In this document: positions 1 through 11,452 of the stretch, one piece after another | Numbering within the stretch: position 1 is the stretch's first letter | Layout of the letters: each line of letters begins with the position of its first letter | The notes under the pieces: generated by a model | The model's database searches: none | What the model was told of the DNA's origin: nothing | Seen by the model: only the letters and a program-made list of their open reading frames with translations | Translations under genes and position numbers: made by a program | From: a virus | Taxonomy: Duplodnaviria; Heunggongvirae; Uroviricota; Caudoviricetes | Reading direction: 5' to 3' (one strand) | Length of the DNA: 11,452 bases | Virus record (IMG/VR): IMGVR_UViG_3300015187_000032

Positions 1-1107
1 TCCTGCCGTCAACAGCCAGCAGGCAAAAGTATGCCGCGTATGGTACGGATTATGGCGGCGAATACCAGCACGTTTTACTGCTGCATTCCACCTTGCCCCC
101 AAACTGCTTACCGAGTAATAAGGTTTTTGTTTTCCGTTACACACCCTGGGCATGAAAACAAAATGCAGTTTTTGCTTTTCGGTTCTGCCGTACTCCCGAT
201 GATAAAAGGTGATTTCGCTTTTGCGATGATGCCCGGTCAGTTTGTATTGCTCCTTCAGTGCTTCAAGAGCAGGCTGCAGTAGTGTTACTGTCCGGATCCC
301 GGCATTTGTTTTTGGGGGACCGAACATATCAAGTATCGTCAGGTTTCTTCTGACATTCACTATTCCCTTTTCGAGATCCACATCCTCCCACGCCAGAGCT
401 GCCAGTTCCCCGTGACGAAGTCCTGAGTAAACGGCAAATTTCCACAAGTTCTGGCTCTGTCCTTTTTCACTTTCCATTAATGCATTGAATTCTGTTTTAG
501 ATAACGGATCAGGCTTTATTCTGTTTCGCTGTAATTTTTTTACTCCTTCAAATGGTTTGGTTAATATAAATCCCGACTGATACGCAAAACGCAACAGCGA
601 ACAGAGCAGGGCGATATAGTTATCAACAGTGCGCACGGTTCTTCCTTTTTTGTTGGATCTTGGATTATCCAGGTAAAGCGTTTCTCCATGCAGCAGTTCA
701 TTCCGGTAGTTTAAGATATCGCTATAACGAATATGTGATATCAGGGTACTTTCACAAATTATTATTCTGAGTGTTTTTAATTGTGATTTCGTTTTCTTCA
801 TTGTGTTTGTTGTTAACTCTGTCTCTTTAATTTTTGTCCAGATATCACAAAGCTCCCCGAACGTTTTTATGACTCTCGTTGTCACCATTTTTGCCCCAGT
901 GCTGGACTGGGGAAAACGTCTTAAATACTCAAATTCACCGGAGTTTATTTCATGAACTATCAGTGCTCTTAAATTTCCGGCCTTTTTAATATTACTGTTT
1001 GTAATCTCCCAGCCTTTTAATGTTTCCCGACATCGTTTTCCTCGAAACATGAACCAGATGCGAATGTATCTACCTCTAATCTCGACACCTGTTGGTAATT
1101 TAGACAT
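1..1107 (-). CDS. intR: Prophage tyrosine integrase, 5' part only (N-terminal 369 codons; C-terminus with catalytic Tyr lies beyond position 1)
   Basis: Minus-strand frame is open from the window edge to ATG at rc 1105-1107. N-terminus reads MSKLPTGVEIRGRYIRIWF (hand-translated). The codons nearest the window edge give ...NPYHTRHTFACWLLTAG, the His-X-X-Arg box of tyrosine recombinases. Not in the ORF track because it is edge-truncated. Upstream xis stop overlaps the start (rc 1105-1111 = TGATATG). Confidence 0.85.
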   Translation of the reverse strand, partial: MSKLPTGVEIRGRYIRIWFMFRGKRCRETLKGWEITNSNIKKAGNLRALIVHEINSGEFEYLRRFPQSSTGAKMVTTRVIKTFGELCDIWTKIKETELTTNTMKKTKSQLKTLRIIICESTLISHIRYSDILNYRNELLHGETLYLDNPRSNKKGRTVRTVDNYIALLCSLLRFAYQSGFILTKPFEGVKKLQRNRIKPDPLSKTEFNALMESEKGQSQNLWKFAVYSGLRHGELAALAWEDVDLEKGIVNVRRNLTILDMFGPPKTNAGIRTVTLLQPALEALKEQYKLTGHHRKSEITFYHREYGRTEKQKLHFVFMPRVCNGKQKPYYSVSSLGARWNAAVKRAGIRRHNPYHTRHTFACWLLTAG

Positions 1108-1108
1108 A

Positions 1109-1324
1109 TCATGAGTCTTTGATAAACTGATTTATCTTTGGATAGTTGTACCAGATAATCCCTCGTTTGCTGTCTGGCTTACCTAAAGGAGATACTCGTT
1201 TGAAGTGGAAGCCCTCCACCCAACAGTTCTGGCGGTATGCTTCAATTTGTCTGGCCCCCAGACCAGTGCGAAGCATCAGGCCGTATTCAACCATCCACTC
1301 TTCATTAAAGATTACTTGTGCCAT
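1109..1324 (-). CDS. xisR: Excisionase-like small protein (71 aa) directly upstream of int
   Basis: Track ORF 1109..1348 uses a TTG start. Internal ATG at rc 1322-1324 is preceded by GAGGTG with 5-nt spacing, giving [15 protein letters not shown]... (71 aa). Position immediately upstream of int with 1-nt gap fits an xis-int cassette. Also known as ydaQ. Confidence 0.7.
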
Positions 1325-1423
1325 CGCATCACCTCTGGCAGGCGCCAATGTTAGACTGAAATTGACGCCCGATGTTGATTATTAATAATCAGCTATGAAG
1401 TTTTAATTTGAATACAATGCAAT

Positions 1424-1612
1424 TCACGAGGACTGAAGTTTCTCGCAATTAAAATTAATCAGTTTTACTTTCTGCTCTCTGGAAACGCCTGCTTCTTTTT
1501 TACCTGAGAGCATTTTTTCACATTCTGATTTCGTTAGTTTAGATTTTGAATATCTTGTCCAGTTAGTAGGAGTGCCACCTTCCTTTTCAATAGTGGCGGT
1601 AATTTTATACAT
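1424..1612 (-). CDS. ydaC: Small prophage protein of unknown function (YdaC-like, 62 aa from this start)
   Basis: Track ORF 1424..1684. ATG at rc 1610-1612 is preceded by GGAGGTG at 6-nt spacing (rc of 1613-1630), giving MYKITATIEKEGG.... The longer 86-aa start would overlap lar by about 80 nt and lacks an SD. Start choice is inference. Confidence 0.6.
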   Translation of the reverse strand: MYKITATIEKEGGTPTNWTRYSKSKLTKSECEKMLSGKKEAGVSREQKVKLINFNCEKLQSS

Positions 1613-1799
1613 GAACACCTCCATTATTATTTCCAGTGGTTCGTTTATTCCATCTTTCGAGTGCTTCTTTTTCACTTCCACCATAACCGGTTCGGGATTC
1701 GCATCCGTTACACTTCGCTCGGTAATATGCTGAAATGGCTTTCACCGTTACTGATGGACAACCACAAAATGGACATGGTTTAACATTGTCATATCTCAT
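1605..1799 (-). CDS. ralR: Lar/RalR: restriction-alleviation protein, reported as the DNase toxin of a type I toxin-antitoxin pair; zinc-ribbon-like CxxC...CxxC
   Basis: Track ORF 1605..1811 (MRNVMRYDNVKPCPFCGCPS...AKCNGCES...). Two CxxC pairs (CPFC, CNGC) form a zinc-ribbon-like motif. I chose the second ATG (rc 1797-1799) to give 64 aa, matching my recollection of the K-12 protein; ATG at 1809-1811 is an alternative. Neither has a strong SD. Confidence 0.7.
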   Translation of the reverse strand: MRYDNVKPCPFCGCPSVTVKAISAYYRAKCNGCESRTGYGGSEKEALERWNKRTTGNNNGGVHV

Positions 1800-1854
1800 A
1801 ACATTTCTCATAAAAATATTTCAAGTTCGCGGTGCATTACACCGCCAGGCTGAA

Positions 1855-2664
1855 TTATTCCTCTGAATTATCGATTACACTGTATTCCCCGGTTAATACA
1901 GAGGAATCTGCAGGATCGATTGTCAGTGGTTCCTTTTCATCCATTGATACTGCACGCTGGATCTCAATTGATACGGGCAGATATTTGAACAGGCGACGAA
2001 TAGCCGTTTTCTTTGCCATTTCTTCCCAGTGAGTTACCCACGGCCCGTTATTACTAGCTTTACTCTGGCTGCGCACCAGCTCAATCTGTTTGCGCGTCAT
2101 AACTTCAAACTGAGTACCTCCGTCTTTCAGTCTTGCGACAGCATAGACGTGGGTAACCGGGGCATCTTCGTTTTCTCCTGGGCGGTGTATTAACTTTTCA
2201 TCAAGGCCAAATTCGAAATTAAACTCGTCACCTTCACGGACAACACGGGCTGACAGGCTGGCGATTTGACCTGAACGGCGAGCCAGATCAATCATGCCGC
2301 GATAGCCAATGATTAGCTGAACGTTTTTTTTACCGCTCTTTTCGTTTTTATTACCAAAAGGCAGTAAATATGCATGACCGAGAGCGCTACCGGGCTCAAG
2401 CCCGAGCTGTGAACACTGTACGATTGCACTGACAAAACTCATAGTGTCACAGTTTCCTAACGCCGGAACTTTACGAATTTCTGTGGTGGCGATACGGATC
2501 ATACGTTCAGCCGTCATATGGCGTGGAAGAGCTGCTGCCAGTTGCTCTTTCATTGATGGCTGGTTAATAAAACTAATCACGTCGTTATTTTTAATTGCTG
2601 CTGGTGCACGGTTTCCCTGAGTTTTTTGCAGATCGGCTTTTGCGATTGGTGGTTGCTTAGTCAT
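1855..2664 (-). CDS. recT: RecT single-strand annealing protein (269 aa)
   Basis: Track ORF 1855..2721 with start trimmed to [13 protein letters not shown]... (ATG rc 2662-2664). AAGGA lies upstream at rc 2672-2676. The start overlaps the recE stop (ATGACTAA). Sequence recognised as Rac RecT. Confidence 0.9.
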
Positions 2665-5257
2665 TTGCATATTCCTTAGCCCAGCGGGGCAGTGATAACG
2701 TCTTAATAGCTGGCCATTCATCGGTATTGAGGCAGTCAGCCAGGGTTCGCAGATTGCGGTGATATTCCAGCTGACCTGCCAGTTTTGCTTCTTCGCCCAT
2801 CATGAAAATTTCAACCGGATAACGTCCGCATTCAATAGTTGTGCTGGCAACCAGAAAAACGAAAGTTGGCTGCACTCCAAACTGTGCTTCATAACCGTCA
2901 CTGTAGAATGCATCCTGAACGTGATAGCGGTAGTCGTAATAAGCGGTTTTGAATCGTTGAATATCCGCCGTAGTTTTCACGTCCATGATCCAGTGAAATT
3001 CAGGGATAATTTTGTCCGGACGGCACCGACACAAAATTCCTGTTTCAGGATCTTCCCAGTAAATTGATGATTCAGCGTGTCCGGCGCTTTCAATAAGCCA
3101 TTGCCCCAGCGGCAAAGCCATAACGCTTTGATACATGAGTTCAATTTTCCGGCCTTCTTCCGCAGTGATAACCGTTTTTCCTGTGCTTGCGCATTCCATC
3201 AGAAACGCTTTCTCTTCTTCTTTTCCGGCGTTTGTACGGCGATTAAATTCAGGTGCTACGATAAAGCGGTTACTGAATTCTTCCGGTTCAAGTACCCGGC
3301 AGTGGAAAGCGGTTCCTAAATCGAGCGTTTTTGTCTTTGTGGTGTCCACGGGGGCATTTTTACGCCACAAATACAGTGCCGGAGTATCAGCAATGTCATC
3401 GAGCTGAGACTTACTGACACCGGGACCCGCGTGGTAATTCTCATTCGAAATTCCGTAATAAATACCTGGCTCTATGTCTTCTACGATTACGGGATCTGCG
3501 ACTTCGCCAGTTTCATCACTGCAATCGCGATGCGGATCGCTGCCAGCATTCTCATTGTGCGGATGTTCAGCGCCTTCCATTTCCTCCGGATCATTTTCCT
3601 TAGCTTCAACCTGACTCTCTTCATCGAATGTTTCCTGGTATGTTGCCTCGCCCATCACCGCACCACAGTCAGGGCAGTTATCCCCGCCAGTCTGGCCGCA
3701 GGCATTGCAGGCTATTTCCGGTTCCTGTTGCACTACTGGCTCAGGTTGATTCATATCCGGGCTGGTTTTTTCCGTTTCTGGCTGGTTCTGGTGCACAGAA
3801 TCGCGAGTCTGGATCCCCTTTACCCATTTCGGATCGTTCGGGTCGCTAATTCCGTCAACAAATTCACCACGTGATGCAGCAAGCAATTTATCGGCATCGA
3901 CAGGATTTTTTGATGGAATGTTTTTCCGGGCTTCATGGAGTTCTGCCCGCAGTTTCTGATATTTCGCATCAACAGAATTTACCTGTGACTGAGCATCCAA
4001 CGGCTGCGTGTCCTGATGATGTTCAGTTGCGTCCGGTTCCATTGTTTCAGCCTCTCCCTGTTCAACTGCCGTTGTTCCAGATGGTTGCGGTTTTTCTTCA
4101 TCATCCTGTTTTCCTTCTTCTGTTACTCGCTGCGGCATCGGGGCAGAGGAGCGACCGCAGGCAATATCCACGATTTCCGGATCAGGGTTTGCATGATCGG
4201 TTTCAGTCAGTACTTTGTTCAGATATTCAGTGACGTGCGCGGGGATGACCTCGATCCCAATTGGTGCTTCTTTTACGGACGCAACCACGATGGCGCGGGA
4301 ATAATCCAGCCCGCCAGGCATGGTGATGAATTTGTCGCGGAAAACAGAAAAGGGCGGTTTATTTTCAGCGATAATTTCCTCAATGCGTTTAGCGTGTGCC
4401 GGATGAAGGTTATAGATGTCTAGATCCATTGAACGGGCCAGTACGCCAGTGGCTACGTCGCGCGCCAGTGACGTCAGATCGTGTACGAAACCTTCGCCGC
4501 GATCGGTGAGGTTTCCGCCGCCAGCATTAGCACCGGAAGCCGTGCGAGTGATGTGTGAAACACGATTACCCTTCATCCACTCTTTTGTCAGCAGTCCTCG
4601 ATCGGTGTAGTCAGCGTTCAGGTATGCTTCGAAAAAAGCAGTTATCAGTCCCAGGTTTGAATTACCAGGATTAGGGAAAACTTTGTCAGTGTCACGAACC
4701 AGTTTGTGGAGATCGCGAATTTCCAGCGGGTCGAGCAGGCTGGTTTTGTGGGAAACAGCCAGGGCAGTAACAGCCGGTAGTTCTTCAGCCCGAGCAATGT
4801 GTAATGCCTGGAGTCCGTCGCGTGAAACGTGCGTTACCGGTTTTTCGCTGCCGTGTTGAGCAAGCCAGCGAATGGGCAGTTCCTGGCCAGAAATTGGGAG
4901 TAGCATATTCTCCTCAATCTCAGTCATGTCTTCGCCGTTGACGTTGGTATTGCCTTGATAGTGAGCGTTGTCTGGTGCTGCTCCCGGTTTTAGTTCCCAT
5001 GTCATGGAGTCTTTGCTGAGTTGATAGCGTTCACTCCAGGTAAAATCGATCTCACCTTCAGCGGGCAGGTCATTAACGACAGGAAAATTCGTGGCAACAG
5101 CTTTAAAATAGCTGCTCAGTTTTTTACCTGACTTAACGATCAGGTAGTCCAGAGTGGCACAGGTCGATTCAAAATCGTCGCTTGCCCACAGGACGACGTC
5201 AGGTTCACCGGATGATTTTTTCGCTTTCCGTAACAGGAAGAGTGGTTTTGTGCTCAT
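2657..5257 (-). CDS. recE: RecE exonuclease VIII (866 aa), 5'-3' dsDNA exonuclease partner of RecT
   Basis: Single 866-aa ORF on the minus strand. C-terminal part (...[32 protein letters not shown]...DVKTT...) is the nuclease domain. Middle is acidic and low-complexity, with a Cys4 motif (CNAC-x10-CPDC). Length and sequence fit Rac RecE. Confidence 0.9.
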
Positions 5258-5328
5258 TGTTTTTTAACCTCAACTCAGATTAAAATTCGTTTTGTTCAGT
5301 GAATGATCTTGCCGGATACACACTGTTC

Positions 5329-5353
5329 ATAGCCTGCGCCATACGCAGGCTAT
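5329..5353 (-). other. Perfect 10-bp stem / 5-nt loop hairpin 6 nt downstream of the racC stop, between racC and recE
   Basis: 5329-5338 ATAGCCTGCG pairs with 5344-5353 CGCAGGCTAT; loop is CCATA. On the minus-strand transcript it is not followed by a U-tract, so it is not a canonical intrinsic terminator. Confidence 0.3.
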
Positions 5354-5358
5354 TTCTT

Positions 5359-5634
5359 TCAGATTTCACCTTTTAATTTCATTGCAATTAGAGTTGCCAG
5401 AAATTCGGCTTTTTTTTCTGTGGGCAGATTCTTTCCGGTATGCACCAGGCACATTTTTTTGACACCTTCGTGAAGTGTTTTAACGTTGCCTGATGGACCG
5501 TCGATATCAACCACAGTGAATGGGGTTTCTTTATTTTCTGTTTTAATCACGTAGCCAATACGCTTTCCTTCCAGATTAACTTCGTGAACAATGTCATCAG
5601 TAGTTACAACAGTGGCTTCATAACTGGTAATCAT
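5359..5634 (-). CDS. racC: RacC small prophage protein (91 aa)
   Basis: Track ORF 5359..5682 trimmed to ATG at rc 5632-5634 (MITSYEATVVTTDD...), preceded by AAGGAG at 6-nt spacing (rc of 5635-5650). Confidence 0.75.
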   Translation of the reverse strand: MITSYEATVVTTDDIVHEVNLEGKRIGYVIKTENKETPFTVVDIDGPSGNVKTLHEGVKKMCLVHTGKNLPTEKKAEFLATLIAMKLKGEI

Positions 5635-5708
5635 GTTTTTCTCCTTAATTAAGGTTGAGCGAATCCCTGCCATTGCTGGCATAAATTCAGTTTCGCATAG
5701 TCAGTTAA

Positions 5709-5879
5709 TTAAAGTTCGTGTGCCATCTGGTCTTTTTCGGCACATATTTCACTACAATATTTTTTCATTTCCGTCGTTGGGATAACTCCACGCATGAAAT
5801 GAAGTGGTCTTTTAATGCTTTTGCTTTCTTTAACTTCTTTATCGCAAAGATGGTAAGCACATTTTATTTTCTTAGTCAT
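5709..5879 (-). CDS. ydaE: YdaE small Cys-rich (putative zinc-binding) protein, 56 aa; missing from the ORF track (<60 aa)
   Basis: Hand translation of the minus strand gives [56 protein letters not shown] with stop TAA (rc 5709-5711). Four Cys (C7, C12, C43, C47). The ATG overlaps the kilR stop (rc 5877-5881 = TGATG), suggesting translational coupling. Confidence 0.65.
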   Translation of the reverse strand: MTKKIKCAYHLCDKEVKESKSIKRPLHFMRGVIPTTEMKKYCSEICAEKDQMAHEL

Positions 5880-6100
5880 CACCATGACTCCGCCTTTACA
5901 GGTAAACCATCACGACCGAGGAAGACTTTAATCATGCAGTCAGTAATGCATGTTTTTGTGGTCAGGTTACGAATATAAAGTTTTCGCTTTTTAATATTGT
6001 TTGCCGAGGCAATATATGTCCGGCCGTTATGAAGAATATAATCACCAGGAGTCACACACTGACGAGGTATTTCATCAGTTCCGAAGTGATGAGCAATCAT
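5879..6100 (-). CDS. kilR: KilR: prophage Kil protein, cell-division (FtsZ) inhibitor (73 aa)
   Basis: Track ORF 5879..6118 (GTG start) trimmed to ATG at rc 6098-6100 ([14 protein letters not shown]...), with GGAG 6 nt upstream. Recognised as Rac KilR. Confidence 0.75.
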
Positions 6101-6261
6101 AATTATCTCCATTTTCACAAATGAACTTTGTTGATGCGGTGCCTGGTGCCTCCAGGTGACGTTAACCAGTTAACAATTAACGCCGGATAATCCACCCATA
6201 ACACTGATGCTTTTAACTGTTCCGCGTGCGCTTAGCCGCATTCACCGCATCACAAAATTCA

Positions 6262-6312
6262 CTTTAAAAAGGGCGGACATCAGCCGAACTTCAAGAAAAA
6301 AACTGATGCCGC
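6262..6312 (-). terminator. Candidate intrinsic terminator on the minus strand, upstream of kilR in the leftward transcription direction
   Basis: GC-rich stem 6271-6282 (GGCGGACATCAG) pairs with 6302-6312 (CTGATGCCGCC), 11 bp with one bulge and a 19-nt A-rich loop. On the minus strand it is followed directly by CTTTTTAAAG (rc of 6261-6270). Confidence 0.3.
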
Positions 6313-6531
6313 CAGGACTACACACAGCAATGTCGTTATTTACAACCGGAGGCGCACTCCCACCATTTAAATTTAACAGACAAGACCGACTCTTTATGGA
6401 TATCGGAAATGCGCCTTCGTGTTGTGCCCGGTTTTATTTCACCACCTCCGGGCTTCGGTGGTCTCGGCTATACCCCTACAGCGAGAGCTTGTGTTAACAT
6501 TTCAATACCCTTACAGTTGAGAGTTATTGAT

Positions 6532-7020
6532 ATGTTGGATGTATTTACTCCATTGTTGAAACTTTTTGCTAACGAGCCACTCGAAAGACTTATGTATACG
6601 ATTATCATTTTTGGTCTCACTCTCTGGCTGATACCGAAAGAGTTTACTGTCGCATTCAATGCTTATACTGAAATACCTTGGCTCTTTCAGATTATCGTTT
6701 TTGCCTTTTCTTTCGTGGTCGCCATTTCCTTCTCAAGATTGCGAGCACATATTCAAAAGCATTATTCATTACTACCAGAGCAACGAGTATTGCTTCGTTT
6801 ATCTGAGAAAGAAATCGCTGTATTTAAAGATTTCCTTAAAACAGGAAATCTTATTATCACTTCTCCTTGTCGTAACCCGGTTATGAAAAAATTAGAACGG
6901 AAGGGCATCATTCAACATCAGAGTGATAGCGCAAACTGTTCTTATTATCTCGTCACCGAAAAATACTCCCATTTTATGAAGTTATTCTGGAACAGCAGGA
7001 GTAGACGTTTTAATCGTTAG
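6532..7020 (+). CDS. sieB: SieB superinfection-exclusion protein (162 aa), membrane protein
   Basis: Track ORF 6409..7020 trimmed to ATG 6532 (MLDVFTPLLKLFANEPLERLMYTIIIFGLTLWLIPKEF...). Two hydrophobic segments are predicted. Encoded opposite to the surrounding leftward operon. The stop overlaps the ydaF stop on the other strand. Confidence 0.8.
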   Translation: MLDVFTPLLKLFANEPLERLMYTIIIFGLTLWLIPKEFTVAFNAYTEIPWLFQIIVFAFSFVVAISFSRLRAHIQKHYSLLPEQRVLLRLSEKEIAVFKDFLKTGNLIITSPCRNPVMKKLERKGIIQHQSDSANCSYYLVTEKYSHFMKLFWNSRSRRFNR

Positions 7021-7172
7021 CTTACTGTGTGCTTCTCCAACCATCGGCGCGCACCAGTTTCTGTTTTAAATGTTTTGCTTTTGGTATACGTCATAGCAGT
7101 GAACGTTCCATCTTGGTTGGGGAACACGCCGCACACAATGGATTCGTTATTGCCGAGGTCGATTTTTTGCAT
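7017..7172 (-). CDS. ydaF: YdaF small prophage protein (51 aa); missing from the ORF track
   Basis: Hand translation gives MQKIDLGNNESIVCGVFPNQDGTFTAMTYTKSKTFKTETGARRWLEKHTVS. ATG at rc 7170-7172 is preceded by GAGGTG, which contains the ydaG stop codon. Stop TAA at rc 7017-7019. Confidence 0.55.
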   Translation of the reverse strand: MQKIDLGNNESIVCGVFPNQDGTFTAMTYTKSKTFKTETGARRWLEKHTVS

Positions 7173-7182
7173 TTTTCGCACC

Positions 7183-7317
7183 TCACATCTTGTTGTTGCG
7201 GATAGAGGCTTCTGCCTGCCAGAGATCCCAGTCGTTGCTGCGTAAAGCCTGCACAGCCTGGTTGTAAGTGATGCCGCAACAATCCATCAAATACTGAACT
7301 ACTTCGTAATGCACCAT
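7183..7317 (-). CDS. ydaG: YdaG small prophage protein (44 aa); missing from the ORF track
   Basis: Hand translation gives MVHYEVVQYLMDCCGITYNQAVQALRSNDWDLWQAEASIRNNKM. ATG at rc 7315-7317 is preceded by GGGGAGA at about 6-nt spacing. First gene downstream of the leftward early promoter. Confidence 0.6.
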   Translation of the reverse strand: MVHYEVVQYLMDCCGITYNQAVQALRSNDWDLWQAEASIRNNKM

Positions 7318-7486
7318 CTTATCTCTCCCCTTAACGCCGGGTGGCGGAACTAACTGCTGCACTGCAAAATTTGAATCCCGCCGTCATGTTCATACGCCTC
7401 GGGCTGGCTACTTAACCCCTGACCACTGCCTGGTAACTCGAAGTATTGCCCGGCGTTCTGTGGGGCGGGGTGGGTGGTATGCTGGA

Positions 7487-7515
7487 ACTATAGGTAATGC
7501 CTAATTGATTGTCAA
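7487..7515 (-). promoter_or_regulatory. pL-like leftward early promoter: TTGACA -17 bp- TATAGT on the minus strand
   Basis: rc of 7510-7515 is TTGACA; rc of 7487-7492 is TATAGT; the spacer is exactly 17 bp. Oriented toward ydaG-ydaF-kilR-recET. Flanked and overlapped by the operator palindromes. Confidence 0.45.
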
Positions 7516-7528
7516 TAGGCTATGCCTA
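7491..7528. promoter_or_regulatory. Left operator cluster (OL-like): two 13-bp TAGGC-N3-GCCTA palindromes 25 bp apart
   Basis: 7491-7503 TAGGTAATGCCTA (imperfect) and 7516-7528 TAGGCTATGCCTA (perfect). The second abuts the -35; the first overlaps the -10. The same 13-mer family recurs three times on the other side of racR. Confidence 0.5.
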
Positions 7529-7589
7529 ATATTTTGAGCGTAACCTAATAGGTGATGGCGACAGCAGAAAGTGATGGGGGGGTTAAATA

Positions 7590-7611
7590 ACGGAATCCAG
7601 GAGTTTTCCGT
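7590..7611 (-). terminator. Weak candidate terminator hairpin downstream of racR
   Basis: ACGGAA (7590-7595) pairs with TTCCGT (7606-7611), loop 10 nt. On the minus strand it is followed by UUAUUUAA then a C7 run. Sits about 15 nt past the racR stop (TAA, rc 7626-7628). Confidence 0.2.
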
Positions 7612-7625
7612 CAGACCATATAAGT

Positions 7626-8102
7626 TTAAGTTCCAGTTTTTGTGATGTTCTGGCTTTTCCGTTCAGATTCTAGAGCTTTCAGATACTTACCCACTTTCAT
7701 TTCCATCGCTGCTATGTAGGCGCGAACATCGTGGTCAACCCAATCTGGTTCTGTAGCATTTCCAGATAACAGGAAAGCTACAATCGCTCTTATTTCATCA
7801 GAGGCTGCTTGATAAAGGTTGTTTATATCTAAAAGTTCACTTTTTGTATCTGAATTGGTGGGGGTTGGTATGGGGTATTCGTTAAGCCCCCAATGCTCTG
7901 GACCAACAACATCAGAAAAGAAACGCCATAATTCTGGAAGTTTATCTTTACTTATAGAGCCTTTCTTAATCCAGTCATAAATTGATGGTGGTTGGACTTT
8001 GAAGTGGCGTGCGACCTCCGCCTTTGATTTGACGGATCCCGATGCGATTTTTTTGTTAATGGCCTGCTCTATCGCTCGGCCTAAGTCTTTACCACTAAGC
8101 AT
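7626..8102 (-). CDS. racR: RacR prophage repressor (158 aa), HTH DNA-binding protein
   Basis: Track ORF 7626..8102. Divergent from ydaS across a 123-bp operator-rich intergenic region. Sequence recognised as Rac RacR. Confidence 0.85.
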   Translation of the reverse strand: MLSGKDLGRAIEQAINKKIASGSVKSKAEVARHFKVQPPSIYDWIKKGSISKDKLPELWRFFSDVVGPEHWGLNEYPIPTPTNSDTKSELLDINNLYQAASDEIRAIVAFLLSGNATEPDWVDHDVRAYIAAMEMKVGKYLKALESERKSQNITKTGT

Positions 8103-8131
8103 TGCTTAATATTCTCCTATGCGCATTGCAT

Positions 8132-8195
8132 TAGGCAATCCCTACCTTTATCGTATTAGGCATAGCCTATTGACATTTGCGTTAGGCGTCGCCTA
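8132..8195. promoter_or_regulatory. Right operator cluster (OR-like): three 13-bp TAGGC-N3-GCCTA palindromes at 25-26-bp centre spacing, between racR and ydaS
   Basis: 8132-8144 TAGGCAATCCCTA (imperfect), 8157-8169 TAGGCATAGCCTA (perfect), 8183-8195 TAGGCGTCGCCTA (perfect). The 21-bp block 8155-8175 is the exact reverse complement of 7510-7530. Confidence 0.5.
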
Positions 8196-8199
8196 ATAT
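8170..8199 (+). promoter_or_regulatory. pR-like rightward early promoter: TTGACA -18 bp- TAATAT
   Basis: TTGACA at 8170-8175; best -10 candidate TAATAT at 8194-8199, overlapping the third operator. Followed by GGAG (8214-8217) and the ydaS ATG at 8226. Confidence 0.4.
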
Positions 8200-8225
8200 T
8201 TCTGTGTGTTTTTGGAGTTCATTCG

Positions 8226-8522
8226 ATGAAAAAAGAGAACTATTCATTCAAGCAAGCTTGTGCTGTTGTCGGTGGGCAATCAGCAATGGCTAGGCTTTTA
8301 GGTGTATCACCTCCAAGCGTAAATCAATGGATCAAAGGGGTACGTCAATTGCCTGCCGAGAGATGTCCAGCAATTGAACGTGCAACAAGAGGTGAGGTTC
8401 TGTGCGAAGAACTTCGTCCAGATATTGACTGGTCATATTTACGACGTTCGGCATGTTGTTCGCAGAATATGTCAGTGAAGCAACTAAATGACAGTAACAA
8501 ATCCTCATTTGATCATACCTGA
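8226..8522 (+). CDS. ydaS: YdaS: Cro-like HTH early protein (98 aa), toxic when derepressed
   Basis: Track ORF 8226..8522, first gene of the rightward operon. ...SAMARLLGVSPPSVNQWIKG... is an HTH-like segment. Recognised as Rac YdaS. Confidence 0.85.
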   Translation: MKKENYSFKQACAVVGGQSAMARLLGVSPPSVNQWIKGVRQLPAERCPAIERATRGEVLCEELRPDIDWSYLRRSACCSQNMSVKQLNDSNKSSFDHT

Positions 8523-8544
8523 AACATCAAGAGGCAAATGATTC

Positions 8545-8967
8545 ATGAAAATCAAGCATGAGCACATCGAATCAGTGTTGTTTGCCCTGGCAGCCGAAAA
8601 AGGGCAGGCATGGGTAGCCAATGCAATTACTGAAGAATATCTGCGCCAGGGGGGCGGCGAATTGCCCCTAGTTCCAGGCAAGGACTGGAACAATCAGCAG
8701 AATATCTATCACCGTTGGTTGAAAGGTGAAACGAAAACGCAAAGAGAAAAAATTCAGAAGCTGATCCCAGCAATTCTGGCAATCCTTCCGCGCGAGCTGC
8801 GTCACCGACTCTGCATCTTCGATACCCTGGAACGCCGTGCATTACTGGCGGCGCAGGAAGCGTTAAGTACGGCAATTGATGCGCATGATGATGCAGTCCA
8901 GGCCGTTTACCGGAAAGCGCATTTCAGCGGCGGCGGGTCTTCCGACGATTCTGTCATTGTTCATTAA
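8545..8967 (+). CDS. ydaT: YdaT: CII-like / toxin-like early protein (140 aa)
   Basis: Track ORF 8545..8967; SD AAGAGG upstream of the ATG. Recognised as Rac YdaT. Confidence 0.85.
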   Translation: MKIKHEHIESVLFALAAEKGQAWVANAITEEYLRQGGGELPLVPGKDWNNQQNIYHRWLKGETKTQREKIQKLIPAILAILPRELRHRLCIFDTLERRALLAAQEALSTAIDAHDDAVQAVYRKAHFSGGGSSDDSVIVH

Positions 8968-8979
8968 GCAAAAGTTTCC

Positions 8980-9837
8980 ATGCTGTTTGTGCTTATTCTA
9001 AGCAACCGGGCAGCATCATACGGGGCAATTATGGCCGCATTACCATACATGCAACTGTACATAGCTGATTACCTGGCTGACACCATGCATTTGTCAGCAG
9101 AGGAGCATGGTGCGTATTTGTTGCTGATGTTCAATTACTGGCAAACAGGAAAGCCAATACCTAAAAACAGGCTGGCAAAAATTGCCCGTCTGACTAACGA
9201 GCGATGGGCTGGTGTTGAACCATCCTTGCGGGAGTTTTTTTGCGATAACGGCGAGGAATGGGTGCATCTTCGGATTGAGGAAGATCTGGCATCAGTCAGG
9301 GAAAAATTAACCAAAAAATCAGCCGCAGGAAAAGCATCTGTTCAGGCTAGAAGAAGCAGAAAGGAAGCAGATGTTCAAACAAAACAAGAGAGAAATTTAA
9401 CAGGTGTTCAAACAGATGTTGAAGTGGTGTTTGAACATGATGTCAACACAAAGGCAACTAATAAAGATACAGATAAAGATCTAAAAACAGATCCCCCCCT
9501 AAATCCCCCCCGGGGGAATCGAGGTGTCAAAAAGTTTGACCCTCTGGATATTGCTTTGCCGAACTGGATTTCTGTCTCGCTTTGGCGTGAGTGGGTTGAA
9601 TTTCGCCAGGCATTGCGTAAACCGATTCGAACGGAGCAGGGCGCTAACGGGGCGATACGGGAGCTGGAAAAATTCCGCCAGCAGGGTTTTTCACCTGAGC
9701 AGGTGATTCGACACAGCATCGCCAACGAATACAAGGGCTTGTTCGCGCCGAAAGGTGTTCGACCTGAGACGTTACTCCGACAGGTTAACACCGTTTCGTT
9801 ACCGGACAGTGCGATCCCGCCAGGCTTCAGGGGGTAA
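8980..9837 (+). CDS. ydaU: YdaU: replication-initiator-like protein (DUF1376-type; lambda O position)
   Basis: Track ORF 8980..9837 (285 aa). No SD before the ATG at 8980. An alternative start at 9031 (MAALPYMQLYIADYLADT...) follows a GGGG motif and may be the true start. Central linker region contains iteron-like repeats. Confidence 0.75.
   Translation: MLFVLILSNRAASYGAIMAALPYMQLYIADYLADTMHLSAEEHGAYLLLMFNYWQTGKPIPKNRLAKIARLTNERWAGVEPSLREFFCDNGEEWVHLRIEEDLASVREKLTKKSAAGKASVQARRSRKEADVQTKQERNLTGVQTDVEVVFEHDVNTKATNKDTDKDLKTDPPLNPPRGNRGVKKFDPLDIALPNWISVSLWREWVEFRQALRKPIRTEQGANGAIRELEKFRQQGFSPEQVIRHSIANEYKGLFAPKGVRPETLLRQVNTVSLPDSAIPPGFRG
9368..9520. repeat. Candidate replication-origin repeats inside ydaU: three 10-bp TGTTCAAACA copies followed by an A-rich tract and a C7/C7/G5 block
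   Basis: TGTTCAAACA at 9372-9381 and 9405-9414 (direct) and 9428-9437 (inverted). A-rich stretch 9451-9491. CCCCCCC at 9493-9499 and 9505-9511, then GGGGG at 9512-9516. Layout resembles the lambda ori inside the O gene. Confidence 0.3.
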
Positions 9838-9843
9838 CTGACC

Positions 9844-10590
9844 ATGAAAAATATTGCGACAGGCGGCGTTCTTGAACGTATCCGCAGACTGGCTCCGTCA
9901 CATGTAACCGCGCCATTCAAGACGGTGGCGGAGTGGCGTGAGTGGCAACTTTCCGAAGGCCAGAAACGTTGTGAGGAGATCAACCGTCAGAATCGTCAGT
10001 TGCGGGTGGAAAAAATTCTGAATCGCTCTGGCATCCAGCCATTGCACCGCAAATGCTCGTTTTCGAATTACCAGGTGCAGAACGACGGTCAGCGATACGC
10101 GTTGAGCCAGGCGAAATTCATCGCCGATGAACTGATGGTCGGGTGTACAAATTTTGCGTTCAGTGGAAAACCTGGTACCGGAAAAAACCATCTGGCGGCG
10201 GCTATCGGGAATCGCCTGCTGAAAGACGGTCAGACAGTGATTGTGGTTACCGTGGCTGATGTTATGAGCGCCCTGCACGCCAGCTATGACGACGGGCAGT
10301 CAGGCGAAAAATTTTTGCGGGAACTGTGCGAAGTTGATCTGCTGGTTCTTGATGAAATTGGTATTCAGCGCGAGACGAAAAACGAGCAGGTGGTACTGCA
10401 CCAGATTGTTGATCGCCGGACAGCGTCGATGCGCGGCGTGGGAATGCTGACAAACCTGAACTATGAGGCCATGAAAACATTGCTCGGCGCGCGGATTATG
10501 GATCGCATGACCATGAACGGCGGACGCTGGGTGAATTTTAACTGGGAGAGCTGGCGTCCGAATGTCGTCCAGCCAGGAATTGCGAAGTAA
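9844..10590 (+). CDS. ydaV: YdaV: DnaC-like AAA+ helicase loader (248 aa)
   Basis: Track ORF 9844..10590. Walker [16 protein letters not shown] and Walker [10 protein letters not shown] are present. IstB/DnaC-like protein at the lambda P position. Confidence 0.85.
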
Positions 10591-10612
10591 TTTTTACCGG
10601 GAGAAAAATTTA

Positions 10613-11380
10613 ATGGAGACTGTTTTTGACGCACTGAAAGCAATGGGAATAGCCACATCCATAGAACTTGCTGCGCGACTTGATATCAGTCGTGAAGAAG
10701 TGCTGAACGAACTATGGGAACTGAAAAAGGCTGGTTTTGTTGATAAAAGCGCGTACACCTGGCGTGTGGCTGATAACAACGTTCAGCAGGAACAGCCAGC
10801 GCAGGCAGAACTGCCGGAAGAAACCACCACAGCAACAGTAGCGAAAATCTCAGAGTGCGATTTAACCGCGACGATTGAACAACGCGGACCACAAACGGCT
10901 GATGAGCTGGCTACATTGTTTGGTACCACATCACGCAAAGTGGCTTCAACGCTGGCAATGGCAATCAGCAAAGGTCGTCTGATTCGCGTAAATCAGGGCG
11001 GTAAATTTCGTTACTGCATACCGGGCGATAATTTACCAGCAGAGCCGAAAGCAGCATCGGTAGCGGAAACTGATGGTAAGGCCTTTCCTCAGACCGCAGG
11101 TGTCGCGTTACCAGTACAGGAGGCTGCAACACAGGAAGAAATTAAAACAGATACTATGGGGGACATTGTGCAGTCACTACCATCGTTCACTGAAACGCGA
11201 GCCAATGACCTGATTTTACCATCGCTGCATATGGCAAACCGCGAACTGCGCCGGGCGAAAAGTCATGTCCAGAAGTGGGAGCGAGTCTGCGCCGCGCTGC
11301 GTGAGCTGAACAAGCACCAGGATATTGTTCGACAGATTACGGATTCTTTTCCGAGGCAACACGGCGGAAAGAATCCGTAA
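10613..11380 (+). CDS. ydaW: YdaW-like protein with two tandem winged-helix-like segments (255 aa from this start)
   Basis: Track ORF 10562..11380 trimmed to ATG 10613 ([12 protein letters not shown]...), with GGGAGA 8 nt upstream. The longer start overlaps ydaV by 29 nt. Two similar HTH-like segments: [31 protein letters not shown] and [31 protein letters not shown]. The 3' end lies inside a large palindrome. Symbol assigned by position in the Rac map. Confidence 0.6.
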
Positions 11381-11416
11381 TCTGTCGAACAATAACCTGT
11401 AGCTTGTTCAGCTCAC
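11301..11416. repeat. Large imperfect palindrome (about 55-bp arms) spanning the ydaW stop codon
   Basis: Inner 13-bp perfect stem 11337-11349 / 11368-11380, plus 3 more bp after a 1-nt bulge, loop about 11 nt. Outer arms 11301-11336 and 11381-11416 match 33/36 as reverse complements. The minus strand reads a near-identical C-terminal peptide ending at TAA (rc 11337-11339). Confidence 0.6.
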
Positions 11417-11452
11417 GCCCCGAGTCTGCACCACGCTGCGCTCGCTGGACAA

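What the first reader, a model, noticed from the sequence alone, without database searches (positions are those of the whole stretch)
3665..3709. Cys4 (CxxC-x10-CxxC) motif inside the acidic N-terminal region of RecE
RecE residues 517-534 read [16 protein letters not shown], a zinc-ribbon-like arrangement. It is embedded in a long acidic, low-complexity segment well upstream of the C-terminal exonuclease domain. The N-terminal two-thirds of RecE is functionally obscure; a metal-binding module there could mediate protein or DNA interactions.
Basis: seen in the sequence. Interest (0 to 1): 0.4.

Follow-up and report, generated by a model that had tools for sequence, protein, structure and literature searches.

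The report
Conserved Cys4 zinc-knuckle module in RecE
The four cysteines in the acidic middle of the Rac prophage RecE exonuclease are real and belong to a roughly 30-residue, probably zinc-binding mini-domain that phages also attach to other DNA enzymes and small proteins; its role is untested.

Summary
The window is the E. coli Rac prophage. The finding lies in recE (2657-5257, minus strand). Cys517, Cys520, Cys528 and Cys531 are encoded exactly at 3665-3709. The spacing is CxxC-x7-CxxC, not x10, and the quoted string covers residues 517-532, not 517-534.

The cysteines sit in a conserved module of about 30 residues: C-x2-C-G-x2-GGG-x-C-P-D-C-G-x-V-M-G-D-x-T-Y-x-E-x-F (RecE 516-544). The acidic linker around it is otherwise unconserved.

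Where the module exists, all four Cys are kept. The exception is one E. coli lineage carrying C517F, most of whose members also carry a Tyr-to-Asn change. Many RecE homologues (Gifsy-1/2, SPN3UB, Klebsiella phages) lack the whole module.

The same module occurs in at least six protein architectures:
- RecE-type 5'-3' exonucleases
- DnaQ-like 3'-5' exonuclease fusions
- nuclease-less RecE-like proteins of Stx phages
- the C-termini of Dam methylases of P2-like phages
- small early proteins of a Mu-like early region
- a C-x6-C-x2-CPDC variant that still has four Cys

The module is net acidic, so a protein-docking zinc knuckle is more likely than a DNA binder. No Pfam family reaches threshold, structure prediction was inconclusive, and no paper found mentions the module. 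Metal binding and function remain untested.

The parts
3665..3709 (-). Cys4 core, RecE residues 517-531: C517-N-A-C520-G-Q-T-G-G-D-N-C528-P-D-C531 (CxxC-x7-CxxC)
   Evidence: Translation. All four Cys are invariant in the non-redundant alignment.
3626..3712 (-). Full conserved module, RecE 516-544: [29 protein letters not shown] (two knuckles plus the G-x-V-M-G-D/E-x-T-Y-x-E-x-F tail)
   Evidence: Alignments A1, A2 and A4. A non-redundant alignment of 20 sequences shows invariant columns only here. pN/pS is 0.13 (0.27 at positions not fixed by my regex) against 0.72 in the flanks.
3443..4117 (-). Acidic linker with few predicted structural elements, RecE 381-605, in which the module is embedded (53 D/E, 16 K/R of 225 residues)
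   Evidence: Composition. No Pfam domain. Apart from the module and the 454-486 motif it is poorly conserved between clades.
3800..3898 (-). Second short conserved island in the linker, RecE 454-486: [33 protein letters not shown]. It occurs with or without the Cys4 module.
   Evidence: Present in Rac, Tritos, Stx-phage 75/02 and Gifsy-2 proteins. Gifsy-2 has this motif but no Cys4 module, and the Pseudocitrobacter RecE has the module but not this motif.
2660..3442 (-). C-terminal PD-(D/E)XK 5'-3' exonuclease domain, RecE 606-866
   Evidence: Pfam PF12684 matches residues 615-850. PDB 3H4R matches 605-866 at E=1.4e-178.
4724..5254 (-). N-terminal Exonuc_VIII domain (PF06630), RecE 2-178, function unknown
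   Evidence: Pfam E=6e-98. Papers from 2023 and 2026 state that the function of the RecE N-terminus is unknown.
2657..5257 (-). recE coding sequence (866 aa plus stop)
   Evidence: ORF list and translation. RefSeq annotation of the identical locus.

Best explanation
Cys517, Cys520, Cys528 and Cys531 most likely coordinate one structural metal ion, probably Zn2+. That would pin two adjacent CxxCG knuckles into a compact fold of about 30 residues, together with the tail [14 protein letters not shown]. This small fold would sit as an island in the otherwise acidic RecE linker, which has few predicted structural elements.

The fold is a portable module. Phages of Enterobacterales, and one Aeromonas phage, attach it to different early-region proteins: RecE-type 5'-3' exonucleases, DnaQ-like 3'-5' exonucleases, nuclease-less RecE-like proteins, Dam methyltransferases and small proteins.

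The module carries no net positive charge and works in unrelated enzymes. The most likely job is therefore to dock its carrier onto a common protein partner, host or phage and so far unidentified, rather than to bind DNA or take part in catalysis.

The module is not part of the minimal recombination machinery. [quoted passage not shown] It could contribute to the extra linear-linear recombination activity reported for full-length RecE.

Shown here: the motif, its conservation, its selection signature, its modular distribution and its charge. Inferred: metal binding, the fold and the docking role.
For: **Presence and rarity.** The motif is present and is unlikely by chance.

**Sets collected without reference to the module.**
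- 112 of 120 close RecE clusters keep all four Cys.
- Among 120 relatives of a RecE from Pseudocitrobacter that is about 26% identical to Rac RecE, 45 carry the module with all four Cys. The other 75 lack the whole module. My screen found none that keeps the module with a Cys replaced.

**Conservation confined to the module.** In 20 sequences less than 75% identical to each other, the invariant columns are C, C, G, C, C, G, G, T and Y, all within the module.

**Selection acts on the protein.**
- Each Cys codon shows TGC/TGT synonymous variation.
- pN/pS is 0.13 for the module, or 0.27 at positions my regex did not fix, against 0.72 for the flanks.

**Four Cys survive changes in spacing.**
- An x11 loop arises from an AVGG duplication.
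- A C-x6-C-x2-CPDC subfamily also has four Cys.

**Modular distribution.**
- The module is paired with Rac-type or Gifsy-type PD-(D/E)XK domains, with the Rv2179c-like DEDD exonuclease domain PF16473, or with no nuclease domain.
- It forms the C-terminus of D12-class Dam methylases in P2-like phages.
- It occurs in a 79-aa protein beside Kil and GemA in a Mu-like early region.
- PHROG exonuclease profiles match these unrelated proteins only over the module, with E from 1e-15 to 1e-6.

**Resemblance to zinc-binding folds.**
- All sub-threshold Pfam hits are to zinc-ribbon or zinc-finger families.
- The weak PDB hits carry zinc-ribbon or zinc-finger names.

**Charge.** Net charge of 84 unique modules ranges from 0 to -5, mean -3.

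**Dispensability.** The nuclease domain substitutes genetically for full-length RecE, while the full-length protein enhances linear-linear recombination (review PMC11611040).
Against: - Metal binding is untested.
- No Pfam zinc-ribbon model reaches its gathering score; the best for RecE is 13.8 bits against a cut-off of 27.
- AlphaFold2 gave only pLDDT 62-65 over the module with isolated beta bridges.
- The full-length model was poor throughout, with a mean pLDDT of 46.9 and even the crystallised nuclease domain below 50.
- Many functional-looking RecE homologues lack the module.
- Seven of 120 E. coli clusters carry C517F, and one has the whole segment deleted. The module is therefore dispensable in at least some settings.
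- Most loci used for the codon analysis were found with patterns that include CPDC or the tail. Conservation in that set is partly built in.
- No partner protein has been identified.
Confidence: 0.6

Rival explanations
1. The module is a nucleic-acid-binding zinc ribbon. It would help RecE, the DnaQ-like exonuclease and the Dam methylases to engage DNA ends or single-stranded DNA.
For: All large carriers are DNA enzymes. From general knowledge, zinc ribbons in proteins such as TFIIB, RadA and primases often contact nucleic acid; these families appear among the weak hits.
Against: The RecE module has no Lys or Arg. All 84 unique modules have a net charge of 0 to -5. The flanks are strongly acidic. 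Truncated RecE without the module is a fully active nuclease (the commercial truncated enzyme is mentioned).
Confidence: 0.12
2. The cysteines form a redox-active or iron site rather than a structural zinc site. This could be a rubredoxin-like Fe(Cys)4 centre or a CxxC disulfide switch that senses oxidative or metal stress.
For: CxxCG...CPxCG is, from general knowledge, the rubredoxin knuckle signature. ChsH2 rubredoxin-like zinc ribbon appears among the weak Pfam hits.
Against: The knuckles are 7 residues apart, against about 29 in rubredoxin (from memory). The module lacks the aromatic core of rubredoxin. Nothing in the carriers or their gene neighbourhoods points to redox chemistry. Sequence alone cannot separate Zn from Fe.
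Confidence: 0.08
3. The motif has no function of its own. It would be a remnant carried along in a linker that serves as a recombination joint between mosaic phage genes, and it looks conserved only because the copies share recent ancestry.
For: - The module sits at the junction where different N- and C-terminal domains are combined.
- It is absent from many RecE homologues.
- C517F variants and whole-segment deletions exist.
- recE in Rac is part of a cryptic prophage.
Against: - Synonymous divergence inside the module is high (pS 0.36-0.56) while amino-acid change is low.
- The flanks change freely.
- The module is also found at the C-termini of Dam methylases and small proteins that have no RecE-like flanks.
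- Four Cys persist in a rearranged C-x6-C-x2-CPDC form.
Confidence: 0.12

Closest known systems
Short zinc ribbons and zinc knuckles: Pfam Zn_ribbon_3 (PF13248), Zn_Ribbon_TF (PF08271), DZR (PF12773); small CPxCG zinc-finger proteins such as Haloferax HVO_2753/DUF1610 (PDB 6ydh, 9fhl)
   Same: Two CxxC knuckles close together, each followed by Gly, with the second reading CPxCG. The size is about 25-30 residues. All weak profile hits of the module are to these families.
   Different: No family reaches its curated threshold. The inter-knuckle loop is very short (7 residues) and glycine-rich. The module has a conserved tail, G-x-V-M-G-D-x-T-Y-x-E-x-F, that none of these families has. It is acidic and sits inside a linker with few predicted structural elements.
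Rubredoxin-type metal knuckles (CxxCG ... CPxCG)
   Same: The local signature of both knuckles is identical.
   Different: Spacing is 7 residues rather than about 29 (from memory). There is no aromatic core and no redox context.
N-terminal C4 zinc finger of the DNA repair protein RadA/Sms (PDB 5lkm, 8rxc)
   Same: A small C4 knuckle pair attached to a recombination or repair enzyme. It is a weak profile hit (E about 0.5).
   Different: The hit is not significant. The position in the protein and the rest of the protein are different, and the conserved tail is absent.
RecE / exonuclease VIII family (PF06630 plus PF12684; PDB 3H4R)
   Same: The carrier protein in this window is RecE itself.
   Different: The module is not a defining part of the family. 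Gifsy-1/2, SPN3UB and Klebsiella-phage RecE lack it, and it occurs in proteins outside the family.

Membership tests
RecE / exodeoxyribonuclease VIII | N-terminal Exonuc_VIII domain (PF06630) above the Pfam threshold | tested here: met
   327.1 bits against a cut-off of 25, residues 2-178.
RecE / exodeoxyribonuclease VIII | C-terminal PD-(D/E)XK nuclease domain matching the solved RecE structure | tested here: met
   PF12684 scores 96.3 bits against a cut-off of 26. PDB 3H4R matches at E=1.4e-178 over residues 605-866.
Zinc ribbon (any specific Pfam family) | Score at or above the family's gathering threshold | tested here: not met
   The best hit for RecE is Zn_ribbon_3 at 13.8 bits against 27. 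Across 29 module variants the best E-values are 7e-4 to 7e-3, with no match reported at a curated threshold.
Zinc ribbon / zinc knuckle (generic) | Four metal ligands arranged as two CxxC (or CxxH) knuckles | tested here: met
   C517-x2-C520 and C528-x2-C531. All four are invariant where the module exists.
Zinc ribbon / zinc knuckle (generic) | Knuckles at the tips of beta hairpins forming a small sheet | tested here: inconclusive
   The AlphaFold2 model of residues 495-560 has pLDDT 62-65 over the module and only isolated beta bridges. Foldseek against the PDB found nothing significant.
Zinc ribbon / zinc knuckle (generic) | Stoichiometric metal binding | not testable with these tools
   This needs ICP-MS, a PAR assay or a structure of the purified fragment.
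Rubredoxin | CxxCG and CPxCG knuckles separated by about 29 residues around an aromatic core (spacing from memory) | tested here: not met
   The knuckle signatures are present, but the spacer is 7 residues of G/Q/T/D/N with no aromatic residue.
DnaJ-type CxxCxGxG repeat | Four repeats of C-x-x-C-x-G-x-G (pattern from memory) | tested here: not met
   There are only two CxxC units, and the glycines are in a different register: CNACGQTGG and CPDCGAV.

The most novel reading that the evidence does not exclude
The module is a previously unrecognised 'address tag'. This would be a zinc-stabilised peptide that recruits otherwise unrelated phage early proteins to one hub in the infected cell. The carriers are 5'-3' exonucleases, 3'-5' exonucleases, Dam methylases and small proteins of Mu-like and other phages. 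Candidate hubs are SSB or the replisome, or a host nuclease or defence complex. If true, it would give the first handle on what the large RecE N-terminal region does. It would also define a phage-host interaction motif: a 201-bp stretch of recE containing the module matches 87% of complete E. coli genomes.
Probability: 0.25. Interest if true: 0.65.

Novelty: new member of a known kind. Interest (0 to 1): 0.4.

Why it matters
RecE/RecT is a standard recombineering tool. Papers from 2023 and 2026 still state that the function of the large RecE N-terminus is unknown.

This module is one of only two short conserved islands in the 225-residue acidic linker. It is small enough to mutate cleanly. It also recurs in Dam methylases, DnaQ-like exonucleases and small phage proteins.

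That recurrence turns a vague question, what the N-terminus does, into specific experiments: does the module bind zinc, and what does it bind to. A shared partner would explain why full-length RecE behaves differently from the truncated enzyme. It could also reveal a common recruitment route for phage DNA enzymes.

If the module turns out to be only a structural staple, the finding is a modest annotation improvement for a very common prophage gene.

Tried and rejected
1. **Full-length AlphaFold2 with a 53-sequence alignment.** Mean pLDDT was 46.9, and even the crystallised nuclease domain was below 50. This was probably caused by misalignment with Gifsy-type nuclease domains that carry a large insertion. 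The model is not usable for the module. Foldseek with it recovered only 3H4R.

2. **AlphaFold2 of residues 495-560 with 29 module variants.** pLDDT was 62-65 over the module. No coordinates are returned, so Cys-Cys distances could not be measured. Foldseek against the PDB gave nothing.

3. **Profile search of the 5.8-billion-protein set with the module alignment.** It returned only 31 short fragments. These nevertheless revealed the small-protein carriers.

4. **A hit in an Acidobacteriota genome (L021).** It is the zinc knuckle of methionyl-tRNA synthetase, a chance resemblance and not a homologue.

5. **A gene or RNA on the opposite strand.** Antisense stop-free stretches over the module vary widely in length between homologues, with no sign of a conserved antisense gene. 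Rfam finds no RNA family there.

6. **A clamp-binding motif (QL[SD]LF-like, from memory) in the tail.** Rejected, because the Enterobacter-type modules read TYAAME or TYAEME, with no Q or F.

7. **DnaJ-type and rubredoxin membership.** Rejected on glycine register and on spacing respectively.

8. **The Fu et al. 2012 truncation data.** The paper is not held in the library, so I could not check whether truncations that keep or lose residues 516-544 differ.

Full report
**Context**

The 11,452-base window matches E. coli chromosomes at up to 100% identity over 11,348 bases. It carries the left part of the Rac prophage: intR, xisR, ralR, recT, recE, kilR, sieB, racR and ydaS-V.

The finding lies in the 866-codon ORF at 2657-5257 on the minus strand. 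This ORF is annotated recE, exodeoxyribonuclease VIII. Pfam finds the Exonuc_VIII domain at residues 2-178 and the PD-(D/E)XK-like domain at 615-850. The only solved structure that matches is 3H4R, covering residues 605-866.

**Check of the observation**

- Bases 3665-3709 on the minus strand read [15 protein letters not shown].
- The cysteines are residues 517, 520, 528 and 531. They are the only CxxC pairs among the 13 cysteines of the protein.
- The spacing is CxxC-x7-CxxC, not x10 as the title says. The quoted 16-residue string ends at 532, not 534.
- The acidic setting is real. Residues 381-605 hold 53 D/E and 16 K/R.
- Random placement of 13 Cys in 866 positions gives two CxxC pairs within 2-20 residues in 10 of 20,000 trials.

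**The motif is part of a larger conserved module**

Comparison with homologues shows that the cysteines sit in a unit of about 30 residues: v-C-x2-C-G-x2-G-G-G-x-C-P-D-C-G-x-V-M-G-D-x-T-Y-x-E-x-F. In RecE this is residues 516-544, window 3626-3712.

I aligned 20 sequences that are less than 75% identical to each other over a 145-residue stretch. The only invariant columns are the four Cys, three Gly, and the Thr and Tyr of the tail. Pro and Asp of CPDC are nearly invariant. Between the two main clades the flanking linker is essentially unalignable.

**Is conservation real or built in?**

Two protein sets were collected without reference to the module.

- *Close RecE relatives.* Among the 120 best 90%-identity clusters, 112 keep all four Cys and 7 have C517F. 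Six of those seven also carry Tyr-to-Asn in the conserved tail, which suggests decay in one lineage. One cluster has lost the whole segment by a deletion between two 'RD' dipeptides.
- *Distant RecE relatives.* Among the 120 best relatives of the Pseudocitrobacter RecE (about 26% identical to Rac RecE), 45 have the module with all four Cys. The other 75 lack the module altogether. My screen found none that keeps the module with a Cys replaced.

At the DNA level each Cys codon varies between TGC and TGT. Summed pairwise Nei-Gojobori counts gave the following.

| Region | pN/pS |
|---|---|
| 24-codon module | 0.13 |
| The 16 module positions my regex did not fix | 0.27 |
| Flanking 101 aligned columns | 0.72 |

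The loci used for these counts were found with peptide patterns that include CPDC or the tail. The figure of 0.13 is therefore biased downward, and 0.27 is the fairer number. I conclude that the protein sequence, not the DNA, is under constraint.

**Distribution**

The module is not a constant feature of RecE. Gifsy-2, SPN3UB and a Klebsiella-phage RecE (961-1012 aa) have an acidic linker without it.

It also occurs well outside RecE:

- Rac-type RecE.
- Proteins of about 990-1050 aa with a Rac-like or Gifsy-like N-terminus and a Gifsy-type PD-(D/E)XK domain.
- Proteins of 811-823 aa of the phage Tritos / CP-933P type. Their C-terminus is an Rv2179c-like DEDD 3'-5' exonuclease (PF16473, E=2e-67).
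- A 682-aa protein of Stx phage 75/02 that has no nuclease domain. It is followed by genes annotated gam-like, RecT-like annealing protein and exonuclease.
- The extreme C-terminus of D12-class Dam methyltransferases. These are found in P2-like prophage contigs, in Salmonella phages SW3, SW5 and SI7, in Enterobacter phage phiT5282H and in a Trabulsiella genome.
- Proteins of 76-79 aa. One is encoded beside Kil and GemA in a Mu-like early region.

A variant subfamily reads C-x6-C-x2-C-P-D-C-G-[AP]-V-M-G, so it still has four Cys. It ends small proteins of other phages and lies inside a 299-aa protein of Aeromonas phage 14AhydR10PP. PHROG exonuclease profiles match these unrelated proteins only across the module, with E from 1e-15 to 1e-6. 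This supports homology of the module itself.

A 201-bp stretch of recE containing the module matches 4,735 of 5,426 complete E. coli genomes, with a median of two copies and up to nine.

**What kind of fold**

- No Pfam family reaches threshold. For RecE the best is Zn_ribbon_3 at 13.8 bits against a cut-off of 27.
- When 29 module variants are scanned, every weak hit is to a zinc-ribbon or zinc-finger family. Zn_Ribbon_TF is hit by 23 of 29, RZ-type by 19, Zn_ribbon_3 by 15 and DZR by 11.
- A profile of the module hits PDB chains with zinc-ribbon or zinc-finger names at marginal E-values. These are VapC6 (2lcq), DUF1610/HVO_2753 proteins (6ydh, 9fhl), RadA, MetRS and TFIIB.
- From general knowledge, CxxCG and CPxCG are the classic knuckle signatures of rubredoxin-like zinc ribbons.
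- Structure prediction did not settle the matter. The full-length model is poor throughout. The model of residues 495-560 has its highest confidence on the module, but only at pLDDT 62-65.

**How it most likely works**

Shown:
- Four Cys are kept through changes in loop length and even through a rearranged spacing.
- A conserved hydrophobic and aromatic tail follows the knuckles.
- All 84 unique modules have a net charge between 0 and -5, mean -3, and the RecE copy has no Lys or Arg.
- The flanks are acidic.
- The carriers have unrelated catalytic domains or none.

Inferred:
- One metal ion, probably zinc, staples a small fold.
- That fold serves as a docking surface for a protein partner shared by these phage early proteins.

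It is unlikely to bind DNA directly. It is not needed for nuclease activity or basic RecET recombination, because the C-terminal domain alone substitutes genetically. Full-length RecE does have enhanced linear-linear recombination (review PMC11611040). The partner is unlikely to be RecT alone. The Tritos-type gene has no annotated recT next to it, and no recombination genes appear near the Dam fusions examined.

**Rivals**

- Direct nucleic-acid binding is disfavoured by charge.
- A redox or iron site cannot be excluded by sequence, but nothing in the context supports it.
- A functionless remnant at a mosaic joint is disfavoured by the synonymous/non-synonymous contrast and by the module's presence on proteins without RecE-like flanks. 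It is kept alive by the C517F lineage, the natural deletions and the many RecE homologues that lack the module.

**Comparison with the literature**

- A 2023 structural review, a 2023 recombineering review and a 2026 paper all state that the function of the RecE N-terminus is unknown. The 2023 structural review contains no occurrence of 'zinc' or 'cysteine'.
- A 2025 survey of lambdoid recombination modules notes DnaQ-like nucleases and 'RecE-2' proteins without a nuclease domain. It suggests shuffling of partner-interaction domains. Its only occurrences of 'zinc' seen are in a reference title, and the sections read do not describe this module.
- Full-text searches linking RecE or exonuclease VIII with zinc found nothing on target.
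- The library lacks most subscription journals, and I could not consult UniProt or InterPro. A prior annotation therefore cannot be fully excluded.

**Verdict**

The zinc-ribbon-like reading is reasonable, and the conservation evidence strengthens it. The new element is that the module is a mobile mini-domain shared by several classes of phage proteins.

It is an undescribed member of a well-known kind (Cys4 zinc knuckles). Interest is moderate, because it offers a concrete and cheap experimental route into the long-unexplained RecE N-terminal region. Function remains inferred.

Noticed in passing
window 3800-3898 (-), RecE residues 454-486: A second short conserved island in the acidic linker: [33 protein letters not shown]. 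It is shared by Rac, Tritos-type, Stx-phage 682-aa and Gifsy-type proteins. It occurs independently of the Cys4 module: Gifsy-2 has it without the module, and the Pseudocitrobacter RecE has the module without it.
   Followed up: partly
L125, L130, L138, L145, L019; phages SW3/SW5/SI7 (L183) and phiT5282H: D12-class Dam methyltransferases of P2-like phages carry the module as a C-terminal extension. They end in acidic tails such as ...ALDADPF, ...NAEPF, ...DGSEGF and ...DDRNIF. From memory, these resemble the SSB C-terminal tip (DDDIPF).
   Followed up: partly
L005 1582-4053 (phage Tritos); also L013, L015-L017: Proteins annotated 'exonuclease VIII' of 811-823 aa share the RecE linker and module, but their C-terminus is an Rv2179c-like DEDD 3'-5' exonuclease domain (PF16473) instead of the PD-(D/E)XK domain. 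In Tritos the gene sits next to xis and int with no annotated recT between them.
   Followed up: partly
L004 1615-3663 (Shigella phage 75/02 Stx): A 682-aa RecE-like protein with the module but no nuclease domain. It lies directly upstream of genes annotated gam-like, RecT-like annealing protein and exonuclease. It probably corresponds to the 'RecE-2' class mentioned in PMC12315714.
   Followed up: partly
P0291; L186 2605-3105; L187 2248-3111; L182 3087-3986 (Aeromonas phage 14AhydR10PP): A variant subfamily with rearranged cysteines, C-x6-C-x2-C-P-D-C-G-[AP]-V-M-G-x-x-T-Y-x-E-M-F. It is usually at the C-terminus of small phage proteins whose N-terminal parts are unrelated.
   Followed up: partly
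P0202 residues 447-464 and P0244 residues 454-471 (distant RecE-nuclease relatives): A different Cys4 motif, CxxCG-x9-CxDC, lies roughly 50-80 residues upstream of the PD-(D/E)XK domain. These proteins resemble RecE only in the nuclease domain. The motif could be an independent or very distant counterpart.
   Followed up: no
P0006 and P0129 (E. coli RecE variants): Natural in-frame deletions. P0006 joins 'RD' of residue 486 to 'RD' before Cys579, removing the module. P0129 joins the N-domain motif GANAGGGN to the GGGN of the module by microhomology, removing the first knuckle.
   Followed up: no
window about 4484-4546 (-), RecE residues about 238-258: The motif [21 protein letters not shown] in the N-terminal region is retained in many RecE-N homologues, including some only 29-35% identical overall. 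AlphaFold2 confidence is low across residues 237-249.
   Followed up: no
window 1428-1606 (+): RalA antitoxin sRNA (Rfam RF02694, 222.7 bits) next to the ralR toxin gene.
   Followed up: no
window 5709-5879 (-): The 56-aa YdaE family protein has its own four-cysteine arrangement, C7-x4-C12 ... C42-x3-C46. It is unrelated in sequence to the RecE module.
   Followed up: no
window 11349-11452: The best E. coli matches, including the 100%-identical ones, cover only bases 1-11348. The last 104 bases, inside the DUF1627 gene region, are not aligned in any of the eight listed matches.
   Followed up: no

What the first reader, a model, noticed from the sequence alone, without database searches (positions are those of the whole stretch)
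5258..5358. Perfect 10-bp hairpin between racC and recE
The hairpin at 5329-5353 sits 6 nt after the racC stop and about 70 nt before the recE start. From established knowledge, recET is silent in wild-type Rac and is activated by sbcA mutations mapping upstream of recE. This structure is a candidate transcriptional or RNA-processing barrier. It lacks a U-tract on the relevant strand, so it is not a canonical intrinsic terminator.
Basis: partly seen in the sequence, partly recalled or inferred. Interest (0 to 1): 0.35.

Follow-up and report, generated by a model that had tools for sequence, protein, structure and literature searches.

The report
Antisense-strand terminator between racC and recE
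The hairpin between racC and recE is real, but it works as an ordinary transcription terminator on the opposite strand, where it ends an abundant, unannotated RNA antisense to the stretch just upstream of recE in E. coli K-12.

Summary
The perfect 10-bp hairpin (5329-5338/5344-5353, 5-nt loop) is present as described, and this intergenic region is 100% identical to E. coli K-12. On the + strand the stem is followed by TTCTTTC. That makes it the best terminator-like site in the whole window.

Published Term-seq data for MG1655 (Adams et al. 2021, Suppl. file 1) place a strong RNA 3' end at 1417486 (+). This corresponds to window 5357, four nt past the stem (...GGCUAUUUCU-3'). The end appears on all three growth-condition sheets, with 185,664 and 146,140 reads on the two that were read.

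Across about 295 Rac-like loci the stem is kept through compensatory changes, while the loop varies freely and even inverts. A U-rich tail occurs only on the + strand in all three allele types.

The hairpin is therefore a Rho-independent terminator for a transcript antisense to the racC-recE spacer. That transcript is probably a ~64-nt two-hairpin RNA started from a weak promoter-like site inside an invariant 36-nt block over the recE ribosome-binding site. Its 5' end and any effect on recE are inferred, not shown. No evidence supports a barrier to racC-to-recE transcription.

The parts
5329..5353 (+). Terminator stem-loop, ATAGCCUGCG-CCAUA-CGCAGGCUAU, dG about -16 kcal/mol.
   Evidence: It is the top terminator-like site in the window and is called on the + strand only.
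5354..5361 (+). U-rich tail TTCTTTCA. The in vivo RNA 3' end is at 5357 (MG1655 1417486, + strand).
   Evidence: Term-seq, PMC7815308 Suppl. file 1. Coordinate mapping. T-tract score 3.0.
5294..5357 (+). Putative ~64-nt antisense RNA. The 3' end is mapped; the 5' end is inferred only.
   Evidence: 3' end. 5' end inferred from the candidate -10 element. Two-hairpin fold in both allele types. No + strand ORF ends before the hairpin. No Rfam family matches.
5297..5325 (+). Upstream hairpin of the putative RNA (CAGUG...CACUG). A hairpin of different sequence sits at the same place in type B alleles.
5252..5287 (.). 36-nt near-invariant block covering the recE Shine-Dalgarno sequence (GAGG, 5268-5271) and the ATG. 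It is the most conserved stretch of the racC-recE junction.
   Evidence: conservation profile of 45 unique sequences from loci selected by RacC only. (every such locus that extends far enough has the exact 24-mer)..
5257..5286 (+). Candidate sigma-70 promoter for the antisense RNA: TTGTTT (5257-5262), 18-nt spacer, TAAAAT (5281-5286). Only 8 of 12 consensus matches. Inferred.
   Evidence: It falls below the threshold of the tool scan.
5359..5634 (-). racC. Its stop codon at 5359-5361 lies 2 nt beyond the mapped antisense 3' end.
2657..5257 (-). recE (exonuclease VIII).

Best explanation
The hairpin and the T-rich run that follows it on the + strand form a one-directional Rho-independent terminator. 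It ends a + strand transcript that runs antisense to the recE 5' untranslated region and stops 2 nt short of the racC stop codon. These points are shown: the terminator anatomy on the + strand, the abundant in vivo 3' end at that position in wild-type (Rac-repressed) K-12, and conservation of stem plus U-tail across alleles.

The following are inferred. The transcript is a short (~64-nt), two-hairpin, non-coding RNA. It starts from a weak promoter-like site (TTGTTT-18-TAAAAT) inside the invariant block over the recE ribosome-binding site. It is expressed from the repressed prophage. It lowers recE expression by pairing with the recE leader (RNase III cleavage or a translation block) or by convergent-transcription interference. 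The terminator confines this antisense transcription so that it does not run into racC and kilR.
For: - The + strand has a 10-bp stem with 6 GC pairs followed by TTCTTTC. It is the best terminator-like site in the 11.4-kb window.
- Hairpin dG is -16.1 kcal/mol and the T-tract score is 3.0 on the + strand, against 0.08 on the - strand.
- Term-seq of MG1655 gives a 3' end at 1417486 (+), with 185,664 reads (LB, OD 0.4) and 146,140 reads (LB, OD 2.0). The entry occurs three times in a file with one sheet per condition. Only 6 of roughly 70 entries on the first page of that table are higher.
- That coordinate maps to window 5357, 4 nt past the stem. The intergenic region is 100% identical to K-12.
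- In about 295 loci (33-35 unique sequences) every allele keeps a stem, while the loops vary (TATGG, CCATA, TATGT, TATGC; AAC, ACT, AGT, TGT, GAC). Types A, B and B' differ by compensatory pairs.
- All three types have a U-rich tail on the + strand only.
- The two-hairpin fold and the 41-42 nt spacing from the candidate -10 element to the terminator are kept in the diverged alleles.
- The 36-nt block holding the candidate promoter is invariant in loci selected only by RacC.
- There is no + strand ORF and no Rfam family.
Against: - No transcription start site was found in any dataset I could read.
- The candidate promoter is weak (-35 element 3 of 6) and below the scan threshold.
- The invariant block can equally be explained as the recE translation-initiation region with a hairpin that sequesters the Shine-Dalgarno sequence, or as a homology patch for module exchange.
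- Covariation mostly reflects a single split between allele types A and B.
- G-U wobble evidence for strand preference is thin. Five transitions favour the + strand and one favours the - strand, and the whole-stem pairing percentages on the two strands are similar.
- The RNA is not named in K-12 RefSeq. racC does not appear in the supplements of the RIL-seq sRNA-prediction paper.
- A 3' end 4 nt past a stable stem could also arise by exonuclease trimming of a longer RNA.
- No effect on recE has been measured.
Confidence: 0.75

Rival explanations
1. Insulating terminator without a dedicated small RNA gene. The + strand RNA comes from spurious or scattered antisense promoters inside AT-rich recE, and the terminator only stops that transcription from entering racC and kilR.
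For: No consensus promoter lies near the hairpin. Other weak -10-like sites lie upstream, at 5104 and 5041. A per-gene table in PMC7373196 gives non-zero values for recE and recT on what appear to be antisense and dsRNA sheets, but the column headers were not read.
Against: The 3' end is very abundant, comparable to the racR-associated ends. A long untranslated antisense RNA would be expected to be cut short by Rho (established knowledge). The spacer keeps its length and a hairpin in the diverged alleles. The invariant block ends exactly at the candidate -10 element.
Confidence: 0.3
2. One reading: a barrier on the gene strand, by pausing, termination or processing, that limits racC-to-recE read-through and helps keep recET silent.
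For: The hairpin also forms in the - strand RNA (dG -17.3 kcal/mol) and lies 5 nt after the racC stop codon.
Against: No allele has a U-tract on the - strand (T-tract score 0.08-0.65). No - strand 3' end and no Rho-termination region are listed at this coordinate prefix, although the operon is repressed under those conditions. From memory only, not checked here: recE is expressed through this spacer in sbcA mutants and in lambda rev phages.
Confidence: 0.1
3. A stabiliser of the mRNA 3' end, or an RNase III site, in the polycistronic leftward mRNA. It would uncouple the stability of racC mRNA from that of recET mRNA. This could coexist with the + strand terminator role.
For: A stable stem lies directly after the racC stop codon. 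racC and recE have opposite effects on a retron toxin: racC blocks it and recE triggers it, according to a review of Bobonis et al. 2022 (PMC11951105). Differential expression of the two genes is therefore plausible.
Against: No - strand ends have been mapped. The conserved + strand U-tail is not explained by this role.
Confidence: 0.1
4. A chance palindrome, or a purely DNA-level element such as a cruciform, a recombination hotspot or a protein-binding site.
For: 7.4% of shuffles give such a hairpin somewhere in the window. Loop inversions (TATGG/CCATA and ACT/AGT) show the DNA repeat undergoes template switching.
Against: An in vivo RNA 3' end lies in the U-tail. The stem is kept by compensatory changes and the U-tail is conserved.
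Confidence: 0.03

Closest known systems
Rho-independent (intrinsic) terminators of E. coli, one-directional type
   Same: A GC-rich stem-loop is followed directly by a U-rich tail, and the RNA 3' end maps in the tail 7 nt from the GC core.
   Different: The tail is short and interrupted (UUCUUUC). It terminates a non-coding antisense transcript rather than a gene.
Phage lambda OOP RNA with its terminator (77-nt antisense RNA to cII; from memory)
   Same: It is a short, stable antisense RNA embedded in an early operon of a lambdoid phage. It is made in the lysogen and defined by a strong intrinsic terminator. Its known action is RNase III-dependent cleavage of the sense mRNA.
   Different: The sequences are unrelated. 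OOP overlaps the 3' end of cII. Here the mapped RNA end stops 2 nt before the racC stop codon, so the overlap is with the recE leader. No function has been shown here.
Phage P22 sar RNA (68-69 nt, from the arc-ant intercistronic region; from memory)
   Same: It is a small antisense RNA transcribed backwards across an intercistronic spacer from a promoter near the start of the downstream gene, and it represses that gene.
   Different: sar covers the ant ribosome-binding site. Here the putative start at 5294 would leave the recE Shine-Dalgarno sequence (5268-5271) uncovered unless the true start lies further upstream.
RalA, the small-RNA antitoxin of RalR in the same Rac prophage (Rfam RF02694)
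   Same: It is a + strand small RNA of the Rac early-left region that is expressed in lysogens. It is present in this window at 1428-1606 (222.7 bits).
   Different: RalA is 179 nt, has its own Rfam family and targets ralR. The element studied here has no Rfam match.

Membership tests
Intrinsic (Rho-independent) terminator | GC-rich stem-loop | tested here: met
   10 bp with 6 GC pairs; dG -16.1 kcal/mol.
Intrinsic (Rho-independent) terminator | U-rich tract directly 3' of the stem on the transcribed strand | tested here: met
   On the + strand the tail is TTCTTTC, with a T-tract score of 3.0 (3.0-4.5 across the three allele types). On the - strand the score is 0.08-0.65, so the feature is not met there.
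Intrinsic (Rho-independent) terminator | In vivo RNA 3' end within the U-tract | tested here: met
   Term-seq 3' end at MG1655 1417486 (+), equal to window 5357, with high read counts.
Intrinsic (Rho-independent) terminator | Termination independent of Rho | tested here: inconclusive
   No Rho-termination region with the coordinate prefix 14174 appears in Suppl. file 2 of PMC7815308. There is no direct in vitro test.
Cis-antisense small RNA gene | Own promoter and a primary 5' end | tested here: inconclusive
   Only a weak match was found, TTGTTT-18-TAAAAT. No start-site data could be read.
Cis-antisense small RNA gene | Defined 3' end and a non-coding body | tested here: met
Cis-antisense small RNA gene | Regulatory effect on the overlapping sense transcript (recE leader) | not testable with these tools
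   This needs a promoter or terminator mutant and measurement of RecE.
Any described RNA family (Rfam 15) | Covariance-model match at or above the gathering score | tested here: not met
   The best hit in 5200-5420 scores 18.9 bits against a threshold of 55. The whole-window scan found nothing here.
   The operon is repressed under the conditions sampled, so the absence of a mapped end is weak evidence.

The most novel reading that the evidence does not exclude
E. coli K-12 makes an abundant, still unnamed ~64-nt antisense RNA from the repressed Rac prophage. Its promoter lies inside the invariant recE ribosome-binding-site block and its terminator is this hairpin. It acts as a second lock on recET, by RNase III cleavage of the recE leader or by convergent-transcription interference. 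It thereby uncouples recE (a retron trigger) from the adjacent racC (a retron blocker).
Probability: 0.3. Interest if true: 0.6.

Novelty: new member of a known kind. Interest (0 to 1): 0.4.

Why it matters
recET is a standard recombineering system, and why it stays silent in wild-type K-12 is a decades-old observation usually credited to the prophage repressor alone. An abundant lysogen-expressed RNA antisense to the recE leader would add a testable post-transcriptional or interference layer. It would also add a missing RNA gene to the best-annotated bacterial genome. In addition, the spacer separates two genes reported to act oppositely on a retron defence toxin. Even without a regulatory role, the result corrects the strand assignment: this is an ordinary terminator for antisense transcription, not an odd non-canonical barrier.

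Tried and rejected
1. Transcription start site of the + strand RNA. These sources gave nothing:
- The Thomason 2015 dRNA-seq paper is not held.
- The APERO, Herzel 2022, Melamed 2016 and Term-seq 2022 papers have no supplements held as text.
- The SMRT-Cappable-seq, Cappable-seq and RIL-seq sRNA-prediction supplements have no entry at these coordinates.
- The p19 dsRNA supplement was queried with version-3 coordinates although it uses U00096.2, so its cluster table was in effect not tested.

2. sbcA alleles. The original papers are not held. The held papers only say that sbcA activates recET.

3. Literature searches. racC together with sRNA or antisense, and the hairpin sequence itself, found no description of this RNA.

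4. Distant relatives. RacC is confined to Escherichia and Shigella prophages, so deep covariation is not available.

5. G-U wobble as a strand test. This is only suggestive: 5 against 1 transitions, and overall pairing of 91% on the + strand against roughly 87% on the - strand (hand count).

6. A small + strand ORF. Rejected.

7. A bidirectional terminator. Rejected, because no allele has a U-tail on the - strand.

8. No record annotates a feature at this position.

Full report
**Identity of the window.** The window is a Rac-type prophage. On the - strand it carries recT, recE (2657-5257), racC (5359-5634), ydaE and kilR. The repressor gene racR is at 7626-8102, and ydaS, ydaT, ydaU and ydaV follow on the + strand. 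The best match is strain AR436 (99.9%). K-12 is about 96.7% identical over racC-ydaE. The 171 bases spanning the racC-recE spacer are 100% identical to K-12, so K-12 data apply directly.

**The observation.** The arms at 5329-5338 and 5344-5353 are perfectly complementary with a 5-nt loop. Five bases separate the stem from the racC stop codon (5359-5361, - strand), and 71 bases separate it from the recE ATG (5255-5257). A perfect 10-bp hairpin somewhere in the window arises in 74 of 1000 dinucleotide shuffles. The bare hairpin is therefore only mildly unusual, and a second one lies inside the sieB-like ORF at 6827-6852. The context is what makes this one non-random.

**Strand.** On the + strand the stem is followed by TTCTTTC. 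The consensus scan lists it as the top terminator-like site of the whole window, on the + strand only.

| Strand | Hairpin dG (kcal/mol) | T-tract score of the tail |
|---|---|---|
| + | -16.1 | 3.0 |
| - | -17.3 | 0.08 |

(All values.)

**In vivo evidence.** Supplementary file 1 of Adams et al. 2021 (PMC7815308) reports Term-seq of wild-type MG1655. It lists a 3' end at 1417486 on the + strand, classed as antisense to racC. The read counts are 185,664 (LB, OD 0.4) and 146,140 (LB, OD 2.0). The entry occurs three times in a file that has one sheet per condition.

- On the first page of the table only 6 of roughly 70 entries are higher; sgrS has 6,222 and sokC 66,698.
- recE starts at 1417386 in NC_000913.3, and the sequences align base for base.
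- The 3' end is therefore window 5357, and the RNA ends ...CGCAGGCUAUUUCU-3'. That is 4 nt past the last paired base and 7 nt past the GC core.
- No Rho-termination region with this coordinate prefix is listed in Supplementary file 2.
- Rac is repressed in these cells, so this RNA is made by the lysogen.

**Comparative evidence.** I collected loci by RacC homology and by the recE ribosome-binding-site block. About 295 loci contain the junction, although some contigs were fetched twice. They give 33-35 unique spacer sequences. The table writes each stem on the - (gene) strand and each tail on the + strand.

| Allele type | Stem and loop (- strand) | + strand tail |
|---|---|---|
| A (window, K-12) | ATAGCCTGCG-loop-CGCAGGCTAT | UUCUUUC |
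| B | GCCTGCAC-NNN-GTGCAGGC | UUUCUUUUUU(U)C |
| B' | AGGCCTGCAC-NNN-GTGCAGGCCT | UUUUCCCAUUC |

- The types differ by compensatory pairs, G-C to A-U and U-A to A-U (91.4% of cells paired, 3 pairs changed on both sides).
- These changes mostly reflect a single split between the allele types, so the covariation evidence is modest.
- Loops vary freely: TATGG, CCATA, TATGT and TATGC in type A; AAC, ACT, AGT, TGT and GAC in type B.
- Two loop pairs are exact inversions (TATGG/CCATA and ACT/AGT), the mark of template switching at an inverted repeat.
- In every type the + strand tail is U-rich (score 3.0-4.5) and the - strand tail is not (0.08-0.65).
- Single-transition stem variants give G-U on the + strand five times and on the - strand once. 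This is only suggestive.

**Where the RNA starts.** This could not be settled. No start-site dataset I could read covers the site. The sequence offers no strong promoter.

- The best local candidate is TTGTTT (5257-5262), an 18-nt spacer, then TAAAAT (5281-5286). It would start an RNA near 5294 and give a 64-nt product.
- That product folds into an upstream hairpin plus the terminator. The diverged type B spacer folds the same way with a different sequence and the same length.
- The candidate promoter lies wholly inside a 36-nt block (5252-5287). This block is invariant in 45 unique sequences from loci chosen only by RacC, while both flanks show 60-70% identity in most columns. It ends one base after the -10 element.
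- The same block also contains the recE Shine-Dalgarno sequence and ATG, and an AU-rich hairpin that could sequester the Shine-Dalgarno sequence.
- All four combinations of spacer type and recE N-terminal type occur, so the block also serves as a recombination joint.
- The promoter reading is therefore plausible but not proven.
- No + strand ORF fits, no Rfam family matches, and no record annotates a feature here.

**Mechanism.** It is shown that this is a working one-directional intrinsic terminator for + strand transcription. It is inferred that it defines the 3' end of a short lysogen-expressed antisense RNA complementary to the recE leader. That RNA could lower recE expression by duplex formation and RNase III cleavage, or by convergent-transcription interference from a promoter sitting on the recE start. 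In this model the terminator prevents antisense transcription from running into racC and kilR. The closest precedents are lambda OOP RNA and P22 sar RNA (from memory), and RalA in the same prophage.

A sense-strand barrier is not supported. There is no U-tract, no mapped end and no Rho region, although the operon is silent under the conditions sampled, so absence of an end is weak evidence. The sbcA comparison could not be made. The held papers state only that sbcA mutations activate recET.

**Known or new.** The 3' end sits in a published supplementary table but is not discussed, named or annotated. It is a new member of a known kind. A review of Bobonis et al. 2022 reports racC as a blocker and recE as a trigger of a retron toxin. 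That gives a reason why the two neighbouring genes might need separate control.

Noticed in passing
window 5252-5287: A 36-nt block over the recE Shine-Dalgarno sequence and ATG is invariant in all Rac-like loci, while both flanks, including the recE N-terminal coding sequence, are mosaic. All four combinations of spacer type and recE N-terminal type exist, so recombination occurs within the block. On the - strand RNA it can form an AU-rich hairpin that sequesters the Shine-Dalgarno sequence.
   Followed up: partly
window 5339-5343; loci L078, L094, L015, L231: The hairpin loop is found in both orientations in different strains (TATGG/CCATA in type A, ACT/AGT in type B). This is a signature of template-switch inversion at a perfect inverted repeat.
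   Followed up: partly
window 6086-6326 (- strand): There are sub-threshold Rfam hits to DicF (6271-6326, 39.1 bits against 48) and STnc100 (6086-6269, 42.6 against 47) upstream of kilR. K-12 RefSeq annotates the small RNA KilS (b4833) in the corresponding kilR-upstream region.
   Followed up: partly
window 1428-1606 (+ strand): There is a full-length RalA antitoxin small RNA (Rfam RF02694, 222.7 bits) overlapping the ralR region.
   Followed up: no
L003 (strain CP52E), locus 2768-3521: Homology to the window stops a few nt after the hairpin, at the 3' end of racC, and an IS1 transposase gene is annotated 56 nt further on. The rest of the early-left region is missing, while the hairpin, spacer and recE are intact. 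Insertions upstream of recE are one classical way of activating it (from memory).
   Followed up: no
window 3332-3356 (+ strand): A second strong terminator-like site on the antisense strand lies inside recE (11 pairs followed by TTTTT). It may end another antisense transcript.
   Followed up: no
window 6827-6852: A second perfect 10-bp inverted repeat (AAGATTTCCT/AGGAAATCTT, 6-nt loop) lies inside the sieB-like ORF. It is AT-rich and has no T-tract.
   Followed up: no
window 7487-7515 (- strand) and 8170-8199 (+ strand): Near-consensus divergent promoters flank racR: TTGACA-17-TATAGT leftward and TTGACA-18-TAATAT rightward. They are likely counterparts of lambda pL and pR.
   Followed up: no
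MG1655 1419679 (-) and 1420148 (-), Term-seq table: Abundant - strand 3' ends lie just downstream of racR and inside it (69,560 and 148,214 reads). These may be a racR mRNA end and an internal end.
   Followed up: no

What the first reader, a model, noticed from the sequence alone, without database searches (positions are those of the whole stretch)
6119..6531. About 410 bp with no convincing ORF between kilR and sieB, containing a minus-strand terminator-like hairpin
The only track ORF here (6207..6497) has implausible composition and no SD. The region contains a GC-rich 11-bp stem (6271-6312) followed on the minus strand by CTTTTTAAAG. That would stop leftward transcripts before kilR-ydaE-racC-recET, consistent with recET silence in lysogens, or it could mark the 3' end of a small RNA. 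A second hairpin, GCCCGG/CCGGGC, lies at 6426-6453.
Basis: partly seen in the sequence, partly recalled or inferred. Interest (0 to 1): 0.45.

Follow-up and report, generated by a model that had tools for sequence, protein, structure and literature searches.

The report
Known prophage small RNA KilS

Summary
A 5+6 bp GC-rich hairpin (window 6272-6313, minus strand) is followed by CUUUUUAAAG. No shuffle of the region gives an equally good terminator (0/500). It is not new. The stretch 6266-6363 (-) is 100% identical to kilS (b4833) of E. coli K-12 MG1655. KilS is a 98-nt Hfq-dependent small RNA confirmed by northern blot, with its own mapped start site (Bar et al. 2021). ORF 6207-6497 is not a gene.

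What I add:
- **DicF relative.** KilS and the 165-nt kilR leader are homologous to the dicF-dicB interval of prophage Qin. KilS has the DicF terminator scaffold with a different loop and 5' part, and scores below Rfam's DicF cut-off.
- **RprA-identical stretch.** KilS nt 33-48 match the conserved 3' part of host sRNA RprA, and start just after a mapped RNase E site.
- **Leader.** It is an STnc100/PasD-type RNA closed by a 20-bp helix that includes the sequence after the KilS U-tract. This is the likely RNase III site known for DicF.

The second hairpin (6426-6453) folds no better than chance.

The parts
6370..6378 (-). Probable extended -10 promoter of kilS: TG (6378-6377), one base, then TAAATT (6375-6370), 7 nt before the start site G6363
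   Evidence: Read directly from the sequence. In K-12 a TSS is mapped at 1418502, which equals window 6363. The region is 100% identical to K-12. The promoter assignment itself is an inference.
6266..6363 (-). kilS gene: 98-nt Hfq-dependent small RNA KilS (b4833)
   Evidence: 100% identity to the annotated MG1655 ncRNA kilS. Confirmed by northern blot and RIL-seq in Bar et al. 2021. Present in 1534 of 5426 complete E. coli genomes.
6316..6331 (-). Candidate seed AUUGCUGUGUGUAGUC (KilS nt 33-48), identical to RprA nt 60-75. The RNase E site mapped in K-12 (1418471 = window 6332) lies immediately 5' of it.
   Evidence: Longest common substring with the real MG1655 RprA is 16 nt. RNase E site from the paper's supplement. 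Predicted pairing to the RIL-seq partner yncL uses this stretch.
6272..6313 (-).
   Evidence: MFE -19.5 kcal/mol; 0/500 shuffles reach it. Rfam DicF match at 6271-6326, 39.1 bits against a cut-off of 48. All 38 distinct variants in related loci fold to a hairpin at this place, with compensatory GGCGG/CCGCC to GGUGG/CCACC changes.
6266..6270 (-). U5 tract: the 3' end of KilS and a likely Hfq-binding tail
   Evidence: The 3' end in K-12 is 1418405, which equals window 6266. Sequence.
6101..6265 (-). Structured 5' leader of kilR, an STnc100/PasD-type multi-branch RNA
   Evidence: Fold z-score -4.5. Rfam STnc100 match at 6086-6269, 42.6 bits against a cut-off of 47, E 2e-7. Consensus structure over 64 distinct leaders. 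Homologous to the dicF-dicB leader.
6243..6263 (-). 5' arm of the 20-bp closing helix of the leader, starting 3 nt after the KilS U-tract; candidate RNase III site
   Evidence: Pairs with 6120-6141; only 1 broken cell in 64 sequences x 20 pairs, with many C/U changes opposite G. The published RNase III end of DicF (72 nt against 53 nt) falls inside the homologous arm.
6120..6141 (-). 3' arm of the closing helix, ending just upstream of the kilR Shine-Dalgarno sequence (GGAG 6107-6110)
5879..6100 (-). kilR, cell-division inhibitor (context)
   Evidence: PHROG 294 Kil, E 2.7e-36. Annotation in related genomes.
6426..6453 (.). Inverted repeat GCCCGG-N16-CCGGGC; role unknown, not supported as a structure
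   Evidence: Folds no better than shuffles. It lies in a block conserved with kilS, but no covariation was seen.
6532..7020 (+). sieB (context), transcribed away from the gap
   Evidence: PHROG 6399 SieB, E 5e-70
7487..7515 (-). Strong sigma70-like site TTGACA-17-TATAGT; probable early-left promoter that sends transcripts leftward towards kilS and kilR (context)
   Evidence: Promoter scan, 11 of 12 matches. The role is inferred from its position between racR and the ydaG/ydaF-like ORFs.

Best explanation
On the minus strand the gap holds two joined RNA elements that belong to kilR.

(1) The kilS gene. RNA polymerase starts at G6363 from an extended -10 promoter and stops at the hairpin 6313-6272 plus U5. 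This gives the 98-nt Hfq-dependent sRNA KilS. RNase E cuts at about nt 32. The resulting ~66-nt form would have AUUGCUGUGUGUAGUC at its 5' end, the same stretch as in host sRNA RprA, and this is the probable seed for pairing with mRNAs such as yncL.

(2) The kilR leader. Polymerases that read through the short-U terminator, whether they started at PkilS or at the early-left promoter near 7500, transcribe a 165-nt STnc100-type leader. Its 20-bp closing helix pairs the sequence just after the KilS U-tract with the sequence just before the kilR ribosome-binding site. By analogy with dicF-dicB, RNase III cuts this helix. That would separate a longer KilS from a short-leader kilR mRNA.

The whole arrangement is a paralogue of the dicF-dicB module of prophage Qin: small RNA, then leader, then division inhibitor.

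Shown: identity with KilS; its ends, TSS, RNase E site, Hfq dependence and RIL-seq partner (published for K-12); homology and conserved structures (computed here).

Inferred: the promoter hexamers, which stretch is the seed, terminator read-through, and RNase III cleavage in Rac.
For: - Identity with kilS (b4833): 100% over 98 nt and on up to sieB.
- Published northern blot, Hfq dependence, stationary-phase accumulation, own promoter and RIL-seq partner yncL. TSS at 1418502, RNase E site at 1418471, 3' end at 1418405.
- Terminator strength: -19.5 kcal/mol, 0/500 shuffles. The processed 66-nt form folds with z -3.6.
- Homology to dicF-dicB from the hairpin through to the start codon. Sub-threshold Rfam matches to DicF and STnc100 lie at exactly these places. 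Canonical DicF loci show the same DicF + STnc100 order.
- Mosaic relatives that combine the KilS 5' part with the DicF loop score 61 bits on the DicF model.
- Hairpin conserved in 38 variants with compensatory changes.
- Leader consensus structure with a 20-bp helix, strand-specific G-U-compatible changes and compensatory pairs.
- DicF biogenesis: terminator end at 53 nt, RNase III end at 72 nt, RNase E 5' end.
- Among 124 related viral loci the sRNA + leader precedes dicB or kilR in nearly every locus where a downstream ORF could be read.
- The best predicted KilS-yncL duplexes use nt 29-47.
Against: - Nothing here tests the window's own strain; all the transcript data are from K-12.
- KilS has only 3 RIL-seq interactions, so a trans role is weakly documented.
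- The predicted pairing with yncL is only modestly better than shuffles (3% do as well).
- One of the two published northern probes has 16 nt complementary to RprA, and which probe gave the published blot is not stated.
- The Rfam scores for DicF (39.1 against 48) and STnc100 (42.6 against 47) are below the curated cut-offs.
- RNase III cleavage and terminator read-through have not been shown for Rac.
- No rut-like C-rich region was found to explain the known Rho/NusG control.
Confidence: 0.8

Rival explanations
1. The element is only a cis-acting attenuator. The hairpin prematurely ends transcripts heading for kilR-ydaE-racC-recET, and the short RNA is a by-product with no targets of its own.
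For: Bar et al. classify KilS as derived from the kilR 5' UTR, with few interaction partners. kilR must be kept silent. The hairpin sits between both candidate promoters and kilR.
Against: The RNA is Hfq-dependent and forms chimeras with yncL on Hfq. Its 5' part is conserved as a block across variants whose loops differ. Its homologue DicF is a proven trans-acting sRNA using the same scaffold. Both roles can coexist. U5 followed by AAAG is a weak tail, and the identical DicF terminator is read through.
Confidence: 0.2
2. The gap encodes a protein, the 96-aa ORF 6207-6497 on the + strand.
For: An open frame exists and a shorter GTG-started version survives in K-12.
Against: No Pfam or PHROG family. 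Its start region is rearranged between K-12 and the window. Relatives differ by 1-2 nt in the T-run inside it. The conservation pattern fits RNA helices on the opposite strand.
Confidence: 0.02
3. KilS acts mainly as an antisense partner of a + strand transcript, for example a long sieB 5' UTR starting at the promoter-like site 6162-6191.
For: A 9-of-12 promoter-like match lies on the + strand at 6162-6191. Antisense control of sieB is known in phage P22 (from memory).
Against: The match is weak and lies in the AT-rich palindromic arm of a conserved leader hairpin, so it is probably incidental. The same sRNA + leader module occurs without sieB nearby. No + strand transcript is documented.
Confidence: 0.04
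4. The STnc100-type leader is more than an RNase III entry site. It could be a polymerase-modifying (put-like) antiterminator or an independent Hfq sRNA that controls expression of the early-left operon.
For: It is very widespread, with conserved loops (GGUGAAU, UAAGCG, AGGCA) and covarying stems in at least 25 genera. Family members are reported as Hfq-binding sRNAs (PasD, EcOnc27) and also lie inside the late operon after stx2.
Against: There is no sequence or structural resemblance to the two-hairpin put RNAs that I can demonstrate. kilR remains subject to Rho/NusG. Nothing here tests this idea.
Confidence: 0.08

Closest known systems
KilS (kilS, b4833) of E. coli K-12 Rac prophage (Bar, Argaman, Altuvia & Margalit 2021, PMC8175672)
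   Same: Identical sequence, position and strand. The same neighbours, kilR and sieB.
   Different: Nothing in the sRNA itself. The window comes from another strain whose kilR leader differs in its central part. The paper does not mention DicF, RprA, Rac homology or the leader.
DicF sRNA and the dicF-dicB interval of prophage Qin (Rfam RF00039)
   Same: Homologous terminator hairpin base (GGCGG...CCGCCCUUUUUAAAG) and identical downstream leader. Same position directly upstream of a cell-division inhibitor gene. An RNase E cut defines the functional 5' end. Hfq-associated.
   Different: The 5' single-stranded part is unrelated (AUUGCUGUGUGUAGUC against UUUCUGGUGACGUU). The loop that pairs with ftsZ in DicF is replaced, so predicted ftsZ pairing is weaker (-17.7 against -23.3 kcal/mol). 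KilS has its own promoter, whereas DicF is cut out of an operon transcript. The Rfam score is below the cut-off. The downstream gene is kilR, not dicB.
RprA (Rfam RF00034), host envelope-stress sRNA
   Same: 16 nt identical (20 nt in mosaic relatives), placed 2-3 nt before a terminator hairpin and beginning at an RNase E-type site (A/CAUU against A/AUU).
   Different: No other similarity. The RprA 5' hairpin, the rpoS-pairing region and the terminator are absent. The Rfam score is 28 against a cut-off of 70. KilS is on a prophage and RprA is in the core genome.
STnc100 (Rfam RF02076) / PasD / EcOnc27 prophage RNAs
   Same: The same multi-branch architecture, closed by a long helix with conserved loops; prophage-borne.
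   Different: Here it is the 5' leader of kilR directly fused to an sRNA terminator, and it scores just below the cut-off. The E. coli dicB/kilR subtype has different stem sequences that covary with the Salmonella-type consensus.

Membership tests
KilS (b4833) | Sequence identity with the annotated 98-nt MG1655 gene, lying between kilR and sieB on the kilR strand | tested here: met
   100% identity over the gene and its upstream region; neighbours confirmed
KilS (b4833) | A discrete Hfq-dependent transcript with a TSS at its 5' end and a terminator 3' end | not testable with these tools
   Published for K-12 only; not measured for the strain of this window
Intrinsic (Rho-independent) terminator | Stable GC-rich hairpin immediately followed by a U-tract on the transcribed strand | tested here: met
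   -19.5 kcal/mol, U5 one base after the stem, 0/500 shuffles as good. The tail is short (U5 then AAAG), so leakiness is expected.
DicF (Rfam RF00039) | Score at or above the curated gathering cut-off (48 bits) | tested here: not met
   39.1 bits, E 1.6e-6. Canonical copies score 75-77 bits. Mosaics with the DicF loop score 61 bits.
DicF (Rfam RF00039) | Homologous hairpin and U-tail followed by the conserved leader and a division-inhibitor gene | tested here: met
   Alignment A1, 38-variant alignment, association with dicB/kilR
DicF (Rfam RF00039) | 3' part complementary to the ftsZ ribosome-binding site | tested here: inconclusive
   Predicted duplex is -17.7 kcal/mol for KilS against -23.3 for DicF. 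The loop sequence differs and only the stem-arm part is retained.
STnc100 (Rfam RF02076) | Score at or above the gathering cut-off (47 bits) | tested here: not met
   42.6 bits, E 2.1e-7
STnc100 (Rfam RF02076) | Long closing helix around a multi-branch core with conserved loops | tested here: met
   Consensus structure over 64 leaders. The same layout appears in the Rfam structure line. Covariation with the Salmonella-type sequences.
RprA (Rfam RF00034) | Full-length match to the model (cut-off 70 bits), including the rpoS-pairing region | tested here: not met
   28.1 bits, E 1.3. Only 16 nt are shared.
RNase III processing site (as at the DicF 3' end) | About two turns of near-perfect double-stranded RNA at the mapped cleavage position | tested here: inconclusive
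   A conserved 20-bp helix covers the position homologous to the 72-nt DicF end. Cleavage in Rac has not been measured.

The most novel reading that the evidence does not exclude
KilS is a DicF-scaffold sRNA whose RNase E-processed 5' end copies the conserved 3' seed of the host sRNA RprA. On this reading the Rac prophage plugs into, or competes within, part of the RprA regulon. More generally, lambdoid prophages would carry one conserved cassette: a terminator scaffold, then an STnc100-type leader with an RNase III helix, then a division inhibitor. Different seeds, loops and killer genes would be swapped into this cassette by recombination.
Probability: 0.3. Interest if true: 0.55.

Novelty: already known. 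Interest (0 to 1): 0.3.

Why it matters
The gap itself is explained: it is the annotated kilS gene plus the kilR leader. What matters modestly is the context.

kilR is the toxic gene behind Rho/NusG essentiality and behind the OxyS-induced cell-cycle arrest. Its control region turns out to be a paralogue of the dicF-dicB control region. That suggests concrete experiments on terminator read-through, RNase III processing and seed-dependent targets.

The 16-20-nt identity with RprA, if functional, would be an example of a prophage sRNA sharing a host sRNA's seed.

There is also an annotation point. kilS is present in about 28% of complete E. coli genomes and unannotated under every hit listed, and Rfam's DicF and STnc100 models score this subtype just below their cut-offs.

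Tried and rejected
- The Rfam gathering search found nothing in the gap, only RalA elsewhere. The relevant matches appeared only with the E-value threshold.
- The generic terminator scan did not list the hairpin because of its loop-length limit.
- The older key papers are not held: Faubladier & Bouche 1994, Conter 1996, Cardinale 2008. I therefore cannot say whether the Rac dicF-like sequence was already noted in 1994.
- Whole-length duplex prediction gave meaningless end-to-end duplexes, and one run timed out. I replaced it with windowed scans.
- I looked for a rut-like C-rich stretch on the leftward RNA to place the Rho/NusG terminator. The RNA is G-rich over 6100-6450, so this was uninformative.
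- I tested the second hairpin for stability and covariation and found none.
- I tested ORF 6207-6497 against Pfam and PHROGs and found nothing.
- I checked whether the other 5' types in the family resemble other host sRNAs. There were no Rfam matches at E <= 1.
- I could not find an accessible source giving the exact RprA nucleotides used for ricI pairing. The statement that the shared stretch is RprA's second seed rests on memory.

Full report
Yes. On the minus strand, GGCGGCAUCAG (6313-6303) pairs with CUGAUGUCCGCC (6283-6272). That gives 5+6 base pairs with one bulged U. It is followed by C, U5 (6270-6266) and AAAG. The hairpin has an MFE of -19.5 kcal/mol. None of 500 dinucleotide-preserving shuffles of 6119-6531, scanned on both strands, produced a hairpin plus T5 this stable.

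The gap borders need small corrections. kilR starts at ATG 6100, giving the 73-aa KilR, rather than at the upstream GTG 6118. sieB starts at 6532.

The only sizeable ORF, 6207-6497 (+), has no Pfam or PHROG family. Its start region differs between this window and K-12. Close relatives vary by 1-2 nt in the T-run that it would have to read through. It is not a gene.

**2. What is it?**
The stretch 6266-6363 (-) is 100% identical to the ncRNA gene kilS (b4833), annotated in the curated MG1655 record at 1418405<-1418502. The identity continues all the way to sieB.

KilS was predicted from Hfq RIL-seq data and confirmed by northern blot. It is present in wild type and absent in delta-hfq. It accumulates in stationary phase and is judged to have its own promoter. 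The paper's supplement gives a TSS at 1418502 (window G6363), an RNase E site at 1418471 (window 6332) and the 3' end at 1418405 (window 6266, the last U of the U5 tract).

Upstream of G6363 the sequence reads TG-t-TAAATT (6378-6370), at the correct distance for an extended -10 promoter. This is my inference from the sequence.

kilS occurs in 1534 of 5426 complete E. coli genomes, and 1233 of these are at least 99% identical. No feature is annotated under any hit listed. It also occurs in isolated lambdoid phages.

**3. Relation to DicF.**
A permissive Rfam scan places a DicF match on the hairpin (6271-6326, 39.1 bits, cut-off 48, E 1.6e-6). An STnc100 match lies directly downstream (6086-6269, 42.6 bits, cut-off 47, E 2.1e-7). 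Canonical dicF loci show the same pair in the same order, in front of dicB.

Aligning the window with two dicF-dicB loci shows continuous homology from the base of the hairpin to the start codon of the downstream gene. The sequence 5' of the hairpin and the hairpin loop are unrelated.

The 75 nt upstream of that 21-mer fall into at least four 5' types and four loop types, and these occur in mixed combinations. The KilS 5' part joined to the DicF loop passes the DicF cut-off at 61 bits. KilS therefore belongs to the same homologous series but lies outside the Rfam model.

All 38 distinct variants fold into a hairpin ending at CCCUUUUU. There are compensatory changes, for example GGCGG/CCGCC to GGUGG/CCACC.

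The sRNA type and the downstream gene are mostly linked: DicF with dicB and KilS with kilR. They also re-assort. I found DicF with kilR twice and KilS with dicB once.

**4. The RprA-like stretch.**
KilS nt 33-48 (window 6331-6316), AUUGCUGUGUGUAGUC, is identical to nt 60-75 of the real MG1655 RprA sequence. The flanks also resemble each other: AACGA[C]AUUGC, and the terminator begins 2-3 nt after the shared stretch. In mosaic relatives the identity reaches 20 nt.

For a 413-nt region compared with about 10 kb of E. coli sRNA sequence, the chance expectation of a 16-nt match is roughly 0.002 by my arithmetic. It is unlikely to be coincidence.

The RNase E site mapped in K-12 lies immediately 5' of this stretch. 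The motif there (AC|AUU) and in RprA (GA|AUU) fits the RN|WUU preference, which I cite from memory. The processed ~66-nt form would therefore begin with this stretch, and it folds well (z -3.6).

The best predicted duplexes between KilS and its RIL-seq partner yncL use nt 29-47. One site is in the 3' UTR (-20.4 kcal/mol; 3% of shuffles do as well). Another is in the 5' UTR (-18.7 kcal/mol). This is supportive but weak.

In contrast, the DicF loop that pairs with the ftsZ ribosome-binding site is replaced in KilS, and the predicted pairing drops from -23.3 to -17.7 kcal/mol.

That the shared stretch is one of RprA's two seeds (Papenfort et al. 2015) is from memory. I found no accessible text to confirm the positions.

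One caveat concerns the published evidence. One of the two published KilS northern probes contains 16 nt perfectly complementary to RprA. RprA is similar in size, Hfq-dependent and abundant in stationary phase.

**5. The kilR leader.**
The 165 nt between the U-tract and the kilR start fold far better than shuffles (z -4.5). Across 64 distinct leaders the consensus is a 20-bp closing helix (6263-6243 with 6141-6120) around several hairpins and a hypervariable insert. Only 1 of 1280 helix cells is broken. The frequent substitutions are C/U changes opposite G, which keep pairing only in the minus-strand RNA. An inner 11-bp hairpin has two compensatory pairs.

For DicF, the literature reports a 53-nt form ending at the terminator and a 72-nt form made by RNase III. 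The extra ~19 nt end inside the 5' arm of this helix. The helix is therefore the likely RNase III site. Its 3' arm ends just before the kilR Shine-Dalgarno sequence, GGAG at 6110-6107.

The same architecture is Rfam's STnc100 and is related to PasD. A core motif of it was found in at least 120 contigs of species-representative genomes, across some 25 genera of Enterobacterales. The stems covary and the loops are conserved. It also lies downstream of stx2B and in the P1-like phages P7 and D6.

**6. How it most likely works.**
KilS is made from its own promoter and ends at the hairpin. RNase E trims it to a seed-first form that acts with Hfq.

The terminator has a short U-tract, so it is probably leaky, as the identical DicF terminator is. 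Read-through transcripts can come from PkilS or from the strong early-left promoter-like site at 7515-7487. These transcripts fold the leader and are probably cut by RNase III, which would yield kilR mRNA.

Published work shows that kilR is kept silent by NusG acting with Rho and is released when OxyS represses nusG. I could not locate the factor-dependent terminator. The leftward RNA over 6100-6450 is G-rich rather than C-rich.

**7. The second hairpin.**
The repeat GCCCGG/CCGGGC (6426-6453) is present but folds no better than shuffles on either strand. It has no U-tract. It sits in a block that is conserved together with kilS even where the upstream gene is not sieB, but I saw no covariation. 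Its role is unknown.

**8. Verdict.**
The finding is a correct rediscovery of a known, annotated sRNA gene and of the structured leader next to it.

The parts I could not find in the accessible literature are three. First, KilS is a DicF-series paralogue. Second, it has a 16-20-nt identity with RprA that starts at the RNase E site. Third, the shared leader with its probable RNase III helix links it to a division-inhibitor gene. Bar et al. mention none of DicF, RprA or Rac, and the DicF study does not mention Rac. The 1994 paper on dicF-like prophage sequences could not be read, so priority for the DicF relationship is uncertain.

Noticed in passing
window 1428-1606 (+): Full-length RalA antitoxin sRNA of the RalR/RalA type I toxin-antitoxin pair (Rfam 222.7 bits, cut-off 170).
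   Followed up: no
window 7487-7515 (-) and 8170-8199 (+): Two strong sigma70-like sites flank racR: TTGACA-17-TATAGT on the minus strand and TTGACA-18-TAATAT on the plus strand. They are probably the early-left and early-right promoters of the prophage. The leftward one would send transcripts antisense through sieB into kilS and kilR.
   Followed up: partly
window ~6185-6240 (-), inside the kilR leader: The window is identical to K-12 Rac across kilS and the rest of the gap but differs here by a 10-nt indel plus substitutions. In this stretch it matches the dicB-type leader instead. This suggests recombination between Rac-like and Qin-like prophages inside the leader.
   Followed up: partly
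window 6302-6331 (probe 2 of Bar et al. 2021 is complementary to the minus-strand RNA here): The published KilS northern probe 2 (AGGACTACACACAGCAATGTCGTTATTTAC) contains 16 nt perfectly complementary to RprA nt 60-75. RprA is similar in size, Hfq-dependent and abundant in stationary phase, so cross-hybridisation is possible. Probe 1 is specific to the hairpin.
   Followed up: no
E. coli genomes matched by window 6266-6363: kilS is present in 1534 of 5426 complete E. coli genomes, with no feature annotated under any hit listed. Of the records inspected, only the curated MG1655 record NC_000913.3 annotates it. Rfam's DicF and STnc100 models score this subtype just below their cut-offs.
   Followed up: yes
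loci L128-L247 (species-representative genomes); L002 2239-2440; L005 5046-5234: The STnc100-type RNA core (GGUGAAU...UAAGCG...CACCNGGAGGCACCNGGCACC) occurs in at least 120 contigs from about 25 genera of Enterobacterales, often without a DicF-like hairpin upstream. In some prophages it sits next to c4 antisense and isrK elements. It is also in the P1-like phages P7 and D6. Its function as a leader is not understood.
   Followed up: partly
IMG/VR loci L004-L123: sRNA type and downstream killer gene re-assort: DicF with kilR (2 loci), KilS with dicB (1), KilS 5' part with DicF loop and kilR (1). Two further 5' types precede dicB. A third downstream ORF type (MKTRTGG...) also occurs.
   Followed up: partly
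window 6409-6531 (+): The sieB reading frame stays open 123 nt upstream of the accepted start (ATG 6409 would give 203 aa). The SieB family profile, however, aligns from residue 1 of the 162-aa form, so the accepted start at 6532 looks right.
   Followed up: partly

What the first reader, a model, noticed from the sequence alone, without database searches (positions are those of the whole stretch)
7487..8200. Immunity switch: 13-bp TAGGC-N3-GCCTA operators on both flanks of racR, sharing an identical 21-bp promoter block
The block ATTAGGCATAGCCTATTGACA occurs at 8155-8175 on the plus strand and as an exact reverse complement at 7510-7530. In each copy a TTGACA -35 hexamer directly abuts a perfect 13-bp palindrome. 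There are two such palindromes on the left and three on the right, with centres 25-26 bp apart. This is the lambda-style OL/OR layout around a repressor gene, but with a different operator family and about 2.5-turn spacing. The arrangement predicts that RacR binds as a dimer, cooperatively, and occludes both early promoters.
Basis: seen in the sequence. Interest (0 to 1): 0.5.

Follow-up and report, generated by a model that had tools for sequence, protein, structure and literature searches.

The report
Rac prophage repressor operators, both flanks
This is the on/off switch of the defective Rac prophage of E. coli: the repressor RacR has binding sites on both sides of its own gene that cover the two early promoters. 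The right-hand half has already been mapped experimentally, and the left-hand half is an expected counterpart that I could not find described.

Summary
The window is the E. coli Rac prophage early region: racR 7626-8102 (-), ydaS 8226-8522 (+). The 21-bp block occurs exactly twice, inverted (0 of 200 shuffles). TAGGC-N3-GCCTA with at most 1 mismatch occurs 5 times, all in two clusters (0.2 expected).

The right cluster is already published. RacR EMSA, ChIP and DNase I footprints, the (T/A)TAGGC-n3-GCCTA(T/A) consensus, the mapped PydaST promoter (TTGACA-18-TAATAT) and a RacR octamer are in papers from 2017 to 2025. Those papers count four right-hand operators.

I found no description of the left cluster (7491-7503, 7516-7528). 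It sits in a near-consensus leftward promoter, TTGACA-17-TATAGT. Comparative analysis supports it strongly:
- The cassette operator-TTGACA-N6-operator/-10 lies downstream of the repressor, on the repressor's strand, in 19 of 26 relatives across Gamma- and Betaproteobacteria.
- Among 34 E. coli variants, 2 of 30 functional positions vary, against 65 of 131 neighbouring positions.
- Published CRISPRi data require a RacR-controlled promoter downstream of racR.

Verdict: a correct reading of an ordinary, largely known lambdoid OL/OR switch. The only modest additions are the PL/OL pair and an extra operator unit in the Rac OR.

The parts
7487..7515 (-). Predicted early-left promoter (PL analogue). 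The -35 TTGACA is at 7515-7510 and the -10 TATAGT at 7492-7487, with a 17-bp spacer. The predicted start is near 7480 (K-12 about 1419619), reading toward ydaG, ydaF, kilR, recET and intR.
   Evidence: Promoter scan gives 11 of 12 matches. Both hexamers are invariant in 34 E. coli variants. The same cassette occurs in 19 of 26 relatives. The start site is inferred, not mapped.
7491..7503 (.). Left operator proximal to the promoter (OL1-like). It reads TAGGTAATGCCTA, with 1 mismatch. It fills the promoter spacer and overlaps the first 2 bases of the -10.
   Evidence: The only variable arm position is 7495, T or A. The equivalent site is present in relatives.
7516..7528 (.). Left operator distal to the promoter (OL2-like). 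It reads TAGGCTATGCCTA with perfect arms and abuts the -35.
   Evidence: Among the variants the arms are invariant except one variant at 7524, while the N3 centre varies.
7510..7530 (-). Left copy of the 21-bp block ATTAGGCATAGCCTATTGACA: operator with its AT flank plus the -35.
7535..7553 (.). Possible weak third left site at 7535-7547, with 3 mismatches, centred 19 bp from the distal operator. It overlaps an 11-bp palindrome ACCTAATAGGT at 7543-7553. Low confidence.
   Evidence: Read from the sequence. The equivalent in E. ruysiae L006 has 2 mismatches. The stretch is nearly invariant among E. coli variants.
7626..8102 (-). racR, the repressor gene (158 aa). It has an N-terminal helix-turn-helix domain of about 75 aa and no S24 peptidase domain.
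8096..8108 (.). Operator over the racR start codon, TAAGCATTGCTTA with 2 mismatches. This is the published O3/O4.
   Evidence: It is conserved as TAGGCAATGCTTA over the ATG in most of the 28 relatives.
8132..8144 (.). Right operator TAGGCAATCCCTA (1 mismatch), in the racR promoter region. It is the homologue of the -35-abutting site TAGGCAATTCCTA in relatives.
8157..8169. Right operator TAGGCATAGCCTA with perfect arms, abutting the PydaST -35.
8155..8175 (+). Right copy of the 21-bp block.
8170..8199 (+). PydaST, the PR analogue: -35 TTGACA at 8170-8175 and -10 TAATAT at 8194-8199, with an 18-bp spacer.
8183..8195. Right operator O1, TAGGCGTCGCCTA with perfect arms. It lies in the PydaST spacer and overlaps the -10. 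In the published footprints this promoter region is protected at the lowest RacR concentration.
8226..8522 (+). ydaS, the Cro-like gene transcribed from PydaST.
   Evidence: Pfam YdaS_toxin 2.6e-31 and P22_Cro 3.4e-9.

Best explanation
The region is the immunity switch of the lambdoid prophage Rac. RacR recognises 17-bp operators of the form AT-TAGGC-N3-GCCTA-AT through its N-terminal helix-turn-helix domain, probably as one dimer per operator.

Right side (published). Four operators span the racR-ydaS intergenic region:
- One lies in the spacer and -10 of PydaST.
- One abuts its -35.
- Two cover the leaderless racR promoters and the racR ATG.
RacR therefore shuts off ydaS-ydaT and regulates its own synthesis.

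Left side (inferred here). A mirror-image cassette lies 98 bp beyond the racR stop codon: operator, TTGACA, 6 bp, then an operator overlapping TATAGT. This is the PL analogue. RacR bound to its two operators, centred 25 bp apart, should block RNA polymerase from the early-left operon ydaG-ydaF-kilR-ydaE-racC-recET-ralR-xisR-intR.

Because RacR is an octamer in solution, the left pair and the right sites, about 665 bp apart, could be bridged by one repressor assembly, as in lambda. This last step is speculative.
For: Identity of the locus.

Motif statistics.

Promoter geometry. Both promoters place a 13-bp operator inside the spacer, overlapping the -10 by 2 bp, and a second operator flush against the -35.

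Published experiments on the right side:
- Three GCCTAA/TTAGGC repeats, EMSA with 3 complexes, ChIP-qPCR and reporter repression (PMC5700373).
- DNase I footprints, the ATTAGGC half-site, operators O1-O3 and the single ydaS start site with TTGACA/TAATAT (PMC9638921).
- Four inverted repeats and the octamer (PMC11014345).

Left side, comparative evidence:
- Of 28 genomic loci that encode the RacR N-terminal domain, 19 of 26 distinct ones carry the cassette [TAGGC-N3-GCCTA]TTGACA-N6/7-[TAGGC-N3-GCCTA]. It lies 62-2705 bp downstream of the repressor stop and always on the repressor's strand.
- The isolated Klebsiella phage KpF5 has the cassette too.
- In the reverse test, 111 of 120 viral contigs that hold the strict cassette also encode the RacR N-terminal domain. 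Most of the other 9 have the cassette close to an end of the stored stretch or are short stretches.
- Among 34 unique E. coli variants, 2 of 30 operator-arm or hexamer positions vary, against 65 of 131 neighbouring positions (Fisher p = 7e-6). Substitutions fall in the N3 centre and in the linkers.
- The same pattern holds on the right side between K-12 and the window.

Expression data:
- ydaG, ydaF, kilR, ydaE and racC rise 40-70-fold when RacR falls.
- A Cascade block inside racR lowers racR RNA 11-20-fold yet derepresses ydaG through intR. The leftward transcripts therefore cannot be read-through from the racR promoters.
Against: - No binding, footprint or start-site data exist for the left sites in anything I could read.
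- The proximal left operator always has an imperfect arm, ACCTA or TCCTA.
- Published work on Rho attributes kil expression to read-through from racR past a Rho-dependent terminator inside racR. Some leftward transcription is therefore independent of this promoter.
- 7 of 26 relatives show no recognisable downstream cassette within the 4 kb fetched.
- One dimer per site, cooperativity and looping are all untested.
Confidence: 0.85

Rival explanations
1. The left palindromes are RacR-bound roadblocks, or a termination signal, at the end of the racR transcription unit. They would stop read-through into the toxic kilR operon and would not be operators of a separate promoter.
For: The sites lie 98-135 bp downstream of the racR stop, in the path of racR transcripts. 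Read-through from racR into kil is a documented hazard held in check by Rho. The scan flags TAGGCTATGCCTA plus a T-rich tail as terminator-like.
Against: - The terminator-like call is on the + strand, the wrong strand for racR. Its stem has only 5 pairs.
- The flawless TTGACA and a good -10 at 17-bp spacing are conserved together with the operators across classes of bacteria. They are invariant in E. coli variants. A roadblock would not require them.
- Blocking racR transcription with Cascade still derepresses the leftward genes.
- The roadblock role could coexist with the promoter role.
Confidence: 0.08
2. The two 21-bp inverted copies are primarily recombination or cassette boundaries. They would be terminal inverted repeats that let the racR immunity gene be swapped or inverted, and their operator and promoter look would be secondary.
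For: Exact 21-bp inverted repeats bracket a 624-bp segment that holds only racR. The repressor's C-terminal part and the cargo next to it differ widely among relatives, which suggests modular exchange.
Against: - 18 of the 21 positions are explained by operator arms, their AT flank and the -35.
- In non-Escherichia relatives the two distal blocks are not identical to each other, yet both promoter cassettes persist.
- K-12 itself has 20 of 21.
- The distance between the blocks ranges from about 0.6 to 3.5 kb.
- 21 bp is very short for homologous recombination (my own knowledge).
Confidence: 0.03
3. The left cluster is a decaying relic in a cryptic prophage and no longer controls anything. The leftward genes would respond to RacR loss only indirectly, for example through YdaS, YdaT or prophage excision.
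For: Rac is defective. One left operator is imperfect. YdaS and YdaT are themselves transcription factors that are induced when RacR falls.
Against: The cassette is under clear purifying selection among E. coli variants. It is identical in architecture in a functional isolated phage. The imperfect arm is itself conserved as A or T.
Confidence: 0.04

Closest known systems
Published RacR operators of the racR-ydaS intergenic region (Krishnamurthi et al. 2017, PMC5700373; Wisniewska et al. 2022, PMC9638921; the same group's 2023 and 2025 papers, PMC11014345 and PMC11879457)
   Same: The right-hand cluster is this very object. It has the same half-site ATTAGGC, the same consensus (T/A)TAGGC-n3-GCCTA(T/A) and the same PydaST hexamers. 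RacR binding and repression have been shown, and the analogy to lambda CI/Cro is stated explicitly.
   Different: Those papers treat only the intergenic region and the start of racR. They relate the octamer to the four intergenic repeats. They call the RacR regulon and the ydaFG operon uncharacterised. The two sites and the promoter downstream of racR are not mentioned in any text I could search.
Bacteriophage lambda OL/OR with PL, PR, PRM and the CI octamer loop
   Same: - The repressor gene lies between two operator clusters that share one operator sequence.
- Operators overlap two outward-facing early promoters.
- The repressor transcript is leaderless, with an operator at its start.
- Tandem operators are about 2.3-2.4 helical turns apart.
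- The repressor is an octamer.
- Cro and CII analogues (YdaS, YdaT) are present.
   Different: - The operator sequence is different.
- RacR has no S24 self-cleavage domain and has a different C-terminal fold.
- There are four sites in OR and two in OL, against three and three in lambda.
- OL and OR are about 0.67 kb apart, against about 2.4 kb in lambda (my own knowledge).
- One operator sits wholly inside the promoter spacer.
- YdaS reportedly does not repress racR.
CP-933P prophage switch (PaaR2/YdaS/YdaT) with PL933P and OL1-3 (Jurenas et al. 2021, PMC8630535)
   Same: It has the same gene order, with YdaS and YdaT homologues. [quoted passage not shown] Its operators resemble those at OR, and it was shown to be repressed by the repressor and by YdaS.
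   Different: The operators are unrelated 18-bp palindromes built on GTTTAGTAA. A toxin-antitoxin pair sits between the repressor and PL. For CP-933P the left promoter was tested experimentally, whereas for Rac it has not been.

Membership tests
Lambdoid immunity region (repressor/Cro switch with OR and OL) | Repressor gene transcribed divergently from a cro-like gene, across a short region with several tandem operators | tested here: met
   racR (-) and ydaS (+) are 123 bp apart, with 4 motif sites between and over them. YdaS matches the P22_Cro and YdaS families.
Lambdoid immunity region (repressor/Cro switch with OR and OL) | A second operator cluster with the same operator sequence, overlapping an outward-facing promoter on the far side of the repressor gene | tested here: met
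   Sites at 7491 and 7516 lie within TTGACA-17-TATAGT on the racR strand. The arrangement is conserved in 19 of 26 relatives and in phage KpF5. This rests on sequence only.
Lambdoid immunity region (repressor/Cro switch with OR and OL) | The repressor physically binds the operators and represses the early promoters | not testable with these tools
   For the right side this is shown in the literature. For the left side there are no data, only indirect expression evidence.
Lambdoid immunity region (repressor/Cro switch with OR and OL) | Higher-order repressor assembly able to bridge OL and OR | not testable with these tools
   An octamer by size-exclusion chromatography is published. Looping has never been tested.
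Lambda CI / LexA-type self-cleaving repressors (S24 peptidase C-terminal domain) | C-terminal S24 peptidase domain that mediates RecA-stimulated self-cleavage | tested here: not met
   Pfam finds only a weak helix-turn-helix match in RacR and no S24 domain. Some relatives with the same N-terminal domain do carry PF00717. RacR works like CI but is not a member of that protein family.
RacR operator family (T/A)TAGGC-n3-GCCTA(T/A) as defined by Wisniewska et al. 2022 | Inverted TAGGC arms separated by 3 bp, with A/T flanks | tested here: met
   7516-7528 reads AA-TAGGC-TAT-GCCTA-AT, with perfect arms. 7491-7503 reads TA-TAGGT-AAT-GCCTA-AT, with one mismatch.
Intrinsic (Rho-independent) terminator | G+C-rich hairpin followed by a run of T on the strand of the upstream gene | tested here: not met
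   The only terminator-like calls are on the + strand, with 5-7 pair stems that are the operators themselves. None is on the racR strand.

The most novel reading that the evidence does not exclude
The left operator pair is a functional OL, and the published RacR octamer does not sit only on the four intergenic repeats. Instead it bridges OL and OR through a DNA loop of about 0.67 kb that encloses racR itself. This would give lambda-like long-range cooperativity and autoregulation with a repressor that lacks the CI C-terminal fold. In addition, the Escherichia lineage rebuilt its PR by copying the distal operator/-35 block of PL. That left the ancestral operator stranded as a fourth site.
Probability: 0.35. 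Interest if true: 0.4.

Novelty: already known. Interest (0 to 1): 0.25.

Why it matters
RacR is one of the few essential transcription factors of E. coli K-12, because losing it unleashes toxic prophage genes. Knowing that it also has a dedicated operator pair and promoter for the kilR-recET-intR operon would complete the map of its regulon. It would explain why the leftward genes rise 40-70-fold when RacR drops. It would also give a defined target for studying RecET activation (the classical sbcA phenotype) and Rac excision. The conserved cassette, with one 13-bp operator embedded in a consensus promoter spacer and another flush against the -35, is a compact and tightly repressible promoter design found from Escherichia to Burkholderia. 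None of this changes the current understanding of lambdoid switches.

Tried and rejected
- Terminator reading of the palindromes: rejected because the calls are on the wrong strand and the stems are short.
- Structured leader RNA downstream of the predicted left promoter: not significant, z = -1.2.
- Rfam scan of the window: only RalA at 1428-1606, nothing in the finding.
- Literature searches for a described Rac PL/OL found nothing. I tried sbcA with operator, KilS, the operator sequences as text and genome-wide RacR binding data.
- One search was wasted on a badly chosen term.
- Conter et al. 1996, on kil and the Rac repressor, is not held. I therefore cannot exclude that older, non-open papers noted the left promoter.
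- Pseudomonas phage D14H (53% identity in the N-terminal domain) was too diverged to test whether operators co-vary with the repressor.
- A whole-genome count of the motif in K-12 was not possible with the tools. By calculation, a perfect 10-base motif is expected about 4 times by chance in 4.6 Mb. Stray hits in about 190 kb of relatives' flanks match that background.
Full report
WHAT THE WINDOW IS. The 1.3 kb around the finding is 100% identical to E. coli chromosomes. There it is annotated racR (DNA-binding transcriptional repressor RacR), ydaS and ydaT. The surrounding annotation is the early region of the cryptic lambdoid prophage Rac: intR, xisR, ralR, recT, recE, racC, ydaE, kilR, sieB, ydaF, ydaG, racR, ydaS, ydaT, ydaU, ydaV. 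In window coordinates:
- racR is 7626-8102 (-)
- ydaS is 8226-8522 (+)
- ydaT is 8545-8967 (+)
- ydaG is 7183-7317 (-)
- ydaF is 7017-7172 (-)
Window position x corresponds to K-12 MG1655 position x + 1412139 across 7300-8260 (an alignment without gaps).

CHECKING THE OBSERVATION. The 21-mer ATTAGGCATAGCCTATTGACA occurs at 8155-8175 (+) and as an exact reverse complement at 7510-7530. No other match appears even with 3 mismatches, and none appears in 200 shuffles. TAGGCNNNGCCTA with at most one mismatch gives five hits: 7491, 7516, 8132, 8157 and 8183. Chance expectation is 0.20, and 0 of 200 shuffles reach five. Allowing two mismatches adds 8096-8108, which lies over the racR start codon. Centres are 25 bp apart on the left and 25 and 26 bp apart on the right.

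The promoter scan finds exactly two strong sigma-70 matches in 7000-8600. One is TTGACA-17-TATAGT on the minus strand (7515..7487, 11 of 12). The other is TTGACA-18-TAATAT on the plus strand (8170..8199, 10 of 12). Written in the direction of transcription, the two promoters have the same anatomy:
- left: AT-TAGGCATAGCCTA-TTGACA-atcaat-TAGGCATTACCTA-TAGT
- right: AT-TAGGCATAGCCTA-TTGACA-tttgcgt-TAGGCGTCGCCTA-ATAT
In each, one operator is flush against the -35. The other lies inside the spacer and supplies the first two bases of the -10.

First, two of the five sites are imperfect. Second, there is a fourth right-hand site. Third, the exact 21-bp identity depends on the strain, because K-12 has ACA instead of ATA in the right copy.

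WHAT IS ALREADY PUBLISHED. The right-hand cluster is a characterised object.
- Krishnamurthi et al. 2017 described three GCCTAA/TTAGGC repeats in the 123-bp intergenic region. They showed three RacR-DNA complexes by EMSA, ChIP-qPCR enrichment and RacR-dependent repression of a reporter. They also drew the lambda analogy.
- Wisniewska et al. 2022 mapped a single ydaS start site with -35 TTGACA and -10 TAATAT, and three racR promoters including a leaderless one. They footprinted RacR with DNase I, and the ydaST promoter region was protected at the lowest concentration. They derived the half-site ATTAGGC and the operator (T/A)TAGGC-n3-GCCTA(T/A). They also noted an operator over the racR ATG.
- Later papers from the same group speak of four inverted repeats. 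They show that RacR is an octamer by gel filtration and that it has a CI-like N-terminal domain with an unrelated C-terminal domain. They show that YdaT acts as a CII analogue.
- For the related prophage CP-933P, a PL promoter with OL1-3 beyond the repressor operon was identified and tested. Its operator sequence is unrelated.

WHAT I COULD NOT FIND PUBLISHED. None of these texts mentions RacR sites or a promoter downstream of racR. The 2023 paper says that the RacR regulon, including the ydaFG operon, is uncharacterised, and it relates the octamer to the four intergenic repeats. Searches for the operator sequences as text, for sbcA with operator, for KilS and for genome-wide RacR binding data found nothing. 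The 1996 paper on kil and the Rac repressor is not held. An older description therefore cannot be excluded.

IS THE LEFT CLUSTER REAL? COMPARATIVE TEST. RacR homologues share a highly conserved N-terminal domain of about 75 residues. Invariant residues include the stretch PPS..DW..KGSISK.KLPELW. The C-terminal parts differ: some are RacR-type, some are S24 peptidase and some are other folds. A scan of one genome per species returned 28 loci, from Escherichia, Mixta, Morganella, Proteus, Klebsiella and Erwinia to Achromobacter, Burkholderia, Herbaspirillum, Nitrosomonas and others.

Upstream of the repressor, most relatives have three sites at fixed positions, with centres at 0, -35 and -60 from the ATG. 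One is TAGGCAATGCTTA over the start codon, so that ATG-CTT-A encodes the conserved Met-Leu. The next is TAGGCAATTCCTA abutting TTGACA. The third is a perfect site in the spacer and -10 of the promoter that faces the cro-like gene.

Downstream, 19 of 26 distinct loci carry the cassette [TAGGC-N3-GCCTA]TTGACA-N6-[TAGGC-N3-GCCTA](A/T)TAT. The start-to-start spacing is 25 bp, and 26 bp in one locus. The cassette is always on the repressor's strand and lies 62 to 2705 bp beyond the stop codon. Stray single hits elsewhere in these roughly 190 kb number about five, which is what chance predicts (and calculation).

The isolated Klebsiella phage KpF5 has three upstream sites and the downstream cassette 1.4 kb away, beyond a DUF450 gene. 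Escherichia phage vB_EcoS-683R6 has the Rac arrangement.

In the reverse direction, I searched viral contigs for the strict cassette. Of the 120 stretches returned, 111 encode the RacR N-terminal domain. Most of the other nine have the cassette close to an end of the stored stretch or are short stretches. In the non-Escherichia cases the cassette lies 1.2-2.2 kb downstream on the repressor's strand.

IS THE LEFT CLUSTER REAL? VARIATION WITHIN E. COLI. I aligned 34 unique versions of 7420-7640 taken from the fetched loci. The ten arm positions of each operator and both hexamers are invariant with two exceptions. Position 7495 is T or A, so that arm is always imperfect. Position 7524 differs in one variant. 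Substitutions pile up in the N3 centres, in the 6-bp linker 7506-7509 and outside the cassette. Counting columns between 7440 and 7600, 2 of 30 functional positions vary against 65 of 131 others (Fisher p = 7e-6). The sequences are related, so this p-value is only indicative. The same pattern appears on the right side between the window and K-12. There are seven substitutions in the intergenic region, and none falls in an operator arm or a hexamer.

EXPRESSION EVIDENCE FROM THE LITERATURE. When RacR is lowered by the Csp231I C protein, ydaF, ydaG, ydaE and racC rise about 40-fold, and kilR, ydaC and ralA rise more than 70-fold. A Cascade complex placed at +3 or +58 inside racR lowers racR RNA 20- and 11-fold. 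In the same experiment ydaG, kilR, ydaE, racC, recE, recT, ralR, xisR and intR are strongly derepressed. These genes lie downstream of racR on the same strand. Their induction while racR transcripts fall therefore requires a separate, RacR-controlled promoter between racR and ydaG. That is my inference, and it fits the promoter at 7487-7515. Work on Rho shows that some transcription can also read through from racR when a Rho-dependent terminator inside racR fails. The two routes are not exclusive.

MECHANISM. Shown by others:
- RacR binds the right-hand repeats.
- RacR represses PydaST.
- RacR is an octamer.
- The racR message is leaderless.

Inferred here:
- RacR also binds 7491-7503 and 7516-7528, and so blocks RNA polymerase at a strong leftward promoter.
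- One site fills the spacer and overlaps the -10. The other is flush with the -35, and its AT flank overlaps the TT of TTGACA.
- With AT flanks the operator is 17 bp long, and neighbouring operators are 8 bp apart.
- A centre-to-centre distance of 25 bp is 2.4 helical turns, close to the 23-24 bp of lambda (my own knowledge). The spacing is therefore not a distinguishing feature.
- Pairwise cooperativity is plausible, given the flexible linker between the domains and the stepwise EMSA complexes. It has not been measured.

Speculative: the octamer bridges the left pair and the right sites across about 665 bp.

RIVALS.
- A terminator for racR is excluded by strand and stem length.
- A pure roadblock function does not explain the conserved consensus hexamers or the CRISPRi result.
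- Cassette-boundary repeats are unlikely. 18 of the 21 positions are accounted for by operator and -35. The two blocks differ from each other in non-Escherichia relatives. K-12 has 20 of 21.
- A dead relic is contradicted by the substitution pattern and by the same layout in a living phage.

A SIDE RESULT. Escherichia Rac has four right-hand operators where all other relatives have three. Aligned with Mixta or Morganella, Rac carries an extra 25-bp unit between the ancestral -35-abutting site (TAGGCAATTCCTA, which reads TAGGCAATCCCTA in Rac) and TTGACA. The new distal block, TAGGCATAGCCTA-TTGACA, is the sequence found at the left promoter of Morganella, Proteus and other Enterobacterales relatives. 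The right-hand block in Rac therefore looks like a copy of the left-hand one. It is an inference from a small sample of lineages.

VERDICT. The finding is accurate, and its interpretation is essentially right. However, it describes a lambdoid immunity switch whose right half has been dissected experimentally since 2017. The left operator pair and its promoter are the expected PL/OL counterpart. I could not find them described for Rac, and the comparative evidence for them is strong, but a specialist would not be surprised. Interest is low to moderate.

Noticed in passing
window 8132-8169, compared with L007-L030 at -60 to -35 from the repressor ATG: Escherichia Rac has four right-hand operators where every other relative has three. 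An extra 25-bp unit sits between the ancestral -35-abutting site and TTGACA. The new block equals the left-promoter block of other Enterobacterales, so it looks like a copy from PL to PR.
   Followed up: partly
window 8096-8108; L007-L030 at the repressor start codon: The operator centred on the repressor's ATG (TAGGCAATGCTTA) is conserved from Enterobacterales to Burkholderiales. The conserved N-terminal Met-Leu codons double as an operator arm.
   Followed up: partly
proteins P0103, P0105, P0114, P0117 and loci L013-L029: The RacR DNA-binding domain is joined to different C-terminal parts in different relatives, including S24 self-cleaving peptidase domains. RacR itself has none, so it should not be inducible by RecA-stimulated cleavage.
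   Followed up: partly
L013-L029 and L151 (Klebsiella phage KpF5 locus, 4478-5873): The gap between the repressor stop and the left promoter cassette ranges from 62 bp to 2.7 kb. In the longer cases it holds extra genes, such as a DUF450 protein in KpF5. The position is analogous to lambda rexAB and may hold cargo expressed in the lysogen.
   Followed up: no
window 7535-7553: An 11-bp palindrome ACCTAATAGGT, built from operator-like pentamers in the opposite order, overlaps a weak operator-like site (3 mismatches) centred 19 bp from the distal left operator. The stretch is nearly invariant among E. coli variants although its surroundings vary.
   Followed up: partly
window 7455-7480, minus strand: The first ~25 nt of the predicted leftward transcript are C-rich and G-poor (CAUACCACCCACCCCGCCCCACAG), like a Rho utilisation site. 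The 180-nt leader before ydaG has no significant structure, z = -1.2.
   Followed up: partly
window 8145-8156: The published -10 of the racR promoter PracR2 (AGTAAG in K-12) is changed in this strain. cccttactgcat in K-12 reads cctttatcgtat here. It lies in the linker between two operators, so the minor racR promoters differ between strains.
   Followed up: no
window 1428-1606 (+): The RalA antitoxin small RNA of the RalR/RalA system matches Rfam RF02694 at 222.7 bits.
   Followed up: no
window 7183-7317 (-): The 44-aa YdaG, the first gene after the predicted left promoter, gives a match to UBA-like domains (PF14555, E = 4e-5, 23.7 bits, just above the 21.8-bit cutoff).
   Followed up: no

What the first reader, a model, noticed from the sequence alone, without database searches (positions are those of the whole stretch)
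7626..8967. RacR-YdaS-YdaT: repressor guarding toxic early genes
The cI-like repressor is divergently arranged with a Cro-like (ydaS) and CII-like (ydaT) gene pair. From established knowledge of K-12 Rac, racR cannot be deleted because derepressed ydaS/ydaT are toxic. The module therefore behaves like an addiction system that stabilises the cryptic prophage. The sequence shows the architecture; the toxicity is not visible in sequence.
Basis: partly seen in the sequence, partly recalled or inferred. Interest (0 to 1): 0.4.

Follow-up and report, generated by a model that had tools for sequence, protein, structure and literature searches.

The report
Rac prophage immunity switch (RacR/YdaS/YdaT)
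This is the well-studied on/off switch of the Rac-type lambdoid prophage of E. coli: a repressor (RacR) silences the phage's early genes, so it is an ordinary, already published phage immunity region and not a special addiction system.

Summary
racR (7626-8102, minus strand) faces ydaS (8226-8522) and ydaT (8545-8967), and all three proteins are 100% identical to E. coli K-12 RacR, YdaS and YdaT. The system is already known. At least eight papers (2017-2026) show that RacR represses PydaST, that racR cannot be deleted alone, and that YdaS and YdaT work like Cro and CII.

The module is a lambdoid immunity switch, not an addiction module. Published work shows that the whole prophage can be deleted, and that RacR depletion induces xisR/intR, the prophage excises and cured cells survive.

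The finding's coordinates miss part of the switch:
- A second operator pair and a near-consensus leftward promoter sit downstream of racR (7487-7528). This is an OL/PL analogue aimed at ydaG, ydaF and kilR.
- The published YdaT-box (8538-8555) and the reverse promoter inside ydaS (8316-8348) are both present.

Side observations:
- RacR's DNA-binding head is shared with S24-peptidase repressors that use the same operators, but RacR's tail is helical and not a peptidase.
- ydaT is exchanged independently of racR-ydaS.
- A second perfect YdaT-box lies upstream of xisR (1375-1391).

Interest is low.

The parts
7626..8102 (-). racR: the prophage repressor, a functional CI analogue. It has an N-terminal five-helix HTH head (about residues 1-73) and a C-terminal three-helix tail, with no S24 peptidase domain.
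   Evidence: ORF. 100% identical to K-12 RacR. Annotated racR in RefSeq. Only a weak HTH_17 Pfam hit and no Peptidase_S24. The AF2 model is all-alpha with pLDDT 80. The head is shared with S24 repressors.
8226..8522 (+). ydaS: Cro-family HTH regulator and first gene of the rightward (PR-like) operon.
   Evidence: Pfam YdaS_toxin 2.6e-31, P22_Cro 3.4e-9, HTH_3. Sequence hits to solved Cro proteins, 3bd1 at 3.9e-10. Identical to K-12 YdaS.
8545..8967 (+). ydaT: a functional CII analogue (YdaT family, POU-like HTH, tetrameric). It is a transcription activator and carries the published DNA-binding residues H56 and R57.
   Evidence: Pfam PF06254 1.8e-11. PDB hits 3c4r and 8bt1, the CP-933P YdaT. 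Identical to K-12 YdaT. Function from PMC11879457 and PMC9986795.
8096..8195 (.). OR-type operator array. There are four TAGGC-N3-GCCTA-type palindromes: 8096-8108 (degenerate TAAGC-ATT-GCTTA, overlapping the racR ATG), 8132-8144, 8157-8169 and 8183-8195.
   Evidence: 5 sites with at most 1 mismatch in the whole window, 0.2 expected, all flanking racR. Half-sites are invariant across the ~87%-identity clade. RacR footprints and the operator consensus were published for K-12 (PMC9638921).
8170..8199 (+). PR analogue (PydaST): -35 TTGACA at 8170-8175, 18-nt spacer, -10 TAATAT at 8194-8199. It is flanked and overlapped by two operators.
   Evidence: The hexamers are invariant in the comparative alignment. 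Shown experimentally to be a very strong promoter in K-12 (PMC11879457).
7487..7528 (-). OL/PL analogue, outside the finding's coordinates. It has two operators (7491-7503 and 7516-7528, 25 bp apart) overlapping a leftward promoter: -35 TTGACA at 7515-7510 and -10 TATAGT at 7492-7487, matching 11 of 12 consensus positions. It points at ydaG, ydaF and kilR.
   Evidence: The 22-nt stretch 7510-7531 is a perfect inverted copy of 8154-8175 (I1). Of the half-site, hexamer and CCTAATAGG-element positions, 38 of 39 are invariant, against 91 of 147 other intergenic positions (Fisher p = 2e-6). The same arrangement occurs beside an S24-tailed relative. RacR binding here is inferred and was not tested.
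7543..7551 (.). Conserved CCTAATAGG element: back-to-back operator half-sites next to the OL pair. It may be a third, atypical RacR site.
   Evidence: 9 of 9 positions are invariant across all 8 aligned copies, while the flanks vary. Its function is unknown.
8538..8555 (+). YdaT-box ATGATTCATGAAAATCAA, overlapping the ydaT start codon. This is the binding site through which YdaT activates the reverse promoter.
   Evidence: Exact match. Footprint and mutagenesis in K-12 (PMC11879457). The TGATT-N6-AATCAA core of the box is kept at the ydaS/ydaT joint in the clade that has a 31%-identical ydaT allele.
8316..8348 (-). PracR4, a PRE analogue. It is a reverse promoter inside ydaS (-35 TTGACG, 21-nt spacer, -10 TACGCT) lying 190 bp from the YdaT-box. 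YdaT activates it and so raises racR transcription.
   Evidence: One search finds a single match with none expected. It was described and tested in K-12 (PMC11879457).
8980..10590 (+). ydaU (8980-9837, DUF1376, in the replication-O position) and ydaV (9844-10590, IstB/DnaC-like). They are downstream genes of the same rightward operon.
   Evidence: Pfam, annotation, and derepression of ydaU-W on racR silencing.
5879..7317 (-). Proximal leftward-arm genes downstream of the putative PL: ydaG (7183-7317), ydaF (7017-7172) and kilR (5879-6100, an FtsZ inhibitor). sieB (6532-7020) lies on the opposite strand.
   Evidence: Annotation transferred from T-HYM1. Pfam DUF1391 and SieB. No minus-strand intrinsic terminator is predicted between PL and kilR. 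These genes rise 40-70-fold when RacR falls.
1375..1391 (-). Candidate second YdaT-box, (C)TGATT-ATTAAT-AATCAA, about 51 nt upstream of the xisR start codon (xisR is 1109-1324, minus strand). It may be a P_I analogue.
   Evidence: Perfect match to TGATT-N6-AATCAA. Also present in K-12 and two other Rac-type loci. Not mentioned in the YdaT paper. Binding and function are untested.

Best explanation
The region is the immunity (lysis/lysogeny) switch of a Rac-type lambdoid prophage.

How it works:
- RacR dimers bind TAGGC-N3-GCCTA palindromes on both sides of its own gene.
- On the right (OR), four sites overlap a near-consensus promoter, PydaST (the PR analogue), and racR's own promoters.
- On the left (OL), two sites overlap a near-consensus leftward promoter (the PL analogue).
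- While RacR is present, both early arms are silent. The rightward arm is ydaS (Cro), ydaT (CII analogue) and ydaU/ydaV (replication). The leftward arm runs ydaG, ydaF, kilR ... recET ... xisR/intR.
- YdaT bound at the YdaT-box over its own start codon activates a reverse promoter inside ydaS. That feeds racR transcription, as lambda CII does at PRE.
- A Rho-dependent terminator inside racR (published) stops read-through from racR's promoters into kilR.

When RacR is lost, the whole early programme starts. YdaT misregulates host genes (rcsA and the Rcs regulon), giving filamentation and death. YdaS promotes excision. xis/int rise and the prophage leaves.

racR is therefore 'essential' for the same reason that any prophage repressor is, and the module does not penalise loss of the prophage.

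Shown here: gene identity, operators, promoters, YdaT-box, conservation pattern and modular distribution.
Shown in the literature for K-12, whose proteins are identical: repression, toxicity, the PRE-like circuit and excision.
Inferred: RacR binding at OL/PL, and behaviour in this particular host.
For: Gene identity and order.

Operators and promoters. The window holds only 5 TAGGC-N3-GCCTA sites with at most 1 mismatch, against 0.2 expected, and all of them flank racR.

Comparative constraint: half-sites and promoter hexamers are invariant at 49 of 50 positions (OR) and 38 of 39 (OL). Other intergenic positions are invariant at 35 of 66 and 91 of 147 (p = 8e-9 and 2e-6).

YdaT-box and reverse promoter are present.

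Protein families: YdaS matches solved Cro proteins and YdaT matches the solved YdaT.

Distribution across 5,426 genomes: racR in 1086, ydaS in 1087-1089, this ydaT allele in 1457, and all three together in only 552. Other Rac-like prophages carry a different repressor/Cro cassette in the same slot. This is lambdoid mosaicism.

An S24-tailed relative has the same operators on both sides of its repressor operon.

Literature:
- RacR footprints and operator consensus: PMC9638921.
- PydaST strength, YdaT-box and PracR4: PMC11879457.
- Essentiality and rescue by deleting ydaS/ydaT: PMC5700373, PMC5700377.
- Derepression of both arms, excision and recovery: PMC6765115, PMC11014345 and the 2026 preprint.
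- The Cro/CII argument: PMC5917428, PMC8630535.
- Rho terminator in racR: PMC4150792.
Against: - RacR is not a lambda CI homologue throughout. It has no S24 domain and no significant structural match.
- The K-12 papers report departures from lambda. [quoted passage not shown]
- RacR binding at OL/PL has not been shown. I found no mention of it in the RacR papers.
- The racR-ydaS intergenic region here differs from K-12 at 7 of 123 positions, so quantitative behaviour could differ.
- The window's host is unknown.
Confidence: 0.9

Rival explanations
1. RacR/YdaS/YdaT is a toxin-antitoxin-like addiction module whose job is to stabilise the cryptic prophage in the chromosome by killing cells that lose it.
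For: - racR cannot be deleted alone in K-12, and the ydaS ydaT double deletion removes the toxicity (PMC5700373, PMC5700377).
- Pfam still names the families 'toxin'.
- racR and ydaS co-occur almost perfectly, in 1086 versus 1087 genomes.
Against: - The whole rac prophage can be deleted. RacR depletion triggers excision and cured cells recover, which is the opposite of post-segregational killing.
- The 'toxins' are not pre-made. They are transcriptionally silent, so there is nothing to outlast the antidote after loss of the element.
- YdaS is a Cro-family HTH protein and YdaT is a DNA-binding activator, not enzymes or poisons.
- The genes are transcribed divergently, and neutralisation is not protein-protein.
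- ydaT is exchanged independently of racR-ydaS.
- YdaT toxicity is absent in some hosts.
Confidence: 0.05
2. The lethality of RacR loss is mainly caused by other derepressed prophage genes and not by YdaS and YdaT proteins themselves. Candidates are kilR on the leftward arm and abortive replication from ydaU/ydaV. Deleting ydaS/ydaT would then rescue cells only by polarity or by removing the promoter.
For: - Both arms are derepressed, with kilR up more than 70-fold.
- A strong PL-like promoter with operators faces kilR, and no intrinsic terminator intervenes.
- The smallest viable racR deletion also removed the intergenic region and ydaS, and therefore PydaST.
- Failure of Rho termination into kil is lethal.
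Against: - A kilR deletion does not permit racR deletion and does not cure filamentation.
- Ectopic YdaT alone is toxic, even in a strain lacking rac.
- YdaT binds and activates host rcsA directly (abstract).
- Single ydaS or ydaT deletions still show toxicity, while the double deletion does not.
Confidence: 0.1
3. The module is a domesticated host regulatory device. It would be kept because YdaT control of the Rcs regulon, or RacR-controlled excision, benefits E. coli under some stress, and not because it still serves a phage.
For: - The proteins are perfectly conserved between this strain and K-12, while the flanking replication genes differ.
- YdaT has a host target and is also repressed by host OxyR.
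- The authors suggest a host benefit.
Against: - The same cassette sits in a nearly complete ~49-kb prophage in the closest genome and behaves as a swappable lambdoid module.
- Only 20% of complete E. coli genomes carry racR.
- No benefit has been demonstrated.
Confidence: 0.15

Closest known systems
E. coli K-12 Rac prophage racR-ydaS-ydaT locus (b1356-b1358)
   Same: - RacR, YdaS and YdaT are 100% identical in amino-acid sequence.
- Gene order and spacing are the same.
- The operator half-sites, PydaST hexamers, YdaT-box and PracR4 are the same.
- The neighbours are the same, from intR to ydaV.
   Different: - There are 7 substitutions in the 123-bp racR-ydaS intergenic region (5.7%, against 0.3-0.9% in the three genes). 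All fall in linkers or the N3 spacer.
- YdaU differs at 5 residues and YdaV at 6.
- The closest genome carries a ~49-kb, nearly complete prophage, whereas K-12 has a 23-kb remnant.
Bacteriophage lambda immunity region (cI, cro, cII, OR/OL, PR/PL/PRM/PRE)
   Same: - A repressor arranged divergently from a cro-cII-replication operon.
- Multiple palindromic operators overlapping divergent promoters.
- A second operator/promoter set on the far side of the repressor gene, facing the kil, recombination and xis/int arm.
- An activator-dependent reverse promoter that feeds repressor synthesis.
- A sieB-type exclusion gene nearby.
   Different: - RacR has no S24 autopeptidase domain, so RecA-stimulated self-cleavage is not expected.
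- YdaT is a POU-like HTH tetramer unrelated to lambda CII, with no Phage_CII hit (PMC9986795).
- The operators are 13-15 bp with an N3 spacer, and there are four on the right side.
- YdaS reportedly does not repress racR, and YdaT has a host target.
CP-933P (E. coli O157:H7) paaR2 / ydaS / ydaT immunity region
   Same: - The same CI/Cro/CII-analogue logic, with PR, PRM, PL and PRE analogues shown experimentally (PMC8630535).
- The YdaT-box consensus TTGATT-N6-AATCAA cross-reacts with Rac YdaT.
   Different: - PaaR2 is a different repressor with different operators (GTTTAGTAA-type palindromes) and is followed by the paaA2-parE2 toxin-antitoxin pair.
- Its YdaS and YdaT are only about 26% and 31% identical to the Rac proteins.
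- CP-933P YdaT is reported to be non-toxic.
S24-peptidase phage repressors of Pectobacterium and Brenneria that share the RacR head (P0103, P0105)
   Same: - The N-terminal ~73 residues are 70-82% identical to RacR.
- The operator motif TAGGC-N3-GCCTA is the same. Three sites lie in the divergent intergenic region, one of them over the repressor's ATG, and a 25-bp-spaced pair lies downstream.
- The partner gene is a divergent YdaS/Cro-family gene.
   Different: - The C-terminal half is a canonical Peptidase_S24 domain, 235 aa in total, against RacR's three-helix tail.
- The gene after cro is a Phage_CP76 (CII-type) gene, not ydaT.

Membership tests
Lambdoid prophage immunity switch (CI/Cro/CII-type) | A repressor gene transcribed divergently from a cro-like gene, then a cII-like gene, then replication genes | tested here: met
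   ORF map. Pfam: YdaS/P22_Cro, YdaT, DUF1376, IstB/DnaC-like. RefSeq annotation.
Lambdoid prophage immunity switch (CI/Cro/CII-type) | Several similar palindromic operators in the divergent intergenic region, overlapping the promoters | tested here: met
   Four TAGGC-N3-GCCTA-type sites at 8096-8195 overlap PydaST. Half-sites are invariant across diverged copies. RacR footprints were published for K-12 (PMC9638921).
Lambdoid prophage immunity switch (CI/Cro/CII-type) | A second operator/promoter set (OL/PL) on the other side of the repressor gene, controlling the leftward early arm | tested here: met
   Sequence level only. Two operators and an 11-of-12 promoter lie at 7487-7528, there is a 22-nt perfect inverted copy of the OR module, and the elements are conserved. 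Leftward genes are derepressed on RacR loss in K-12. RacR binding at this site cannot be tested with these tools.
Lambdoid prophage immunity switch (CI/Cro/CII-type) | A CII-type activator site with an activator-dependent reverse promoter that feeds repressor synthesis (PRE) | tested here: met
   The YdaT-box is exact at 8538-8555 and PracR4 lies at 8316-8348. Activation was shown in K-12 (PMC11879457).
Lambda CI / LexA-type repressor (HTH head plus Peptidase_S24 autocleavage tail) | A C-terminal S24 peptidase domain with a Ser/Lys dyad that allows RecA-stimulated self-cleavage | tested here: not met
   No PF00717 hit for RacR at E <= 0.01. The AF2 model has no beta-strand, and the tail is three helices. 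Relatives with the same head do carry PF00717. RacR is therefore a functional CI analogue with a related head, not a full family member.
Lambda CI / LexA-type repressor (HTH head plus Peptidase_S24 autocleavage tail) | An N-terminal lambda-repressor-like (XRE-type) helix-turn-helix DNA-binding domain | tested here: inconclusive
   There is a five-helix head. Foldseek's top hits are lambda cI-NTD, HipB, ClgR, C-proteins and Cro, but all at E > 0.1. Pfam gives only a sub-threshold HTH_17 hit. Homology of the head to bona fide S24 repressors is strong.
Cro family (Pfam P22_Cro PF14549 / YdaS PF15943) | A small HTH protein matching the Cro/YdaS profiles and encoded first after PR | tested here: met
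   PF15943 at 107.7 bits (cut-off 30) and PF14549 at 36.8 bits (cut-off 30.2). Solved Cro proteins hit at 3.9e-10.
YdaT family (PF06254; functional CII equivalents) | A match to the YdaT profile and the solved YdaT structure, the DNA-binding residues H56/R57, and a cognate TGATT-N6-AATCAA box at the gene start | tested here: met
   PF06254 at 44.7 bits (cut-off 21). PDB 8bt1 and 3c4r. H56 and R57 are present by direct reading of the translation. The box is exact.
Lambda CII family (Pfam Phage_CII) | Sequence homology to lambda CII | tested here: not met
   YdaT has no Phage_CII hit in Pfam at E <= 0.01. The literature calls it a functional equivalent with a different fold (PMC9986795).
Type II toxin-antitoxin / addiction module | Toxin and antitoxin are co-transcribed, and the antitoxin neutralises the toxin by protein-protein binding | tested here: not met
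   racR is on the opposite strand with its own promoters. Neutralisation is by transcriptional repression (PMC5700377).
Type II toxin-antitoxin / addiction module | The toxin has a poison or enzyme fold that acts on a cellular target | tested here: not met
   YdaS is a Cro-family HTH protein and YdaT is a DNA-binding HTH tetramer. Its toxicity runs through transcriptional activation of host rcsA.
Type II toxin-antitoxin / addiction module | Post-segregational killing: loss of the whole locus or element kills or arrests the cell | not testable with these tools
   The literature says no. A strain lacking rac is viable (PMC5700373), and excision rescues RacR-depleted cells (PMC11014345 and the 2026 preprint).

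The most novel reading that the evidence does not exclude
The Rac-type switch may have three parts that I did not find described in the RacR/YdaT papers I read:
1. An OL/PL operator-promoter pair about 640 bp from OR. It shares a 22-nt perfect inverted module with OR and could allow RacR-mediated OL-OR looping and direct repression of the kilR-recET-xis/int arm.
2. A second perfect YdaT-box about 51 nt upstream of xisR. It could act as a P_I-like, YdaT-activated integration promoter.
3. RacR may be a 'tail-swapped', non-cleavable derivative of an S24 repressor lineage that recognises the same operators. Rac-type prophages would then be SOS-blind, yet homoimmune with SOS-inducible relatives.
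Probability: 0.4. Interest if true: 0.3.

Novelty: already known. Interest (0 to 1): 0.15.

Why it matters
It matters little as a discovery.

The check is still useful for three reasons:
- It corrects the label. The Pfam and RefSeq names 'toxin YdaS/YdaT' and the addiction reading mislead; this is a phage immunity switch.
- It shows that the functional unit extends beyond the stated coordinates, to an OL/PL analogue, a PRE analogue and possibly a P_I analogue.
- It shows that racR-ydaS is the immunity cassette proper, while ydaT is an exchangeable neighbour.

The tail-swap relationship between RacR and S24 repressors that use the same operators is a small, testable lead on how SOS-independent prophage repressors arise.

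Tried and rejected
- **Phage database hit as proof of viability.** ON470595 'vB_EcoS-683R6' carries the module at 98.4% identity. I rejected it as evidence because the record includes host genes (abgAB, ttcA), so it is a prophage region cut from an assembly.
- **Foldseek of the RacR model against the PDB.** No significant hit, best E = 0.16. I use it only to say the weak hits are all XRE/lambda-type HTH domains.
- **PDB sequence search for RacR.** Nothing at E <= 1.
- **Conservation test of the xisR-proximal YdaT-box.** The region is at least 97.5% identical in essentially all full-length hits among 1,929 genomes, so conservation says nothing.
- **Search for PracR4 with a normal 16-18-nt spacer.** No match. 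The published hexamers are present with a 21-nt spacer.
- **'Terminator-like' hits at 8181-8197 and 7516-7528.** I rejected these as terminators. They are the operator palindromes followed by T-rich sequence.
- **Literature search for sbcA + racR + recE.** Nothing in the library, so the older genetics of leftward-arm derepression could not be consulted.
- **Exact source genome.** It is not in the collection. The best match stops at 11348, so I cannot say whether the prophage carrying this window is cryptic or complete.
- **kilR as the real killer.** Considered and mostly rejected on published kilR-deletion data.
Full report
**Observation**

The window is the early region of a Rac-type lambdoid prophage of E. 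coli. It is 99.98% identical to strain T-HYM1 over positions 1-11348 and 98.1% identical to K-12 MG1655 Rac over 1-11062. The three ORFs named in the finding are exactly where stated: racR 7626-8102 (minus strand), ydaS 8226-8522 and ydaT 8545-8967. Their products have no amino-acid differences from K-12 RacR, YdaS and YdaT, and RefSeq annotates the same genes in the best-matching genomes. Pfam places YdaS in YdaS_toxin/P22_Cro and YdaT in YdaT_toxin. RacR gets only a sub-threshold HTH hit.

**What the proteins are**

- YdaS is a genuine Cro-family protein. It matches solved Cro structures by sequence (3bd1, E = 3.9e-10; weaker hits to P22 Cro).
- YdaT matches the solved YdaT of prophage CP-933P (8bt1) and 3c4r. 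It has no similarity to lambda CII. The literature describes it as a POU-like HTH tetramer that works like CII (PMC9986795).
- RacR has no solved relative by sequence. An AlphaFold model built from 35 homologues (pLDDT 80) is entirely helical: a five-helix head (residues 3-70), a disordered linker (79-88) and a three-helix tail (86-152). Foldseek finds nothing significant, and its weak top hits are all lambda-cI-NTD/XRE-type HTH domains. RacR therefore lacks the S24 autopeptidase tail of lambda CI and LexA.
- RacR's first ~73 residues are 70-82% identical to the heads of 227-256-aa repressors from Pectobacterium and Brenneria that do carry Peptidase_S24. One of these sits divergently from a YdaS-family cro gene and is surrounded by the same operator motif: three sites in the intergenic region and a 25-bp-spaced pair downstream.
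- RacR is thus 'cI-like' in function and in its head, with a different tail that is presumably not cleavable.

**Regulatory anatomy**

The motif TAGGC-N3-GCCTA (at most one mismatch) occurs five times in the 11.4-kb window, against 0.2 expected. All five sites flank racR.

On the right:
- Sites at 8132-8144, 8157-8169 and 8183-8195, plus a degenerate site over the racR ATG (8096-8108), surround a promoter with a perfect -35 (TTGACA, 8170-8175), an 18-nt spacer and a TAATAT -10 (8194-8199).
- These correspond to the RacR operators and PydaST mapped by footprinting and reporters in K-12 (PMC9638921, PMC11879457).

On the left, outside the finding's coordinates:
- Two more sites (7491-7503 and 7516-7528) overlap a leftward promoter that matches 11 of 12 consensus positions (-35 at 7515-7510, -10 at 7492-7487).
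- The 22 nt at 7510-7531 are a perfect inverted copy of 8154-8175, that is, operator plus -35.

I aligned the window, K-12 and six other copies, including a clade only ~87% identical. Half-sites and promoter hexamers are invariant at 49 of 50 (right) and 38 of 39 (left) positions. Other intergenic positions are invariant at 35 of 66 and 91 of 147 (Fisher p = 8e-9 and 2e-6).

The seven differences from K-12 in the racR-ydaS intergenic region all fall in linkers or the N3 spacer.

I read the left set as the OL/PL analogue. It faces ydaG, ydaF and kilR, with no predicted intrinsic terminator on that strand. Published RNA-seq shows those genes, and recET and xisR/intR beyond them, rising 40-100-fold when RacR falls. 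I found no mention of this operator pair in the RacR papers. A PL analogue has been shown for the related CP-933P switch. RacR binding here is inferred.

**The CII-like loop**

The published YdaT-box ATGATTCATGAAAATCAA is present exactly at 8538-8555, over the ydaT start codon. The published reverse promoter inside ydaS (TTGACG, then 21 nt, then TACGCT) is at 8316-8348 on the minus strand, 190 bp away. In K-12, YdaT bound at the box activates this promoter up to 29-fold and raises racR expression (PMC11879457). This is the PRE logic of lambda. A Rho-dependent terminator inside racR also keeps read-through from reaching kilR (PMC4150792).

**How it works, and the addiction claim**

The best-supported reading is an ordinary lambdoid immunity switch. 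RacR holds both early arms off, and its loss starts the early programme.

In K-12:
- racR cannot be deleted alone.
- Deleting ydaS and ydaT together, or racR with the intergenic region and ydaS, restores viability.
- YdaT alone is toxic even without the prophage, through host targets such as rcsA, though not in every host.
- YdaS promotes excision.

The addiction interpretation fails on its defining property:
- The entire prophage can be deleted.
- RacR depletion induces xisR/intR about 100-fold. The prophage then excises, and cured cells recover and take over.
- Nothing toxic is pre-made, so nothing outlasts the antidote after loss of the element.
- What is protected is the racR gene against inactivation. 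The prophage is not protected against loss. Jobling made this point in 2018.

**Modularity**

Among 5,426 complete E. coli genomes:
- racR is present in 1086.
- ydaS is present in 1087-1089.
- The OL-racR-OR block is present in 1086.
- This ydaT allele is present in 1457.
- The full racR-ydaS-ydaT arrangement is present in only 552.

In the O157-type clade RacR is 92% and YdaS 85% identical to the window's proteins, but YdaT is only 31% identical. The core of the YdaT-box is kept at the joint. Conversely, an O157:H7 Rac-like prophage has this ydaT allele (92.7%) behind a different repressor/Cro pair. The immunity cassette proper is therefore OL-racR-OR-ydaS, and ydaT is an exchangeable neighbour. 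This is classic lambdoid mosaicism and is not what a co-adapted three-gene toxin module would show.

**Context of this copy**

The closest genome carries a ~49-kb prophage with terminase, portal, capsid, tail, holin and lysozyme genes. Its tape-measure gene is annotated as frameshifted and two genes are partial. 'Cryptic' in the K-12 sense is therefore not established for the window's host. Derepression there might go further than in K-12. The one 'phage' record that carries the module is a prophage cut-out with host flanks and proves nothing about viability.

**Side leads**

A second perfect YdaT-box-type palindrome, (C)TGATT-ATTAAT-AATCAA, lies at 1375-1391, about 51 nt upstream of the xisR ATG. 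It is also present in K-12 and other Rac-type loci. The YdaT paper does not mention xisR or an integrase. It could be a P_I analogue. The region is too conserved to test by comparison.

**Verdict**

The system is already known in detail, so interest is low. The modest additions here are the OL/PL analogue, the head-sharing with S24 repressors, the independent exchange of ydaT, and the xisR-proximal box.

Noticed in passing
window 1375-1391 (minus strand); also L002 4504-4520, L001 13976-13992, L003 14409-14425: A second perfect YdaT-box-type palindrome, (C)TGATT-ATTAAT-AATCAA, lies about 51 nt upstream of the xisR start codon. It may be the analogue of lambda's CII-activated int promoter P_I. 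The YdaT regulon paper does not mention it.
   Followed up: partly
window 10980-10996: A third, near-perfect YdaT-box-like palindrome, TGATTCGCGTAAATCAG (one mismatch on either strand), lies inside the DUF1627 (ydaW-like) gene. Its significance is unknown.
   Followed up: no
RacR residues 1-73 (window 7884-8102); L011 2435-2507 and 3973-4010: RacR's DNA-binding head is 70-82% identical to the heads of Peptidase_S24 repressors from Pectobacterium and Brenneria. Their loci use the same TAGGC-N3-GCCTA operators on both sides of the repressor operon. RacR looks like a tail-swapped, non-peptidase variant of that lineage.
   Followed up: partly
window 8523-8555 (ydaS/ydaT joint); L005 2284-3016; L010 1751-2923: There is a mosaic breakpoint between ydaS and ydaT. 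An O157-type clade has RacR 92% and YdaS 85% identical but YdaT only 31% identical. Other Rac-like prophages pair this ydaT allele with a different repressor/Cro cassette.
   Followed up: yes
window 8103-8225: The racR-ydaS intergenic region differs from K-12 at 7 of 123 positions (5.7%), against 0.3-0.9% in racR, ydaS and ydaT. All the changes lie in linkers or the operator N3 spacer, and several are shared with other clades, which suggests recombination or relaxed constraint between operators.
   Followed up: partly
window 7543-7551: A CCTAATAGG element (back-to-back operator half-sites) next to the OL pair is invariant in all eight aligned copies while its flanks vary. It may be an atypical RacR site.
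   Followed up: no
window 1428-1606 (+): The RalA antitoxin sRNA (Rfam RF02694, 222.7 bits) lies antisense to the ralR toxin region. This is a bona fide type I toxin-antitoxin pair in the same prophage, unlike racR/ydaST.
   Followed up: no
window 11349-11452: The last 104 nt of the window do not align with the otherwise 99.98%-identical T-HYM1 genome. This is a mosaic boundary at the 3' end of the DUF1627 gene, and the exact source genome is not in the collection.
   Followed up: no
L001 24632-26790 (T-HYM1, just right of the window); L009 22605-25836: In the closest genome the Rac-like prophage carries an AAA-ATPase plus DUF4435 gene pair. From my own knowledge this resembles the PARIS anti-phage system. 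It also carries a Hok/Gef gene, and its tape-measure gene is annotated as frameshifted.
   Followed up: no
E. coli genome collection (no window coordinates): ydaS is found at >=80% coverage in 1087 genomes and racR in 1086. At least one genome may therefore carry ydaS without racR, a natural test of racR dispensability. I could not identify it because the tools do not return full hit lists.
   Followed up: no

What the first reader, a model, noticed from the sequence alone, without database searches (positions are those of the whole stretch)
9368..9520. Iteron-like repeats plus A-rich tract inside ydaU: candidate replication origin
Two direct copies and one inverted copy of TGTTCAAACA lie within 66 bp in the inter-domain linker coding region of the O-like gene. 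They are followed by a ~40-bp A-rich stretch and then a GC clamp. In lambda the origin sits at the equivalent place inside gene O. The repeated DNA uses identical codons for the repeated VQT peptide, which suggests constraint at the DNA level.
Basis: partly seen in the sequence, partly recalled or inferred. Interest (0 to 1): 0.45.

Follow-up and report, generated by a model that had tools for sequence, protein, structure and literature searches.

The report
Replication origin inside Rac prophage ydaU
The repeats and A-rich tract in the middle of the Rac prophage gene ydaU look like a lambda-style replication origin lying inside its own initiator gene, and the same layout recurs in related prophages from many bacterial groups, so this is a well-supported but unsurprising example of a known design.

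Summary
TGTTCAAACA occurs exactly at 9372-9381 (+), 9405-9414 (+) and 9428-9437 (-). No such cluster appeared in 300 dinucleotide shuffles of the window or in 5000 synonymous recodings of ydaU.

Two weaker sites (9417, 9441) complete a phased array with 11-12 bp spacing. It is followed by the least stable 40 bp of the rightward operon (9455-9494).

- Lambda's annotated iterons lie at offset 348-432 in gene O; Rac's lie at 341-419 from the conserved start.
- In E. coli, the N-domain, repeats and A-tract move as one block. They are joined at about 9470-9488 to different C-domains, which track the helicase-loader type.
- A different N-domain type carries different repeats (GTTAC/GTAAC) at the same place.
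- About 40 loci from many genera carry CGTTCAACG-like sites at 11-bp spacing, then an A-rich tract that is (GATACA)n in about half of them. Synonymous positions in the central site are almost invariant.
- Rac reads the motif in another frame.

No experiment was run. The published Rac origin, oriJ, could not be placed at nucleotide level. The GC clamp is not a feature shared across the family.

Verdict: a new member of a known kind. Confidence about 0.8, interest about 0.4.

The parts
8980..9837 (+). ydaU, a two-domain O-like replication initiator gene that contains the element. The likely true start is 9031 (MAALPY).
   Evidence: ORF list and RefSeq annotation. Pfam DUF1376 at aa 22-104. PHROG 'primosomal protein' and 'replication initiation O-like'. 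All homologues start at MAALPY.
9031..9375 (+). Coding region of the N-terminal DUF1376 domain. It is predicted to be a winged-helix fold and is the inferred iteron-binding domain.
9339..9348 (+). Weak upstream site TGTTCAGGCT, 33 bp before site 1.
   Evidence: Repeat family D1. It varies between Rac, K-12 and O55:H7.
9372..9381 (+). Site 1, TGTTCAAACA. An accessory copy lying 33 bp, or three helical turns, upstream of the core array.
   Evidence: It is invariant in K-12 and O55:H7 but degraded in phage Rac-SA53.
9405..9414 (+). Site 2, TGTTCAAACA. It corresponds to the family-wide first full site, CGTTCAACG.
9417..9426 (+). Site 3, TGTTGAAGTG, a degenerate site.
   Evidence: It is changed in O55:H7 and Rac-SA53.
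9428..9437 (-). Site 4, TGTTCAAACA on the minus strand (TGTTTGAACA on the plus strand).
   Evidence: It is invariant in Rac, Rac-SA53, O55:H7 and Citrobacter braakii.
9441..9450 (+). Site 5, TGTCAACACA, a degenerate half-site.
   Evidence: Sequence. The family alignment shows CAACG or CAACA at this phase.
9448..9490 (+). A-rich, purine-rich tract and candidate DNA unwinding element. It holds two GATC sites (9478-9481 and 9490-9493).
   Evidence: it is the least stable 40-bp stretch of the operon and matches the composition of the lambda ori A-rich tract. It is the homologue of the (GATACA)n or AATAAAGAT... tracts in about 40 loci.
9470..9488 (.). Mosaic junction zone between the module 'N-domain + repeats + A-tract' and the C-terminal module.
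   Evidence: Alignments A1 and A4. Match end-points fall at query 440, 444, 494, 497 and 507.
9493..9516 (+). GC-rich block CCCCCCCTAAATCCCCCCCGGGGG, encoding PPLNPPRG. It is the first part of the C-terminal module and its role in the origin is unproven.
   Evidence: Shared with L003 and L004, which have another N-domain, and absent from O55:H7. GC-only palindromes are barely enriched across the family.
9517..9837 (+). C-terminal domain of YdaU, the inferred partner of the YdaV helicase loader.
   Evidence: It co-occurs with ydaV in L003 and L004, and is replaced by a DnaT-like domain where the next gene is lambda-P-like.
9844..10590 (+). ydaV, a DnaC-like helicase loader. It acts in trans and is not part of the cis element.
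   Evidence: Pfam IstB_IS21, NCBIfam hit to the DnaC model (below that model's own cut-off) and PHROG DnaC-like helicase loader.

Best explanation
Positions 9372-9490 are the cis-acting core of a lambda-type replication origin lying inside the gene of its own initiator. This is most likely the Rac origin known genetically as oriJ.

Proposed mechanism:
1. The N-terminal winged-helix (DUF1376) domain of YdaU binds the near-palindromic GTTCAAAC/GTTTGAAC sites. These sit on one face of the helix at 11-12 bp spacing, with one extra site three turns upstream.
2. The resulting nucleoprotein complex stresses and opens the adjacent A-rich tract (9448-9490).
3. The C-terminal domain of YdaU recruits the DnaC-like loader YdaV together with host DnaB.
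4. Rightward transcription from the RacR-controlled promoter runs through the site, as pR transcription does at lambda ori.

What is shown: the repeats, their phasing, the low duplex stability, constraint at the DNA level, and co-inheritance of the sites with the N-domain.

What is inferred: binding, unwinding, loader recruitment, and identity with oriJ.
For: 1. The repeats are not chance and are not a by-product of the protein sequence.

2. Position and polarity match lambda.
- Lambda's iterons lie at offset 348-432 of gene O. Rac's sites lie at 341-419 from the conserved start.
- In both, the sites are followed on the coding strand by an A-rich, purine-rich tract. Composition is 57-58% A and 26-28% GC.

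3. Module structure in E. coli.
- An O55:H7 prophage shares the N-domain, all three exact copies and the A-tract at about 96% identity up to roughly 9487. It then diverges completely to a DnaT-like C-domain followed by a lambda-P-like gene.
- L003 and L004 have the Rac C-module plus ydaV, but another N-domain type and other repeats at the same place: GTTAC/GTAAC five times, then a purine-rich tract.
- 863 genomes carry the N-plus-origin block, 809 carry the C block, and 714 carry both contiguously.

4. Family-wide conservation.
- In 57 loci, exact GTT[CG]AAC occurs at 4.5 per kb in the 220 nt after the N-domain, against 0.25 per kb elsewhere.
- Of adjacent spacings, 67% are 11-12 bp and 19% are 22-23 bp. 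The copies therefore fall in all three reading frames.
- An A-rich tract follows the array in most of these loci, and in about half of them it is a (GATACA)n run.

5. Synonymous sites.
- In 19 colinear loci (N-domain DNA identity 73% on average), the central site uses AAC in 19 of 19, CGT in 16 of 16 Arg codons, TCA in 18 of 18 Ser, ACG in 17 of 18 Thr, and GTT in 18 of 18 Val.
- By contrast, 26 invariant residues with four or more synonymous codons in the N-domain have a mean third-position information of 0.64 bit, and only 2 of 26 reach 1.7 bit or more.

6. Rac reads the motif as V-Q-T, whereas the Citrobacter and Pseudomonas relatives read it as R-S-T. The DNA motif survived a frame change.

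7. The N-domain model is a confident winged helix, and its closest low-rmsd match is a plasmid replication initiator.

8. No DnaA box lies nearby, and there are no other repeat clusters in ydaV.

9. Rac is reported to have an active origin, oriJ (PMC3945230).
Against: - There is no experimental evidence here for binding, unwinding or autonomous replication.
- The only nucleotide-level pointer to oriJ found in the literature is a primer pair said to 'frame oriJ'. It amplifies 10101-10255 inside ydaV, about 0.6 kb downstream.
- Recent papers call K-12 Rac replication-defective.
- Sites 3 and 5 are degenerate and vary between close relatives, and site 1 is lost in phage Rac-SA53.
- The conserved peptide N-x-R-S-T-x-V means some protein-level constraint cannot be excluded.
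- The A-tract is not the most AT-rich part of the whole window.
Confidence: 0.8

Rival explanations
1. The repeats are only a by-product of a repetitive, low-complexity linker peptide (xVQT and (DT)n). The AT-richness merely reflects K/N/D/T-rich coding, and there is no cis-acting DNA function.
For: - The region encodes a linker that is disordered in a low-confidence full-length model.
- The two direct copies are 33 bp apart and in the same frame.
- (GATACA)n is read as (DT)n in every intact gene; the one exception is a frameshifted copy.
- A peptide N-x-R-S-T-x-V is conserved.
Against: - 0 of 5000 synonymous recodings reproduce the repeats.
- The family period is 11 bp, so copies lie in all three frames.
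- Synonymous positions of the central site are nearly invariant, while those of the conserved N-domain are not.
- The same DNA motif is read in a different frame in Rac.
- The repeats change when the N-domain type changes but the linker position stays the same.
Confidence: 0.04
2. The sites are real YdaU (or other protein) binding sites, but they serve another purpose. Possibilities include autoregulation, a transcriptional roadblock within the operon, or a partition or packaging signal. The true oriJ would then lie elsewhere, for example nearer ydaV.
For: - The published 'oriJ' primers map inside ydaV.
- Constraint at the DNA level and co-inheritance with the N-domain prove only a cis-acting partner site, not origin firing.
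Against: - ydaV contains no repeats or unstable tract.
- The site array sits directly next to the least stable tract of the operon, in the same order and at the same gene position as lambda ori.
- The C-domain co-varies with the helicase-loader type, as in lambda O and P.
- No promoter-like site lies in 8900-9900.
Confidence: 0.1
3. The conserved DNA is mainly a recombination linker. On this view, short sequences shared at a module boundary are kept because they promote exchange of N- and C-terminal modules between prophages.
For: - Several independent junctions fall at 9470-9488, at the 3' end of the A-tract.
- AATAAAGAT...GATCTAAAAGA and (GATACA)n are shared by otherwise diverged genes.
- Lambda has recombination marks right after its A-rich tract.
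Against: - This does not explain the phased near-palindromic sites upstream, or why they co-vary with the N-domain type.
- Junction clustering is expected next to an origin anyway and is compatible with the main explanation.
Confidence: 0.05

Closest known systems
Bacteriophage lambda ori (four iterons plus an A/T-rich tract inside gene O, with the O and P proteins)
   Same: - The element lies in the middle of the initiator gene at nearly the same offset: 348-432 in O against 341-419 in YdaU.
- It has 4-5 near-palindromic sites, followed on the coding strand by an A-rich, purine-rich tract of about 43 bp with the same composition.
- The initiator has two domains. The N-domain module travels with the sites, and the C-domain module travels with the helicase loader.
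- Hybrid junctions fall just after the A-tract.
   Different: - The initiator N-domain is DUF1376, with no Pfam hit to a lambda O N-terminal family.
- The sites are 9-10 bp at 11-12 bp spacing, against 18 bp at 20-24 bp spacing in lambda.
- The loader here is DnaC-like (YdaV), not lambda P.
- There is no sequence similarity between the iterons.
oriJ, the genetically defined replication origin of the Rac prophage (Diaz and Pritchard, late 1970s; Potrykus et al., Plasmid 2000; the first cited from memory, the second from a reference list)
   Same: It is the same prophage, and the only origin-like structure found in its replication module.
   Different: - The nucleotide position of oriJ could not be read in any paper available here.
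- RefSeq NC_000913.3 has no oriJ feature.
- One paper's 'oriJ' amplicon lies in ydaV.
Iteron-type plasmid origins with winged-helix Rep initiators (for example the RepA_N initiator of staphylococcal multiresistance plasmids, PDB 4pta)
   Same: A winged-helix initiator domain, phased short repeats next to an AT-rich tract, and in the RepA_N family an origin inside the rep gene (the last point from general knowledge).

Membership tests
Lambdoid in-gene origin (lambda ori type) | The cis element lies inside the initiator gene, in the segment between the N- and C-terminal domains. | tested here: met
   The sites at 9372-9450 lie after DUF1376 (aa 22-104) and before the C-domain.
Lambdoid in-gene origin (lambda ori type) | Several repeated initiator-binding sites (iterons), each with internal dyad symmetry. 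| tested here: met
   There are three exact and two degenerate copies of a GTT..AAC near-palindrome. Related loci carry mostly 2-4 such copies.
Lambdoid in-gene origin (lambda ori type) | An A/T-rich, strand-asymmetric, easily melted tract immediately to the right of the iterons. | tested here: met
   Positions 9448-9490 are 58% A, and 9455-9494 is the least stable 40-bp stretch of the operon.
Lambdoid in-gene origin (lambda ori type) | The iterons co-vary with the N-terminal domain of the initiator, and the C-terminal domain co-varies with the helicase loader. | tested here: met
Lambdoid in-gene origin (lambda ori type) | The initiator protein binds the iterons. | not testable with these tools
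   Only indirect support: a winged-helix model and co-inheritance of sites with the N-domain.
Lambdoid in-gene origin (lambda ori type) | The fragment supports replication in cis when the initiator and loader are supplied. | not testable with these tools
The literature states that Rac has an active oriJ without giving a usable position.
Lambda O protein family (homology of the initiator) | The N-terminal domain is homologous to the lambda O N-terminal DNA-binding domain. | tested here: not met
   Pfam gives only DUF1376. There is no PDB sequence relative. Only the linker-to-C-terminal part (aa 112-259) hits the PHROG 'replication initiation O-like' family.
DnaA-dependent origin (oriC type) | DnaA boxes and 13-mer unwinding repeats. 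| tested here: not met
   There is no DnaA box within the replication module. The 13-mer-like matches are not above chance.

The most novel reading that the evidence does not exclude
The DUF1376 winged-helix domain, a phased array of CGTTCAACG-type sites and an A-rich tract that is often a (GATACA)n hexanucleotide run may together form a single portable origin cassette. It is conserved at the DNA level across contigs assigned to Gamma-, Beta- and Alphaproteobacteria, and is seen on contigs binned to Acidobacteria, Planctomycetes and Bacillales. That is far wider than the fast-diverging iterons of the classical lambdoid phages. The (GATACA)n run would then act as a tunable unwinding element or a host-factor site, with a copy number of 2 to at least 7. 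This would give DUF1376 a function and provide a sequence signature for finding phage origins in metagenomes.
Probability: 0.35. Interest if true: 0.6.

Novelty: new member of a known kind. Interest (0 to 1): 0.4.

Why it matters
This result would pin oriJ, an origin defined genetically more than 40 years ago, to a roughly 120-bp sequence.

It would also give a testable function to the uncharacterised DUF1376 domain, as an origin-binding winged helix of a phage initiator.

It would help explain why E. coli prophage replication modules recombine where they do.

Finally, it supplies a simple DNA signature, CGTTCAACG-type sites at 11-bp spacing followed in many loci by (GATACA)n, for locating origins in a widespread group of prophages.

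The design itself, an origin inside the initiator gene, is textbook, so the conceptual gain is small.

Tried and rejected
- **oriC-like 13-mers in the A-tract.** GATCTGTTTTTAG on the minus strand resembles oriC's GATCTCTTATTAG. However, the consensus with up to 2 mismatches gives 11 matches against 6.8 expected in the window, which is not significant.
- **DnaA boxes.** None lie near the element.
- **GC clamp as a conserved origin part.** GC-only palindromes occur after the A-tract in only 10 of 41 loci, at 5.0 against 2.9 per kb. The Rac block is part of the C-terminal module.
- **Frame comparison across loci as a stand-alone test.** It has limited value, because in-frame descent preserves frames. 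The within-gene 11-bp period and the Rac versus Citrobacter frame change were used instead.
- **Literature on the position of oriJ.** Seven searches and several look-ups found no nucleotide-level description. Potrykus et al. 2000 and a Wegrzyn review are not held.
- **Single-sequence AlphaFold of full-length YdaU.** The model was poor (pLDDT 50), so only the N-domain model is used.
- **Sequence search of the PDB with YdaU and with an N-domain profile.** It gave no meaningful hit apart from a weak DnaT-like C-terminus.
- **Antisense ORF 9408-9983.** It has no family match. No promoter-like site lies in 8900-9900.
- **First protein search.** It returned only near-identical E. coli sequences.

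Full report
**Context**

The window is a Rac-type prophage of E. coli. It is 100% identical over ydaU to strain W284 and 98.8% identical to K-12 derivatives. The gene order is recT, recE, racC, kilR, sieB, racR, ydaS, ydaT, ydaU, ydaV.

The finding lies inside ydaU (8980-9837, 285 aa as annotated). YdaU has a Pfam DUF1376 domain at residues 22-104 and no other Pfam hit. PHROGs call it 'primosomal protein', and the stretch from aa 112 to 259 (linker and C-terminal part) matches 'replication initiation O-like'. The next gene, ydaV, is a DnaC/IstB-like helicase loader.

**The observation**

TGTTCAAACA occurs exactly at 9372-9381 (+), 9405-9414 (+) and 9428-9437 (-).
- A cluster of three copies of any 10-mer, on either strand, within 70 bp was never reached in 300 dinucleotide-preserving shuffles of the window.
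- When the YdaU protein was held fixed and codons redrawn from local usage, 0 of 5000 recodings gave three copies.

The site is a near-palindrome (TGTT-CA-AACA), so 'direct' and 'inverted' copies differ only in the two central bases.

Two degenerate copies in the same phase lie at 9417-9426 (TGTTGAAGTG) and 9441-9450 (TGTCAACACA). A weak one lies at 9339-9348. Centre-to-centre distances are therefore 33, 11.5, 11.5 and 11.5 bp, which puts the sites on one face of the helix.

The tract 9448-9490 is 58% A, 28% GC and 72% purine on the coding strand. Positions 9455-9494 form the least stable 40-bp duplex of the whole ydaS-to-ydaW operon, at -43.3 kcal/mol against a mean of -55.6 (sd 3.9).

The GC-rich block CCCCCCCTAAATCCCCCCCGGGGG follows at 9493-9516. 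The K-12 copy is identical from 9349 to 9552.

**Comparison with lambda, using the annotated record**

In NC_001416, gene O starts at 38686 and the four annotated ori iterons lie at 39034-39118, an offset of 348-432. Rac's sites lie at offset 341-419 from the conserved start at 9031.

Lambda's iterons are followed on the coding strand by ACACAAAAGACACTATTACAAAAGAAAAAAGAAAAGATTATT. That tract is 57% A, 26% GC and 67% purine, nearly the same composition and polarity as the Rac tract. Lambda's record also marks recombination points just after its A-rich tract.

**Module structure within E. coli**

An O55:H7 prophage gene (L002) is about 96% identical to Rac ydaU through the N-domain, all three exact copies and the A-tract, up to roughly 9487. 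It then diverges completely. Its C-terminal part is a DnaT-like domain and the next gene is annotated 'replication protein P'.

Conversely, L003 and L004 share the Rac C-terminal module from CCCCCTAAATCCCCC onward, together with ydaV. Their N-terminal type is different (phrog_2509). At the same position they carry five GTTAC/GTAAC repeats followed by a purine-rich tract.

Across 5426 complete genomes:
- 863 carry the N-plus-repeat block.
- 809 carry the C block.
- 714 carry both contiguously.
- The ends of partial matches cluster at window 9470-9488.

This is the classical signature of an initiator and origin specificity pair: the N-domain goes with its sites, and the C-domain goes with its loader.

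**Family-wide comparison**

A scan of one genome per species with an N-domain profile gave 53 loci. Three Pseudomonas phages with N-domains 55-68% identical at the amino-acid level were also fetched.

Nearly all carry CGTTCAACG / CGTTGAACG-like sites directly after the N-domain, most often two to four per locus by a one-mismatch criterion and up to five. The array is followed at once by an A-rich tract, which is a (GATACA)n run in about half of the loci and AATAAAGAT..GATCTAAAAGA or a purine-rich (GAAGA)n-type run in others. These loci come from:
- Enterobacterales: Escherichia, Citrobacter, Enterobacter, Kluyvera, Serratia, Rahnella and Pantoea.
- Other Gammaproteobacteria: Pseudomonas, Azotobacter, Frateuria and a Methylococcaceae MAG.
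- Betaproteobacteria: Propionivibrio.
- Alphaproteobacteria: Aestuariivirga and Bosea.
- MAG contigs binned to Terracidiphilus and Bacillales. A Planctomycetaceae contig (L046) has the (GATACA)n run but a different repeat, GCGAACGCA.

The supporting numbers are:
- Exact GTT[CG]AAC occurs at 4.5 per kb in the 220 nt after the N-domain, against 0.25 per kb elsewhere in the loci.
- Adjacent-site spacing is 11-12 bp in 67% of cases and 22-23 bp in 19%.
- Copies within one gene therefore fall in all three reading frames, which a peptide repeat cannot produce.

In 19 colinear loci, whose N-domain DNA is on average 73% identical, 26 invariant residues with four or more synonymous codons use three or four codons each. 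Their mean third-position information is 0.64 bit, and only 2 of 26 reach 1.7 bit or more.

In the central site, by contrast, the codons are almost fixed:
- AAC in 19 of 19.
- CGT in 16 of 16 Arg codons.
- TCA in 18 of 18 Ser codons.
- ACG in 17 of 18 Thr codons.
- GTT in 18 of 18 Val codons.

Rac reads GTTCAA as V-Q, whereas the Citrobacter and Pseudomonas relatives read CGTTCAACG as R-S-T. The site further along (GTTTGAAC) is in the same frame in both. The DNA motif therefore survived a compensated frame change.

More distant DUF1376 genes (33-41% identity; Acinetobacter, Leptolyngbya and Azospirillum phages) have other repeats at the same place. Some still have ATAAAGATC-like tracts.

**The protein**

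An AlphaFold2 model of residues 18-132, built with a 72-sequence alignment, is confident (pLDDT 91.4). It has the winged-helix order a1-b-a2-a3-b-b followed by a long basic helix that ends where the repeats begin.

**Most likely mechanism**

1. YdaU binds the phased sites through its winged-helix N-domain.
2. The resulting complex opens the neighbouring A-rich tract.
3. The C-domain brings in YdaV with host DnaB.

The repeats, their phasing, the instability of the tract, the constraint at the DNA level and the co-inheritance are shown. Binding, opening and loading are inferred by analogy with lambda O and P.

The core is probably 9405-9490, for two reasons. First, that is the layout shared by the family. 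Second, the copy at 9372 is degraded in phage Rac-SA53 (GATATTCAAAAAA), while copies 2 and 4 are kept. Copy 4 is invariant even in Citrobacter braakii.

**What weakens the case**

- Nothing here measures replication.
- Rac is said to have an active origin, oriJ (PMC3945230). Other papers call K-12 Rac replication-defective.
- No paper available gives the position of oriJ, and RefSeq has no such feature.
- One paper's primers 'framing oriJ' amplify 10101-10255 inside ydaV. That stretch has no repeats or unstable tract, so it is probably just a nearby copy-number probe. This is an inference.
- The GC clamp is part of the C-terminal module and is not enriched across the family.
- Similarity of the A-tract to the oriC 13-mers is not above chance.
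- There are no DnaA boxes.

**Comparison with known systems**

The element works like lambda ori and meets every sequence-level criterion of that type. It is not a homologue of lambda's O N-domain or iterons.

It is best filed as a new member of a known kind, namely the in-gene origin of the YdaU/DUF1376 initiator group. The caveat is that an unread paper from 2000 may already describe it for Rac.

The broader point is that one site type and an A-rich tract, often (GATACA)n, are conserved with this domain across very distant hosts. No description of this was found in the searchable library; DUF1376 appears in six papers, which were not opened.

Noticed in passing
window 8980-9031: The annotated ydaU start (8980, MLFVLILSNRAASYGAI...) is probably too far upstream. 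Every homologue examined, including the O55:H7 prophage and the Pseudomonas phages, begins at MAALPY, which is window 9031.
   Followed up: partly
window 10101-10255 (ydaV): The primers published as 'framing oriJ' (PMC3945230, supplement) map here, inside the Walker-A region of ydaV and about 0.6 kb downstream of the repeat array. No repeats or unstable tract are found there.
   Followed up: yes
L011 and L012, about 2905 onward (E. coli ECMA0423, Shigella flexneri SFBU1023): ydaU is interrupted inside the repeat array by unrelated DNA beginning TGGATTTGCCCCTATATTTCC, which looks like an insertion-sequence end. Site 4 is also mutated there (GTGTTCGAACA).
   Followed up: no
L032-L035, L038, L059 (Pseudomonas, Kosakonia, Phytobacter, Leclercia), about 2790-3000: This is a variant initiator: the DUF1376 N-domain, then a T5orf172/GIY-YIG-like insert, then a DnaT domain. 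Inside the gene lies a different repeat set (CCGTAGTAGCTACG, CTACGGTAG). It may be another iteron type.
   Followed up: partly
proteins P0155, P0179, P0194, P0209, P0215, P0216, P0232, P0236: These are short proteins that combine HNH endonuclease domains (PF01844, PF14279) with DUF1376.
   Followed up: no
L067 1897-1915 (Leptolyngbya phage Lbo-JY16); L066 about 1910-1920 (Azospirillum phage Cd): ATAAAGATCAAAAGC or ATAAAGAAC follows the repeats even in very distant DUF1376 genes whose repeats differ. The same motif (AATAAAGAT, AAGATCAAAAGC) occurs in the enterobacterial and Pseudomonas loci. It may be a conserved core of the unwinding tract or a host-factor site.
   Followed up: partly
window 10562-11380: The ydaW-like gene (DUF1627, 272 aa) is intact here, whereas the K-12 copy is annotated as truncated. 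This prophage is therefore less decayed than K-12 Rac.
   Followed up: no
window 9478-9493: Two GATC (Dam) sites lie 12 bp apart at the 3' end of the A-rich tract, within AGATCTAAAAACAGATC. The enterobacterial relatives also have GATC sites here. Possible methylation or SeqA control was not examined.
   Followed up: no

What the first reader, a model, noticed from the sequence alone, without database searches (positions are those of the whole stretch)
11301..11452. Imperfect ~116-bp palindrome at the 3' end of ydaW, with a mirror-image partial ORF on the opposite strand
The last ~80 nt of ydaW and the following ~70 nt form a near-continuous inverted repeat centred near 11358. As a result the minus strand encodes ...[27 protein letters not shown], closely matching the plus-strand C-terminus ...[27 protein letters not shown]. 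The two reading frames overlap by 44 nt inside the central hairpin. Similarity fades but persists to the window edge ([11 protein letters not shown] versus VQRAQRGADSG). This could be an inverted-duplication scar at the point where the prophage lost its late region, a pair of convergent paralogues sharing a bidirectional terminator, or a recombination hotspot. Long palindromes are substrates for SbcCD, so persistence is itself notable.
Basis: seen in the sequence. Interest (0 to 1): 0.6.

Follow-up and report, generated by a model that had tools for sequence, protein, structure and literature searches.

The report
Fold-back chimera at the sequence end
The palindrome is really in the sequence, but it consists of the last 104 bases of the window folding back, noisily, over the end of an ordinary prophage gene; no related genome has this junction, so it is most likely a sequencing or assembly artefact rather than biology.

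Summary
The inverted repeat exists: arms 11266-11349 and 11368-11451, 77% complementary, 18-nt spacer, RNA fold z = -14.3. It is not a feature of Rac-like prophages.

Window 1-11348 differs at only 2 bases from E. coli HYM1 and from other assemblies. In all of them the DUF1627 ("ydaW") gene runs 23 nt further (...YRRVASEK*) and a DUF977 gene starts 15 nt later, with no hairpin (z = +2.05).

The window's last 104 nt have three parts:
- The gene's own last ~20 nt, inverted in place. This forms the "loop".
- The reverse complement of 11299-11348.
- A second flip at ~11419 into a direct copy of 11280-11313.

Mismatch rises from 0% to 7% to 24%, all by substitution. The strand switch shares only CTT/AAG.

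The junction is absent from 5,426 complete E. coli genomes and from the GTDB, IMG/VR and JGI collections. The right arm matches no other allele better than the resident one.

The K-12 Rac breakpoint lies about 290 nt upstream (11062), and no terminator is present.

Best reading: a technical fold-back or template-switch chimera carried into a low-quality sequence end. A private in vivo snap-back duplication is not excluded, but the 1000-fold excess divergence of the copied arm argues against it.

The parts
10613..11348 (+). Authentic part of the DUF1627 (ydaW-like) gene. An alternative upstream ATG lies at 10562.
   Evidence: Pfam PF07789, E = 2.4e-95. Identical to HYM1, L006 and L009 up to 11348.
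11265..11348 (+). Left arm: genuine gene sequence, the source of the copied material.
11346..11348 (.). Strand-switch junction. CTT is shared between the end of the forward copy and the start of the reverse-complemented copy (AAG is the last sense codon of the gene).
   Evidence: BLAST pieces overlap at 11346-11348. See also the alignments.
11349..11368 (-). The 'loop': the gene's true last ~20 nt (…CCGCCGTGTTGCATCGGAA…), present only in reverse complement. This information is absent from the window's plus strand.
   Evidence: There are 2 substitutions (11355, 11368).
11369..11418 (-). Right arm: reverse complement of 11299-11348, 47/50 identical, no indels.
11419..11452 (+). Terminal 34 nt after a second flip: a noisy direct copy of 11280-11313 (26/34). 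It runs to the last base of the window.
   Evidence: family D1. (best of 38 kb on both strands; shuffles reach at most 23). (10 direct-specific matches against 1 mirror-specific match).
11349..11380 (+). Junction-created C-terminus (F)PRQHGGKNP* that replaces the authentic YRRVASEK*.
11337..11452 (-). Mirror-image partial ORF. It is a by-product of copying coding sequence in inverted orientation, and it carries the authentic RRVASEK end followed by NP*.

Best explanation
The last 104 nt of the window do not belong to the prophage. They are a fold-back (inverted-duplication) chimera.

How the sequence runs:
- It follows the plus strand of a normal Rac-like DUF1627 gene up to 11348.
- It then jumps, at a 3-nt CTT/AAG overlap, to the complementary strand 23 nt further downstream, at the gene's last sense codon.
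- It runs backward over the same gene for about 70 nt.
- At a natural GC-rich quasi-palindrome it flips once more and copies about 34 nt forward.

Inferred origin: snap-back or template-switch synthesis on a broken DNA fragment during library preparation or amplification, or a fold-back read. The product was then carried into the end of an assembled sequence, where coverage and base quality are low. That would account for substitution noise rising from 0% to 7% to 24% toward the end.

Consequences: the palindrome, the altered C-terminus and the mirror ORF are all by-products of this chimera. In the real genome the gene ends ...YRRVASEK* and is followed by a DUF977 gene.

Shown here: the anatomy, the uniqueness of the junction and the normal state of all relatives. 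Inferred: the technical origin and its exact route.
For: - Window 1-11348 differs from HYM1 at only 2 bases, and every relative diverges from the window exactly at 11348/11349.
- HYM1, L006 (GCA_030801885.1) and L009 (an ENA metagenome scaffold) continue identically with ACCGCCGTGTTGCATCGGAAAAGTGA followed by DUF977.
- The reverse complement of the tail aligns without gaps to HYM1 11265-11371. This includes 20-23 nt that the window's plus strand lacks, so the tail was copied from real DNA and not from the window's own text.
- The right arm's best match in 5,426 complete genomes is the resident allele (93.2%; the next best is 89%). No 28-mer of the tail exists in any of those genomes.
- The junction is absent from genome contigs, viral contigs and metagenome contigs, even with N at the two noisy sites. 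The chimeric protein is not on record.
- Arm divergence is about 0.2 per site against a background of 2/11,348. The differences are substitutions only and increase toward the last base.
- The feature runs to the last base of the window.
- Fold-back or inverted chimeras are documented library and read artefacts (PMC10908179; PMC12870357).
- The natural sequence has no hairpin (z = +2.05) and no terminator-like site.
Against: - A simple fold-back artefact should give identical arms. The 7-24% noise and the second flip need additional assumptions.
- Substitution-only noise is not typical of long-read fold-back reads.
- All 5 proximal mismatches equal the true forward base at the same coordinate (about p = 0.004, tested post hoc). 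This hints at signal or consensus mixing that I cannot reconstruct.
- I have no reads, coverage or assembly graph, and I cannot prove that 11452 is a contig end.
- The window's source was not found in any collection.
Confidence: 0.78

Rival explanations
1. A real, private in vivo snap-back event in the source strain. A break near the end of the DUF1627 gene left a 3' end that folded back on a short quasi-palindrome (CTT.CCG ... CGG.AAG) and primed synthesis. This would start an inverted duplication (TID-type or palindromic), possibly made by error-prone repair synthesis.
For: The anatomy is what snap-back models predict: a strand switch with a short single-copy spacer and microhomology. The review PMC7999016 cites work showing that inverted repeats of 5-9 bp with 3-12 bp spacers can drive palindromic duplications. 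PMC3315005 reports inverted chromosome duplications centred on a palindrome in E. coli. Draft genomes were not searched, so a private event cannot be excluded.
Against: A fresh duplication should have identical arms. Here the copied arm differs at about 20% of sites, while 11,348 nt of flank differ at 2 sites from HYM1. The zig-zag second flip and the end-of-window position also argue against it. The junction is absent from 5,426 complete genomes and three large collections. The event would also delete or displace the DUF977 gene and the downstream genes that all close relatives keep.
Confidence: 0.1
2. The tail was produced or altered after sequencing, for example by consensus mixing of two read populations, faulty polishing, or deliberate or accidental in-silico editing of a real sequence.
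For: All 5 proximal mismatches to the mirror equal the genuine forward base at that coordinate. The noise is substitutions only and stays in register over 107 nt. The source is untraceable.
Against: The loop is the in-place reverse complement of genuine sequence that is not in the window. A physical strand switch explains this simply; mirroring the window's own text does not explain it. In the distal 34 nt only 2 of 8 mismatches equal the forward base, and 5 positions match none of the three candidate templates.
Confidence: 0.08
3. A natural arrangement: a second, divergent DUF1627-like gene (or its remnant) converging on the first. The shared palindrome would act as a bidirectional terminator or recombination site.
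For: The minus strand is open to the window edge and encodes a DUF1627-like C-terminus, including the authentic RRVASEK.
Against: The right arm is closest to the resident allele, not to any other allele. Its variants are absent from the other alleles examined. Past 11418 the copy flips to direct orientation, so the minus-strand 'gene' does not continue as DUF1627. There is no U-tract or terminator-like site. None of more than 2,700 E. coli records with this gene shows the arrangement. Four of the 5 proximal substitutions are non-synonymous.
Confidence: 0.03

Closest known systems
Fold-back / inverted chimeric reads from library preparation or long-read sequencing (the PDSM model, PMC10908179; fold-back artefacts, PMC12870357)
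   Same: One part of the sequence is the original strand and the next part is its inverted complement from nearly the same place. The join sits at a short natural inverted repeat or microhomology. The anomaly appears at the end of a sequence.
   Different: The published artefacts give near-perfect arms. Here the copy carries 7-24% substitutions and a second flip. No reads are available to show low support.
In vivo snap-back inverted duplications (palindromic or tandem-inversion duplications; the E. coli palindrome-centred inverted duplication of PMC3315005; the short-inverted-repeat snap-back reviewed in PMC7999016)
   Same: Same junction geometry: a strand switch, a short single-copy spacer and short microhomology.
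   Different: These should be sequence-perfect when young and should duplicate kilobases. Here the arm is strongly diverged on a 99.98%-identical background, and nothing beyond 104 nt can be seen.
Rho-independent (bidirectional) terminator
   Same: A stable stem-loop placed after a stop codon.
   Different: There is no U/T tract on either strand, the stem is made of coding sequence, the hairpin is absent from all homologous prophages, and the next gene normally starts 15 nt after the stop.
K-12 Rac ydaW truncation (loss of the late region)
   Same: The same gene family in the same prophage module.
   Different: K-12 homology ends at window 11062, about 290 nt upstream. K-12 ydaW is 186 aa and is followed by rzpR. 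There is no palindrome there.

Membership tests
Fold-back (inverted-duplication) junction | The sequence switches to the complementary strand of the same locus at a nearby position. | tested here: met
   The forward copy ends at 11348. The reverse copy starts at the HYM1 equivalent of 11371.
Fold-back (inverted-duplication) junction | A single-copy spacer taken from the reference sequence between the two breakpoints. | tested here: met
   11349-11368 is the reverse complement of the genuine last ~20 nt of the gene, 18/20 identical.
Fold-back (inverted-duplication) junction | Microhomology at the switch point. | tested here: met
   A 3-nt CTT/AAG overlap. This is short and could be chance.
Fold-back (inverted-duplication) junction | Arms identical to their source when recent. 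| tested here: not met
   68/73 proximally, then 26/34 after a second flip.
Technical artefact (chimeric read at a contig end) | Low, non-independent read support, and a majority of reads supporting the normal junction. | not testable with these tools
   No reads, coverage or assembly graph are available. The source was not found.
Technical artefact (chimeric read at a contig end) | Absent from independent assemblies of the same or near-identical sequence. | tested here: met
   HYM1, T-HYM1, L006 and L009 (at least 99.9% identical) all have the normal continuation. The junction is absent from all collections.
Rho-independent terminator | A GC-rich stem-loop followed by a T/U tract. | tested here: not met
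   No terminator-like site was found in 10900-11452 on either strand. The only Rfam matches are sub-threshold matches to miRNA hairpin families.
Rho-independent terminator | Conserved at the homologous position in related prophages. | tested here: not met
   The natural sequence folds no better than shuffles (z = +2.05). DUF977 starts 15 nt after the stop.
Convergent paralogous DUF1627 genes | The second arm belongs to an independent allele or full gene in inverted orientation. | tested here: not met
   The best match is the resident allele. The copy flips back to direct orientation at about 11419. The full gene cannot be tested because the window ends.
K-12 Rac deletion scar | The breakpoint coincides with the K-12 ydaW/rzpR junction. 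| tested here: not met
   K-12 homology ends at 11062. K-12 ydaW is 561 nt.
SbcCD-sensitive long palindrome | Long, (near-)perfect arms with little or no spacer. The experimental substrates are a 246-bp interrupted palindrome and a 460-bp perfect palindrome. | tested here: not met
   The perfect core is 27 bp, the spacer is 18 nt, and the arms are 77% complementary over 84 nt. The substrate sizes come from PMC4245961 and, for the 246-bp construct, from my own knowledge of PMC3315005. The general rule is from PMC7999016. Actual in vivo sensitivity was not tested.
DUF1627 (PF07789) protein | A Pfam match above the gathering score. | tested here: met
   317 bits against a cut-off of 28.1, E = 2.4e-95, residues 88-242. 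Only the last 8 residues are replaced by junction sequence.

The most novel reading that the evidence does not exclude
The junction is real. A HYM1-like E. coli strain would have suffered a break at the end of the DUF1627 gene of its Rac-like prophage. The 3' end snapped back on a 3-7 nt quasi-palindrome and primed highly error-prone synthesis with a second template switch. That would capture the first ~100 nt of a palindromic or tandem-inversion duplication, together with the mutational signature of the repair polymerase.
Probability: 0.06. Interest if true: 0.45.

Novelty: not a real feature. Interest (0 to 1): 0.07.

Why it matters
The main value is as a caution. Taken at face value, the window would yield three false conclusions:
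- a false DUF1627 C-terminus (…[10 protein letters not shown]);
- a false antisense ORF;
- a false 'palindrome/terminator/recombination hotspot' in a well-studied prophage.

The case shows a quick test for such findings. Check whether the anomaly starts exactly where near-identical genomes stop matching. Then check whether the 'loop' is the reverse complement of the sequence that ought to follow.

If the junction were real, it would be a rare natural snapshot of snap-back inverted duplication in E. coli. The evidence here does not favour that.

Tried and rejected
- **Source search.** Two exact-pattern scans each of genome contigs, metagenome contigs and viral contigs found nothing. Look-ups of the chimeric protein with both possible starts also found nothing. 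The look-up with the lineage-specific 91-aa T72 protein returned only assemblies with the normal junction. Two blocks of 10-20 kb contigs were not read by that tool.
- **Right arm from a second paralogue or another allele: rejected.** The resident allele is the best match. The arm's variants are not in E. coli 1303, AR_0077, L007 or L008.
- **Simple noisy mirror to the window edge: rejected.** The last 34 nt fit a second flip much better.
- **Pure two-component mixture of mirror and true forward sequence.** It fits the proximal 73 nt (5 of 5 mismatches) but not the distal 34 nt.
- **Tail generated by mirroring the window's own text: rejected.** The loop carries genuine sequence that is absent from the window.
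- **Terminator and known RNA families: nothing found**.
- **K-12 deletion scar: rejected**.

Full report
**Context**

The window is the early (left) half of a Rac-like lambdoid prophage of E. coli. It holds part of intR, then xisR, ralR, recT, recE, kilR, sieB, racR, ydaS, ydaT, ydaU and ydaV, and a DUF1627 gene at 10613-11380. The finding concerns the last ~190 nt.

- The repeat finder reports arms 11266-11349 and 11368-11451, 84 nt long, 77% complementary, 18 nt apart.
- The core is a perfect 27-bp stem.
- The RNA fold of 11266-11452 is -116.1 kcal/mol. Shuffles average -57.0 +/- 4.1 (z = -14.3, 0 of 200 as good).

**What related sequences show**

- A megablast of the whole window against 5,426 complete E. 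coli genomes gives a match over 1-11348, and every top hit stops at 11348.
- A base-by-base comparison with E. coli HYM1 finds only two differences in 11,348 nt, at positions 53 and 5421.
- A look-up with the lineage-specific 91-aa protein that contains the 5421 variant brought in more assemblies. L006 (GCA_030801885.1) differs from the window at 2 bases. L009 (an ENA metagenome scaffold) differs at 1 base plus one gap. Both stop matching at 11348.
- After 11348, HYM1, L006 and L009 read identically: ACCGCCGTGTTGCATCGGAAAAGTGA. This ends the protein as ...DSYRRVASEK*, and a DUF977 gene starts 15 nt later. More distant alleles have the same organisation.
- The natural sequence at this place has no unusual structure (z = +2.05). 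HYM1's prophage continues into intact lysis, terminase, head and tail genes.

**Anatomy of the last 104 nt**

- No 28-mer of 11345-11452 occurs in any complete E. coli genome.
- With a sensitive search, the reverse complement of 11346-11418 matches the 3' end of DUF1627 genes. The best match is HYM1's own allele at 93.2%; the next best is 89%.
- A gapless alignment places the reverse complement of 11346-11452 on HYM1 positions 11265-11371 with 85/107 matches.
- That stretch includes the gene's real last 20-23 nt (CCGCCGTGTTGC.TCGGAAAAG). The window's plus strand does not contain them. In the window they form the 'loop'.
- So the minus strand carries the authentic RRVASEK end, and the plus-strand end [10 protein letters not shown] is a junction product.
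- The forward and reverse pieces overlap by CTT (11346-11348).
- This geometry is forward to x1, then back on the other strand from x2 = x1 + 23. That is a fold-back junction. It shows the tail was copied from real DNA and not generated by mirroring the window's own text.

**The second flip**

- Beyond 11418 the mirror alignment collapses.
- The last 34 nt are best explained, over 38 kb on both strands, as a direct copy of 11280-11313. They match at 26/34, whereas shuffled 34-mers reach at most 23.
- There are 10 direct-specific matches and 1 mirror-specific match.
- The residual 'VQ' similarity at the window edge arises because the natural sequence 11265-11313 is itself quasi-palindromic (TGTCCAG...CTGAACA).
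- The tail is therefore a zig-zag of forward, reverse and forward pieces. Mismatch to the template is 0%, then 7% (5/73), then 24% (8/34). All differences are substitutions and there are no indels.

**Uniqueness**

- The junction 44-mer is absent from GTDB representative genomes, IMG/VR and JGI metagenome contigs. So is a 48-mer with N at the two noisy sites.
- The chimeric protein is not on record with either start.

**Interpretation**

- The flank differs from its relatives at 2 of 11,348 sites. The copied arm differs from the same allele at about 1 site in 5.
- A recent in vivo inverted duplication would have identical arms.
- An old one would be inherited and visible in other genomes, and it would not sit next to a 99.98%-identical flank.
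- An arm from another paralogue would match that paralogue better than the resident allele, and it does not.
- The remaining explanation is a technical chimera. Inverted or fold-back chimeric molecules and reads are well documented. They arise by pairing at short natural inverted repeats during fragmentation and end repair (PMC10908179). They also occur as fold-back reads in long-read data (PMC12870357).
- A chimera that ends up in the last bases of an assembled sequence, where support and quality are lowest, would explain three things: the position at the very end of the window, the substitution noise that grows toward the end, and the absence of the junction elsewhere.
- I put this at about 0.78.

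**What this explanation does not cover**

- Published artefacts have near-perfect arms.
- The second flip needs a second switch.
- All five proximal mismatches equal the genuine forward base at the same coordinate. The chance of that is about 0.004, but it was noticed post hoc. It suggests some mixing of the true and fold-back signals that I cannot reconstruct.
- I could not find the source or its reads, and I cannot prove that 11452 is a contig end.

- *Late-region deletion scar.* K-12 Rac homology stops at 11062, K-12 ydaW is 186 aa, and it is followed by rzpR. That breakpoint is about 290 nt away and unrelated.
- *Convergent paralogues with a bidirectional terminator.* There is no T-tract or terminator-like site. 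The only Rfam matches are sub-threshold matches to miRNA hairpin families. No homologous prophage has the hairpin. The 'second gene' does not continue as DUF1627.
- *Recombination hotspot.* There is no recurrence.
- *SbcCD.* The experimental substrates are much longer and more perfect: a 460-bp perfect palindrome (PMC4245961) and a 246-bp interrupted palindrome (PMC3315005; the size of the latter is from my own knowledge). Instability rises with arm length and identity and falls with spacer length (PMC7999016). Persistence of a 27-bp perfect core with an 18-nt spacer would not be remarkable even if it were real.

**Residual novel reading**

A genuine private snap-back event with error-prone synthesis is not excluded. 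I put it at about 0.06-0.10. Short inverted repeats of 5-9 bp can seed palindromic duplications (PMC7999016). Reads or a simple PCR on the source strain would decide.

**Verdict**

The palindrome is in the sequence, but it is most likely not a real feature of the genome. Interest is low.

Noticed in passing
window 53: T in the window but C in HYM1, L006 and L009, and probably in L010-L012 (each has a single mismatch in the overlap, which I did not locate). It would change IntR R352H. A private difference 53 nt from the left edge may be another low-quality end base, or a true SNP.
   Followed up: partly
window 5421 (91-aa ORF 5359-5634, minus strand): A non-synonymous variant (A72T relative to HYM1) in a hypothetical protein next to recE. 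It is shared with at least 24 contigs in public assemblies. It places the window in a lineage slightly different from HYM1.
   Followed up: partly
window 11062; L002 (K-12 MG1655) 3702: K-12 Rac homology to this prophage ends at 11062, inside the DUF1627 gene. That is the real K-12 ydaW truncation point (186 aa, then rzpR/rzoR/trkG), about 290 nt upstream of the palindrome.
   Followed up: yes
L001 4132-6290 (HYM1, about 650 nt beyond where the window ends): Directly downstream of DUF977, the HYM1-type prophage carries an AAA ATPase and a DUF4435 protein on the opposite strand. They match PADLOC AriA (E = 1.2e-39) and AriB (E = 1.8e-12), so this is a PARIS-like defence pair in the prophage. 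L006 and L009 have the same pair; L007 and L008 carry different cargo at this position.
   Followed up: partly
window 11265-11313: The genuine gene contains a GC-rich quasi-palindrome (TGTCCAG-N33-CTGAACA, centre 11289). The mirror and direct templates agree at 16 of 34 positions. This is where the tail makes its second flip.
   Followed up: partly
window 11355, 11368, 11395, 11400, 11401: All five substitutions in the proximal inverted copy equal the base that the genuine forward sequence (HYM1) has at that same coordinate. The chance is about 0.004, tested post hoc. Unexplained; possibly signal or consensus mixing.
   Followed up: partly
L001 3450-4100 (HYM1 sequence downstream of window 11348): The segment after the DUF1627 end is at least 99% identical only in HYM1 and T-HYM1 among complete genomes (the next best is about 91%). 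The segment before it is 98% identical in many genomes. A natural mosaic boundary therefore lies close to the DUF1627/DUF977 junction.
   Followed up: no
L005 23210-24667 (HYM1): In the full-length HYM1 prophage, trkG sits between the lysis genes and the terminase genes. K-12's trkG context is therefore a remnant of this arrangement.
   Followed up: no

What the first reader, a model, noticed from the sequence alone, without database searches (positions are those of the whole stretch)
10613..11380. ydaW-like protein contains two tandem winged-helix-like repeats
Residues about 8-45 and about 100-140 both follow an E-L-A-x-L-x4-S-x-x-V...G-x-L/F-I/V pattern typical of the recognition helix and wing of a winged-helix domain. 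A tandem winged-helix protein at the end of the replication module could be a regulator or an origin accessory factor. Its gene terminates inside the large palindrome.
Basis: inference. Interest (0 to 1): 0.35.

Follow-up and report, generated by a model that had tools for sequence, protein, structure and literature searches.

The report
Prophage YdaW protein: two winged helices
The gene is an ordinary member of the uncharacterised YdaW/DUF1627 family of lambdoid prophages, and it does encode two winged-helix domains plus a basic C-terminal helix, but its last ten codons and the "large palindrome" are a fold-back oddity at the very end of this window and are not part of the native gene.

Summary
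The ORF at 10613-11380 is real. It is a DUF1627/YdaW protein of a Rac-like E. coli prophage (Pfam 317 bits), and window 1-11348 is 99.98% identical to strain T-HYM1.

The two-winged-helix claim holds:
- AlphaFold2 gives two H-β-H-H-β-β domains, residues 4-52 and 81-135, at pLDDT 94-97.
- The best long Foldseek matches are tandem winged-helix proteins such as ScpB, ESCRT-II and SelB.
- The second domain modelled alone reaches TM 0.80-0.82 against MarR-like and FeoC structures.

The internal repeat is not detectable in the single sequence (score 23 against a shuffle mean of 21.5). It is clear between family profiles (hhalign 94%, E 1e-7; shuffled-column controls reach at most 16.5 against 35.6).

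Function remains unknown. The gene follows the helicase-loader gene in four different types of replication module and precedes a Ren-like gene. That argues against an origin-specific factor.

The palindrome is private to this window. The last 104 nt are a diverged fold-back copy of the gene's own 3' end, and I found it in no public collection searched. The native protein ends ...SYRRVASEK.

The literature already lists YdaW as a putative MarR-type regulator, so interest is low.

The parts
10599..10604 (+). Shine-Dalgarno GGGAGA, 8 nt before the ATG. It lies 9 nt after the ydaV stop codon (10588-10590). No promoter-like site was found, so the gene is probably co-transcribed with ydaV.
   Evidence: Sequence read directly. 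Promoter scan of 10300-11452 found 0 sites.
10613..11380 (+). ORF of 255 codons: a YdaW-like, DUF1627-family protein. Codons 1-245 are native; codons 246-255 and the stop come from the non-native tail.
   Evidence: Pfam DUF1627 E 2.4e-95, 317 bits against a 28.1 cut-off. phrog_630 E 2e-127. 2357 homologues. RefSeq annotates the identical locus as a DUF1627 protein of 253 aa.
10613..10774 (+). Winged-helix domain 1 (residues 1-54): H4-11, bridge 13-14, H16-23, H27-39, strands 43-46 and 49-52. It is acidic. L34 and W50 are invariant in the family.
   Evidence: AF2 pLDDT 94-97. Sub-threshold Pfam and NCBIfam hits are all HTH or winged-helix families: HTH_Crp_2, HTH_20, TrmB, MarR, ArsR. Conservation. 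Net charge -1.9 on average over 39 relatives.
10775..10849 (+). Linker 1 (residues 55-79): variable in length and sequence, predicted disordered.
   Evidence: pLDDT 50-70. Length 12-39 residues across relatives.
10850..11026 (+). Winged-helix domain 2 (residues 80-138): H81-91, H96-103, H107-119, strands 124-128 and 131-135. It is basic. Conserved residues: R108, S112, T113 in helix 3 and R/K125 (39/39) in the wing.
   Evidence: AF2 pLDDT 95-97. Modelled alone: pLDDT 91.4, pTM 0.77. Foldseek TMq 0.82 to 2eth and 0.80 to FeoC 4awx. PDB profile hits to MarR, ArsR, FeoC and Z-alpha at E 9e-5 to 1e-2. Column counts.
11027..11206 (+). Linker 2 (residues 139-198): acidic, variable, predicted disordered. 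It ends in the conserved IPxFT motif (about residues 190-193).
   Evidence: pLDDT 50-61. Mean net charge -5.2. Alignment.
11207..11347 (+). C-terminal basic amphipathic helix (residues 199-245). R213 is conserved in 38/39 relatives, and hydrophobic positions recur with 3.5-residue periodicity. It is a candidate coiled-coil dimerisation element, DNA-contact element, or both.
   Evidence: AF2 H205-234 and H236-244, pLDDT 91-95. Periodicity power 4.66 at 3.5 residues against 2.53 at 3.6. Mean net charge +6.3.
11349..11452 (.). Non-native tail of the window. 11349-11418 is the reverse complement of the gene's own last 70 nt (65/70 identical to the reference). 11421-11452 is a forward copy of 11283-11314 (26/32 identical). 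This tail creates the last 10 codons, the stop codon and the palindrome.
   Evidence: The junction was not found in 5,426 complete E. coli genomes, IMG/VR, GTDB representative genomes or JGI metagenomes.
11266..11451 (.). The 'large palindrome': arms 11266-11349 and 11368-11451, 84 nt each, 77% complementary, 18-nt spacer. The spacer is itself the inverted RRVASE-coding end of a DUF1627 gene.

Best explanation
What is shown. The gene encodes a typical YdaW/DUF1627 early protein of a Rac-like lambdoid prophage. It has three conserved modules joined by disordered linkers: an acidic winged helix (residues 1-54), a basic winged helix (80-138), and a basic C-terminal helix with heptad periodicity (199-245). 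The two winged helices are related to each other at profile level. The gene lies directly behind the helicase-loader gene and has no promoter-like site of its own.

What is inferred (about 45% likely). The protein dimerises through the C-terminal helix and binds nucleic acid. Contacts would come mainly from the recognition helix of the second winged helix (R108, S112, T113) and its wing (R/K125). The acidic first winged helix would make protein contacts or mask the basic parts. On this reading it is an accessory regulator or DNA-binding factor of the early-right operon, not a core origin protein.

The palindrome. It is not part of this biology. It is a fold-back copy of the gene's own 3' end in the last 104 nt of the window, most likely an artefact of a contig end. 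The native protein ends ...ITDSYRRVASEK and is followed 15 nt later by a Ren-like (DUF977) gene.

On the confidence figure. About 0.9 applies to the shown architecture and family assignment, about 0.45 to the inferred DNA-binding dimer mechanism, and about 0.75 to the artefact reading of the tail. The single figure of 0.6 is a compromise over the whole statement.
For: - Family membership.
- Fold: AF2 topology and pLDDT. Foldseek returns tandem winged-helix proteins over 137-159 columns (3lmm, ScpB 2z99/3w6j, ESCRT-II 2zme/3cuq, SelB, UFL1) and single winged-helix domains at rmsd 1.1-1.5 A. The second domain alone reaches TMq 0.80-0.82.
- Repeat.
- Charge and conservation pattern over 39 relatives of 21-70% identity.
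- Context: same gene order in complete genomes and phages and in diverged IMG/VR relatives.
- No promoter-like site. This agrees with PMC9308461, which found no evident promoter for ydaW.
- Prior listing as a MarR-type putative transcription factor: PMC4797297.
- Tail.
Against: - No DNA-binding or dimerisation experiment exists, and no target site was identified.
- All sequence hits to named HTH families fall below their curated cut-offs.
- Foldseek E-values are weak (best 5e-4 for the whole model, 1e-2 for the second domain alone) because the domains are small.
- The first winged helix has an acidic helix 3, which is atypical for DNA contact.
- Eight clusters of shorter relatives have the first winged helix plus the C-terminal helix but no second winged helix. 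The second domain therefore cannot be the only functional element.
- Tandem winged helices in ScpB and ESCRT-II mediate protein contacts, not DNA binding.
- The artefact reading of the tail cannot be proven without reads, and its differences from the reference are substitutions only.
Confidence: 0.6

Rival explanations
1. The protein is a protein-binding adaptor or counter-defence / host-takeover factor, in the manner of its neighbour Ren. The winged helices would serve as protein-interaction surfaces, and any DNA binding would be incidental.
For: - Overexpressed K-12 ydaW was one of five prophage genes that blocked the retron-Sen2 toxin RcaT (bioRxiv 10.1101/2020.06.22.160242; restated in PMC11951105).
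- The gene is followed by a Ren-like gene. The profile of the second winged helix resembles lambda Ren (hhalign 75.7%, E 2.4e-5) and the Ren-like ORF of L034 (89.7%).
- It sits behind four different types of replication module, as a mobile accessory gene would.
- The best long Foldseek matches (ScpB, ESCRT-II, UFL1) are protein-binding tandem winged helices.
- The first winged helix is acidic.
Against: - The retron result comes from an overexpression screen of the truncated K-12 allele and could be indirect.
- There are no PADLOC or anti-defence family hits beyond generic winged-helix noise.
- The conserved R/S/T recognition helix and the always-basic wing residue of the second domain look like nucleic-acid contacts.
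Confidence: 0.3
2. The protein is an origin or replication accessory factor that acts with the initiator (YdaU) or the loader (YdaV) at the phage origin.
For: The gene lies immediately downstream of the helicase-loader gene in every locus examined, with a 13-25 nt gap and probable co-transcription. Foldseek against the viral library lists some replisome-organiser and replication-initiator models among weak hits (ranks 31, 34, 47).
Against: The same gene follows DUF1376/YdaU + DnaC-like, Phage_rep_O + DnaC-like, Phage_rep_O + lambda-P, and HTH_36/DnaT + lambda-P-like modules. It therefore does not co-vary with a particular initiator or origin. Lambda itself replicates without it; there the position is occupied by ren alone. 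Those viral Foldseek hits have E of about 1e-2 and reflect the generic winged-helix fold.
Confidence: 0.1
3. The two segments resemble each other by chance, and there is no tandem winged-helix architecture.
For: The single-sequence self-alignment is no better than shuffles. All HTH family hits are below their thresholds.
Against: Profile-profile E 1e-7 with clean controls. Two independent AF2 runs give winged-helix topology at pLDDT above 90. All top-50 Foldseek hits are winged-helix proteins.
Confidence: 0.03
4. The palindrome is a genuine rearrangement in the source genome: a tail-to-tail inverted partial duplication of the DUF1627 3' end. It truncates the gene and could form a large hairpin or act as a recombination hotspot.
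For: The arms are not identical: 93% over the inner 70 nt and 81% over the outer 32 nt, with substitutions only. A simple self-fold-back of one molecule would not give that. E. coli genomes carry up to 9 DUF1627-like copies that could supply a second allele.
Against: - The tail lies in the last 104 nt of the window.
- No place in any of 5,426 complete E. coli genomes covers even 80% of the stretch spanning the junction. The junction 36-mer is absent from IMG/VR, GTDB representative genomes and JGI metagenomes.
- The inverted 'allele' matches no known allele better than the gene's own copy, and its 30-mer is found nowhere.
- It changes family-conserved residues: H235 to L and D237 to V.
- The sequence then flips orientation a second time.
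- Homologous recombination between inverted copies cannot produce a palindrome.
- Two genomes with a 100% identical locus continue normally into DUF977.
Confidence: 0.2

Closest known systems
YdaW / DUF1627 (Pfam PF07789; PHROG 630) of Rac-like and Stx-converting lambdoid prophages
   Same: Full-length match. The protein is 100% identical over residues 1-245 to RefSeq WP_000450651.1 and sits in the same gene order, racR-ydaS-ydaT-ydaU-ydaV-DUF1627-DUF977.
   Different: Only the last 10 residues differ ([10 protein letters not shown] instead of YRRVASEK), because of the non-native tail. The Pfam model covers the second winged helix and the C-terminal helix but not the first winged helix.
MarR / ArsR-SmtB / FeoC type single winged-helix DNA-binding domains
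   Same: Same H1-S1-H2-H3-S2-S3 topology. TMq is 0.72-0.82 and rmsd 1.5-2.1 A for the second domain. Weak profile hits reach E 9e-5. YdaW is listed under MarR in Ishihama's transcription-factor census.
   Different: Scores fall below every family cut-off (MarR 14.9 against 24.6 bits). There are no MarR dimerisation helices flanking the domain and no ArsR metal-site context. There are two domains on one chain, separated by a disordered linker.
Tandem winged-helix proteins (ScpB, ESCRT-II subunits, SelB C-terminus, DIP2311)
   Same: These are the best long Foldseek alignments (137-159 columns) and cover both domains in tandem order.
   Different: In those proteins the winged helices pack against each other or are joined by short linkers. 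Here a linker of 12-39 residues with low pLDDT separates them, and pTM is 0.35, so no fixed arrangement is predicted. Sequence identity is 8-18%, and there is no evidence of shared partners.
Lambda Ren and Ren-like / DUF977 proteins (the downstream neighbour)
   Same: The profile of the second winged helix aligns with the N-terminal winged helix of Ren (75.7%, E 2.4e-5) and of the Ren-like ORFs in L034 and L027 (89.7% and 78.0%). The position after the loader gene is the same.
   Different: The protein lacks the C-terminal CRxSxxMxRVLAFY motif that Ren, DUF977 and the L027 ORF share (sequences read directly). It is much longer and has its own C-terminal helix.
Z-alpha domains (ADAR1, ZBP1, PKZ, poxvirus E3L), often found in tandem
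   Same: Recurrent weak hits: ADAR1 Z-alpha at E 1.4e-4 to 7e-4; Foldseek TMt 0.76-0.81 to 1qbj and 4ka4; viral Z-binding proteins. An aromatic residue in the wing strand (W50; W/Y134) aligns with the Z-alpha Trp.
   Different: The Z-DNA contact residues N173 and Y177 of ADAR1 (from my knowledge of the Z-alpha/Z-DNA complex) align with alanines in the consensus of the second domain, and with L31 and R/W35 in the first domain (by eye). The profile in fact scores higher (22.6 against 17.7-17.9 bits) against an ADAR1 Z-alpha entry (2l54) in which both positions are alanine than against the other single-domain ADAR1 Z-alpha entries.

Membership tests
DUF1627 (PF07789) / YdaW | Match to the family HMM above the gathering score | tested here: met
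   317 bits against 28.1; residues 88-242 cover profile positions 1-155 of 155. phrog_630 covers residues 1-245.
DUF1627 (PF07789) / YdaW | Genomic position in a lambdoid early-right operon, downstream of the replication genes | tested here: met
   The gene follows ydaV in the window and in reference genomes and phages.
Winged-helix fold, domain 1 (residues 1-54) | H1-S1-H2-H3-S2-S3 topology with structural matches to solved winged-helix domains | tested here: met
   AF2 DSSP and pLDDT 94-97. Tandem Foldseek alignments of 137-159 columns must include this domain. This domain was not modelled and searched on its own.
Winged-helix fold, domain 2 (residues 80-138) | H1-S1-H2-H3-S2-S3 topology with structural matches to solved winged-helix domains | tested here: met
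   Modelled alone: pLDDT 91.4, pTM 0.77. TMq 0.82 (2eth), 0.81 (2a61, AspA 4rs8), 0.80 (FeoC). All top-50 hits are winged-helix proteins.
Internal tandem repeat (two homologous domains) | Significant self-similarity between the two segments | tested here: met
   The single sequence is not significant. Profile against profile gives 94.2%, E 1.2e-7, with clean controls. Whether this reflects an internal duplication or two separately acquired winged-helix domains was not resolved.
MarR family transcription factor | MarR / MarR_2 HMM above its cut-off | tested here: not met
   PF01047 scores 14.9 bits against a 24.6 cut-off, with no stretch passing on its own.
MarR family transcription factor | N- and C-terminal helices flanking the winged helix that form the dimer interface | tested here: not met
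   Each AF2 domain is a bare three-helix, two-strand unit flanked by disordered linkers.
Sequence-specific DNA-binding regulator (generic) | Demonstrated DNA binding and an operator site | not testable with these tools
   Only indirect support: the second domain and the C-terminal helix are basic, and R108, S112, T113 and R/K125 are conserved.
Z-alpha (Z-DNA/Z-RNA binding) domain | Conserved Asn and Tyr in helix 3 (ADAR1 N173, Y177) plus Trp in the wing | tested here: not met
   N173 and Y177 align with Ala in the consensus of the second domain. Column counts at 111 are A18/T7/V5 and at 115 A15/R9. Only the aromatic wing residue is kept.
Lambda Ren / DUF977 family | Small protein with an N-terminal winged helix and a C-terminal CRxSxxMxRVLAFY motif; DUF977 HMM | tested here: not met
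   There is no DUF977 hit for the window protein. Only the second winged helix aligns with Ren. The motif is absent (sequence read directly).
Coiled-coil dimerisation helix | Heptad a/d hydrophobic pattern over at least 4 heptads, and oligomerisation | tested here: inconclusive
   Conserved hydrophobic residues at 208, 212, 219, 222, 225, 229, 232, 239 and 242, with a periodicity peak at 3.5 residues. No multimer prediction or dedicated coiled-coil program was available.

The most novel reading that the evidence does not exclude
DUF1627 proteins, together with the Ren-like winged-helix protein encoded next to them, could form a mobile counter-defence cassette. It would travel behind whatever helicase loader a lambdoid phage uses. 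The tandem winged helices and the basic helix would bind or mimic a nucleic-acid or protein component of host immunity, for example retron msDNA/RcaT or Rex-type systems. This fits the retron-Sen2 blocker hit for K-12 ydaW and the independence from replication-module type.
Probability: 0.15. Interest if true: 0.6.

Novelty: already known. Interest (0 to 1): 0.18.

Why it matters
The practical gain is a better domain map for a very common prophage protein of unknown function. It has 2357 homologues at E ≤ 1e-3 in the 90%-identity cluster search, and about half of complete E. coli genomes carry a related sequence.

The map gives three modules: an acidic winged helix, a basic winged helix and a basic heptad helix. 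Named residues (R108, S112, T113, R/K125, R213) can now be mutated. Pfam's model omits the first domain.

The analysis also warns that the 3' end of this copy and the palindrome should not be interpreted biologically. If the protein proves to be a counter-defence factor or a regulator of the early operon, this map would guide the experiments. As it stands, this is routine annotation of a known family.

Tried and rejected
1. Single-sequence self-alignment gave no signal above shuffles. Profiles were needed.
2. phmmer of the whole protein against PDB sequences gave only a chance hit to YjjX, E 0.66.
3. The profile of the first winged helix against the PDB put designed pentatricopeptide repeats on top (E 7e-8). 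This is spurious: eight repeats of one 17-residue helix, each at E of about 600, are summed. The real winged-helix hits (iron-dependent repressor, LexA, IclR, TFE) come at E 3e-3 to 6e-2.
4. The Z-alpha reading was rejected on the key residues.
5. MarR family membership was rejected: below the cut-off and no dimerisation helices.
6. PADLOC gave no defence-family hit beyond winged-helix noise.
7. The search for related loci with the 39-sequence alignment failed because no stretch was conserved enough. Single distant proteins were used instead.
8. Looking for the source of the tail found nothing. The exact 255-aa product is not on record. The junction 36-mer and the 'allele B' 30-mer are absent from IMG/VR and GTDB representative genomes, and the junction is also absent from JGI metagenomes. 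In complete E. coli genomes no place covers more than 36% of the stretch spanning the junction.
9. Homologous recombination between inverted prophage copies was considered as the origin of the palindrome. It was rejected because it yields hybrid genes in one orientation, not a palindrome.
10. The promoter and terminator scan of 10300-11452 found nothing relevant.
Full report
**Where the window comes from.** The window is the early region of a Rac-like lambdoid prophage of Escherichia coli. Positions 1-11348 are collinear with the chromosome of strain T-HYM1 (NZ_CP141767.1). There is one mismatch in 5275 nt and one in 6949 nt. The window runs from inside intR through ralR/RalA, recT, recE, kilR, sieB, racR, ydaS, ydaT, ydaU and ydaV to the target gene.

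**The ORF.** The target ORF is 10613-11380, 255 codons. A GGGAGA ribosome-binding site lies 8 nt upstream, and the ORF starts 22 nt after the ydaV stop. The ORF listing extends the frame to an ATG at 10562. All 39 aligned relatives begin at the METV of 10613, and RefSeq annotates that start. No promoter-like site precedes the gene. This agrees with a published remark that ydaW has no evident promoter (PMC9308461).

**Family.** The protein matches Pfam DUF1627 at 317 bits (cut-off 28.1) over residues 88-242, and PHROG 630 over residues 1-245. Neither family has a known function. The word-indexed search found 2357 homologues, the best 120 all at 78-95% identity and mostly from Escherichia. The exhaustive search of 50%-identity representatives found only 175 clusters. 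This is a narrow family, but it has full-length members down to about 25% identity. Phage records call the protein 'putative YdaW family protein'. No solved structure is related by sequence.

**Checking the observation.**
- The stated motif fits the second segment exactly. It fits the first only with one-residue shifts of L and S.
- From this sequence alone the resemblance is not above chance. Smith-Waterman scores 23 against 21.5 +/- 3.7 for shuffles, and 665 of 2000 shuffles score as high or higher.
- With family information it is clear. I aligned 39 full-length representatives, cut out the N-terminal, middle and C-terminal modules, and compared the profiles.
- N against middle gives probability 94.2%, E 1.2e-7, over 53 columns. 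N or middle against the C-terminal module gives 0.4-0.5%.
- Sixty column-shuffled versions of the middle module score 9.3 +/- 2.2 (maximum 16.5) against 35.6 observed, and the reversed module scores 12.2.
- The built-in profile comparison reproduces the result at 93.2%, E 3e-7.

**Structure.** AlphaFold2 on the 39-sequence alignment gives two compact domains with the same element order.
- Domain 1 has H4-11, a short bridge, H16-23, H27-39 and strands 43-46 and 49-52.
- Domain 2 has H81-91, a bridge, H96-103, H107-119 and strands 124-128 and 131-135.
- Both have block pLDDT of 94-97.
- The linkers (55-80 and 139-200) are low-confidence. pTM is 0.35, so no fixed mutual arrangement is predicted.
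- Foldseek against the PDB puts tandem winged-helix proteins on top with 137-159 aligned columns: DIP2311, ScpB, ESCRT-II subunits, UFL1/DDRGK1 and SelB.
- Single-domain hits follow at rmsd 1.1-1.5 A: ArsR/CadC, YgaV, AspA and FeoC.
- The viral library gives MarR, TrmB, ArsR and Z-binding proteins.
- The second domain modelled alone (pLDDT 91.4, pTM 0.77) reaches TMq 0.82 to a MarR-like regulator, 0.81 to AspA and 0.80 to FeoC. All 50 best hits are winged-helix proteins, though E-values stay near 1e-2 because the domain is small.
- Sequence profiles agree. The second domain hits MarR, ArsR, FeoC and Z-alpha chains at E 9e-5 to 1e-2. The first domain collects sub-threshold hits to a dozen HTH and winged-helix families.

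There is a third conserved module, residues about 199-245.
- It starts after a conserved IPxFT...P motif and is predicted as one long helix at pLDDT 91-95.
- It carries R213 in 38 of 39 sequences and many other basic residues.
- Its conserved hydrophobic positions (208, 212, 219, 222, 225, 229, 232, 239, 242) have a periodicity peak at 3.5 residues. That is the coiled-coil value, not the 3.6 of a plain helix.

The charge pattern is conserved across the family: first winged helix -1.9, second +3.2, second linker -5.2, C-terminal helix +6.3. Helix 3 of the second domain keeps R108 (31 R + 6 K), S112 (31) and T113 (20), and position 125 in the wing is R or K in all 39. Helix 3 of the first domain is acidic (E/D29, E36).

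Eight clusters of shorter relatives (137-167 aa) have the first winged helix and the C-terminal helix but no second winged helix. The architecture is therefore modular, and the second domain is an optional addition.

**Context.**
- In complete genomes and phages the order is initiator, loader, DUF1627, then a DUF977 protein annotated as 'Ren-like exclusion protein' or LygF.
- In diverged IMG/VR relatives the gene again follows the loader at once. The replication module, however, is of four kinds: DUF1376/YdaU + DnaC-like, Phage_rep_O + DnaC-like, Phage_rep_O + lambda-P, and HTH_36/DnaT + lambda-P-like.
- The next gene is often a small Ren-like winged-helix protein. The profile of the second domain aligns with lambda Ren at 75.7% (E 2.4e-5) and with the L034 ORF at 89.7%.
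- Independence from the initiator type argues against an origin-specific accessory role. It fits an accessory gene at the replication/nin boundary.

**Function.** Nothing is demonstrated.
- The literature lists YdaW as an uncharacterised MarR-type transcription factor (PMC4797297).
- A supplementary figure legend marks a MarR-type box and a second putative DNA-binding box (PMC9308461).
- A ydaW deletion reduced early biofilm formation (PMC3105296).
- K-12 ydaW appeared among prophage genes that block the retron-Sen2 toxin when overexpressed (bioRxiv 10.1101/2020.06.22.160242).

My best guess, at about 45%, is a dimeric nucleic-acid-binding protein. It would contact DNA through the second winged helix and hold together through the C-terminal helix, with the acidic first winged helix making protein contacts. 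The main rival, at about 30%, is a protein-binding or counter-defence adaptor related in role to Ren. An origin accessory factor is less likely, at about 10%. MarR, Z-alpha and Ren family membership were each tested and not met.

**The palindrome.** The repeat finder confirms arms 11266-11349 and 11368-11451, 77% complementary, with an 18-nt spacer.
- All close matches in 5,426 complete E. coli genomes stop at window position 11348.
- In the two genomes with a 100% identical locus, the gene continues for 24 more nt (SYRRVASEK, stop). It is followed by the DUF977 gene.
- The window's last 104 nt are instead the reverse complement of the gene's own last 70 nt (65/70 identical, no gaps). After 2 nt comes a forward copy of 11283-11314 (26/32 identical). 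The sequence thus zig-zags forward, reverse, forward.
- No place in any complete E. coli genome covers even 80% of the stretch spanning the junction. The junction is absent from IMG/VR, GTDB representative genomes and JGI metagenomes.
- The inverted copy matches no allele better than the window's own gene, and a 30-mer from it occurs nowhere.
- It changes family-conserved residues. None of 270 fetched homologues has the resulting tail [10 protein letters not shown], and the exact product is not on record.
- Both window ends fall inside genes that are repeated among prophages (intR and DUF1627), as ends of short-read contigs do.

I therefore read the tail as an artefact of a contig end (about 70-80%) and not as biology. 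The substitution-only divergence is not well explained, and only reads can settle it.

**Verdict.** The structural interpretation is right, and it is a modest refinement of what is already in the literature for a known family of unknown function. The functional ideas remain open, and the palindrome should be discounted. Interest is low.

Noticed in passing
window 11349-11452: The last 104 nt zig-zag: a reverse-complement copy of the gene's final 70 nt (93% identical), then a forward copy of 11283-11314 (81%), with substitutions only. The junction was found in no public collection searched. The origin is unexplained; an artefact of a contig end is likeliest.
   Followed up: yes
window 1428-1606 (+) and ORF 1605-1811 (-): There is a full-length Rfam hit to the RalA antitoxin sRNA (222.7 bits). 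It lies just downstream of, and antisense to, the 3' end of the ralR toxin ORF, which it overlaps by 2 nt. This is the known type I toxin-antitoxin pair of Rac.
   Followed up: no
L001 6991-7413; L002 5786-6217; L027 5698-6009; L034 5692-6003; lambda L038 1681-1971: The gene after DUF1627 is a Ren-like small winged-helix protein. Lambda Ren, DUF977 and the L027 ORF share a C-terminal motif CRxSxxMxRVLAFY, and the winged helix of DUF977 and of Ren resembles the second winged helix of DUF1627.
   Followed up: partly
L005, L007, L009, L010, L027, L028, L032, L034 (match at about 5001 in each): The DUF1627 gene always sits directly behind the helicase-loader gene, although the initiator/loader pair is of four different kinds. 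This suggests a module boundary or an accessory cassette, not co-evolution with one origin.
   Followed up: partly
proteins P0140, P0150, P0153, P0189, P0201, P0212, P0235, P0241: These shorter relatives (128-167 aa) have the first winged helix, a linker and the C-terminal basic helix, but no second winged helix. P0133 and P0203 look like the second winged helix plus the C-terminal helix, possibly from truncated gene calls.
   Followed up: partly
L007 4998-5897 and L009 4998-5903: These homologues are about 300 aa and appear to carry two consecutive copies of the C-terminal 'P..(E)I.RR.K' helix. This was seen by eye in the translations.
   Followed up: no
L001 7632-9790 (reference genome, downstream of the window's end): Two convergent genes match PARIS defence components: AriB (DUF4435, E 1.8e-12) and AriA (E 1.4e-39). 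A defence island therefore lies just beyond the DUF1627/DUF977 pair in the reference prophage.
   Followed up: no
window 10562-10612: An in-frame upstream ATG overlaps the end of ydaV and would give a 272-aa ORF. Family alignment and RefSeq both support the 10613 start.
   Followed up: yes
window residue 13 of the protein (nt 10649-10651): The window protein has Ile where at least 90% of 39 relatives have Lys (K13, nearly invariant). The identical RefSeq protein carries the same residue, so it is a lineage trait and not an error.
   Followed up: no
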